Under the pieces are notes generated by a model that saw nothing but the letters and a program-made list of their open reading frames with translations, had not been told where the DNA came from and ran no database searches. Positions 1 through 64,000 of a stretch of DNA of 64,000 nt are shown here, piece by piece; position 1 is the first letter of the stretch; the number at the start of each line of letters is the position of its first letter. Origin of the DNA: Eledone cirrhosa (Eukaryota); contig OZ024743.1 in NCBI GenBank assembly GCA_964016885.1, forward strand, positions 253,518,001 through 253,582,000, written 5' to 3'. The position numbers and the translations under genes are program-made.

Positions 1-207
1 AGGGGTGTGATATGGGGGAGAGTTAGCTGCTGTTTCTAGCAGGTTTAGTAACCTCATAGAGGATATGTGTTTTCTAAATTTAAGACAGGAGGGAGTGGTG
101 TGGGGAGGGGTGTGATATGGGGGAGAGTTACCTGCTGTTTCTAGCAGGTTTAGTAACCTCATAGAGGATATGTGTTTTCTAAATTTAAGACAGTAGGGAG
201 TGGTGTG
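1..207. repeat. Tandem duplication, about 105-bp unit x2
   Basis: aggggtgtgatatgggggagagtta...gggagtggtgtg starts at 1 and again at 106, nearly identical. Confidence 0.9.
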
Positions 208-501
208 AAAGGACAGTATCACCATCAAGCTTGGAAAGAGAAAGTAGCAGTGTGTATGAATTTGTATAGATTTTGAATGGTAGTAGAAAGAGTTCAGCAG
301 TTTAAATGAGAGAGAAAAATCGTAAAATATTGAGTTTTATCTATTTTTTGCGTAATTGTGGGTGAAATTGAAAAAATGATCTGCGTCAAGACGCAATCGA
401 AACTTTTTCGAATACTGCATTGTAAATTTCAATTGAAGAAATTCTATATCGTAGATTTCTATAACGAAGGAGCGTGACCACACACTGAGCTTTATAGATT
501 A

Positions 502-504
<3 letters not shown>

Positions 505-586
<82 letters not shown>

Positions 587-672
587 TTTAAAATTCAAAG
601 CGGTCTCGTATATACGTGTGTGTATATATATATACATATATGTATGTATATGTGTGTATATATATATACATG

Positions 673-751
<79 letters not shown>
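505..751. repeat. Compound (TA)n/(GA)n microsatellite, representative of dozens across the window
   Basis: Direct reading; such tracts produce the YI/CV/SL/HT ORFs in the track. Confidence 0.95.
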
Positions 752-754
<3 letters not shown>

Positions 755-1759
755 TACGCGTATATGCACACATATACAAACGTACATGTAAGCACATATA
801 TGCATGACTATCCCCAGTGCTGTTGTGACAAAATAGTCAATATGTATATTACGTATATTTATCTTTTATAAGATGTACATTCTTTAACACATTTCCATAA
901 ATTTTATTACTGACTTAAATGCCACCTATTGACAGTAGCAGGGTTACATATGTAGATTCCGTTTTTTGTGCATGAAGCAAAGCAATGCTTTATATTTAGT
1001 CCACATTTATAGTGCATTTTACGATGGGCACGAATTATGCACACATTTAAATGCATTATATTCATGTTAATCTTTGTGAAAAGTATACGTATGAAGTTGG
1101 TATATTGCTTAGTCTTGGAACTTTTGTCATAAACCTGTAGGTATGAGGCTACATAAATTCTGAATTAGAGAGAGAGACGAGTGTAAAGTTACATGGAATC
1201 TCATTAATTCCACTGTAATCATATACAATATATACGGTTCTAATTTTATTTCTTGTATAAATAAGATTTCAGTTGATAGAATTAAGGTTAAGATGTGATT
1301 TCTTGAAATAACTTTGGCATTTAGGAAATAATTTCTTCTTTTTACTGTTGTTTCTCATCTAATGTTAAATTGTTTTGTGCTCTTTCTTTGTGTCGTTTCA
1401 TAAATTAAATCATTTGTAAATTGATAGAGTGTGTTATGGTTGTTATAAAATCCAGAGTTTGCTTTTACCGAGCACTAACAGCACTCAAACAACTTGTCGA
1501 AGAGTTATCTAATTTTCTTTTCTTTCTTTGATTTTTTCTTTTGATTATTCAGTAGGACAAATCCAGGCCAAACCAAAAAATGGAAGGGAACCAATCATCA
1601 GACCAGACCAAGATGTGTCCATTGTTCGTTCCATTGCCGGTACTATCTGCTGTTCCTGGCAGATAAAAGCAGAATTCGAACTCCAGACGCTGCGAACCGC
1701 AGCTGATATCGAAAAGTATTTTCTCAAGTTCTTTAACAGTTCGACCATTCACCCACCCC

Positions 1760-1880
1760 AACTGATATTTTTAGCAACCATGAAAGGATGAACAGCAAAA
1801 TCGATCTTGGTGAAATTTGAAGTCAGAACGCAGTGAAGCGGAACAAATAGTAAGGTACATAATCCGACGCCCCAAAAACT
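1760..1880 (-). mobile_element. Degraded copy of the main tRNA-derived SINE (family 1)
   Basis: aaaggatgaacagcaaaatcgatcttggtgaaatttgaagtcagaac is the reverse complement of the SINE core gttctgagttcaaatcccgccgaggtcgactttgcctttcatcc. Confidence 0.65.
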
Positions 1881-1942
1881 ATTCCAACTTGTTTTGTCCA
1901 CCTAACAATTGCTGGATGGGCTTTAAATACTGTCTCTCTTAT

Positions 1943-2220
1943 GTCAGCCTGGATATCCTAAGCCAGATTCCTACTCATGGGTCAGCCTGACGATACTGAG
2001 CAAGTCTTGTGATTCTGAGCCAGGCAGGTGATATTGAGCAAGTCTGGTGATCCTGAGATATCCTGGTGATTCTGAGCCAGCCTTTGGTGATACTGAGCCA
2101 GCCTGAAGATCCTTAGTCAGTCTGGTCGCAATGATCAAGCTTGACGATCTCGACCCCCCCCCCCCCCGGTGATCCTCAGCAAGTCTGATGAACCAGCCTG
2201 GTGATTATCAGCAAGCCTCA
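1943..2220. repeat. Degenerate 19-bp minisatellite (consensus about GTGATACTGAGCCAGCCTG)
   Basis: More than ten imperfect tandem units, e.g. gtgattctgagccaggcag, gtgatattgagcaagtctg, gtgatactgagccagcctg. Confidence 0.8.
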
Positions 2221-3027
2221 GGTCTCACCAACTAATGACAGTCATCTACCGAGCAGTTCCTAGATAATAACCCTTATTCTAGCCTGGCTATCTTACATCA
2301 TGTTGTGGTACATTGCAAATTTGCACATTGATTCGGTTTCTAGAAGCTTCAATGGGTGATGACAGGCAATGTTTTCGCCTTTAGATTGATATTTGAAACG
2401 TAATCAGACAATGGAATCCAGTTTGTTAAATAAGTTGACTAAAAAATATTATGCATCGCGTTCATTGATACCAAGCTGCCTGAAGCCGAACTGGGTGAAA
2501 TAATTGTTTCTACTTTTTGGCATAACGCCAACAATTACCCAATACATTACATGTACTTTATTGTATCGACCCCGTAAGGATGAAAAGCAAAGTTAACTCG
2601 AACTGGGTTAAATAATACACAGTTTTAAACTGTTTATATTTTTCTAAAGCCTTTTCATAATAATTTTTCTCAAGTTCATTCAAAATAGCAGGATAACAAC
2701 GAGAAGGTTAGCTATATTATTAAATCCTTACAATTTTTTTTATTATTTGCCAAATCATTTAAAATTCACAAGCAGCGTCGCTCATTAGACATATGGAAAT
2801 AAAATGATCAAAAGGGTGTAATTACAAAGTTATTTACACATCTTCCCATATCTTAATTTAGTTATTTTTCACAAGTTAACATTCTTAATAGAGGAACATC
2901 AAGTTTACAATTATAGAGGGAGAAGGGGGGGGGGGGGGTTCAGAAAGGAGTCAATGTAAAGAGAGGGGAGAGAATATAGGGTAAAAGAGGGAAAGAAAGG
3001 TACACACACACACACACATATAGGTAT

Positions 3028-3790
<763 letters not shown>

Positions 3791-3842
3791 TGACATATAT
3801 ATATATACATACATATATTCATACATACATACATATATATAT

Positions 3843-4006
3843 AGGAACAAGTAAGACCCCGACGGCTGAGCTCAAGCCGTTTCGACGGCTAATTCTAAAT
3901 CAGCCGTCGGGGTCTTACTTGTTCCTATTACCCACTCTACTACCCTAAGTATTGAGTACTTTGGTGCGTTATGGTCCACCTGGTTCCATACCACATTTCC
4001 TTCGTT
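3843..4006. mobile_element. Short fold-back element, Penelope pLTR family A, containing only HHR 3' parts
   Basis: aggaacaagtaagaccccgacggctga ... tcagccgtcggggtcttacttgttcct inverted pair; same sequence as 41557-42003 and 49410-51008; TA-rich tracts on both sides. Confidence 0.8.
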
Positions 4007-4110
4007 ATATATATATATATTTTTTTTTAACTAAGACTCCAGTTGCATTTTCGATTTCATCCTTTTTTCTTTATATATATATATATAGATAGATGAGATT
4101 CAACCCGGAA

Positions 4111-4222
<112 letters not shown>

Positions 4223-4726
4223 CATGTATGCATGTATATATAAAACAAAATTTACAGTATTATAGGGAACGAGTTAACAATGTTATAAGTGGTGGAAAGA
4301 AATTTCCGATTGAAATTTAATAATTTAATAAAGAGCCTGCTGCTACAAGCATATTTATATATAATCGCAAAAAATGTTAATATATAGGTGGCCAAAAAGA
4401 AATTATTAAATTTATAAATAATTTAAAAAGTGTCAGAGATAAGTGAGGCAGCCTACCATTTTTCTGTAATTTAAAACATAACTCTGCATCATTGACATCG
4501 ATCAAAGTTAAGCGAAATGTTGATTGAAACCAATAGAAAAATAAATAAAATGTTTTCACAGCTGCAATCTCTGGCATAAATCTCGAGGTTTTCACACTTT
4601 TAAATCATGCCTTATATATTGTATAGCCAGGTAATCTTGTCTAACACTGATGTAACTGATATTCGAGCATGGTGAGTCACCATACTACTACTACTACTAC
4701 TACTGCTGCTCCTGTTGCTGCTGCTT

Positions 4727-4757
<31 letters not shown>

Positions 4758-4954
4758 CACTAGCACCCAACCTCCAAATGTTAATCATCACCGTTATTGT
4801 CATCATTATTATTAGGATTCAGGGGGCGGTGGATTGCCGTAGATATCAGTAGAGGGTCGGACGCCATGCTTTGTAGCATAGAGCTACGGCCCTTTTGTGC
4901 AAAAAGTAGAGACAATTATTAGTATTCGGATAATCGTCCTCTTATTCGTTGCCA

Positions 4955-5265
4955 TATATTACTAATTCTCTAAATTCTTGATTATTTTAAAACAATATTT
5001 AAAAATCCTAGGCAATGACTTCGAAGAGAAATATAGTAATGAAATGGCTAATAAGGAAAAAATTAGTTATATTACTAAATTTCGCCAAATTCTTGATTAT
5101 TTTCAATGTTACTTGGAAAGCATAGACAGTGTCTTTCATTAGAAATATGGTAAAGGCTAATAATGAGAAAATTAGTTTTAATACTATATCTTTAGAAATA
5201 CCTTATTATTTTCAAAATATTTTGAAAATCATAGGCAGTGTCTTTCATTAGAAATATGGTAATGA
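4955..5265 (+). repeat. Three tandem copies (about 110-120 bp) of a MITE 3' half
   Basis: ttattactaa...ttcttgattatttt...gcagtgtctttcattagaaatatggtaa repeated three times. Confidence 0.6.
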
Positions 5266-5859
5266 AGTGTTGGAGACATTTCAGACTGCGTGACTGCCAA
5301 TGTCTTCAGATTCCTGGTGTGTCTGCTTAGATATTCACTGTCTGGAACAACGAAATGAGAAAACATTGTGTTTAAAAGATATAAATCTAATTTTGGCTTT
5401 GTTTTGTTTTTATGTTTTACTATTAAGTAAATAATGTAAATAACGAAGGTATTATATAAGATTAAAATCAAACAAAAGAAGAGATAAATTATCGAACTCA
5501 ATGTGTTCTCTTTGTAAATTAGAGATTTTGGTTCAATGACGGCCAGATAACATATGTGAAACAGTTATAGATATTTAAAGGAAAAAATCTTGGGAAATGA
5601 TAAAACAGTAAAATACTTTGAAAATTGAAATATAGATTGAATAGAAAGTATTCAGTCTGATATAAACCATTGTTGTTGTTTAATTCCCAGATAAAAGTTT
5701 ATATTATTTATACATTCAGTATTCTACATATACTTGTTCTATATCTGTAAACAGGTTGTTTATAAATATACATATCTGCATAGGGTCCTTCATTAGAACA
5801 GAGCAATAAGACACTATAAAGTTAATTAATTACGAAGCTATATGATATTGTATTGTGTG

Positions 5860-6130
5860 CATAGTTTAATGGTTCGAGGTAATCAACTGTGCATTGTGTC
5901 CTTGACCAAGACACTTTATTTCAGGTTGCACCAGTTGGGAAATATTAATTGTACGTGTAGTTCAAAGGGCCAGTCGTACCACAACACATATCAAACTAAA
6001 TCTCCATGAGAACTAAGTGAAGCGTGTTCCTGTCTTTGGAATGCTCAGCCAATGTCACGTTAATTTTACAAGCATCCTTTGCTATTGTCCGAAGAACCGC
6101 CAGAACCGACTAGAATCTTTAATCCTCCAT
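5860..6130 (+). mobile_element. SINE family 2; reverse copy at 22195-22440
   Basis: gttcga B-box-like head, then gtccttgaccaagacact; body ggaatgctcagcc...ttaatttt matches 22250-22300 in reverse. Confidence 0.6.
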
Positions 6131-6299
6131 ATAAGGTGTGTATGTACAGAACCGTAAATAACGAGGGTGTCACAGTTGTGACGTCAGGATATACGGCTTA
6201 TTTTGGGCAATTTAAACCTGACGATATCCATCCTCTTTCTTGGGCTGAAAACAGATTTTTCTCCAGAAAAGAAAAGAGGATGAAGGAGATATAGATATA

Positions 6300-6460
6300 G
6301 ATGAATAATTGACCCCACTACTGACACTGGTACATTTTTCATCGACCACGAAAGGATGATGGGCAAAGTTGACCTCGGTTAAATTTAAACCCAGAAAGCC
6401 GGAACGAATAACGCAAACCATTAAATCTAATGTTCTGACGACCCTGCCAATTCTCCGCCT
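6300..6460 (-). mobile_element. SINE family 1 copy
   Basis: ctggtacatttttcatcgaccacgaaaggatgatgggcaaagttgacctcgg is the reverse complement of the core. Confidence 0.75.
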
Positions 6461-6647
6461 TTATACATAAAATAGTATTGAACACATACATATTTAGGGG
6501 TAATTATCAATTTTAATATTCAGTTCATCAGAAATCAGTCCATTGTCATTCCAGTTTAGAATAAATACAACATATTAGGGAGGTTTGTATTAAGAAGGCG
6601 ATTCGGCTTCTTAATGCAAACCTAAGCCTAAAAAAGGTCGAATATGG

Positions 6648-6879
6648 TTAACCATTATCAAACCAATCCACCCAAATCTGGTTCAGGTTCTATGTGATAA
6701 AACCACCTATAACAAAACTTCTGATATAAATCAAAATATTCCAATATAATTTTATTTCAGAATCATTTATTAAGTTAACTTAATTATGAAATATTCACTT
6801 TAGGAAATTCCAGAAAAATACTTTATGAATTATTTGAAATTGTGTTATTACATTACAAATTGGGTTATAAAAGGGTTAA
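6648..6879 (+). mobile_element. TTAA-flanked piggyBac-like MITE (degraded)
   Basis: Begins TTAA-cc and ends aaaggg-TTAA; about 230 bp, non-coding. Confidence 0.5.
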
Positions 6880-7223
6880 ACGTGCCAGAGCAAATGGAAA
6901 GTTAACTCCTGATTTAAGGGGTCAACTTGTCTTAAAATGACCGATAATTTTATGTTGTTTTATAGTATATCTATAAACAAACTATTTGACGAATTTGGCG
7001 GATTCGTTAGAAGTTAGGATGAACTGCTTCGTAGTAGGCTCCTTAAGTTCAAATACTGCTAAGGTTAACTTTGCCTTTCATAAATTTTAGGTCGATAAAA
7101 AAGGAAACAGTCCAGTATCAGGGTCAATTATCCCTCCCTATATCTTTCGCACTCCTTTCCTTCTCTGTATATCTATCTATCCGTCTATCTCCCCCCTCAC
7201 TCTCTCTGTCTTTCACACACACA

Positions 7224-7315
<92 letters not shown>

Positions 7316-8504
7316 TTCTCTGGAAGACAATGACTGTGTACAGAAGTGGAGAGGGGATGGACTCCATAAAGTTTAAAGTGACCCAGACACGCCATATGTC
7401 ACAACGGTGCCCCTGCGACACAGCTGTTGCAGAACCATACATATATAAACATACTATTTCTACATACTGTACTTCACAAGTATAGTGCAATAGAGCAGTA
7501 TAGGGTCAATTAATTATGAAACTATGTTATTGCAGTATATTATAGAATATATAACATAGTATCAGACAAATCCAGAATTAGTGGCATTTATTCATTTCAC
7601 GAAAAATCAATATTGATACTGAACAGAATTCTATAACCGCAGACAAATAAAATAAAACATCATAAACAAAAGAGAAGAATAGAGAACATCAATCATTTGA
7701 AGACATCAAGATATATTTTTTGTATATTTATAGAAAGGTTTTAACAGTGAAAAACTTAAGAAATCATTAGAAAAAAACCTAAGCAACTTAATAATATTTT
7801 TCATCGTAATTCAATTATGATATAAAGGTCAACATTTATACATTGACCTTTCAATTCAAAATATCTGACATTGACATCAAGGATTTACTGAAATTAAATT
7901 CTGTTCTACTCGATTTAAAATTGCTCAACAGTTTAAAAACCTCCCCATATAAAATGTTTATGGTAAAATATATTTTGCGTGTACTTTATTATACTGTATA
8001 TATATATGTATATATATATGTATATATATATATATATTATAAAATAACATTTACACACACGCACACACACAAACACACATACACATATAGATACAGATAT
8101 ACAATTCTACAATTTTCAGTTTTCATGTAACAATGCTGCAAGACATATCTTGACATAAGCACTCCCAAAATTATTGATATTTTTATATTTAAAAGTAATA
8201 AATCGAATTCTCGTATTTATTACCTAACATAGAATTTCCCATTATATATATATATATATGCATGTGTGTGTGTGTGCGCGCGTGCGAGCGTGTGTGTGTT
8301 TCAATGTGTGCGTGAAACGTTCCACCCATTCATCCATTAATAAACTATTTAATTCGTTGTTCTGACACAAAGAAATATATTTACATGGATAATTATCCTC
8401 AACACAGTAGATTTATGCTTTTAAATTATTTGGTTCTGTTCTCTTCATATATACATATATGTTTGCATGTATATACGTATATGTGTGTGTATGTGTATGT
8501 GTAA

Positions 8505-8569
<65 letters not shown>

Positions 8570-8849
8570 TACATACATATATACATACGTACATACATAC
8601 AGATATATATACCATTTTTCATAATGGAAAATAACATTAAATATATGTATTTTCCTATTTACTGATTTATATATTTTTATTTTACTTTCTCAAAATTCAT
8701 TTAGCTGTCCCATAAACATTCAGAATGTAAACACAGAATTAAGAAAAAGACTTCAGTCAGTTTCGATAGAGACAACAGATAGAAAGGGTCAGAGAAAAGT
8801 AGTAAAAGTTACCCTAAGTATATATCAAGTTGACCTTTCACGCTATAAT

Positions 8850-8944
<95 letters not shown>

Positions 8945-8945
8945 T

Positions 8946-9006
<61 letters not shown>

Positions 9007-9519
9007 GAAAACAGGGAGAAAGAGACGATTATTAGGAAGAAAAAAATTTGTTTTCCTTTTTTGTTTCTCTCTCTCTTTTTTGTTTCTCTCTCTCTCTCTT
9101 TCCTGGGTTAGAAAATAATTAAAACGAAATGTTTTACTTTGTGTGAAGTGTTAAGGTATTAGTTGATTTATTTATTATTTAACAATGGCATTTATTTATC
9201 TATTTATATATTTAATTATTGTCTATTACCGGTTTCAGCATTTTTATGTATTATCAAATGATAGTGAAATGTATCAGTGTGGTGTCGCACATGTTAAACA
9301 GAAGGTGCAGAAAGAATAATGTTATTTACAAACAAGGTCTATGAAGTGAAAAGAAAAAAGAAAAAGGAAAAAAAAAAGTGCATAATGTAGAGCATAAAAA
9401 GTCAATGTGGAAGAAAAAATAATGTTATTTACAAGTACAGTCATTGAAGTTAAGCAGATCAACATGTGTTAATATAGCAAGAGTGCTTAGTTGATCCATG
9501 ATTCCGTGATGGAGGCAAA

Positions 9520-9693
9520 TATAAACATGATATGATATGATTTGGAATATTGACTGCATAAATATTTCATGGAATTTCAGGAATATCAAACGCGGAAATA
9601 GCTGTCAACCAATGAGCTGCTACGATGGACATAGCAAAATATCAGGTTAAACAAAACCTCTTAACGAACTGAAGAATGGTCAGAGACGACGAA

Positions 9694-9700
<7 letters not shown>
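9520..9700 (+). pseudogene. Penelope GIY-YIG C-terminal relic; diverged paralogue at 10410-10578
   Basis: Two similar blocks of about 170 bp (aacatgatatga...cagctgctacg...ctcttaa...ggtcagag) with W..I...C.LC...LN-type spacing. Confidence 0.45.
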
Positions 9701-9731
<31 letters not shown>

Positions 9732-9843
9732 AGAAGAAGAAGAAGAAGAAGAAGAAGAAGAAGAAGAAGAAGAAGAAGAAGAAGAAGAAGAAGAAGAAGA
9801 AGAAGAAGAAGAAGAAGAAGAAGAAGAAGAAGAAGAAGAAGAA
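9685..9843. repeat. (GAC)n(GAA)n trinucleotide microsatellite
   Basis: Direct reading. Confidence 0.95.
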
Positions 9844-10624
9844 TTATGAGAGAGGGAGAGAATGAAAGAAAGCGTTTAATATATGATGAGAGATGGGAGA
9901 TATACAGAGAGAAGAATGAGGGAATGAGAATGAGAGAGCATATATGTGGACATTGAGAAGTAAGAATGAAAGAGCATATATGTGGACATTGAGAAATAAG
10001 AATGGGATAACAGTGGAGAAAACAAAGTTGAAAGACATAAAAGAATGCGCAATAACTTCGGAACATTATCAGCTTTCCTCTAGCCACATAATTTAGCGTA
10101 GTAAGGAAAGATCACGCACAACAGAATTCAAACTTCTGTTAGTGTGATGCGTGTGGGTGGAGAAATAAAACAAGAGAGAACAGTAGGAACGCGTACGTTC
10201 TGGGCTGCGACAGGCAGAAAATAAACAATCTCGTATTCTGACGAAAGGCGCAGCAGCAGGTGAGATCAGAGTGGAACTAGCAGCATTAGAGGGGGTAGTG
10301 GGGAAGAGTGGTGAGAGAGAGAGAGAAATAAAGAGCGAAAGAGTTATCTGTCCCTTGCATCTTTTTCGGCCAATCATTAAAAGCCAAAATGGCTCATTAT
10401 ATATATAAACAACATGATATGAAATGATTTGGAGCTTTGAATGTGTAAACTTTTTGTAAAATTGAAGAAATCTCGAAGACGGAAGTAGCTGTAAAACTGT
10501 CAGCTGCTACGTTGATCATAGCAAAAGTAGGTTTAAACAAATACTCTTAATGAACGGAAGGGCGGTCAGAGAAGACGAGAATAAGCAAGGTAATTTTGAA
10601 CAGGATTATATTACAAGTGAAGAA

Positions 10625-13090
10625 TTATGTGAAACTCCCACTTTGGGTAAACACCAACGAAGTGCTCGAATAGTTTATTAAACTGAACGAGAATGAATCA
10701 ACTTCCTTTTTACAATTCGATATCGACGGGGATTATTCATTTATCACATCAATATTACACAAACTGGCACTTATTTTCTCTAGGCGAAGATCCGACATCA
10801 CCAAAACGGAGATAGATGTAATCCTACATACCGCGAAAACTATAATAGAATTTGTTAATAAACACTGGACACGGAAATCATATGGTAATTACTTCGATAT
10901 CACCATAGGCTCCATGAACTCTGCTCAAATTACAGACCTTATGCGATTCTTTCTTATAATTTTAAAGGATTATCCGGATATAGGCAGATGATTATATTGT
11001 GATGATTCTCCATTAACGATAAAACATCTCAACACGTTGTCTTCCTTTAAGCAATATAACCTCTCTATAACTTTTGAGGATAGTATAAAAAAAGTAAACT
11101 CCTTAGACATCACTATGAACCTATTCTCGGGTCTTTACTGCCCTTACCATAATCCGAACAAAAACCTTTACTATATACATTGTGATGATTGCCCATTAAC
11201 GATAAAACATCTCAACACGATGTCTTTCTTTAAGCAATATAACCTTTCTATAACTTTTAAGGATAGTATAAAAAAAGTAAACTGCTTAAACATCACTATG
11301 AACCTATTCACGGGACTTTACTGCCCTTACCATAAGCCGAACAAAAAATTTACTATGTACATCGGGATTCTAACCACCCTTGTTCCATTATTAATGGCCT
11401 GCTAACAAATATTTCTATGAGGGTTTCTAGATTGTCGGTGCCCGCGGGGTTTTAATGGAAAATGCTTGGTATTATAACGAGGCCCTAAGTAGGGGTATAA
11501 AGTAATAAAAGATAAAGTATATACCAAAGACTACAACATCTGATATTTTTATTACCCACTCTATAATTAAAACGGATACTTCAGCCATGAATATCTATAT
11601 ATATAAAACTGAGGACGTCTGTCTGAGTGTGTGTATGTGTGTGAGTATGTGAGTTTGAATCCCTAAAACTCGAGAACTACCCAACAGATTTTTTCAAACT
11701 TCACATGTGTATTACTTATGTTTCCGAAAGTGTTATGCACATAACCAAATTCAACTTTTTGATCCCTAGGGCCAACATTAGGAGCAAAACTGCGTTTCTT
11801 TAGGTTTTTAGGGTTGTTTTGAGGCGTTACGTCAGGCCGATTTTCATGAAATTGTAACTATGTATTAGTCAGTCGCTTCTTAATTACCGTGAGCAAAGAA
11901 AATCCAACTTTGTTATGGCCTAGGGCACACATTAAGTGAAAAACTTCATTTTTTTCTGCTTTTTAGGGCTTATTTGAGGCGTTACATCTAGCCGATTTTG
12001 CCGAAATTTCAAGGCATAATATGCACATAAAAATAATTCATTTTCTTGATCTCCTAGGTGAAAACCTGCATTTTTCCTGCTTCATCGAGGAAAATAATAA
12101 AGATTATCCAGCCATCAGAGTATTCTGTTAATTTTCTTTACATATTGTCCAGGCATGCAGTTTTTCCACGATTAGGTCTGTTGGCGGCCCGCGTTCCAAA
12201 ATACCTTATCCCGTGCAACGCCGTGTATCACTGCTAGTTATTAATAATAATAACATCCCTTCTATTAATTTAAGAATCAAATCGAAATGATAGTGACTGC
12301 TTTCATCCTGGAACTAATCACAACTTGTATATTACTACTGTAAGTAAAAGGCAAATGATTTCTAACACAACACCATACACACGTAAGATCACTGCACCTC
12401 CACGTATGAAGCAATCTCGCAATAATGAACATAATAATTTTAGGATAATAGACAATGCTAATAATACTTCAGCTTATACGTTCAATAAATCTATAGATTA
12501 TAGAACATATATACTCACAAACAAAGATAAAGCAAAAAATAATGGACATTTAACTAGAGGTCACAGAAATAATAGCTATAACAAAAGCTCACAAACTCTA
12601 GAACACAAACAAATACACACTAACTCTAATGATGAAAACAACAGTATCCAAGCAACAAAAAATATATCCTCTTAGTCCTGGAAAAAGAGGAACCACAAAA
12701 GAAAAATCCCGTGGTATAATCTACCATACAGTGCTCATTAATAAGCCCTCTAACCACCCAACCAACATAACCAAAACCCGAGGAAGAAGTCTCTTTGAGG
12801 CTTTCCCGCAAATCAACTAACGAGCAAATTTTCCCCGATCATTCTACACACTATAATGAAGCGCTAACGTAGAATGCACTAAGTACGCAAACGAAATTTC
12901 TATACAGAAGTAGCCACACCAACAGCTTTCTTTACAATACGTTAGAAGCATTTCACCTCAGCTCATATCATAAGGTATTAAATAGAAACACTATTGGAAA
13001 TCGGTTACGCTAAAGGATGTATTTAAACATAAAATCAGAGGCAATTTCGGCTTGTAAATATAAATTATATAAAACATTGTATCATAATGG
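10625..13090 (+). mobile_element. Degraded Penelope-like element (RT, Asn-rich linker, GIY-YIG tail) interrupted by a Helitron
   Basis: Translated motifs LWVNTNEV, FLQFDI, FDITIGS, KVNSLDITMNL..YCPYHKPN and C-terminal LN.KSE.ISACK parallel the 44050-45300 RT; internal 183-bp tandem duplication at 10998/11181. Confidence 0.8.
11594..12237 (+). mobile_element. Non-autonomous Helitron
   Basis: 5' TC (a|TCTATATATATAAAA); 3' ccgtgcaacgccgtgtatcactgCTAG|t; inserted between A and T without a TSD; internal tandem sub-repeats of about 150 bp. Confidence 0.8.
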
Positions 13091-13224
13091 ATATGGCCAG
13101 TTTTCACCTCGCCAGAACGTAGATTATATATACTATTTTGCAGACCATAGGAATAACCAAATTTTATATGTATTTTTATATTGTATTTTTTTTCATATGT
13201 ATATACGCACACAATCACTGGCCT

Positions 13225-13640
13225 GCTAGTCCTAGCGAGGGACTTTGCCAGTTCGTGATAAACTCTACAGGTATGGAAGATGGAGGTTTGGATCAACCCT
13301 CCAAACTCGAAGAATGAGTCCGGATCACCAAGGACAACGCAGGCCAAGATCCACCAGATGGTTTCAATCTGACTGTCCTCCATGAAAGCTAGGTTGGGTA
13401 GAGTACAAACTCCTGACTCCAACGTGGGATCACTGGATGTTTTCGTAAAGAGGCTCTCGAAACTAGCGAACTGTCTCACTCTTTGAATGAGGGCCACATA
13501 AACTATTACCTCTTTCAGAGTCATTCATATTTGGGTGACAGTGGTTGGCTTGGTTCGTCTAGTACATAAGCGGTAGACGACGACTTGTTGTTTTTTTGCC
13601 TTTTCTGATACGATTTCAGCTGGCGTCATTAATACTGCAT
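13225..13640 (-). pseudogene. Possible LINE (Tx1-like) ORF1 relic
   Basis: GC-richer open stretch; VVLGDPDSFFEFGG resembles a decayed VVxGRPxxCFxCG zinc-knuckle lead-in (inference only). Confidence 0.3.
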
Positions 13641-13894
13641 TCCTGTCTTCGAAATTTATAATTATTTTCTCCTGGGATGATTCAAAATTTTTGTTTTCCA
13701 GGGTTAATACAAACATTTCTTTTTTATTTGTGTTGGAATGCCCAAGAATTATTTTGTTGTTTTGTTGTTGGTGTAGCCAATTTGTTCATCGGTTTTGTTG
13801 TTGTTGGTGTTGTTTTTGTCACTGTTGTTTTGTTTTTGTCACTGCTGTTTCTGGTGGCGTTTCATTGTCTACGTTGTTGCTATTATGTTTTAGC

Positions 13895-14068
13895 AGCATC
13901 GGTAGAGCGTCAGATACCATGCGTTACATCATAGAGTTATGGCCCTTTATGTTCTGAGCTCAAATCCCGCCGAGGTTAACTTTGCCTTTCATCATTACGT
14001 GGTCGATAAAATAAAGTACCAGTAATGCTCTGGGATAATTGCTGGCCTTGTGACAAAAGTAGAAACAA
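13895..14068 (+). mobile_element. SINE family 1 copy
   Basis: A-box-like gcagcatcggtagagcg, B-box-like gagctcaaatccc, core tttgcctttcatc..gtcgataaaataaagtaccag, tail gctggccttgtg. Confidence 0.85.
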
Positions 14069-14449
14069 TTCTTGCTATCAATGTTTTTCATTGTTGTGGT
14101 GGGAGAAATGGTGCTAGGGTCGTTGTTGTTACTGTCACTGTTTCACCCTTCTTGAGTGTTGCTGGTGACAATGATGTCAAAACATTTGTTTTCTAAGGAC
14201 GTCAATGAGGTACCGAGTGAAGGAGAGGAGAGAGGAAGCAGAAAATGTTGATACCATGTTATTTGTTCTTGTTTGAATCTGTCAAAACGAATGATTTTTT
14301 TGTAATTTCTGCTCTTACAGGAAGAAATGAATAAAGTCGAGAGTTTAAAACCTGTATATCGTGACCCACCTTCGGAGCGAGGTTAGAAGGCATCTTATCG
14401 TTACTTCAATTAAGTATAAATAATATTTATATACATTAATGCCTTGTGG

Positions 14450-14512
<63 letters not shown>

Positions 14513-16131
14513 TATATTATGGCATAATAGGGAGTCTTCTTACTCTGAAGTTTCATCTGCTTGCTCACAGGGTCTACTATTTAGTCTTAATCAATGTATA
14601 TCAAATACATGTCGATTATGTTTCTCAAAAAAAAGGCACTATAAGCTATGTTACCATCTCGAGGTATGTATATTTACTTATATATCAATTGTTATGCACA
14701 TATGTACAAAACACTAATACTTTCTCAATATTTATATATATCCTGGTATACATCGTGTAAACACGTTATCCACACACACTCACACACACACACACACATA
14801 TATATATATGTACATACATACACTATCGATTGCAGCCATAATTAACAGCCTTTAGGGTGATCCTTGTTATTCCACTCAACAGGTGCCGGATGCTGAATGT
14901 AGACAATACGTGATGACAATAATCGCACTGACACTACTCAAATATAAATTAACATTCTGTTATGCGTTTCATAATGTGATATCTTATGAAAATATTGTGA
15001 ATTAAATCGTAATGATATTATTGTATTAATTTCTTCCTCATACATTATTACATTCAAAATGAGAATGCTGACATAGATTTAAAAAAGTAATAATTATCAA
15101 AATTTCTAAATAATACTGAATAAGACATTTTAAAATAAGATATAAAGAAAGAAAATATTCATTGAAATGTTCTGAAAATTATCTTTAATATGTATTATTG
15201 TAATTCCATTTTTGTCACTCTAAATTATATTTATATCATTTGACATTTTTTCAATTTGTTTTAGAATTTTTCAAAAAGGAATATCCAATAATTTGATTCT
15301 ATTATTTTGCGTGTTTTTATTTATTTAAATTTTTTGCTTTTGTTTCTTTTTAGAAATACTTTCCATTATTCGCCAAAAATCCATTAATTTATTTTCATTC
15401 TAATTTTATTCTATTTCGAATTTATTCCGGAGAGTTCTCTAAAAGGGTTAAGTATCTAACTAAACACTCGCCTTGTCATTTAGTCGTTTTTGCTGCTCTT
15501 GTTGCGCCAAATGTTGTTCTTCTTGTTGATGCACCAGTTGCTGTTGTTGCTGTTGTTGTTATTGTCGATGTTGCTATTGTTGTTGTTGTTATATCTAATG
15601 TTGAACATAAAGCTGTTATTGTTGCTGCTGTTCTAGCTGCTGTTGTTGTTGCTATTATTTATATTGTTGTTGTTAATGTCGCTATTGTTATTGTTATTGT
15701 ATATAATGTTTATATTTAGTCTCTTTAAGAGAAATATATGCTGCTCGTCTTCGTCTCCTCGCCCTCCTCCTCCTAGTAAATCAATGAGCGAAGGAAGCAC
15801 ATTAAGGTAAAATGATGCTAATTCCAGAACAGCAGCAACAGCACCGCTCTATTCTTCAACATTGGTGTAAAAAGCATTAAATAACAACAACAAATTTGTA
15901 AAATGGGCCTCCGGCAAATACAGTAGCAAGTTTTAAAATCTTAACTTGTTAAAACCCGAAGTTGGCAAAGCCGAAGTAGATTAAGTCATTACACACTAAG
16001 TGTGTACATATAGGTTTCAATGGTATTTTTCTACAGTACTTCTTAAATGGGACGATGGTTGCTTGCCTTGAACTATATTGGCAATCCTAGCACAAATATA
16101 TGATGTCTTATGTGTCCATCCGTCTTTATGC

Positions 16132-16213
<82 letters not shown>

Positions 16214-16228
16214 CTATCTCTCCCCCCC

Positions 16229-16267
<39 letters not shown>

Positions 16268-16295
16268 TCTCTCTCTCCCTATATATATATCTTGA

Positions 16296-16897
16296 GTGTT
16301 ACTGGTAACATGTAACCTGGTACAACCAGTCGCATGCTCGGGTCCTTGGCGACTAAACCAGCGACCACACCAGGTTTACTTGGTGAGGGGGCTGAGTTTG
16401 GACACCCTGCAGGACAAAAGACATAATCTGACAAACGGCGGAAGAACTCATAAGAGTCAACGGCCATCCAAAAGTGTGTAAATAGGTATATACACATGTA
16501 CATATGTATGTATAGCTATATGTGTATATACATGGGTGCATGTATATGTATATGCGCGGGGACATAGAAATCGTCGGGCTGGACACCCGATCGCGCGGTT
16601 AAACCACTGGGAGTGAAGGACCCCTAGCTTTTGTCAGGGCATTCTTCTAGGAGAAGGCAACTCACAAAACTGGGATAACTCCGATATAAAACATGCGGCT
16701 CAGTAGTTACCGATGATGTTGATCTTTTCTTTTTTTAGGGTTATAGCTCAGAGAGTGGGATTGGCTCAATGTACAGTATTTTCACACTTTAAAAAATATC
16801 TTCACGCAAAGGTATTGCACGATAGAATTAATTAATAATTATGAATAATGGTATATCGTGCAATGGCCATACTCGATAACGAGGGGGTAGCCATCAT
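16296..16897 (+). mobile_element. Second copy of the RTE 5'-like element of about 600 bp, with an internal microsatellite-like insert
   Basis: Reverse-complement similarity to 3185-3790. Confidence 0.65.
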
Positions 16898-16902
16898 GTA
16901 TC

Positions 16903-16997
<95 letters not shown>

Positions 16998-17064
16998 GTG
17001 TGTGTGTGTGTATGTATATGTGTGTGTGTATATATATATACATATATATATATACACACATACG

Positions 17065-17633
17065 TAGTATCAAACTAACCACGGAGCTTGAGGCATCCAA
17101 CGAAGTTACACCAAGAGGATTGCGACGATGAAGGAGATAAGCTACTGGGAGAGGCTAAAACAACTGAAACTCTACTTCATGGAACGAAGACGGGAGAGAT
17201 ACGCTGTGATACACATATGGAAAATATTGGAGGGACTAGCACCAAACTTTGGCATTGGGAGCTGGACCTACCCCCGAACAGGACGTCACTGTGTGGTGCC
17301 AATGGTCCCGTCTTCTACATCTAGAATAAGGAGCAGATATTGCAATAGCCTGGGGTTCAAAGGGCCTCAATATTTCAACAAGCTGCCAAGGGATTTGAGA
17401 GATCTGCATGGTGTGGACGTGGATGTTTTCAAGAGACATCTCGACACCATGCTTTCCAATATCCTCGATGAGCCAATGGTACGGTACGAAGGTAACCTAA
17501 GGGCAGCAGAAAGGAACTCCCTCTTGCACCATTGACCAGCCAATACAGGCTGGAGAGTGAATATGTAGTAACAAGTGCGGTGCCACAGCATGGCCTTATC
17601 CGGATGGCTGGAACAGGTAAAAGAGTAAAAGAG
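17065..17633 (+). mobile_element. CR1-group LINE 3' fragment
   Basis: ORF 17128-17535 [19 protein letters not shown]...FNKLP..LR...FKRHLD..L..I.DEP is the CR1/L2 ORF2 C-terminus; ends in a short tandem tail gtaaaagagtaaaagagt. Confidence 0.8.
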
Positions 17634-17755
17634 TATATACATGCGTGTGTGCGCGAGTGTGTACGTATACGAAATGTAAACAGAAAACAGCATGGTATAA
17701 CGTTACATTACAATGAAAATAAGTAACATTAACGCTTAATATAGCAGAAGAAGTG

Positions 17756-17791
17756 TATTAACGTTTTGGTCAGTAGTCCTTCATCAGAAGA
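17756..17791 (-). ncRNA. Decayed minimal HHR (family D); sister copy at 59877-59912
   Basis: Minus strand tctt-CTGATGA-aggactactgacc-aAAA-cg-TT-aata; the sister has CTAATGA...gtcc-GAAA-tg-TT-aaga; the consensus of the two is canonical. Confidence 0.5.
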
Positions 17792-18171
17792 TAGAATAGA
17801 AATAAAGAATAAATATAAAGATACAGAACAGGAAGAGACAATAACATTTTTTTCAGAATAAGAATCTATATGCTTAGTCAGCCATTTTGTGAAAATTCAA
17901 ACGCATACACATTTCAGGTTGTCGTGTTGGCACCATGATAAAACACACTCGGCTAACGACATAAAGTAGCCGGCATTAGAATGAACATCCAGGTGTAGAA
18001 ACCATGCCAGAAAGGATGGTCAATATGTAATCATTTGACCTGTCTAGACACAAAAAGCAAAAACTTATCAAAACCATATGAGCATGTAAAATAGATGTAA
18101 AGCTGTGCCGCTCATTTCGAATTTTGTTTATCGTGAACTCGTGCGCCGATTTTTCGATACTCGATCATTCT

Positions 18172-18211
<40 letters not shown>

Positions 18212-18230
18212 TACATATACACACACACAC

Positions 18231-18354
<124 letters not shown>

Positions 18355-18362
18355 AGAAATGA

Positions 18363-18720
18363 CTTCTAGAGGACTGGAACTGTTTCATTCGGGAGAAATC
18401 ATCAGGAAGCGGCTTCTTGATGATTTCTCCCGAATGAAACACTTCTAGACCTGTAGAACCCATTTCTATATTAAATAGTTATACTCTGCTATGTATTGAG
18501 TACCTTACATGGTGTGGCAACCCCGGATTGAACCCGGGATAGACTTATATACATATATATATATATATATATTATATATAAGGTAAGTTATTCCGGGTTG
18601 AATCGGAGGTAACCACAGTAAGGAAGGTACTCCCTACATAGCAGAGTATAACAGTTTTAATATAGATGAGATTCTACAGGACTCGAACTGTTTCATTCTT
18701 GAGAAATCATCAGGAATCTG
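18363..18720. mobile_element. Double fold-back element with three HHR copies around a central (TA)n
   Basis: Inverted arms 18363-18409/18413-18459 and about 18415-18545/18582-18718. Confidence 0.8.
18669..18719 (-). ncRNA. Type I hammerhead ribozyme
   Basis: agattc-CTGATGA-tttctcaagaat-GAAA-cag(ttcgagtc)ctg-TA-gaatct: 6-bp stem I, short stem II, 3-bp stem III. Confidence 0.8.
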
Positions 18721-19443
18721 ATTCTTGGCCATACAAACTACATTTTTTAATATATTACCATTAGTAAATTTTTGTAAACATATGTACTTTTCTGACGTTA
18801 TATATTTTTTCCTCCTTAAATTTTCTTCTTTCTTCTCTCCTTCCGTGCTCGTATTAAATCTATTATTTACTTTTACATATTACAATACATAAAAACAAAC
18901 TTAAACCATAACTAATTCCTCTAAGTTCATAATTCATTTAATCTCTCCTTCTTTCACATTATATCCTTAATATCCTTAATATTTTTATTTTAATAATACA
19001 TATTAATAAATTCTTTTTTTTTCGCACATATTATTAAACCCTTCAATATATAAACCTTAAATACATACTATTCTTAATTCCTTTTTCTTTGATCATAAAC
19101 ATCACCATTAATAAACCTCATTAAATTTTAATTTCAAAATCTTTTAAAATTATCTATTATCTTTCAACGGTTTTTAATTTCTCTCTGTGAGACAATGTTT
19201 TCTCAGTTGTAAAGCCTTTTTCTCTCTCTCTATCACTCATTTCTCCTCCTCTCTCATCCTTGCTTCTTATAATCTACCCCCGTCATCCTTTATTTTCATT
19301 CTTCCTCTTCCTTACTTTTTTTCCTACCACCCCCGCCCTCCTTTTTTGTCCAACCTCATATATCCATCTTACTTTATTTTCCATATTTTGATTTAACACT
19401 TCATTGCTCGAAAGTGTTTTTTAAGCTTCATATCATGTCTCCC

Positions 19444-19514
19444 TATTTTAGCTGATGAGAACGCAAATATTATCCCATGATGATATTTGTTTTTGAAATG
19501 CGCATAATAAAATA
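19444..19514 (+). ncRNA. Minimal type I HHR (family B) with palindromic stem III
   Basis: tattttag-CTGATGA-gaacgcaaatattatc(ccat)gatgatatttgttttt-GAAA-tgcgca-TA-ataaaata; downstream 19495-19639 recurs inverted at 43042-43188. Confidence 0.8.
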
Positions 19515-19635
19515 CTTGGAACTCTTTCAGCCATCTTTTGATCTTATATTATTTATACTCCAGTCCTATAAACTGTTGAGTGGTACTTATCCGATATTGG
19601 CATTGCTTTATTGTGCTACAATAAAACTCACCTCC

Positions 19636-19686
<51 letters not shown>

Positions 19687-20024
19687 GAAAGGAGTAAAAT
19701 TCGATACAAATCAAAGGTTATAGGAAAAAGTAGAAATGGAAAAAGAAGGAGGTATATTTAAAGAACATTTTTTCTTCTTCTTTAATCCGGCAAATTGCTA
19801 TTTTTGAAAAAAGGAGAAAACATTTTTTTTAAAATGGGTGTTATAAGATATATTGAACATTATCGAATTCCATGTACTTCATCTTACCATATATTAAATA
19901 TTGAAATTATAATTGAAAAATCAAAAATTAAGGGTTGAAGAATGTCTATTCATATTTCGTGGTGTGAGTATCATCAACTCACTTTAGAGAAATATCTTAT
20001 ATATATATATATATATACTAGGTA

Positions 20025-20300
20025 GGAAGGGAGTGGTGGAGTTTAACAGGTCAACGTTTTTGTAGGAAGAATAATATCGTTTCATGTTGACATCGACAAA
20101 GCAGTCAAGGCGAGTATTCAAGCAGTGTCTCTCTGACGCTAGGTGTGAAAGTATATTCCAGTGTTTTGAGTTGCATAGCCGAAAGAATTTCGTCACATTA
20201 ACATAGGGGGTAGATTTCTCTAATATACTCTGCCATTGGGTGGCATAGTTTATATCAGGGATTTGTCTCGAATGTTCTCCTCTTAGTGTTGTACACATAC
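20025..20300 (-). pseudogene. Penelope GIY-YIG C-terminal relic
   Basis: WQSILEKSTPY...RLCNSKHWNIL...CLNTR parallels [10 protein letters not shown]...[12 protein letters not shown]...CLNTK at 43.7 kb. Confidence 0.7.
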
Positions 20301-20410
20301 AGACACGCTGGACTCCTCATATACCTAATTTCTCCCCACTTACCTGTCAGATAATTTTTTACTTTTTTCTACCCTCCCAAACTTTCACCTCCTCCCTGTG
20401 CTGCATTTAT

Positions 20411-20490
20411 TCTTTACTGATGAACGACTAACATCCGATTCTTTGGAGTGTTATTTTTTACCTTTATTCACAAGCGTGAAACTATAAAGA
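20411..20490 (+). ncRNA. HHR-like motif with collapsed stem III
   Basis: tcttta-CTGATGA-acg...cgt-GAAA-c-TA-taaaga; perfect 6-bp stem I; lies beside and antisense to the GIY-YIG relic. Confidence 0.55.
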
Positions 20491-20711
20491 CTTCGCAAAA
20501 TGTGTCTTTGTTTGACTTCTTTTGTAATATTGATCTGTATTTTACACTGCTCATAAATACACATAATAACATATGCACATATACGTAAAAATTAATTTAA
20601 AACAAACATATGTTAATCTGTGAATTAATGAATATAAATCTATGTTTTTAGAATTAGAATATCTAAGTGTATAGTTGAACACTAAGTTGTTATAATGGAA
20701 AGAATAGTGTT

Positions 20712-20750
<39 letters not shown>

Positions 20751-20782
20751 ATGTGTGTGTGTTTCTGTGTGTTTGTGTTTGT

Positions 20783-20868
<86 letters not shown>

Positions 20869-22611
20869 TCTAAGGTATATCAGGTTTTTGTTTAAAATAA
20901 TTATATCTTTGTTCCCTGATTATTAGCTTGTGTCAAATTCTTCTCTTAGTTCTAGACAATATATATATTACATTACATATATCGTATAACGTATATCATC
21001 TATATTTAATATCATGTTATGTATATGTGTATGTTTGTATATATATGAAGCTATTACTGTTACGACAACCAAACGTTTTAATCATTAACAAAATTGATTG
21101 TTTGTATCGTTCACATTGCTCATTGTTGACCTTTGGGAATCAAGTGAGTTCTGGCACAGCGACACAAACTAATCTAACTCGCTTCTTCTAATTGTATTAA
21201 TTCTATAGCTCTTTCTCTTTCTCTCTCTTCTCTCTCTCTCCCTTCTTTTCTCTTTCTGTCTTTCTCTTTCACACTCTTCTTCCCCGCTCATCGTTTATAT
21301 ATATATATATATATACGTACATACACACTTATACGTCTGTGTAGATAGATATCTTAAAGATATATTTAGATAGATAGAGCTTCCCTTACGTCTATTAGAC
21401 TTGCCACGTTCTTTGTTCACTGCCAAAATGATTTCCACTTAGACAAACTTGGCGATTCTGTCTAATCTGATGACACTGTTAATATTGGGCTACATTGTTT
21501 GCGGAATATAAGCTGTCTGGTCTCTCTGTCTGTGTGTCTGTATGTCTGTGTTCCTGCTTGTCTATGTGTCTGCTGCAGAATAAATGTCTATAATCGCTTT
21601 ACCTTTGTCAGGAACATTAAGGAGTAAGAAGAAACAGATGAACAGATAATTTTGTTATTGCAGTTTTTTTTTCTTTTTACATTTTAGAAACAAATGAGCA
21701 AAAACAAATATGTAAATAATTTTAAATTAAGAATGAGTCGTAATTATTGTCATCCTGAATATAAAAAATAACAAGAAATAATTATAATCCTTATTAAAAA
21801 GTGGGAAGAGGGATTGGCAAATCGATAGATCGTCGGACAGAATGCTTTGTAACATTTCGTTACGACCGTCTATTTTTTCAATTCATATACCGCTTAGGTC
21901 AATTTTTCCTTTCATTATTCTAAGGTAAATACAGTTAAGTAGCAGTTAAATACTGAGTTCCATATGATAGAATTTTCCCCTTCCCACAAATTGTTGGCCT
22001 TGTACCAATGTTAGAAACCATTATAAAAATGATATGAAATTATGTCTATTAAGATATAACAAAAGATCCAATGGAAACCTTTTAATTCAAGTTTAAATCT
22101 ATTTTTTTCCTTGAGAAAACTGACATTTTTTTCTGTTATTTTTCACCTGTGTATTTATTTTCGTTTATGTTGATTATGTAATTATACATTCTGTGTTGGA
22201 TCTTCTACTGTTCCAGTGACGAGTGTTCCAGTTGTTGTTCGAACAATGAAACAGCCTGCATGTGAAATTAATGTGTCAGTGACTGAGCATTCCAGAGACA
22301 CGTGCACCTTTAACGTAAGTCTCGGAGTGATTCAGCGTGACATGGTGTGTCAACACTGGCTTTTTGAAATATAGTACAACTCATTATTTTGGCAGCTGAA
22401 TGGATTGGAGCTATGTAAATTAATTGTCTTAAACAAGGATGAGCAGAGTACATTACGATGATGAGAAGAGTACATTAAATACAAAGCCATATACCTTCAC
22501 AATTCTACATAATTTAAGTAGATGAATAGTTTCAATTGAACAAACAAAATGATACTTCAGTTTGAATATATTATTCATATACAGAGGTATATATATATGT
22601 AATTGCCTATA

Positions 22612-22680
22612 ATTCCTGATGAGTCGTAGGGATGCTGTAGTGATATACGGAATGTCGTGATCATGTTAAACATGTCGAAT
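22612..22680 (+). ncRNA. Decayed HHR (GAAA changed to TAAA)
   Basis: attc-CTGATGA-...-tAAA-catg-TC-gaat. Confidence 0.4.
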
Positions 22681-23989
22681 GCTACCTTCTCCAAAGATAA
22701 GTACATAGCCGATTTTTTCCAAAGGAGGACAGTGGCAGTGAGGAAGTTAGATATAGGTATAGAGAAAGAATCAAGCCAAGTACTGACTGATATTTCTTTC
22801 AGCGATCTCGAACGGATGAATAGAGTAGTTGACCTCGGCGATGAAAGTCGAAGTTGACCTTGGGGAGAATCTGCCAATTCTCCACCCTCTCATATACGAT
22901 ATGTTTATGTAAAATAAATATATATATGTCCCGCTATAAATATTTTAAGCTGTGATCATGTCATGATGAGAGTGTTGATGATTTTAATTATTGAGATGGT
23001 CACTGTCTATGTTTGGATAACGATGTATTCCATTCCATGTCATAGCACATGTATCACGCAACTCCCACTCCACCCCGGCATGATAAGAGATAATTCCAAG
23101 TTTGGATTCTTAAGTACATTAATAACGCATGCTTTATGAACTCAATCAAATAAGAGATTATATTTCATATTAGATGTTACTTAATATTACATGAAATAAA
23201 CAACGGATCAGAACAGATCAAACCAGTACTATGTCAGATGTAAATTATGTGACAATCAAAAGTGTACTGAAACACACCCAAGTTTACACCACATAGCAAA
23301 ATAATTCACTGAACATTGCTTAAATGATCAGTAAGGTACTTCTTATCTTTGTTTCAATACACATTGGGTTTAAATGATTTCTTCTGCAAAATAAAAGACG
23401 GAGAATTGGTAGAGTTGCGAGAACGTGAGAATGTTTTGTAATATTCGTTTCTGCTCTGCGACTGAAATCAAATCCTGGTGAGGTCAAATTCGCCTTTCAT
23501 TCTTTCGAGTTCAAACAAAATACCAGTCCAATACTCTGCTGTTTCTTCCTCTATATATCATTATTATTTCCTCTTTGTTTCCTTCACAGAAAGAAATCGA
23601 CTGTGTTCAGACCTGGAGAAGGATGGGCTTCACTAGTATAAACTGCCCAAGTCACGTCAATTGCCAATAAGGCGCAAACACGACTACCTCAGGTGTTACG
23701 GGTGGGTCTGTCTGTCCGTAACTATGTATATACATACATACACACGCATAGATACATGTATACACACATACACGTTTGTTGCAGAAACGTACACCCCCGC
23801 CACGCGCACACCGACATACATACAGAAATATATAAAAAGGCAACTAGATCTGAGGACGAACGGAAATATAATCACAGACAGAGCGAATTCAATGTTTGGT
23901 TAAGGGAAAAAGTATTTCAGTATTTTTTCTTGCATCTTTATAGATATGTTTGTCTACTGTTTTAAATAAATTCACTTAAAATGGGCCGC

Positions 23990-24990
23990 GAAAAGGTACA
24001 GGAAAATGTTTAGGGTCGATAGACAGCTTCTTGTCGGCCTGAAGTCTTTATATGAATGCCTTGGTTTTCGTGCTCGGATAAATAGGGCTAAATTGAAACT
24101 GTTCAGTGTGAATGTTGGCTGTTGCCATGGGAGTGTACTGTCATCTCTCCATTTCATAATCATCATGAATAGGATTGATATGTGTAGTCGGATAGAAAGT
24201 GGCATCAAAATTAGCTAGTATAATATAAGTCGGCTGAAATATGCAGACTACATGGTACTGTTTAACTCACCGGAAGGCGATCTCCGACATGGACATGATA
24301 GATTTGTTGGCGAATGTTGCATGGCTGGAATAAAAATCAGTGCTGAGAAGACTTAGACACTCGTCTCCCAGTCCATTATACATATGGCCGGAGTTCTACT
24401 GAACCAAGTCGAGAAGTTCAAGTATATCGGAGACGTTTTCACGCATTATGCAAGGGAGGAGGCTGAATTAAGTGAAGGTATTACTAGAAGTGGTGCAGTA
24501 ATCCGATAGCTTCAGCATTCGGTCATCATAATAAGGTGCGGAGGTCTAAAAGCCATACTCGCTCTCTTCAATTCGGTGTTCATGTCAATCTTTACATTTG
24601 GTAATGAATCTTGGTAAAGACCGAAAAAATATGATCGCAAAATCAAGCGACCGAAATGAGATTTCTCCGAATGGGCATTAGAGTAACATTACTCAATAGA
24701 GTGCGTAGCTCGGAGATCAGAGCGTCGCTCCAGGAAGAACCACTACATTTTCGTGTTGAGAGATTGTTGCTCCGGTACTACAGACATGTACTCGAACGTC
24801 TAAGGAAAGAATCGCTGCACATATTTTAGGGACAAAACTAACCGGCAGGAGACCTATGGGTCGGCCCCGAGTAAAATGGTTGGATAACATCCATGAGTAT
24901 GGATAGTGTTGCTTGGGGATGCAGCCGTATCAGTTGGAAACATATGCTTCGGACAGGACCCAAGGAAAGGCTTGCTTGCCTCCTACCTTC
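23990..24990 (+). mobile_element. Degraded RTE-clade LINE (RT and C-terminus)
   Basis: FSVNVG..HGSVLS..FII.M, YAD motif (tatgcagac about 24240), KISAEKT, QVEKFKYIG, GRRPMGRPRVKWLDNI; many stops. Confidence 0.8.
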
Positions 24991-26585
24991 ACACGTTTTA
25001 CACTACAAATAAGAATAATTTACTTATCATCGCTTATATCAACCAAATACTTGTTGTCTTAGTTTCAATACAGATTTGGTCTCAAGAATTTCTTATTGAT
25101 AGACACTAAATTTGGATCTGACTCAGATAGGAGCTGGAACAGTGATTTCGACGTATTTGTGCTTTTCCCAAATAGAACTAAAAGTATAAGTGAAATACAT
25201 CACTATAGGGAATCGAAACCAAACATTTGTTGTTGTTAATCCCGAGACGGCTCTCACCTTACAAAGTTAGCCGGACTGCTCTATGATTGCATATCAGAGG
25301 AGGTTTCCCGGCTGGTTTAATGACTAAACGTAAATAACATCATAAAGGAAAACGTATTATGAAGAAAAGTAACACATTTCACTAGGAAAATAAGTCACAT
25401 TCTGTATAAATATTATAAAAAAGAGAATCATTTATTTAAAATAGTTGAAACATATCTAGAAACAAACACTGAAAACACTTCAATTCCGGTTTAAACCTCA
25501 TCATAAAATATATTGTAATGTTTGTAATGTGACTTTTACTTCTGGATTTGTACTGATAATCCGATATATCGGACAGGATATTGTAACCAAAAACACTAAA
25601 CGAGTGACATATCTGTAAAACTGTAGTATTAATTATATTGATTTTCTGTTGTTTCTGACAATTATTTACCTGTAGTATGCTTTTCTATCTCAGTCAACTT
25701 ATTCTGTATTTTACAATGGAAAAGGTCATAAAGTTTATTAACGAAACTTCTATAGTTGTTAGTTGCAAAATAACAGCTACAACAACAAGGAAACATCAAA
25801 GCTAACATCACTTTTAAAAATTGCCGACAACACGCTATTCTCTTTGCAACTAACCACTGCCGCCATTTGTAAAATGAACGTCGAGCAGACATTTTTTTAA
25901 ATGTAAAAATGTTTTAAGAGTTGCACTTATCTGCCAAATGACGTGATCTGAGACCGTGTGTTGAAACTAAAACAATTACCACGTGGAAAAGTCAATTGTA
26001 TCCATTTAAAACGCACAAAAACTGTCAACTTTACTTAATGCATATCAGATATTTCTTGATGTTAAAATTTTCGTTGCACTGTACGTGACACAGTTCCACT
26101 ACAACAGAATTGAAATTTAGTAATAGGCCAGGCTTTGCCAACAATGCAGCAACATCACTGTGAACATCACCATCACAACAAGATCAGCATGAATAACTCC
26201 ACATCACACGAACAACAACGCGAACGTTGCAACTTCCAGGAGCAAGAACATTATCCTCACCACAATCACCATCACAAACGCCACTATCGGCACCACTAAC
26301 AACAACAACGACCCCATCGCTACCAGCACAACCACCAACACCAACATCACCACCACAAAACCCAAATACTGAATAATTTGTAAGAGTCAAGCAATGATTG
26401 CTGGATTAATTTTTGATTATATATTGGACAGCAGCGAATAAAATTAAATATTTATTTTTTTATATTTTATTTAAACATATTTATTTCGATTGTTTAAGAT
26501 TCTACTTTCACTTTCAATATGATATATGTACATATATATACACACACACAAATATATATATATATAATGCATTAATTCTCTCTCC

Positions 26586-26652
<67 letters not shown>

Positions 26653-26734
26653 TCTCTCTCTCCTTTGTTAATGGCAGATTATTGATTTTTTATTAATGTT
26701 TTTTAACGATATCGTTGTTTTTATTATTATTATT

Positions 26735-27852
26735 CTTTGAGTCTCAGTCATTGATGTTAGTTAACTGGAAAGTTTGTTGAAATGAATATCAAGCCACTAC
26801 CTGCAGCCTCAGATATTCAGGACGTATCGGAGGGTTCTTGCTGTTCCCAGCAAGCAAGCCTTTTGAAGCGTTCCAAAAAGCGTGAAGGGGCCAATTTTGT
26901 TTAACCATCCCTGGAAAATTTTTGAGATAATACCTAGTGCGCCTATGACAATCGGGACCACTTTGACTTCATGGCAGTTCCAAATCCTTTTTACCTCCCA
27001 CTTTAAGTCCTGGTATCGGTTAATTTTCTCCCTCTCCTTCTCTTGCACTCTCGTGTCGAATGGGCAGGCCACATACACAATCAGGCATGATCTTTTTTCT
27101 TTGTCCACAACCACCAGGTCAGGTCTATTGTGTTCCAGTTTCTTGTCCGTCTGTATCCTAAAATCCCACAGCACCTTCACCTGGTCATTTTCTATCACCG
27201 ACTCTGGCTTATGCTCATACCACTTCTCAGAATGTGGTAAATTGTTTACTTTGCATAGGTGCCAGTGGATCACCCTGCCCATCACATCATGTCTCCAGCC
27301 CTTATAGTGAGTCTGGGCTAGCTGTTTACACTCGGATACAATGTGAGCCACAGTCTCCTCTCTCACTCCACAGATCCTGCACAGTGGGCTAGCCTCCTTC
27401 TTGTAAATATGGTGTTTCAACCACATCGTTTTGAGGGCCTGCCCTTGCGCAGCCATTAACATTCCTTCTGTAGCCTTTTTATGGTCTCCTCTTCTCAACC
27501 AGTTCAATGTCTGTGGGTCTCTGAATTCAGTTTTCTCAAAGAAGGTACTATGAAGGGATTTTTCTTGAAGGCTGCTCTTTCTCCTTGATGGTATTTCCTC
27601 CTTGGACATCCTCTGGTCTATTGTCCTCTCCATCAGTACAGTTCTGAGCATTGGCTCCTTACTATCAGTCACGTATTTGTGTAGGTTGTTTTTCTCCATC
27701 TGAACACAGTCCTCTATGCTGATAGGACCTCTTCCACCTTCAGATCTCCTTAAGTAGAGTCTATCGACATCACTCCTCTTCTGGAACATGTTGTAGATAG
27801 TCAATAGCTTCCTAGTCTTCCTATCCATTTCTTTTTGTTCAGCAACATTCCA
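26735..27852 (-). mobile_element. Dong/R4-type RLE non-LTR retrotransposon, 5'-truncated
   Basis: ORF 26809-27828 with CRICG..EETVAHIVSEC zinc knuckle, RHD, and PD..ACPFD..K..Y restriction-like endonuclease; 3' end runs into (TAA)n at 26721-26734, the known Dong target. Confidence 0.9.
26809..27852 (-). CDS. Partial RLE-LINE polyprotein (post-RT region, CCHC, endonuclease)
   Basis: Uninterrupted 339-aa frame that extends upstream as WNVAEQKE-MDRKTRK. Confidence 0.8.
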   Translation of the reverse strand, partial: WNVAEQKEMDRKTRKLLTIYNMFQKRSDVDRLYLRRSEGGRGPISIEDCVQMEKNNLHKYVTDSKEPMLRTVLMERTIDQRMSKEEIPSRRKSSLQEKSLHSTFFEKTEFRDPQTLNWLRRGDHKKATEGMLMAAQGQALKTMWLKHHIYKKEASPLCRICGVREETVAHIVSECKQLAQTHYKGWRHDVMGRVIHWHLCKVNNLPHSEKWYEHKPESVIENDQVKVLWDFRIQTDKKLEHNRPDLVVVDKEKRSCLIVYVACPFDTRVQEKEREKINRYQDLKWEVKRIWNCHEVKVVPIVIGALGIISKIFQGWLNKIGPFTLFGTLQKACLLGTARTLRYVLNI

Positions 27853-30800
27853 TCTCAGAATGGGCAGTATAAATGCGCATGGCTTGGGGTCGTCATGGAA
27901 GCAGGGTCACCTGCTCAACGACCTCAGGTCACTAAATATAGATGTAGTGGCCATCAGCGAGACCAGAATCTCCGACGCACGGGCCTTCGCACCGATCTTC
28001 GGCGGCTACGATGTGTACGCATCTCCCAGCCGTCCTGGATCGGGGTGGGGGAGTTGCTGTGCTTTTTCGGAGATGTTTGGATCTCGCCATACGGGCCATC
28101 TTCCTGGACCCAAAGGGTAAGTTGGTGGTGCTGGACGTGACCAGCGGAGACGGGCAAGCTTTCAGGCTAGTGGCCGTCTATGCCCCGACAGGAGCAGGGC
28201 GGCCTGATTTCTTCCGGCGTCTGTAGACCTTTCTTGGAACGACCCGCTATTTAGTGTTAGTGGGCGACTGGAACGGGATCTTAGATGCACGCTGGGACTG
28301 TGTGGGATTAGCGCATAGGGGTGGAGGGTGCAAGAGCCTCACCAACCTGCTCAGGCGTTTTGAACTGTCTGACAGGTACCGATTAGATTTCCCGAATGTG
28401 CCAATGTTGACTTGGACAAATCGCATAGGATCATCCAGATCATATCTAGATAGAGTATTTTGTAGGGAAATAGATAGGTCTAGCATAGGCTGTCCACAAT
28501 TCAAGATAGTCAGCTACACGGGCCACAAATTCGTGATCTGTGTGCTTGACTTAGATAGGCTTCATAGACGAGGACCCGGCTACTGGAAGCTAAACGCGTC
28601 GTTACAAGCGCGCAAGGCCTACAGAGACCGGATTAAACGAACTAGTTAAGCGGGCGTTGACGGGGGCCATCGTCAGCAAGTGGTGGTTTGCTCTGAAAAG
28701 AGGGATTAGAATAGAATCGATTAGGTTTAGTAAGGCTTTAGCAATATAGAAAAATAGAGCAGAGGGAGAACTAGTTAGAAAATTAGACGAGGCGCTTAGC
28801 AAAGGCATTGCGACCGACCTGCTTGCGGCGAAATTGGCCCTTGACCAATTATTCAATGCAAAGCCTGAAGGCTGCGTTGTCAGAGCTAGGGTGCGTGCTC
28901 TCAGACACGAGGGGATGAAAGCCGTTCCATGGGCTCGAGTGGCGGAGGCGCGTCGTGGCGACAAAGCCAAGATCCGGTCTTTGGTGGACCACGACGGGCG
29001 CATGCTACTCGATCCCGGGCAAATGTGTGAAGCTTTTCAGCGACACTTCGCTCAGCTGTTCTGGGGCAGCGGTGGGCCGGGTCGAAGGATGGACTTTAGT
29101 GTCTACCTCGACGGACTGCCGCGGCTCTCGGCCACTGAGGCGGAGTGTTGCGAAAAGCCGATAACAGCCGCTGAAGTAAGCGAGGCAATGACTGGCTGCA
29201 CAAGGGGCAAATCGCCTGGTTTGGATGGTCTGCCCTATGAACTTTACCTACAGATGCCAGACTTGTTCGGAGGCCTCTTGGCGGACGTGTACTGCAACTG
29301 GCAACAGAACGGGAGAATTCCCAGTTCTGTGAGCCGAGGAGCGATGGCACTGCTGAGAAAGGATCCGAACAAGGGGGATAACAGATAATTTCCGGCCCAT
29401 AACTCTGCTAAACAGAGTTCAAGATTTTGGCCAAGGTGCTAGCAAAGAGGTTGGCGCTTGTCGTTGGTGGTCTGGTGGGAGAGGCGCAGACATGCGCCAT
29501 TCCCGACAGATCCATCCACGACAACCTCCACCTCATGCGATACATCGTAGAGAGGGTAGCTAGGGAACCTGGCACGGGTGGGTCCTTGATCAATTTAGAT
29601 CAGTCGAAAGCTTTCGGTAGGGTCGACCATCGTTACCTAGCAGCAGTCCTGAGGGCCGCTGGCTTTGGGCCCGTCTTCAGAGGCTGGATCGCTGCCATGC
29701 ACAGCGACATCTGCTCTGTGGTGAGAGTGAACGGTCACCTTTCGGAACCGTTCAACATCATGCGCTCGGTTCGCCAAGGATGTCCCCTCTCATCCCTCTT
29801 TTTCGTATTGACTCTTGAGCCATTACTGCACAAACAGGAGACGTTGAGGGGCGTCCCGTGCGAACTAGGATGCGGAAGATCCGTGTCAGCATATGCGGAC
29901 GATGTTACCGTAGTGGTGTCGAACTCCAAACACATCGAGGCAATGGGCACTATACTAAGAGAATACGAAGCGGTGACAGGAGCAATGATCAACCAGGAAA
30001 AGTCAGTGGGCCTGCAGCTCAGCACCTCGAGAGGCAGGTCCATGCCGACCAACAGCATCGTCGGACGCTGGACGGACGGACCGGTTAAATTGCTAGGGGT
30101 CTGGTTCGGTCCGGACCTCCAGACGGACAAAAACTGTGACGAGGTGACGAGCAGTGTGGCTTCTCTCACCCAGAAATGGGCGGAGAGGAAGCTATCCCTG
30201 AAAGGTCGAGTAGAGGTGGCTAACGCGTACATCGCATCTGTCATCTACTACCGCCTGACCGTCGTAACTTGTCCTAAGCCCCGCCTGACTGCGCTGGAGC
30301 GTTTGCTCTTTCGCTTTTTGTGGAAGGGACGCGCTCCGATGGTCAGGCGGTCCATCTGCTGTCAACACCCGCTACGTGGAGGGCTGGGAATGCCGTGGAT
30401 GATGATGCGCAGACACGCGCTCAGGCTACGTCATCTCCACCTCTTCCTCGACGGTGATCAGATGTGGTCGCCGTTTGCTAGACACGTATTTCCCCAGCTC
30501 GTTTCCTTGACGGAGCTGCAGTCCTGGGTCAAGCGAAGACCGAGAGGGAGCGCCTGGTGACTGGAATGTCTTCAGGCGCTCACAGCCCTCGACCAATCGG
30601 GCAATGTGATCGCTGGAAACTCCATCTCGGCGTTCTATAGAAGATTAGTGGAGGGGAAGAGCGACGACGTACTTGGGGAAACTCTAGGCGTCGACGAAAA
30701 TCAACTAACCAATCTCTTCGGAAAACTTTCGGGCCGGCACCTATGGACAATTTCCAGAAATCTCTGGCCTGGCAATGCTACCGAGGAGCCTTGCCAGTTC

Positions 30801-31507
30801 GGGATAAACTCTACAGACATGGAGGTGCCGTCAGGCGGGCATGTCGGAGATGCGCGCAGGGCGACGAAACCGTCCTGCACGCACTTGTCCAGTGTCCGAA
30901 AATTGCTGACTTGTGGGTTTATGTCGAACACCTGCTTTCGCGTGTAGGACGGATCCGGCTATCATCTGAGTCCATCGTGAGGATTGCCTCACCCTCTTCC
31001 TTTAGCCGGGAAGGGAAGGCAGTTTTTATCTGTCTGGTGGCCATAGCGAAAGAGATAGTATGGTGGACACGTTTGAAAGGGCTGAAGACGAGCATTTACC
31101 TCTTCGGTGATGCCCTGATTGACTTTTTCAAATTTCGTTTGAAAAGGGAAATCAGAGTAGAGAGGGAAGTGCTCTCTTCCCAGCATTTTGTTGAAAGATG
31201 GGTGAGAGAAGCTAGAATGGCCTGAGTGAATGGGCCTACTCTGAGTACGTATCTGTAAATTAAAGCTGGAACACTGGGAGAGGGCACTTGCCTTGGTGGT
31301 CAGGGTCTCTGTGGCCTTTTACTGGGCTTTTTCCACAAATGTCTCTTCGAAGTCTCCCCCTTATTGGGGAATTTTTCATTGTTATTTTTTGTTACATTCT
31401 CTGTTTTTGTTTTTTACACGCAGAAATGCCCATTTGTACCGTCCTGTATTGTCCTGCACTCTCCTTAATGTCTACTTTATGTAAACCCTTGTGGTTAATA
31501 AAGAAAT
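27853..31507 (+). mobile_element. Tx1/L1-clade LINE: frameshifted full ORF2 plus 3' UTR, ORF1 absent
   Basis: APE motifs (SINAHGL, SET, VYAP, GDWN, LDRV), RT (KSPGLDG, LDQSKAF, VRQGCPLS, YADD about 29892), CCHC (CRRC..GDETVLHALVQC); AATAAA at 31497 then (ATT)n. Confidence 0.92.
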
Positions 31508-31597
31508 CATTATTATCATAATTATTATTATTGTTGTTTTTGTTATCTTTATCATTAGTAATGTCATTATCAATAAAAATCATCATTATTATTAGTA

Positions 31598-31895
31598 GTA
31601 ACTTTGCCTTTCATCCTTATGGGGTTGATAAAATAAAGTACCAGTAATACACTGGGTAATTGCTGGCCTTGTTTCCAAAACTAGAAACAATTATTATTAG
31701 TAGTAATAGGGCGGTGGATTGGCAGTATCGGTAGAGGGTCGGACGCCATGCTTTCCAGCATAGTTACGTCCCTTTACGATCTGAGTTCAAATCCCGCCGA
31801 GTTTGACTTTGCCTTTCATCCTTACGGGGTCGATAAAATAAAGTACCACTAATGCACTGGGTAATTGTTGGCCTTGTGCCTAAAGTAGAAACAAT
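31598..31895 (+). mobile_element. Tandem SINE family 1 copies (one partial, one full)
   Basis: Full copy ggcggtggattggcagtatcggtagag...gagttcaaatcccgccgag...gtagaaac, nearly identical to 54232-54417. Confidence 0.85.
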
Positions 31896-32984
31896 TATTA
31901 GTAGTAATATTAATGGCAGTGTGTTGCAATCTTTTCCATCCTAAATGTTAACAGAAATTCTGTTTGGGTAATTCTCCATATCACCCCCACCCACAACCAC
32001 ACACGAAATGAAGAAAAGGAAACAAAATTCCAAAATGAAAAGAGAAAGATGATAAAAGATCATCATTCATAATCATTGCAGTTATCACTTTCATCGACAT
32101 CCCCCTCCTCCGTCAATTACACACACTCTGCTTCTCCGCATTTACACATACATTCCCCCCTCCACTTCCTCTTCCTCTCCTCTTCCTCCCCACTTTCTCC
32201 CCTCTTCCTACCCCTCTTCCTCCCCCTCTTCCGCCTCCGTCCGATACACATATTCCTCTACTACTCTTCCTACTCAACCATCAATTATATTTTCAGCGGT
32301 TTATCTCCTAATTAATATTGTATTAATTGATATCATTATGCCTTTTGTATTCGATGACACAGTTTGTCACAAAAAACCCCTCTTTCCCCATTATAGTATC
32401 CATTTTCTTCTACTTCTCTGTCTTTTCTCCTTCCTCTTTTTCTCTTTTCCGTTCTCTCCTCCTCCTCCTACACCCCCAGCCCCTCCTCCTATTTTCCTTT
32501 CTCGCCTCAATATAGCAGGAAACAATAGAATATTGTTATCTTCTATAGTGACCCTTTTATGTTTTCCTGCCAAACTCTGCTCATCATATGTAATAGAAGA
32601 ACTATTATAATCCAAAACCCCAACTCTCTATATTTATCCCATCCCCGAATATTCACCGCCATATCTTCCTCTGTTTCCTCTCCACACATCTTATCAGATT
32701 CATCTTCCTCTTTCTCCTCCGTCGTGTTAATTGTTCTCTTATTATCGTCATTATCGCCCCAACTGTCATTGACGTTATCATTGTCCTCAACATCATCATC
32801 AACGTCGTCGTCAGCTCCATCACTATTGTTGTATTTATTGTCATCGTCGTCATCATCATCATCATCCTTATAAGGATTGTCAATAATATCAGCGACATTG
32901 TTATCATCATTATAGTAATCATCTTCATAGTCACCAGCAGTAACAACACTTTCCTCACCAACACTGCCACCACAATGTCCGCCA

Positions 32985-33018
32985 TCATCGTCATCATTGT
33001 CACCATCATCATCATTAC

Positions 33019-33072
<54 letters not shown>

Positions 33073-33078
33073 AGTCAC

Positions 33079-33147
<69 letters not shown>

Positions 33148-33210
33148 TATCATCATCATCATCATCGTCATCATCACCATCATCATCATCATCATCCTCA
33201 TCATCATCAT
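32985..33210. repeat. (CAT)n microsatellite
   Basis: Direct reading; source of the poly-M and poly-I ORFs. Confidence 0.95.
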
Positions 33211-33521
33211 CTACGGAACAACCAACTCCTCACAAGTATCACAATCACATTCTGTCATCCACTTCATCACAGTCCTCATTATCTACCACAACCTAAACAA
33301 CCAATACCACTAGTATTGTCGTCAACTGCGTCATTAACCCTGTTATCAATGGTGGACATTTAAAAGATTATTCAATAAAATGTTCTGTTATTTTGAAACG
33401 GTTACTGTTTTTTTTAACCTGCGCAATTTATAACATACAGATACACACGCATGCATGGTATATATATATCACCTTGATCGACCATATATAGGTCTGTGTG
33501 TGTGTATATATATATTTATAT

Positions 33522-33604
<83 letters not shown>

Positions 33605-33659
33605 TTAAAAAAATAATGAATAAAACAATGAAACAGTTCCTTATATTAAACAAAAAAAG

Positions 33660-33812
33660 TTCATTATTTAACGATCGTTTCTAGGACATATATGTGTTAG
33701 AATTGGTATGCATATTTAACAGATCTATGTACAAAATTATACAAAATTATACAAATTATCAAATATAATATACATACCAACACATACATATGCCGTCTTC
33801 AGAAATAATGAA
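33660..33812 (-). ncRNA. Type I HHR (family C, inverted arm)
   Basis: ttcattattt-CTGAAGA-long stem II-GAAA-cgatcg-TT-aaataatgaa; 10-bp perfect stem I. Confidence 0.8.
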
Positions 33813-34182
33813 ATATATTTATTGATAATAACAACAATTCAAAATTACAGGTCTGTTTGGGAACAGAGTTCAAATTAACCAATGAAATACACAAAAATAT
33901 ATCAAGAAAATACAGTTAGGTGTGTGTATATATGTAAGTAACTTTGTTCACAGATATGCATAAAGATATATGTTCACATGCATACGCATGTCGAAAAAAT
34001 GTTTGTAAATACAAAAATTCAGGGCTAATGTCTCTGTATGTTTATAATCTACAGATAAAATACACATACGCATATAAACATATATAGATTTCAATATACA
34101 CACATATATATAGATTCACCCCCACACGCGCATATACACATAAATATACACATACCCACGAACATACACACACACACACACA

Positions 34183-34225
<43 letters not shown>

Positions 34226-34831
34226 GTATATATTATTATTATAACTATATGGATATTTAGGCGCACATATAAACACTGCCACATATATTTTTACATCAAA
34301 ATGCAGAAGTGGGTAGGGGGGTCAGTAGTTAGTAAGGGTGTCAGATAAACTGCCTATTTATAAAATGTATCTATAAATTTAGAAACAAAAAGAAATATAT
34401 TAAAAAAATATATTAAAAAAATATATATATATAAACAAGTAAATTATATACTCATACATAAAATACACACCGATATACGCATATATATATATATATACAT
34501 ACACATACACATATACATATATATATATATAGATATATATATATACATATATACACATACATATATATATACATATATACACATACATATATACACACAT
34601 ACATACACACATACATACATAGAGACACATACATATACATATATAAATACATAGACACACATACAAACACACATATATATATATATACACATATATTCAC
34701 AACGCACATACATATATACACATATATGTATACACACATACACACATATATATATATATATACATACATACAGACAGACACATATATATACACACACATA
34801 TACACACATATATACATATATATATACACAT

Positions 34832-34864
<33 letters not shown>

Positions 34865-35009
34865 CACTCACAACACACACATACATATACGTATATATAC
34901 ACACACATACACATATCCATGTATGTATATACACATACAACCACACGCTCACACAACTCAGACATACATAAATAAAGAGATATACATAATCTACATTCAT
35001 TTCTATTAT

Positions 35010-35657
35010 TTTGATAAGGAAGTTTTCTCTAGAGAAAAACTTCCCGCCAAACCACAAATACCATCAAATCTTAAATAGGTCAACAGTTAAATTCTCATAC
35101 TCAACAACCAAAAACATAAAACAAAATATAAGTGCCTATAATGCATATAAATGTAAAAAAAACCCATAAATATAACACCAATACATCAAACTAACCATAA
35201 TATCTCCTCAAATACAGAATTAACGAAAGGTTGTAACTGTAGAAACAAAGCAAACTGCCCATTGAAAGGAAATTGTCTTGTTAACAACATAGTTTATAAA
35301 TGTAAAGTTAAAACTAAAGATTCTATTTGCTCATATATAGGAGCTACTTCTAACAATTTTAAGGTAAGGTTTAATACCCACAAACATAGTTTTAAAAATG
35401 CCGCACTGGCTAACACAACATCTCTAGCAGAAAAAATTAATAGTTATAGAAATAAGAATATAGAATATGATATGACCTGGAGTGTGCTCAAAAGGGCCAC
35501 CCCTTATCAAAATAATAGAAATGAATGTAGATTATGTTCCCAAGAACTATTTGAAATAATGAAATCTAAGGATATCCTATTAAATAAGCGACAGGAATTA
35601 ATTATATCGTGTAATCATAAACTGAGAAAAACATTTAAATATTATAAACCTAATTAA
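35010..35657 (+). pseudogene. Penelope linker and GIY-YIG endonuclease domain
   Basis: [39 protein letters not shown]...YIG.T..FK.RF..H, CRLCSQE, LLNKRQEL..C.H. Confidence 0.88.
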
Positions 35658-36520
35658 TAATATATGTTTTAGAAATTAATATATAATTTAATTTAAATGT
35701 AGTTAACCTATAAATTTAATTTAATTAACATTCTAATACAGATGAGATTAAAAAATATTGTGTAATCATAAATAGTGAAAAACTTTTAAATATTATTAAC
35801 ATAATTAATATATACTTTGTAAATTAATTTATAGATTAATCTTAGTTTATTTAACCTTTTATTAAAATTCCTTTACAGATGAAATATAACAAAATATCGT
35901 GTAATCAATAACAGAGAGATCTTTTTTAATATTATAAACCTAATTAATGTACATTTTAGAAACTTATTTATAAATTAATTTTAATTTAGTTAACCTATAA
36001 TTTTTATTTTTATTTAATTAGCTTAAAATTAAAACTCCTATACAGATGGATTGCTGAATATCATGCAATCATAAACTGAGATAAATTTTTATATATACCT
36101 AATTAATATATTCTTTACAATTAAATTTATATATATATATATATATATATATACATTATTTTTAATTTTTGTTAACCTACTATTATATTCTACTATAGAT
36201 AAAATACAAAATCTGTTTTAATTATTATTAATCTAATTAACATATACTATAGAATCTAATATATTATTTTTTAATTTAGTTAACCTATAATTTATATTCT
36301 ACTACCGATGAAATACTTGATTTGGTTTTCCCTATTACTAAATTCATTTCCTAATATTGATACCATAATGTAAATATTTTAATTTACTTATGATATAATT
36401 AATACTCTACTACTGTTTCACTTCAAAATTCCGCTTCAAATATTATAAACCTAAGTAGTATACACCTTAGAAATCAATATATTAACTAATTTTAATTTAG
36501 TTAACCTTTAATTAATAGTC
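35600..36520 (+). repeat. Degenerate AT-rich tandem array in the Penelope 3' UTR
   Basis: Recurring atatcgtgtaatcat..ttataaacctaattaat..ttagttaacct..cagatga units of about 100-160 bp. Confidence 0.65.
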
Positions 36521-36813
36521 TACTTATATTAAAATGCATAATTTTGCCTTCTTTCTTACATTTCCTAATACTGAAACTACTATGTAAACATATATTATGA
36601 TCTAAATGCAGATTAATATTCTATGTTCCTTGAAATTTATTTTACTATTTCCCACTAATAATTTTAATCCCGCCCCCCCCCCCCCCCCCCTCGTATAATT
36701 ATTTGTATTTGTAAGTGTGGATGAATGTATGTGTATGTAAGTAAGTATGTATGTTTAGGTGTTTAAATGTGAGTATAAAAATACATATGTGCGCATGTAA
36801 ATAAGTGTCTATG

Positions 36814-36856
<43 letters not shown>

Positions 36857-37083
36857 GTATGTATATGTGTGTATATATATGTGTATATATATATGTGTGT
36901 GTATATATGTGTCTATATGTAAGTATGTGTGTATGTATATATGTATGTGTGCGTATGTATGTGTGTGTATATATATTTGTAGAGATGTATGTATGTATAT
37001 ATATATATATATATGTGTGCATAATTGTCTGACTGTGTGTATTTATTTATTTATTTATTTTTTTTTTTATATATATTTTTATA

Positions 37084-37133
<50 letters not shown>

Positions 37134-37674
37134 AGTGTATGTATATTTGTGTGTGTGTGTGTGTGTGTATATATATTTATGTGTATATATATGTATATAT
37201 ATATGCATATATATATATATATATATATGTGTATATGTGTGTATGTATATCTCTTTATTTATGTATGTCTGAGTTGTGTGAGCGTGTGGTTGTATGTGTA
37301 TATACATACATGGATATATGTATGTGTGTGTATATATACGTGTATGTATGTGTGTGTGTGTGTTGTGTGTGTATATATATATGTGTGTGTATGTGTATAT
37401 ACATATGTATATATGTGTGTATATGTGTGTGTATATATATGTGTCTGTATGTATATATGTATATATATATATATGTGTGTATGTGTGTATACATATATGT
37501 GTATATATGTATGTGTGTTGTGAATATATGTGTATATATATATATATGTGTGTTTGTATGTGTGTCTATGTATTTATATATGTATATGTATGTGTCTCTA
37601 TGTATGTATGTGTGTATGTATGTGTGTATATATGTATGTGTATATAGGTATATATATATGTATGTATATATATG

Positions 37675-37705
<31 letters not shown>

Positions 37706-38385
37706 GTATATGTGTATGTGTATGTATATATATATATATATGCGTATATCGGTGTGTATTTTATGTATGAGTATATAATTTACTTGTTTATATATATATA
37801 TTTTTTTAATATATTTTTTTAATATATTTCTTTTTGTTTCTAAATTTATAGATACATTTTATAAATAGGCAGTTTATCTGACACCCTTACTAACTACTGA
37901 CCCCCCTACCCACTTCTGCATTTTGATGTAAAAATATATGTGGCAGTGTTTATATGTGCGCCTAAATATCCATATAGTTATAATAATAATATATACATAT
38001 ATGTGTGTGTGTGTGTGAGTGTGTGTGTGTGTATGTTCGTGGGTATGTGTATATTTATGTGTATATGCGCGTGTGGGGGTGAATCTATATATATGTGTGT
38101 ATATTGAAATCTATATATGTTTATATGCGTATGTGTATTTTATCTGTAGATTATAAACATACAGAGACATTAGCCCTGAATTTTTGTATTTACATACATT
38201 TTTTCGACATGCGTATGCATGTGAACATATATCTTTATGCATATCTGTGAACAAAGTTACTTACATATATACACACACCTAACTGTATTTTCTTGATATA
38301 TTTTTGTGTATTTCATTGTTCAATTTGAACTCTGTTCCCAAACAGACCTGTCATTTTGAATTGTTGTTATTATCAATAAATATAT

Positions 38386-38538
38386 TTCATTATTTCTGAA
38401 GACTGCATATGTATGTGTTGGTATGTATTTTATATTTGATAATTTGTATAATTTTGTATAATTTTGTACATAGATCTGTTAAATATGCATACCAATTCTA
38501 ACACATATATGTCCTAGAAACGATCGTTAAATAATGAA
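38386..38538 (+). ncRNA. Type I HHR (family C, sense arm downstream of GIY-YIG)
   Basis: ttcattattt-CTGAAGA-...-GAAA-cgatcg-TT-aaataatgaa; palindromic stem III. Confidence 0.8.
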
Positions 38539-38733
38539 CTTTTTTTGTTTAATATAAGGAACTGTTTCATTGTTTTATTCATTATTTTTTTAATATTTTA
38601 TCTTGACTCTGTATTCCGTTTATCATTCACCGAAAGTGACTTTTGAATGCATCTCTTCTTTCCATGATATCCGGATTACATTGAGTTCTTCATACGGATT
38701 GGACACTACCGTAAACTCTTGGTAGATTTATCT

Positions 38734-38832
<99 letters not shown>

Positions 38833-39042
38833 TATATGCATTGTTATCTTTAGTACTGTCATACCTCCAGTAACTCTGTAATTTCTTCAATGATAACATT
38901 CTTCAACATTCTATAGAGAAAGATATAATTGATACCATTCCTGCTTAGTGAAGGCAAGATCGCCACGTTGAAATCAATCTTTTAGCTGTCACTATTGAGA
39001 AATTTCATTTATTTTAATTAATGACATATCTATATTATTATA

Positions 39043-39945
39043 AGGATTGGCAGAATCGGTAGAACGTCAGACACCCAGCTGCGATGCATTGAGTTATGTC
39101 CCTTGACATTCTGAGTTCAAATCCCGCCGAGGTTAACTTCGCCTTTCATCCTTACGGCGTCGATAAAATGAAGTAATAGTTGCAGACTGGGATCGATTTA
39201 ATTGACATTCCCCTCCACGTAAAATTGCTGGCCTTGTGCCTAAAATCAGAAAACATCATTATTATTATATAGTGGCGGTGGTTTGGCAGTATCGGTAGAG
39301 GGTCGCACACCATGCTTTGCAGCATAGAGTTACGGCCTTTATGCCGAGGTTAACTTTGCCTTTTATCCTTACAGGGTCGATAAAATAAAGTACCAGTCAC
39401 GCTCTGGGGTCGATTCAATCGACTTTCCCCTCCCCCAAAAATTGTTGGCCTTGTGCCTATGTAAGAAACCATTATTATTATTAGTCGGTAGATTATTATT
39501 ATTAGTCGGTATTAGGCGGTTGATTGGCAGTATCGATAGAGGGTCAGACACTATGACTTGCAGCATAGAGTTACGGCCCTTTATGGTCTGAGTTCAAATC
39601 CCGCCGAGGTTAACTTTGCCTTTCATCATTACGGGGTCGATAAACTAAAGCACCAGTAACGTAGTGGGGTCAATTTAATCGATTTTCCCCTCTCCCAAAA
39701 TTGCTTGCCTTGTGCCTATATAAGAAACCATTATTACTCGGTAGAGGGCCGGAGGCCATGCTTTACCGCATAGAGTTACGGCCCTTTATGATCTGAGTTC
39801 AAATCCTGCTGGGGTTAACTTTACCTTTCATCCTTACGGGGTCGGTAAAATAAAGTACCAGTCACGCTCTGGGGTCGATTCAATCGACTTTCCTCTCCCG
39901 TAAAATTGCTGGCCTTGTGCCTATATAAGAAACTATTATTACTCG
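39043..39945 (+). mobile_element. Head-to-tail cluster of 4-5 SINE family 1 copies separated by (ATT)n
   Basis: Repeated head ttggcagtatcggtagagggtc and core ttaactttgcctttcatccttacggggtcgataaa. Confidence 0.88.
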
Positions 39946-40376
39946 GTGACGGAAGCAGTGTGCTGCGAAAAACTGATAATTGTCGCTGAAATACGGGAGG
40001 CAATGACAAGTTACGTGAGGAAAAGAAAAACAGGGTGTAAAGGTAAGTGCTGCCTTCCAGCCAGTTTGTTGAAAGGGAGGTGGGAGAGGCAAAAATGGCC
40101 CGTGTGAATGGGCCTGCCCTGAGAAAATGGCTGTAGTATTGAAGGAGGACAACTGGGAGAGGGACCTTGCCCTAGCGGTCAGGGTGACCGTAGCTTTTGT
40201 GGGCTTTCTTCACGAGTATCCCTTGGAGTCTCCTCGTCCTTGGGGAATATATGTTTCTTTTTTTTTGTAACGTTCACTTTCTTAATCTTTATTATTCATC
40301 TTATTTGACACAAAATCCATACTTTATCGTTCTGTTTCGTCTTAATATCTCTTTAATCTGAGCCCTGTGTGGCTAG
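39945..40376 (+). mobile_element. Tx1-family 3'-end fragment
   Basis: Matches 31100-31495 (gtgaatgggcctg, gggagagggaccttgcc, ccctgtgtggcta). Confidence 0.7.
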
Positions 40377-40859
40377 ATTAGCATTATCGTTAGAGGGTCA
40401 GACGCTATGCTTTGTAGCATAGAGTTACAGCTCTTTGCGCCAAGGCGAACTTTGCCTTTCATCCTTACGACGCCGATAAAATAAAGCACCAGTAATGTAC
40501 TGGGATAATTGCTGGCCTTGTGCCAAAAGTTGGAACAATTATTATTATTATTGGTATTGAAGCATGGCCACGCATAGAATCGAATCTAGTTTTTTCAAGG
40601 AAATTTCACCTCTTTTTTTACATTCTCTAGGCTTAAATTTAAGTTTTAAACTTGATTAAACAAGTCTGACTGTTTTCTGCAGGTAGAATATTTCGTGTTG
40701 AAAGACACTCCCTGAGGGGAATGTCAATGATAACACCAACAACAAAACGGACTACGACACCAACAGCAGCAACCACAAAAACAACGTGAACAACAACATG
40801 AGCACATTCACCGCCGGCAGCTATAAAAAGGCCATATTTCCATATGGACTTAACAGACA

Positions 40860-41490
40860 ACGACTAACATTTAGCCAAGGTATGGAAGCTGATCAAACGT
40901 GAGAAAACGCTGGGCCAACCTAACGATCCCGTCCTAAGCGGTGGAGGAAAAGCAGCGTAGGGCAATTATATTTAGATGTATTTCGGTGCGGATCCATAAA
41001 GTTGAACTTAGCCCACAAGCTGAGGTAGATACGTAGAAAGACCAGACTTGTGCTCTGATCTCCTCGAAGAGGTCTACAGCAACTGACAGTAGAACAGTAG
41101 TAATCACAGTCCTGTGAACCGGGGCGTAGTAACGCTGAAGAAGAAAGACTAGAACAAGAGGGATACTTTAGATAATTGCAGGGACATAACTATGTTTAGC
41201 ACAGAATTTAAGATTTTTTCCAAGGTGTTAGCGAAAAGGTTGGCGCAAGTCGTCGAGGGTCTTGTAGAGCAGGCAGTTTTCTTCTGTCTAGTGGCGGTAG
41301 CGAAAGCGGTTGTGTGGTGGACCATGTTGAAAGGACTGAAGACAGAGACTTTTCTCTTCGGCCAATCCCTCATCAATGTATTCAAGTTCCACTTGGAAAG
41401 GAAGGTGAGAGTAGGGAGGGAAATGCTGCCCGCCATTACATTTGGTAAAAGTTAGGTGAATGTTGCAAGAATCGCCCTTGTGAATGGCCC
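40860..41490 (+). mobile_element. Internally deleted Tx1-family relic
   Basis: TEFKIFSKVLAKRLA (compare 29410-29480) is fused directly to AVFFCLVAVAK..WWT (compare 31020). Confidence 0.8.
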
Positions 41491-41500
41491 TATTCCTTCG

Positions 41501-42003
<503 letters not shown>

Positions 42004-42046
42004 ATATATATATATGTATATGTATTTGTATATATATATGTATATG

Positions 42047-42126
<80 letters not shown>

Positions 42127-42152
42127 GTATAAAAATCAATACAATATAATTA

Positions 42153-42222
42153 CCTCATTACCAGAGGTTTCCCGAATGAGGCGAATACGAAAGAAGCGTC
42201 TTCATTCGTTCGTCAGACGAGG
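42153..42222 (-). ncRNA. Type I HHR
   Basis: cctcgt-CTGACGA-acgaatga...tcattcgg-GAAA-cc(tct)gg-TA-atgagg; neighbouring 42310-42560 resembles the family C 3' UTR. Confidence 0.78.
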
Positions 42223-42995
42223 CAATATAAAACATGGGTAAATACTTGGAAAGTCTCGTCAAGAAAATCAAAAAAAAAAATATATATAGACAAATGAATT
42301 AGAATATGAAATATATAATAATCTTTCAAGAAATATAGTTAGGTGTGTGTATATGTATGTATATACGCTCACAGATGTGCATATATGTGTATGCACATAT
42401 GTATACGTATAGTGAAAAAGTGTGTGTAAATCTAAAATTTAGGGCAAATGTATCTGTATGTCTGTAATCTACAGACAGAATAGTTACATCATAAGTATAT
42501 GAATATGAAGGCGCGCGCATAAACACACCTACACACACGTACACTTAGATGCGGAAGTAAAAGAGGTAAGGGAGTGTAATAATTAAAGGAAAGTATCAAT
42601 CTCGATATATTTATAAAAATGGAAAAATAATTTAGAAAGAAAAATTGTAGAAAGAAAAAATTAAAGAAAAAAAGACAAAAAAGGGTACATACATACACAG
42701 ACACGCATATCTCACAAAAGAAACGCAAACATATACATGCTTATATACACACGCACACTTACACATCCATACGTTCGATACGTACACACACACACACACA
42801 CACACATACTTACACTCACGCATATTGACCTGTTTGCATGCACACGCATAAAAATGAGTAAGTAAAAAAAGGGGGGGAGAATAAAAAAGGAACAAAACAT
42901 AAAACCTAGATGTCAAAACACGGATATAAAGACATATACACATACGCATACACATATACATACACACACACATACATATATACTTATATACATAT

Positions 42996-43041
<46 letters not shown>

Positions 43042-43042
<1 letters not shown>

Positions 43043-43188
43043 GTAGGAGGTGAGTTCTATTGTAGTTCAATAAAGCAATGCAGATATCGGATAAGAAGCA
43101 CTCTACAGTTTGTAGGACTGGAGTATACATAAATATATAAGATCAAAAGATGGTTAATGAGTTCCATGTATTTTATTATGCGCATTTC
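43042..43188 (-). mobile_element. Family B pLTR fragment starting at the HHR GAAA
   Basis: Reverse complement of 19495-19639; (TA)n on both sides. Confidence 0.8.
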
Positions 43189-43224
<36 letters not shown>

Positions 43225-43651
43225 CACGCGCGCGCACATACGTAGTCGCTCATGTACGTATATAGAAAGTATACACACATTAAGGCGTTCAGCCATATTG
43301 ATACAGGGTGTAAAAAACTTGTGGGTAAGTAAGTACAAATATAAAATTGTAAGATTGGCTGCGCAAAAATAAAAAAAAATAAAAAATAAAAATAAAAATG
43401 AAAAATATATCTGGATTGGAAAACACAAATGACAGTTTAATCAGTTAGAGAAGGAAAAAGGGAAGTAAAAAAAGGGGAAGTAAAAAATGGAAAGTGAATC
43501 GGAGAATAAAGGGGGGGGGGGGTTATTGGTGGATGTGAAGTAAAAATAAAAATTAAAAAAAATAAATAAAAATAAAAATAAATGAAATTAATGACAAGGG
43601 TAAAAATGAAAGTAAGTCAGAAAGGGTAATTAAAAAGAGAATAATAAGAGT

Positions 43652-44053
43652 TTATGGAGGATAAGTATCTGAAAGTGTGTTAAGTTTATATGAGCTGGAA
43701 AGCAGGTGTGATCTCATGTGTGGGCAACTGGTGAAAATTTCCGTCTTTGTGTTCAGGCAGGTCTTTGGTGATTTTAGATTTTGCAATATCCAATATTTTT
43801 CATTTATGCAGAGCGTGCATTTTCTTGTTCCTCTAGCATATTCTTTAGATTGGTTCAAAATTGACCAATCTAATTTATATTGGATGCCTTGGTCTTTCAA
43901 ATCCCAAATTCTGCTAGCCAGAGTTGTTGTAAATCTGTTTTCTGGATGTCGAAAGGATGCGACATGTGAGTAATAACGCGTTTTGAATTTGTCTTGCGTC
44001 ATACCCACATATCGTTCACTGGTGGCTGGATGGTTATTGCTGATTGTTGTCAC
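43652..44053 (-). CDS. Penelope GIY-YIG endonuclease (partial)
   Basis: YVG, R, E and N catalytic-type motifs and a terminal C.H. Confidence 0.82.
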
Positions 44054-45298
44054 TTTAGCCGCATATACAATGACTTTGGTGTTGCATTTACCTTGTAATG
44101 GGCATTCACTTTTGATTCTACAGGAGCAAGTTTGATTTTCTCTAGGTGATATTTTGTTGAGGATATAGGACTTAATAGGGGGACCGCAGGAATAGCTAAT
44201 TTGACACAGTTTCTGTTAAAGATCTTATAGTATCTATGTGTTCTAGGGAAATGTTTATCTAGGAGCTCAAGGAATGTTTTGCCTACATTAGTTTTAACTG
44301 CTAAAGAGTAGGGGGGTGTGAACCAGATTATTTTTCTTTTCCTGTTTTTATGTTTAATAGAGTTAGTAGAGTTGGGTATGTATTTAATCGGTTCGCTAAA
44401 ACCGCTATTTTGGAGGGCTTTATTATAGTAGGGGGATGCCTTATTAAAAATAGCTTCTGAGGAAGAGAGGGTGGAGATCCTACGGCTAATATTAGGGATA
44501 AGGTTTTTAAAAACTATAGGTGGATGGCAAGATCCTTTATTTATATATTTTAAGTTCTCATTAGGTTTATGGTATGGTTTATAAGAAGCAGTAGGCAAAT
44601 CTAGGTTTATATCTAGGAAATCTACGTTGGAAAGGTTAGTGTCAATAGTAATTTTAAGATTAAAACTAGCGAAGATTTTTATTAAGTCTTTCCTTAATCT
44701 ATCTAAGTTATGGCCTATGGTAGTATGGGAAAGTATTAGACCATCGTCGCGATAAAGCCCAAAAATATGGTTAGGAAATTTTTCTTTAAGTATATGTAAG
44801 AGGAATAGGCCGAACAGATCACAAACATCAGCACTGTCGTAAGATCCCATTGAGACATCGAATGGGTTCTCTGGGTTAGATATTTTTACCCAAGTGTCAT
44901 TATCATTAAAAAGTAGAGTGTTCCTAGCATGCAAGATGCCATTCTCTTCAATATCGGAGATATTAGTAAACCCTCTAGCGAAATTTAAAGCTTTCGCTAA
45001 AAGGGTCTGAGTGATAGATGGGTAGAAATCTACAATGTCAAATTGGGTGAATCTAGAACTATTTTTGTTTTTAATATTATTAAACCAATGTACTACGGAA
45101 GAGCTATTTATCCATTGGAGTAATTTAGACTTACTTCTAATGTGTGTATTTAATTTATTTAAATTTTTTTTGCTGGCAAGACCAATATCAGTCTTAGCAG
45201 GGTTGATTAATCTACAACTAGGACGATTAATAAAGTCGGGTTTATGATCTTTAAGGGTGATATACGCAGAACGTTTAGCAAGTTTTTCTGTCCTATTA

Positions 45299-45300
<2 letters not shown>
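44050..45300 (-). CDS. Penelope reverse transcriptase (partial; listed ORF start lies in a microsatellite)
   Basis: RT motifs including YRDD. Confidence 0.85.
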
Positions 45301-45371
<71 letters not shown>

Positions 45372-45624
45372 ATATATATATATACATGTGTGTGTATAAA
45401 TATATATATATGTATATATATATGTATATATATATATATGTATATATGTATATGTATATATATATATTTAGTTGTTATATAGTAAGGTGTTTTATTGGTT
45501 GTGTCAAACGGTCCAATAACATTTTTGTTAGCAATATTAAGTTCTCCATGCTTTTGTATATCTCCAATTCCATTTATGGGAACATCTAGATGATGTAAAA
45601 CGGAGTATTTGTATCAAATAAAGT

Positions 45625-45951
45625 TCCGAAGGCATGGTATGAAATTCCAATCATTTTAATCACGACACATGTTTCAACAAGAGATAGATCGATCGTGTAG
45701 CCATGATCGATTATCACAGATCTCGTCAGAAAATTAACGGTATTCACTCACAGAGTTTAGTCTCTCATATGAGGGACTAAACTCTGTGAGTGAACACCGT
45801 TAATTTTCTCCCTCATATCAAGGATTTGAAGACAATTCATTTTCACCTGACGAGATCAGTGATAATCGATCATGGCTACGCCATCGATCTATCTCTTATT
45901 GAAACATGTGTCGTGATTAAAATGATTGGAAATTCATACCATGCCTTCGGA
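45625..45951. mobile_element. Fold-back element with HHR arms
   Basis: Outer arms 45625-45730/45847-45951; inner hairpin with a stem of about 40 bp centred on catatg about 45768; plus arm tcac-CTGACGA...GAAA-catgtg-TC-gtga at 45843-45916. Confidence 0.8.
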
Positions 45952-46116
45952 TCTGTATTTTTATATATATATATATTTTGGTTTGAAGGTTCACCACTGG
46001 ATAGAGCTGGTCATTCCGTATGGTCAATCTTGATGTAATAATATGGAGAGTAATCAACGTAAAGCAGCTCAACCGTCTTCGTTTGTGTAGTTGGTGGTGC
46101 GAGTACGGAGTTAAAT

Positions 46117-46377
46117 ATTATAACAAAGTAACAGTAGGCTGGACTTGTGTAAATCCTTGAAAGGTTTATTATACTATGATCATTTCAATGACCGGGTTCC
46201 GTATGACTCCGGTGATATCATTAGGTATTCGAAGTATAATTTATTTCATTTATTATATTTAGAAAACCTGATGATATCACCGGATTCATACGGAACGAGG
46301 TCATTGAAATTATCATAGTACAATAAACCTTTCAAGGATTTACACAAGTCTAACCTCCTGTTATTTTGTTATTATAT
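46117..46377. mobile_element. Palindrome of about 260 bp carrying divergent HHRs on both strands
   Basis: Minus 46171-46228: atac-CTaATGA..GAAA-tgatca-TA-gtat; plus 46264-46321: aaac-CTGATGA..GAAA-ttatca-TA-gtac. Confidence 0.82.
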
Positions 46378-46428
46378 AGTACCAGTAATACACTAGCTAA
46401 ATGCTGGCCTTGTGCCAAAAGTAGAAAC

Positions 46429-46476
<48 letters not shown>

Positions 46477-46898
46477 GTGTGTATAGATATGTAATATATA
46501 TACAAACATGAATACATAAATACATACATACATGCAGATATACATTCATACATATATACATAGATATATATGTTTACCTAATTTTTTATAGCAAACAAGA
46601 TAAATAAAGGCTCAAAGCCAGCTGTCGACTAGATATGGTATAGATGAAGTCACAAGTTGCCTGAAGGCTGTTAATGTAATATAGACTTATTTGAGGAAAT
46701 CTCAGGACATAGAAGATTGTCCTCCCGCATTATATTTATTTCATGGAGATCTCTCTTCAGGTAAAAATATCACTATTTCTATGGCTCTTATTAATAGCGC
46801 TTCTCGCTACACTTCTATATTGATGCATGGTTCTAGCATAATGATAAGAAAACATATATCTTGTTTCATCATCATCATCGTTAGACCATATACACAGA

Positions 46899-46945
<47 letters not shown>

Positions 46946-46946
46946 G

Positions 46947-47038
<92 letters not shown>

Positions 47039-47169
47039 TGAGTGTGTGTATGTGATTGTGTGTAAATATATATATATACATTATATATATAAATATGTTT
47101 ATTTATATATACACATACACATATATACATATATATAAATATATCTATATATATATATATATATATATA

Positions 47170-47244
<75 letters not shown>

Positions 47245-47277
47245 CATACATACATATATATATCTTTATATATACAT

Positions 47278-47325
<48 letters not shown>

Positions 47326-47336
47326 CTCTGCATAAT

Positions 47337-47454
<118 letters not shown>

Positions 47455-47917
47455 CACGGCCCTCATGAATATGTTTGCACATAACAAATATTCTTTCGTA
47501 AATATGTCTATTGTACAAACATGCTACCAAATAAAATGATATCACAGTTTAAAGATCTTACTATTTTCTTCTTCTGAGCTTCACAAGTATTTCTTTGTAA
47601 GATCACAAATCTACATAAGATATAATTTCATCAACGTCTTACGGCGTGCATATGTGTATTTGTGTATGCACGCACGCCTACACATAAATACATATAAATA
47701 TATATATAATATTGATGAGGGTTTTTGTGTAGTTAGTATTGTCAAAAGTTAACAAATCAGTATAGGTTATATTTGCCCAACATTATCATTGGTACATAAA
47801 TATTTTATATATATGTGTGTGTCTGTATATGTTAGTGTGTCTGTGTATATATATATATGTCTGTGTGGGTGTGTGTGTGTGTATTTGTGTGTGTGTGTGT
47901 GCATGTGTTGTGAGTAT

Positions 47918-48725
47918 AATAGTGGCCACACGGCCTTCGCCCCTGTCTGTACTTTGCTCAAATTTATTCATAAGGCAATTATTGTCATCTGACATAATGT
48001 CCATTTTCTTTACAATGAAAGACGCTAAAAGGTATTTAAATATACCATAACATAATCTTAAAGAAAATATGTAGATTATCCAAATACAGAATATAATACA
48101 GAAAATAATAGAAAAATATATTCTACGAAAATTATAAAGCAATAATTACAGAACATCAGTATAAACAGTGTTTTAACTTTTTTATCTTTTTAGCATATAT
48201 GAAGGGTTCGGGGTGTCGTCCTAGTGTGGAACAATCTACATACAATTGGCTATGTGAGAAACAACCCTCTTCTAGATGGAGACCAACAACGTGTAATGTT
48301 TGACCTTGAGACTTATTGACTCTCACGGGTATTCGCAATCTTTTGAAACGAAATTGGATATCTGTTGGGATTAACGATATTCTAAATATAAATGCGATGT
48401 CCCCTTTATCACATCCAGTGAGGATTTGGGCTTCGATAATATGAGGCTGCCTTTCAGTCACAATCATATGCACCCCATTGCACAATCTTGGCTGATTTAG
48501 AGATCTGAGGAGCAGGTTGATTTGCCCTTTTTAAAGTTAAGTTTGTTTCGTAGCTTATGGGACGGTTCCAGAATGTTGCGAATTTCAACGGGATAATGAA
48601 CAGCTTCGTCTTCGTTGACAATTTTGTTGATATGTCTATTGGTCTCGCTACCTCCAGGAATCATTTGTGATATATTCTGTTGATGGCCTTACTGTGATGT
48701 TCTTGAGAACAAGAATTGCACTTTC
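47918..48725 (-). mobile_element. Helitron 3' fragment (Pif1-type helicase C-terminus and terminus)
   Basis: AIL..KN, DEAVHYPVE, LCNG, FRFKRL.IPVR..NKSQGQTL..VGL.L...CFSH.QLYV; terminal ggggcgaaggccgtgtggccactat resembles the hairpin+CTAG end. Confidence 0.82.
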
Positions 48726-48729
48726 ATAA

Positions 48730-48930
48730 AACTGTCGGTTTTGTCGGAGTACCGGTTCTTCGGTACTCGGGTATCGTATTGCGGAGTTGTTATTTGAATC
48801 TGTTGCTGAGGTGCTTCAACGTAACTCCGTTGACCAGGCTGAATAGGTACACCTCAAACGGTGAGAACAGAGGGTTCGGCTGAGGTGCCCTGTAGGTTTT
48901 GAAGCCGTATTTATCCTTTTGGTCAAGCTC
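48730..48930 (-). pseudogene. Penelope ORF N-terminal relic
   Basis: YGFKT..P..L.PFE..L..LV....N.F and SDKT motifs typical of the region upstream of Penelope RT. Confidence 0.6.
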
Positions 48931-49318
48931 CTGGGTATTGCAGCGTCTGTCATAAAAGCATGTGCACCATCCTAGGATGACCAGGCAGACACACCTGGAT
49001 GCGCACATAGACGTACACATGCATATAAACACTCACAACTACTCCCTAACCATAAAGAAATTAACACTTGGATGAAGAGAATTTATAATTGGATAAATAA
49101 TGCATGCCCTTATTTGGACATACCACACCCCTGATGGTACAGCCAGTAAACCACTAAACCAAACCCTTAGGCAGTCAATAACGAACTAGCTGTCCAAAAG
49201 GAAAGAGCTCAGCCAACGGGTCTCGACTCATTATGATATGTATATATATATATACACACACATATATATATAAATATATATATATATATGTGTGTATATA
49301 TATATACATATATATATA

Positions 49319-49405
<87 letters not shown>

Positions 49406-49422
49406 ATATAGGAACCAGTAAG

Positions 49423-49516
49423 ACCCCGACAGCTGAGCTCAAGCCGTTTCGATGGCTAATTCTGGACTAAATGAAAATTTATCCTGGTATTTAAATAGCC
49501 GATCTTCTCAAGGGGT
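49423..49516 (-). ncRNA. Type I HHR with U3-A8 variant core (family A, sense arm)
   Basis: acccc-TTGAGAA-gatcggcta...tagccatc-GAAA-cggct(tgagctc)agctg-TC-ggggt. Confidence 0.72.
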
Positions 49517-50821
49517 AATTCCATATATGGTCAAAGTGATTGTCAAAAATCAGTAGTAATTCTGTGGTTGCAAATTAGTAGGGGTGATGGTGGCTGAACC
49601 TGCCAGTAGGAGAAAGAGGGGAGGTGGTGGAGTAGACCCAATCAAGCGTTGGTAGTGCCAGCTACAGCTGGGCATGAGGTCAAAGAAGATACAGAGGAGG
49701 GGGAGGGGGAGGAAGTCGGAACGGTAGGTAGAACAATGGGGGGTAGAAATATATAGGAAAGAAAAAATACTGAGAGTGAAGAAAAGCAAATAAGTGTAAA
49801 GAAAAAAGTAAAGTAAATTAAATTCTACGACCTAGGTCTCAGGCTATTGTTAGGCTAGAATAAAATAAAGAAAGAAAGAAAGAAGTAAAGACAGAAATAA
49901 ATAAAGAAATAACGAAATAAGTAAAAGAACTAGGTGGGACGGATTAGGCAAGGACTCTTTTAAGAGGTATAAGTACGTAAATGATACGGTGACGGGTCAA
50001 CAAAAGGGGCCGAAATACTAAAGAGACTACCACGAAATAAACAATAAAGGTTTCCATCCCGGGCCAGCAACGACCCAGTGCAGCAAAGTGAACTTGTACG
50101 AGATAATAATTCTGAGTCCCGAGAAAATTATATACTAATGCTAACTCTATAAGATCTAAAACAAGCTACATGAAAGTTCGTACGAAATAAAGGTAGAATA
50201 CGGAGAAATAAATTCAGAATCCACCCCGCCCAGAAGAAAAGCGAAGCAAGAAATACTGAAACGAAAAAATAAGGCATAAGTGCCACTAAGAAATATAGAG
50301 GGCACAGAGAATAGTGGGAGCGGTCGGAAAAAGGGGGCAAGTATCCGGGGTCTAAGCCAACTGCTATAAAGGGCGGAGTCCGCCAAATCTATCATAGACT
50401 AGGGGAGGGGGGGGGGGGGGTACTAAGGCTACATGGGGCCAAAGGGCAGCCTCGGGTGGGCGAGAAAAGACGCCGACAAAGGAGAAGAGCTGGGGTAGAA
50501 GGACTAAGGAGAGAGGGGGGAAGGAAATAAAGGAAGCGATAAAAGAATACAAAGAAGATCTTACGTCTTCCTTGGCAAGCAGGGGTTACCCATTGCAAAA
50601 TCGGCAAGTGGGGTGTTATAGCCCTAGTCTGCCCCCCCCCCCCCCCGGGTCATTATGGGGTTTGAGTGCGAGGTAAGTCCTACGCAATCTATGTTTACAT
50701 GCAGTGACCAGTTCATCTTTCTTGTTTAGGAGTTGGTCCGTCGAAAACAGCATTTGTAAAGTTTTGTAAACCACAGAATTACTACTGATTTTTGACAATC
50801 ACTTTGACCATATATGGAATA

Positions 50822-50915
50822 ACCCCTTGAGAAGATCGGCTATTTAAATACCAGGATAAATTTTCATTTAGTCCAGAATTAGCCGTCGAAACGGCTTGAG
50901 CTCAGCTGTCGGGGT
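50822..50915 (+). ncRNA. Type I HHR with U3-A8 variant core (family A, inverted arm)
   Basis: acccc-TTGAGAA-gatcggcta...tagccgtc-GAAA-cggct(tgagctc)agctg-TC-ggggt. Confidence 0.75.
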
Positions 50916-51006
50916 CTTACTGGTTCCTATTACCCACTCTACTACCTCAAGTATTGAGTACTTTGGTGCGTTATGGTCCACCTGGTTCCTTACCACATTT
51001 CCTTCG

Positions 51007-51074
<68 letters not shown>

Positions 51075-51100
51075 TATATATATATATGTATATATATATG

Positions 51101-51212
<112 letters not shown>

Positions 51213-51237
51213 TATATATATGTGTATATATATATAT

Positions 51238-51277
<40 letters not shown>

Positions 51278-51298
51278 TATATATATGTGTATATATAT

Positions 51299-51360
<62 letters not shown>

Positions 51361-51493
51361 GTAATAAGAATATTTATATTTATATATGTTTGATATAACT
51401 ATAAATATGTAGGGTAGTACTAAGTACTAGCCAGTTACCGGTATGACAAAAAGCTCGATGCCTATTTTCAAGTGTTTTACAGAGCCGAGATAC

Positions 51494-52395
51494 AAAGTGT
51501 TAAAACGATCAAATTTTAGTTTAGAACATTTATTAGCTGACAATTGTTTCTTCCAGAGGGAAGTCTAGCCTCATCGGAGCATAAGGAATGTCGAAACATG
51601 TAATTAAAATCCTAGCCATTTCGAACATTTAGGGTGCATAATTGTTATTAGTATCAAAGGCATCATGTGGAGAGTCACGAGTTAAAAAGATGTTCTGCTT
51701 GAAAGAACACAATTACAGGCAGCACTGGTTGGAAGTGTAATAGGGATAAGTAAAAAGCACAGGCAAAAAGGTTATAAGCAAGGAAAATTGGTGTACAATG
51801 CAGGACTCAATACAGTCAATAATGCATGTATGAGGAAAGAGTTATAATGCAGTTGAAATAAACATATTTTGTGTGGGGTGTTAAAGCATATTATTTTTGT
51901 TATAAACATTTAAGATTGTGTGCAATTTGTTAGAGAGGCATGTGGTGATAATGTAGGTATTTGTTATGTAAGGTGTAATGCAAAGCACGTGATAGAGTTG
52001 GGTATGTGATTTTCATTTAAGTGTTTTTGTGTTGTAGTTCGTATTTATGTGTATGTGTTGTTTGTTACCCACAGCTATTAACCATGCGATTGTTTTTAGT
52101 CGTTTATATGCTTGTGATTTTTTTCTTATGATTTTTACTTTTACTTATCCCTATTACACTTCCAACCAGTGCTGCCTGTAATTGTGTTCTTTCAAGCAGA
52201 ACATCTTTTTAACTTCTGACTCTCCACATGATGCCTTTGACACTAATAACAACTATGTACCCTAAATGTTCTAGATGACTAGGATTTTAGTTACATGTTT
52301 CGACATTCCTTATGCTCCAATGAATCCAGACTTCCCTCTGGAAGAAACAATTGTCAGCAAATAAATGATCTAAACTAAAATTTGATCGTTTTAAC

Positions 52396-52400
<5 letters not shown>
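51494..52400. repeat. Inverted repeat, arms about 260 bp and spacer about 380 bp (probably Penelope-derived)
   Basis: 51494-51757 versus 52138-52400; arms contain ctgacaa...gtcGAAAcatgTA (imperfect HHR). Confidence 0.8.
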
Positions 52401-52473
<73 letters not shown>

Positions 52474-52475
<2 letters not shown>

Positions 52476-52632
52476 GAAGTGGTTACACAACAGTTAGTTC
52501 ACCATACCGAGAACCATTGTTTAACCTTAGCGGATCCTCACCTCGTAAACTCACGTTCCCACAAAACAGGATCCGCTAAGGTGAAACAATTGTTCTCGGT
52601 ATGGTAAACCAACTGTTGTGTAACTACTTCTA
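52474..52632. repeat. Fold-back of about 160 bp with an HHR 3' half
   Basis: tagaagtggttacacaacag.../...ctgttgtgtaactacttcta; contains GAAA-caattg-TT. Confidence 0.8.
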
Positions 52633-52827
52633 CCTAACTCGTCCCATGGACTGATTGCTCTACAACTACGGATATTACCATCTTGTTTTCTACCACTATA
52701 CATATATATATATCAAAGGCATGTATTGAGTTAGAAACTCAAAATAGTTTCATTACAATAAATTATCTCTAGGAAAGAGGTTTTTGCGAGCCGTATTATA
52801 TAACTGAACAAAAAAGATAAACGAACA

Positions 52828-53355
52828 CAGACATATACATATATGTGTTCAAATCGTAATGGACCAGATTCGCTAAGGTAAAAAGAATACTAAGTACATA
52901 CAATAGGGTTTGCTAGACTTAATTTAAGAATAAATCAAGAAAAATAAATACAAACCAGAATTTTAGTAACTACCAATCACCCCAACAGTTTTGATAATAC
53001 TGTTTCGCAATATTAATTGTGAAGAGGAATACCACAATTCTATCTCAACAGCGGGTGAAGAATTATTAGTATCCAGATCACTTCTAAACACATAAAAAAA
53101 CTGGATAGTGTGCGTATATATAACGCACATGTTTCCAGAACTTAGCGTGTCTCGCAGACTCACGCCACAATATTGCGAAACAGTATTGTCAAAACTGTCC
53201 GGGTTATCGGTAGTTACCGAAATTCTGGTTTGTATTTATTTTTCTTGATTTATACTTAAATTGAGTCTAGCAAACCCTATTGTCTGTAGTTAGTATTATT
53301 TTCACCTAAGCGAATCTGGTCCATTACGATTTGAACACATATATGTATATGTCTG
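52828..53355. repeat. Inverted repeat, arms about 185 bp, with an HHR-like 3' half
   Basis: 52828-53013 versus 53168-53355; gc-GAAA-cagtattg-TC. Confidence 0.8.
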
Positions 53356-53396
53356 GGTATATATATATATTATATATATATATGTATATAAATATT

Positions 53397-53476
<80 letters not shown>

Positions 53477-53969
53477 TATATATATATAGAGAGAGAGAGA
53501 TATAGATATAGATAGATAGAGAGAGAGAAAGAGAGAGAGAATTATATATATATCTGTGTGTATATATGCAAAGACATAAACAGACACACACACACTCACA
53601 TACACACATATATCTATATATATATGTATGTATATGTATATGTGTTTGTGTATGTATGTATATACATATGTTGTTTATTTCCATCTTCATGAGTATTTAC
53701 GTTTTATTTTGCTTAGTCTCACTCCGGAGATAGGTGAACATATGTCTTTGATGCTATGCCATTGTCTAGACATAACTGTTAAGAAGCTCCACGGCCTTTT
53801 ATGTTTTCTAACTTTACTACACTTGATTAATTCGCTGTCATAATGAATTAAGAAAACCTACTAATTGCTAAATCAATTAAACTGCTGCAAATTTCATATC
53901 AAATACACACCAACGATTTCTTACATACACACACAAATATGTTGTATGTATATATATATGAATATATAC

Positions 53970-54008
<39 letters not shown>

Positions 54009-54231
54009 TATATACGTGTATATATATATACACATTCATACTGATACTTATATATATATAAATTAAATTAACCGATATAAAAGACACAGAAGCGAAAACC
54101 AACCAAACAGTGAGTGTGTTCTGTTATTAATTATGGCAATATTATTACACAAATATGACCCTCCCCAAGTATAACAATATTTGTTTCGACACACGATTTC
54201 ATATCAAAAACCTGGCGAAACTAATTCATCG

Positions 54232-54417
54232 CCGTTGGTGGATTGGCAGTATCGGTAGAGGGTCGGACGTCATGCTTTCCAGCATAGTTACGTCCCTTTA
54301 CGATCTGAGTTCAAATCCCGCCGAGGTTGACTTTGCCTTTCATCCTTACGGGGTCGATAAAATAAAGTACCAGTAATGCACTGGGTAATTGCTGGCCTTG
54401 TGCCTAAAGTAGAAACA
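54232..54417 (+). mobile_element. SINE family 1, young full-length copy (others at about 2550, 4822, 7005, 21808, 23400, 40385, 46380, 54790)
   Basis: Pol III A/B-box-like head, core and tail nearly identical to 31708-31893. Confidence 0.88.
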
Positions 54418-54423
54418 GTTATA

Positions 54424-54454
<31 letters not shown>

Positions 54455-55144
54455 TCATATATCCAATCGTATGTTCTCGCATATATACATATATATATCT
54501 AGCCAGTTTTCTTATAATTCCATTACCACTTGGTATCTTTCAACAATGTCTACCTTTCTGCCATTAGATCGCTATATAACAACCCAATGTTTATGTATAC
54601 TCACTAAAGGAACTGTCTACGGAGTCCCTTGACTTCTTTTATTATTTGGTTGTGTTGATGATGATCGTGGTGATGACGTGAATGTGCCTCGTCAGTTTCG
54701 TTGTTGAGCAAATTTTTGTAAATTAAGTGCGAAGTTTTCCAGTATTCCCATGTGTACTCTTATTTGCGAATTGGAAGTCTTTATAACATTGGATAGAATG
54801 CTTTATGATATTTGTTCCGGCTCTCTGCACTCTGAGATCAAATCCTGCCGAGGTCAACTTTGCCTTTCATTCTTTCGAGGTCGATAAAATGATACCGGTC
54901 TAGTATTGGGTCGATTCTTCTTCTTTCTGGAAGAAATCTGATGTACTCTGGCCTGTAGAGACTTTGGCTCCGCCAGGCTTAAAATGCGCACAAAACGCCG
55001 TATATCAACACGGCCTCTCTACGATTCTATCTGAGTTACGGGACCATACATAAATATTCTTAACGCAATTTGCAAGTGGATACAGTGTGAGATGATATGT
55101 GACAATGTTGTACCTTTTATTAACAAGAACAGACCATTCATTAG

Positions 55145-55310
55145 GTTTAGGTTTCCACACATTTCCCGTTTACCGAATGCTATCCACAAGCCTTATGTCG
55201 ACCCGAGATCATGGTAATAGAGAGTTCACCAAGATAGCATGTAGTTGCAATGTTCAAGAACTGCAGGTTTGCGAAGGAAACTTCTAATCCACGTTGCCTG
55301 TGGTCACAGA
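55145..55310 (-). mobile_element. Degraded SINE of a third family
   Basis: Minus strand cttggtgaactctctattaccatgatctcgggtcgacataaggcttgtggatagcattcggtaaacgggaaa resembles a common cephalopod SINE body (from memory, unverified). Confidence 0.45.
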
Positions 55311-55528
55311 AGTAGATAAATAATTTTCATTTTCTTTAGGTTCGTGAACAATTTGAACCTGGTATCATAATCTAACGGTGCGTAGAGATCCGTATTGCTA
55401 TTACCCACCCACCTACTTACCAAAGTATCTTATCCTACCTACCTACCAATATTCCTACCTAAACCAACATACCTACCTCCTACCTATTTACATAGATACG
55501 TAACTGACATATATACATATATACACAT

Positions 55529-55561
<33 letters not shown>

Positions 55562-56141
55562 TAATAGACGCATACATACCCATATAAATACTTACACACA
55601 TACATACACACACACACATATATATATATATGCATACAAACATTCATACATACATACTTGTAAACATATATGCTACATAGATATAAGCACACATATATAT
55701 ATATACATTCTATAGTATCCCTTTCATACACGTATGGAATAAGAATGAAATATTTCTAAAGCTAATGTAACTTAACTTCACCATCTTTAGCGCAGCATAG
55801 TACGAACAATCAAACCTTCCAAAAGGTTATCACCTTTATCAAACCAACCAACTGACACTTCTCTCATGCTGGGATACATCCTATGTGATTGATATCTGGC
55901 TCTAATATTTCCCCTCCATCCCTTTCAAGCTAACACTTTACAGACTGCTAAACATATTTACTCCCTGCTTTGTGATTTGATGCATATATTTTTGATGTAT
56001 GTTCTTACTTAGAGAGAGATTTTAATGCATACTGCTCTCTCTGCTTAATCCATTTTACATCAAGTTAGTTAGATCAACTATTTCTTCCTATTTTTATATT
56101 TTGCTTTAAGCTTCGTGTTTCGTTGTTATACATACACGCAC

Positions 56142-56190
<49 letters not shown>

Positions 56191-56207
56191 GACACACACA
56201 CAAACAC

Positions 56208-56241
<34 letters not shown>

Positions 56242-56340
56242 GGGGTGGTATATGTTTTGTATCCATGTGTATATATTATAGAAAACATGAAAAGAAAATA
56301 TACTACCGATTTGGTTTCTTCCTACTGAATAATCAAAATG

Positions 56341-56458
<118 letters not shown>

Positions 56459-57186
56459 TGTGTGTGTGCATGTGTGTTGTGGAATATTCAACTAGTGTGT
56501 TTTGTGCAGCATCACTGTTGTTAGGTACCACATTGTTCTTGCTCCAATCCTGCAACTATCCCCTGCATGTGGTTCCTCTGTATTTCTGTTTCTGACCTCT
56601 CCTACTTAAAATATATATCATGATTCAATGCATCAATACACTAAACACTCTCTTGCACTCTAATCCTTTACTCACACCCCTTTCTCACTCTTTATCCCTC
56701 CCTTTGTATACATAACATTATATCTGTGTGTATATATAATGTACACACACTCATTCATATACATACACACTCATACATAAACATAAATAAACAAAAGCAC
56801 GTGTACACAGGTACACACAAAAAACTACATTTAAAAAAATCACAAACACACTCAGATACACACACCTCCGTCAAAAATAAACAAATCATACTAACGCACA
56901 CAAAGGAAATATTGCACACCCATGAATTGCTCTTCATCTGCAAACACGACACATCTGGACCCTTCATTTCGACCCCACCCCCGCAAGCCGGATAACTCAC
57001 TTAATGCCATCTTAAATACATTTTTCTAACCTCAGTTATAACATCCCTCTCCCGCTCTCCGAATTTTACTATTTCCTGAAAACATCTTAGGTCCGGTTCA
57101 ATGAAACACTCATTTACTTCTTCCCGGGCATAAATCTAGTAGGACTTTGTGTTATTGTATCTTAATGGTTCTTTTGTTTAATCGTG

Positions 57187-57228
<42 letters not shown>

Positions 57229-57408
57229 ATACTTGGCGAGGGTCATATTGTTGTCATTTATGTTCGCGTCCCAACGTATTTTCGACTCACGATTTCATAT
57301 CAAAAACCTTGCAAAACAAATATATATACATATATAAATATTCTTAGCCAGTTTTGAATCTATTTTTGGCGCGATCACTTTGGAAAACTAAATGTCTAAT
57401 TTTGAGCT

Positions 57409-57489
57409 TGTCTCCTGATGAATCCGATACTCCAGACATATCCTATTAATTGGATGTCTAAAAATACGGATGAAACCATGGTAGAGATA
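57409..57489 (+). ncRNA. Canonical minimal type I HHR
   Basis: tgtctc-CTGATGA-atccg...agacat..atgtct...cggat-GAAA-ccatgg-TA-gagata; all core nucleotides and three stems present. Confidence 0.88.
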
Positions 57490-58025
57490 TAATTACGGTA
57501 TGTACACATTTATTCTGAGTTTGAATTTGCACCTAATTGTGTATGGTTGACGGTATATTTAGTCAGTTTCTACATGCTGTTAAAATTTTGGATAAATACT
57601 CTATTGGGCCCACCGCGAAGAGGCCACTTTCGGTTATTTGTCGGAAATTTCTTCATAAGATCCTTTATTCTTATAGCTTGGTCTAATTGATTTTTTATAT
57701 GGTTAATTATGCTAATTGGGAGAGGAAATGGTATATATTTTATCTAATAATTCTAAGGACATGATTTATGATATATTGCTCTGATTATTTAATTTATTAA
57801 TTCATCATAGAGCCACAGAGTGACCGGTTGCAACATATATATCTATGACTTTATGTATATGTAAACCTTTATATAAATATATATATATATATTAGAAAGT
57901 GAGGTTTTTTTACAAAATGAAAAATAACCGAGGTGTCCTACACGAGTGAAAGTATAAAGAAAAAAAGATGAAATCGAAAATGCAACTGGAGTCTTATTTT
58001 TTTTAAATATATATATTTATGTGGT

Positions 58026-58065
58026 TCCTTTACCGGTTTCGCAGTTCTTCTGCTTTTCAAAAGTA
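58026..58065 (-). ncRNA. Compact HHR with U3-A8 core (family E)
   Basis: tactt-TTGAAAA-gcag(aagaa)ctgc-GAAA-ccgg-TA-aagga; downstream sequence 57960-57996 recurs inverted at about 4030-4070. Confidence 0.68.
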
Positions 58066-58377
58066 GAGTTGAGATGGAGGGTCTCTGGTTTTTCTCACAT
58101 CTTGTTGGTCTTTGAATGTTACTTGTTTTATATGGAAAAAAGTGGCACGAAACGCCAGGTTTTTAGAGAAGTAATTTGATTGGTTGGTCAATAAGTATAA
58201 TAAAGTTCGCGCCAGTTCGCGTTACAAAGTACTTCAAACAAGGGGCGGGGGGCTCAGGTTGTTTTTTTCATATATGAGTGAAGTTTGGTTGGTTGATGCA
58301 GTCACAAGAATAAGCACATCGGCTTTCGCGCCAGTTTGTTTGAATTTCATATATATATATATACATAAAATTATAAG

Positions 58378-59124
58378 TTTGAAGAATAGTCAGACAAAAT
58401 GTATCCAATCGTTTTCTCCTTAGTCCTTAGAAATCAACCAGATAAATAATCATTTAAACGGAGCTAAATTTAAAATGTAACTTTGAAGAAATAACAGATA
58501 AATGCTATCCATATTCCTCTATGAGGAACAGTCAGATAAAAGTTACCTATTCTTTCCTCTTAGTCCGTAGAAATTAACTAGACAAATAATCAATTAAACG
58601 AAGCTAAGTCTGAAATGTAAGTTTGAAGAAAAAAATATAGATAAACATCACCAAAAATTCTCCCAGTACCGACTATCGATAGTTTCGCTCGTACTTTGTG
58701 GATATGTCTAATCGTTGCATTATCCATGAGGCTCCCAGCTTTTCAAGAGCGAATTCAAAAGGGGTGAAAGACATCACGTGCCTAGCGGTCAAGATAGAAG
58801 TGTTGTGAAGGGTAGGGCGGTGGCAAGTAAGTTCATTGCTAGAAGAAGCAGTTAGTTACCGCATAAGGTTTACCGCAAGGGTGTATAGATTAAATTCATA
58901 AGGAGATGTATATATTTAAACATAGTCACAGATACATATGGTGTGGCTCGATGAGTGAATCAATTAAATAAATAAGTATCAATCAGAGCTATATAAAATT
59001 ACAAGCTTGAAGAATAGTCAGACAAAATTCATCCAATCTTTTTTTCCTTAGTGCATAGAAATTAACCAGATAAATAATCATTTAAACGGAGCTAAATTTA
59101 AAATGTAACTTTGAAGAAAATAAC

Positions 59125-59127
<3 letters not shown>
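58378..59127 (+). repeat. Three locally dispersed direct repeats of about 120 bp
   Basis: agtcagacaaaa...ccttagt...agataaataatcatttaaacggagctaaa...aatgtaactttgaagaaa at about 58380, 58530 and 59008. Confidence 0.8.
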
Positions 59128-59173
<46 letters not shown>

Positions 59174-59306
59174 CCTCGCAAGGACTCTATATCTTTGATA
59201 TATTGTTTTTGTTTATGCCACGAAACTACGTAGTCGAGGAATTTAGGAACAGTTTAGGTATGATACATTTTATTACTAATTATATCTAAATGTTTCTTCT
59301 CTCTTC

Positions 59307-59355
<49 letters not shown>

Positions 59356-59690
59356 ATCCTCCTCTTTATATCAATAATCCCTATAGTCTCCACCTCTCTA
59401 TATCTACTACCTGGAACTCTCTTCCAATCCATCTCTTTATATTCATTTACACAAAACTCTCCCCCTCTGTATATCTACCATACAACACTCTTTCTCATTC
59501 CCTGTCACTCAATCCATCACTACCGAACACTCCCCCTCTCTATATTTATTTCACCCATCTGTTTCTACATAACATGTACATTAATTGTAGCGCATATACA
59601 AATAGATGTGTGCTTGGTAGATTGGGAAGAGAAATATTATTATATGGTGAGGAGGCTTGGCCCCTCTGCCCCCCTCCCCATTTCCATCGC

Positions 59691-59793
<103 letters not shown>

Positions 59794-60630
59794 GGTAAAC
59801 AGAAATAACAACACAAACAGTACAGTATATATAGGAGGAATATATTACTTTAACGCTTGAAATAGCAGGAAGACGGTCTTAACATTTCGGACGAAAGTTT
59901 TTCATTAGAAGAAAGAATGAGAAATTAGGAAGATTGAAGGGATTGGCAGAACTGAATTGGAAATGTTTTTAGAGACAAGTAGCGGATCCATTCATGTTGC
60001 CATCTCTTCAAAAACTGTTCATGCTGGCGTTTTGTGTATGATATACTTTTTTAAAAAATTGGATGATGGAGCACGTCTATCTGAATAGGAAAAAAACCCG
60101 TTTTGTATATAGAGCTATAAGTGTTTGCGGGCATATACTCGTGGGTGTGGGTGTTATATGTCCGTACGAAGATAAGAGGATATGTTTGTGTATATGTAAG
60201 TAAAAGAGTGCATGTGTGTGCTTGTAAATAAGAAGCTGTGAGGCAAAAGTATGTTAATATAAGGGAGTGTGTATGTGTATACTGAGCTTTGAAGGAAAAA
60301 ATAGAGGTTCTTGTGCGCATTTAATTGGTCTGTATCAGCTGTAAGAATATACGTTTCTGACCATAAGAGAGCCATAGGAATCTATGGGTGAATGTACAAG
60401 CGCGTGTGTTATAATCGGATGAGGTAAACGTGATAGTGGCAGGAAGTGGGGAAGTAAGCACGAACGTATATGTGTAATATTAAAGAAATTGGGAAGGGAG
60501 TTGAGTCCTGTGGGGAAACTGGACCCAAGACGGAAAATCAGACTATGTTCAATCCTGGTGCACGAGGCCTCGGTGTTTGCATAGCTACGGCTTCCTAAAT
60601 GTTTTCTATAAACATACCGCGTTTAATTAG

Positions 60631-60676
<46 letters not shown>

Positions 60677-60864
60677 ATAGATAGAGTCACATTATTTTTG
60701 TCTCTTTCTACGACATTTATTCAATGAATAGATTACAATAGAAAACAATTGTTACTAACATATCCTCATATCATCAATATTCCTCTTCCCAGTATGCAAT
60801 GATACATAGAACAAGGCCATATTACATTACATTGAAAATCAATTGCTCTTTTCCCTGCCTTCCT

Positions 60865-61350
60865 TATTTAGCAACTACAAATAAGTAGCGGTGGGAATCT
60901 CTGGCATTTTTGGAACTCGCATTATTTCCTTGCTTGCTGATCTTGGGGCAGAATTGGCCATCTGCAGGAGTGAACTTCTTGAAGTTAATTGGCTTCTTTT
61001 CAAATCTATAGGATTGGAGCCCTCCAGTGTTCTTGGTCCCTGTACAACCTACTGTCGTACAACCTGATGTTGTGAGCACCATGGAGTGGACTTACTTCTT
61101 ATCGAATTTTAGTGGTAGAGATTTCTAGCGTTCTTGATCCATGTAGCGCCTCTTTACTCACTGCTGTTGACCACTTTAAGGAGTGGCCACTCTGCGAGTT
61201 GGAATAGGTATGTCACTGCATCACTCGCACTATCTTCCAGAACAACGCTTTCTCCATGCTGTCTTCCACTGAAATCACGAGACGGCTTGCCCCAGTGAGC
61301 GTTCTCCCACATCGTCCAGGCTAGTATCTTTGGGGTAGTGATGACTGAGT
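60865..61350 (-). mobile_element. GC-richer repeat relic, possibly the 5' region of an RTE-type LINE
   Basis: Composition shift and ggttgtacgacagtaggttgtacagggac-type sequence; no diagnostic ORF. Confidence 0.3.
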
Positions 61351-61571
61351 ATTTTTTCTTATATTTTTGTTGTCTCTAAATACACTGTTGTTAATAGTAG
61401 GTAAGAGATTAGCGGAGCCACTCATTAAGAGGTCAGTTAGTCTGAAAAACTCCCCCCACTACATAACACTTTAAAGTCAGACCACTTCAGAGAAATAAAT
61501 TTGAATTGTTAACGCCATTTTTAACATCGTGTTCATAATAATTTTCGGCCACGTAGAATCCGGTAACAAAT

Positions 61572-61585
61572 GTTACCATAGCAAC
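61572..61585. promoter_or_regulatory. RFX X-box motif
   Basis: GTTACCATAGCAAC matches the X-box consensus; YY1-like cgccatttt about 60 bp upstream. Confidence 0.45.
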
Positions 61586-62068
61586 AGAGAAAACGATAGA
61601 GTTATATGTATTTATCTATTTTTGATTATTTTTTCATTTCCTTTCTTGACTTGCTATGACTAAGGCTTGATACAAGTCATAATATTGGAGTGTGAAAGAG
61701 GGAATAATATTAATAATAAAAACAACAACAACAACGACAACAACAACAATAACAACAGAACAAAGCAAAACAACGAAGTTTATGTTAAATAAATAGCGCA
61801 GTGTGTGAAAATTAATAGCGAGTTCCTTTTTAATAATATCTACTTATCTATTTTTCCATAAGTAACCGCTAAATAGTTTATTGATTAACAATAATTTAGT
61901 GTACATACACTCACAAACACACACACACATTATGGAAGATAATAATTATCTTGTAGGAACATTGACCAGAAAATTTTCTTTTCCAAGTGCAAAATGTAAT
62001 ATGGTTTTTTAACTAATGGTACATTTTTATTATACAATCAAGTTTATAATTTACTGGTGTGTGTAGTG

Positions 62069-62122
<54 letters not shown>

Positions 62123-62142
62123 TATATGTTTGCATATGTATA

Positions 62143-62285
<143 letters not shown>

Positions 62286-64000
62286 TGTATTATGTTATAA
62301 TATTACTTTATATTTTTCTCATCATTTGCCTTTGTGCTTTGGCATAACAAAAGGAAATAAAAATAAAAACAAAAAGCGAACATAAAGACACAAAATCGAT
62401 ACTATATCAGATGTATAAAAGAGTAGATCGATAAATTTACACAAAAATCAATCAAAAGACATTAGTATTTTATGAGAACCTGATAATTTAATATTGCTTG
62501 CTTGCACCCACCAACACATGCATTCACATCTGCATAACTACCTACACATATACAAGTGTTCATACAACACAGTAAGTATTACATTTGTATCGATATATGT
62601 ATATCCATACTGAGACTTATAGTAGTTGCATTTTCTATTTTACATGTTACGTACGACTGTGTTGAAAGTTTAACTATTTTAAACTAGTTTACGTTTTCCA
62701 TATTTTTTTTTCTTTCGTGTCTCTCGCAATTTTTTTGGAACATTAAAGATATGAAATCTGTCAAAATTGTTTCTATACTTTCGCCGTTCAGTAGCCAACA
62801 GAACTTCACATTCTGATTATGAAACTGCGAACATCGAGTAGCATCTGCACAATAGGGTGTACTAAATATTTGAAAATATAATTATAACAACATATGCGAA
62901 TTTCTGAGCAGGTGTCCACATAGGTCTCTGGCCTGTAGACGCTCACACCCACACTTTCTCGTTGTCTGTCTCTGTAGGTATTACCACATCACTTCCATCA
63001 TCCTCGTGTAGCTGTTGTATCTTTCTGTCTATAGCTCTTGCGCACGCGCACCCCCTCTCTCTCTCTTTCTCTCTCTTTCCCTCTCTGTTTCTCCCCCCCC
63101 CTCTCTTGCTCTGAGTAACCCTAATATATGTTTCGTAACAACGATAGTTAATATATGTCCTTGTGTATTAAAATAAAATAAATCGCAGAATCAACTATGC
63201 TGTTGTGAGTTCATATCGAAATCCCGTCAAAGAATTCGCGTACAAGAAGTTTAGGATGTGCTCTCTTAGACTAGAGGCCTTAGAGTGAGCCGATAAAAAA
63301 CATGTCCGGCCATGTTGCACCGTTCTGATTATCTTTTCCAGTTCTCTCATTTAGTTTCATTGGATCTGATCTCTTTTCAACAATTGTTAGATTTACATTT
63401 CTCGTAGCTCATTTGATTTACTGAAAATTGTTGCTTTTATTGTTGATTACGTTAATCTCCAGTTCAACATATATTATATACACGTGCGTCTACATGTGTA
63501 AGCAGGATACAGATACCTAAATATGGAATTCGTTACAACAGGTTACTGCCTTCATTTGTCTTTTAAAAGGATTTCATTGCCAACGCCACAATCGTTACTA
63601 TAATTGGCACCACCATCTATGAGAGACAGGGATGGATGGAGGAATCGTGTCGTAGAAAGCCGAGCAAGCTCGACCTGATGATAATGATCTCTACAAACAA
63701 CATCATCATTAATATAACTGCTACCACAATCAACACCGTCATAACCACCATAACCACCATCACCACCAACACTACCAACGCCATCTTAGCTACAATAACC
63801 CAAACAACCATCATCATCATTATTATCACCACCGCTATCATACCATCACCACCATCATCATCATCATCAATAATTCCGCCGCCGCTGTCAACCACTATAC
63901 ATTGAAACCTCATACGTTATTACATACGTTATGCATTCTCCATGTAAACGATAGAATTTATCCGGCTATAACATACACGCACAAACATATGCAGTGTATA

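Follow-up and report, generated by a model that had tools for sequence, protein, structure and literature searches.

The locus considered here lies in a stretch of 64,000 nucleotides of contig OZ024743.1 of Eledone cirrhosa (the window), AT-rich, animal-like DNA that is rich in microsatellites. It carries a hammerhead motif in which core positions 3 and 8 are U and A in place of C and G, and the question that it raises is whether this U3-A8 state is a defect of one copy, a passenger in a spreading repeat, or a catalytic tertiary base pair that has been restored and kept. The reading that we regard as probable is that the locus is an insertion of a Hydra-clade Penelope-like element with a predicted self-cleaving hammerhead, in whose family U3-A8 is the majority and has been kept as a restored pair.

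Hammerhead motif and predicted folding

The window contains a 162-nt inverted repeat, the arms of which are identical at 160 of 162 positions (2 differences) and sit in one 1.6-kb unit flanked by two (TA)n tracts. Each arm contains a type I hammerhead with the core UUGAGAA (U3-A8), three stems, and a GUC site. In the right arm, the motif occupies 50822-50915 on the plus strand and consists of stem I (50822-50826/50911-50915, 5 bp), the UUGAGAA core (50827-50833, with U3 at 50827 and A8 at 50832), stem II (50834-50842/50880-50887, 8 bp with one bulge) with a loop II of 37 nt, GAAA (50888-50891), stem III (50891-50896/50904-50909, 5-6 bp) with a palindromic loop III (50897-50904), and the cleavage triplet GUC (50908-50910), which fits NUH; the predicted cut follows C17 at 50910. 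The left-arm hammerhead has an equal architecture on the minus strand (49516-49423), including the 37-nt loop II, with U3 at 49511, A8 at 49506, and a predicted cut between 49428 and 49427. The invariant core nucleotides U4, G5, A6, A9, G12, A13, and A14 and the A15.1-U16.1 and G10.1-C11.1 pairs are present in both, and a Watson-Crick pair between positions 3 and 8 is possible in either arm and in most of the family, though apparently not in its C3 minority. A scan for the U3-A8 motif with equal stem criteria gave 2 matches in the window and none in any of 100 block-shuffled windows, which bears out the preliminary description of both arms as carrying this core with intact stems. Its statement that standard searches miss such a hammerhead also holds, an Rfam search of the whole 64-kb window at gathering level having given 0 matches; searches for CUGANGA only, or at the Rfam gathering level, undercount such ribozymes.

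The minimum-free-energy fold of either arm is the hammerhead three-way junction, and three helices surround the junction with stem I open, as in type I (pair probabilities of 0.45-0.98 in local folds). It should be noted that the folding energies of the arms are not better than those of shuffled sequences, and the z-scores (+0.36 and +0.40) are unsupportive. For stem I, a distal helix containing an internal loop, which bears on a possible tertiary contact with loop II, has a predicted probability of 0.74-0.99 in short folds and of about 0.3 in longer ones. In left-arm RNA that includes its true upstream sequence, stem I is predicted to be lost (pair probability 0.01 in two longer folds). In longer RNAs, the 3' strand of stem I is predicted to pair instead with an upstream C4 run (49581-49584, minus strand), which is possibly an off-switch or a folding artefact. 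Both a hairpin (−4.9 kcal/mol) and a homodimer (−26.3 kcal/mol) are predicted for the palindromic loop III, whose central hexamer is unchanged in 7 of 7 aligned rows; a palindrome and homodimer of this kind are known from hammerheads that act as dimers, according to the available text of PMC4209133.

The U3-A8 motif is predicted to work like a canonical type I hammerhead, and the hammerhead of the arms is likely to be active. In the available text of PMC3088659, U3-A8 covariants are described as natural and active in vitro. In pairwise mutagenesis, as reported in the accessible part of PMC9901934, the 3-8 pair was rescued only by a G-C swap, and a U-A pair is therefore no guarantee of activity. 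That two core changes should fall on exactly the paired positions and yield a Watson-Crick pair is unlikely to be a matter of chance.

The insertion and its relatives in the window

Between a left (TA)n target tract (49236-49410) and a right one (51008-51387), the left arm (49410-49569, minus strand) corresponds to the 3' end (pLTR) of a long element copy, with the hammerhead inside it. It adjoins a non-coding stretch of about 1 kb (49570-50615, minus strand, with no ORF of 110 aa or more), the putative 3' UTR between the end of the ORF and the hammerhead, and beyond this lies the 5'-truncated C terminus of a Hydra-like GIY-YIG endonuclease (50616-50768, minus strand; LLNK...CxH), as recognized by ORF comparison. 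The right arm (50769-50930, plus strand) is a short 5'-truncated copy in inverted orientation, continued by a one-sided tail of 77 nt (50931-51007, plus strand) up to the shared 3' terminus of the family before the (TA)n. This terminus recurs at 3995, 41552, and 41992 (5 matches, as against 0.04 expected). Contig evidence indicates that 49570-49720 is multi-copy and contiguous with the left arm, and contigs of two runs from two organisms (X1 and X7) bridge 49569/49570, which shows the inner DNA to be genuinely upstream of the left hammerhead.

The 41-aa endonuclease remnant shares 43% identity over 35 aa (E 4e-10) with the C terminus of the ORF at 35157-35657; it has no match to the ORF at 43655-44215 and none in a Pfam search, and its comparison with a collection of longer proteins gave 2 candidates, neither significant. 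The remnant and the left hammerhead share the minus strand, which gives the pLTR hammerhead the sense orientation relative to the ORF. The (TA)n target, found in 4 of 4 insertions of the window, and CxH after a conserved N at the endonuclease C terminus, compared by eye with published alignment excerpts, are Hydra-clade traits. Further markers of that clade, the CxCX5C linker and the RWK and DKT motifs of the reverse transcriptase together with a lack of CCHH, would lie upstream of the point at which this copy is truncated. The inverted arms, the tail, and the endonuclease end together indicate a long 5'-truncated copy joined to a short inverted copy with a tail, an arrangement described for Penelope-like elements in the available text of PMC8557442. 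The locus is thus a single insertion in (TA)n, truncated at its 5' end and partly inverted, and the element from which it came was likely a Penelope-like retroelement of the Hydra clade. As parts of one insertion, identical at 160 of 162 positions, the two arms record one event, and their two hammerheads therefore count once.

The other insertions of the same family in the window are short: inverted insertions at 3841-4006 (plus strand) and 41558-41750 (minus strand) and a copy at 41851-42001 (plus strand). Each is truncated in loop II and lacks positions 3-9, so that these core positions are absent from 3 of the 4 family insertions. Most family copies apparently end in loop II, at 49460-49480, as indicated by these three and by a steep fall in contig depth, and the endpoints possibly reflect a stall of reverse transcription or a short non-autonomous form. 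At 41491-41507, a fifth terminus resembles the family 3' end before (TA)n with otherwise different upstream sequence; it perhaps belongs to a related family. Among the 7 rows aligned from the window, which are few, 85% of pairs are formed and there is one two-sided change, not above shuffles (216/500).

Adjacent to the insertion, at 49104-49223 (plus strand), is a diverged, dead homologue of the hammerhead region. The preliminary description saw there, at 49127-49221, a decayed relative that retains C3/G8. The homology stands, extending over about 120 nt with a local score of 44 that was reached in 0 of 500 shuffles (maximum 38), and so does the decay: A9, G12, U16.1, and the 15.2-16.2 pair are lost, and one stem II pair has undergone a compensatory change from G-C to A-U. 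The C3/G8 reading, however, is obtained only through a hand-placed gap, a 1-nt deletion at position 9, and both MAFFT and a pairwise aligner picked other registers. Two more type I hammerheads in the window, at 57409-57489 (plus strand) and 42151-42224 (minus strand), have a canonical C3-G8 core and belong to other repeat families; the latter ends beside a (TA)n tract.

Positions 3 and 8 across the family

Family counts are based on 4 of 19 listed sequencing runs (X1, X7, X9, and X17), aligned to 49412-49720 at a likeness of at least 80%, sequences less than 80% alike falling outside them; read and contig counts are unphased, and contig depth is not equivalent to copy number. In X17, raw reads of a reduced-representation library, position 3 (49511) is U in 294 of 354 reads and C in 60 of 354, the C3 reads having 19 start places. 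In the contigs of X1, U3 accounts for about 76% of depth and C3 for 24% (30 contigs), and C3 is carried in all by about 17-24% of core-spanning sequences. In X7, from a second organism, contig 13 covers 49500-49683 and departs at 2 letters, neither of them in the core; the 4 contigs of X9 all lie outside the core. U3-A8 is the family majority and is common to two organisms. Pattern matches in metagenomes (0 loci in one scan and 2 in another) are set aside as chance, the two loci (L001 and L002) sharing only a 19-base word, without hammerhead context.

Position 8 behaves differently from position 3. No variant at position 8 is present among the 40 of 70 variants listed. In the X1 contigs G8 amounts to less than 3%, because the tally for that run gives 49453 as its only T>C place in the stretch, and in the X17 reads it is probably below about 11.5-12%, the lowest listed share being about 11.5%, if the variants are ranked by share. 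On that assumption, a G8 variant at 17% would outrank those listed at about 11.5%, and the 60 C3 reads would include at least about 19 without G8. Since C3 stands at 17-24% while G8 is rare, the minority looks like a C3/A8 mismatch and not like covariation, and the likeliest reading is that a multi-copy C3/A8 minority exists in the family. The covariation at positions 3 and 8 that had been expected within the family is thus not seen: position 3 varies and position 8 is apparently constant in these unphased data, among the variants listed.

Elsewhere in the motif, position 7 is variable in 39 of 361 reads (G to U at 11% of reads and of contig depth), stem III shows a compatible change from G-U to G-C at 72-81%, and position 10.2 changes from A to C in 30-45%, which weakens the base of stem II. 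Depth in X1 is about 20-fold lower over the core than at the 3' end; a 28-fold drop in X17 is partly an artefact, because reads end at AATT sites (49458, 49476, 49517, and 49573). Among the variants listed, 1 of 13 core positions is variable as compared with 11 of 81 other hammerhead positions (P = 0.46), and the core is thus indistinguishable from its flanks in conservation. The earlier proposal that the motif points to selection for activity rather than decay gains no support from this comparison or from the C3 minority apparently without G8. Given a multi-copy minority with C3 and apparently no G8, any selection on the core is probably weak or acts only at times.

The ancestral state is probably C3-G8 and U3-A8 derived, since CUGANGA is found in the two other hammerheads of the window and in 26 of 26 published rows of the Hydra clade and the dead homologue lies adjacent. 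The proposed switch within the lineage agrees with this in direction, but its timing cannot be set from one dead copy. In the source elements of the lineage, the C3-G8 pair would have changed to U3-A8, and the new state would have been retained because nucleotide 8, which this pair holds in place in the active site, regains a Watson-Crick partner. Self-cleavage of the RNA is predicted after GUC; tandem transcripts of the element would thereby be cut into units, as proposed for Penelope-like elements in the available text of PMC4209133, and the cleaved units would be reverse-transcribed into (TA)n targets. That the present copies record a compensatory path, from a C3-G8 ancestor through an amplified C3/A8 mismatch subfamily to the U3-A8 majority, is a doubtful extension of this scheme. 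If true, the copies would document in nature how a catalytic tertiary base pair passed through its mismatched intermediate, which dimer folding via the palindromic loop III possibly sheltered, and they would put the need for hammerhead cleavage in the spread of Penelope-like elements directly to the test.

An alternative that we consider unlikely, but to which some weight must be given, is that the ribozyme is a passenger: U3-A8 was fixed earlier, the family spreads regardless of cleavage, and the core is drifting, the C3/A8 minority being neutral and perhaps the result of repeated slippage at the margin of the C4 run in stem I. The frequency of C3 where G8 is rare, the 10.2 mismatch in stem II, and the lack of any excess of core conservation all agree with this, as do the low X1 depth over the core, the 3 of 4 window insertions without positions 3-9, and a similar A>G change beside a G4 run at 49580 (7 of 24 reads); Naiad elements, moreover, proliferate without canonical hammerheads, according to the accessible part of PMC8557442. 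However, the other 12 core positions are without a variant among the 40 of 70 listed, the stems remain paired, and U3-A8 is common to the second organism, whereas truncated daughter copies are uninformative on selection acting on source elements.

It is also possible, if improbable, that the C3 minority is a canonical C3-G8 subfamily in which G8 is hidden by clipping or listing and positions 3 and 8 do covary; this concerns the minority alone and is compatible with the reading of U3-A8 as a restored pair kept in the family majority. Two T>C places of X17 fall outside the 40 of 70 variants listed, the cleanest of the C3 reads differs at 2 further letters, and X1 depth rises by about 46,000 between 49507 and 49511, as compared with 43,000 with C3, which resembles clipping. 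Against this, only one T>C place occurs in X1, in spite of 19 contigs with U7 over the adjacent base, X17 has no depth step (361 versus 354), and the C3 reads that would be without G8, if variants are ranked by share, number at least about 19 of 60.

A different register is very improbable. In it, position 7 would be missing from the core, leaving Y-U-G-A-G-A, an additional A would precede stem II, and Y3 would pair with an unchanged G8, so that there would be no U3-A8 pair. However, the G in question changes to U in 11%, as a free position 7 would and unlike G8, the standard register needs no gap, and no active core without position 7 was found in the parts of the literature that the search covered. 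That CUGANGA is the family consensus and both positions are mutated in this insertion only can be rejected as scarcely credible, for although the arms stem from a single event and the window has no further copy that extends across the core, U3 in 294 of 354 X17 reads and about 76% of X1 contig depth, G8 below 3% in contigs, and the U3-A8 contigs of the second organism (likeness at least 80%) make the state a majority in two organisms and sustain the view that it is no private mutation.

Relation to known hammerheads and to other elements of the window

U3-A8 in hammerheads has already been published (2011), also in Penelope elements (2014), and the present locus is another example in another clade and host; what appears to be new is the full three-stem U3-A8 form in a Hydra-like family, together with an apparent mismatch subfamily. 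The swap is the same as that in several natural hammerheads described by Perreault et al. (2011, PMC3088659), but in the available text of that work the covariants are not tied to this element family and no population of mismatched copies is described. U3-A8 hammerheads as a family trait have been reported for Cercyon Penelope-like elements of Schistosoma mansoni, with about 1,300 matches (Cervera and De la Pena, 2014, PMC4209133). As far as the accessible text of that paper extends, the likeness comprises a type I hammerhead in the pLTR with U3-A8 replacing C3-G8, close pairs on opposite strands, many truncated copies, and a palindromic loop III. The Cercyon hammerheads, however, are minimal, helix III being reduced or absent and stem II preceded by an additional base, whereas here stem III has 5-6 bp, there is no extra base, loop II has 37 nt, and the element is Hydra-like. 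Assignment to the minimal hammerheads of Penelope-like elements is rejected: these have helix III absent or of 1-2 bp and an unpaired base between positions 9 and 10.1, whereas stem III is present here and the standard register has no such base; the palindromic loop III that would allow dimer folding is shared.

The Hydra clade, including Hydra-1_Obim (Craig et al., 2021, PMC8557442), resembles the present element, in the available text, in the (TA)n target, the N...CxH endonuclease end, a sense hammerhead 3' of the ORF, and an inverted 5'-truncated copy with a one-sided tail. It differs in that the 26 Hydra rows of file S2 (25 families), all CUGANGA, have a short loop II and a short stem III, the tail is 77 nt here as against the 30-40 described, and the hammerhead lies here about 1.1 kb past the stop. 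In the partly covered literature, no U3-A8 hammerhead of the Hydra clade or of octopus was found, and the supplements of PMC4209133 and PMC3088659 may list more U3-A8 families; nor was published activity of a C3/A8 mismatch found in this partial coverage, which takes in few subscription papers. The non-LTR retrozymes (bioRxiv 10.64898/2026.07.22.740005) likewise have type I hammerheads in pLTR-related animal repeats but are, in the accessible text, head-to-tail non-coding tandem repeats, whereas the present element is an insertion with inverted arms that retains a coding remnant. Identity with a retrozyme is rejected, there being inverted arms and no head-to-tail tandem array of hammerhead units. 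The occurrence of U3-A8 together with apparent C3/A8 copies in one high-copy family bears on how a tertiary pair switches in nature, and the mixed copies bear on whether cleavage matters for transposition, which is called unclear in the available text of PMC8557442.

Other elements are present in the window. Hydra-like Penelope reverse transcriptase/endonuclease ORF remnants lie at 43652-45474 (minus strand), 35157-35657 (plus strand), and 10992-11405 (plus strand), the first two with a CxCX5C linker, as judged by eye; the reverse transcriptase at 44050-45474 resembles, also by eye, the Hydra-1_Obim sequence as far as available, a likeness that may point to a cephalopod host, and a Pfam search of two of the Hydra-like ORF-remnant loci gave no match. 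A decayed Pif1/Helitron-like helicase fragment is located at 48156-48700 (minus strand), with a weak, below cut-off Pfam match to Pif1_2B (E 0.023), and ORF remnants of two kinds of non-LTR retrotransposon were recognized by eye in translations at 26809-27906 (minus strand) and 28227-31225 (plus strand). A MITE-like inverted repeat of 266 nt (51490-51755/52139-52404), 94% alike and with its arms 383 nt apart, contained no hammerhead in the scans made of it. A degenerate tandem repeat of about 139 nt (35604-36300) first overlaps and then follows the end of the endonuclease ORF at 35157-35657.
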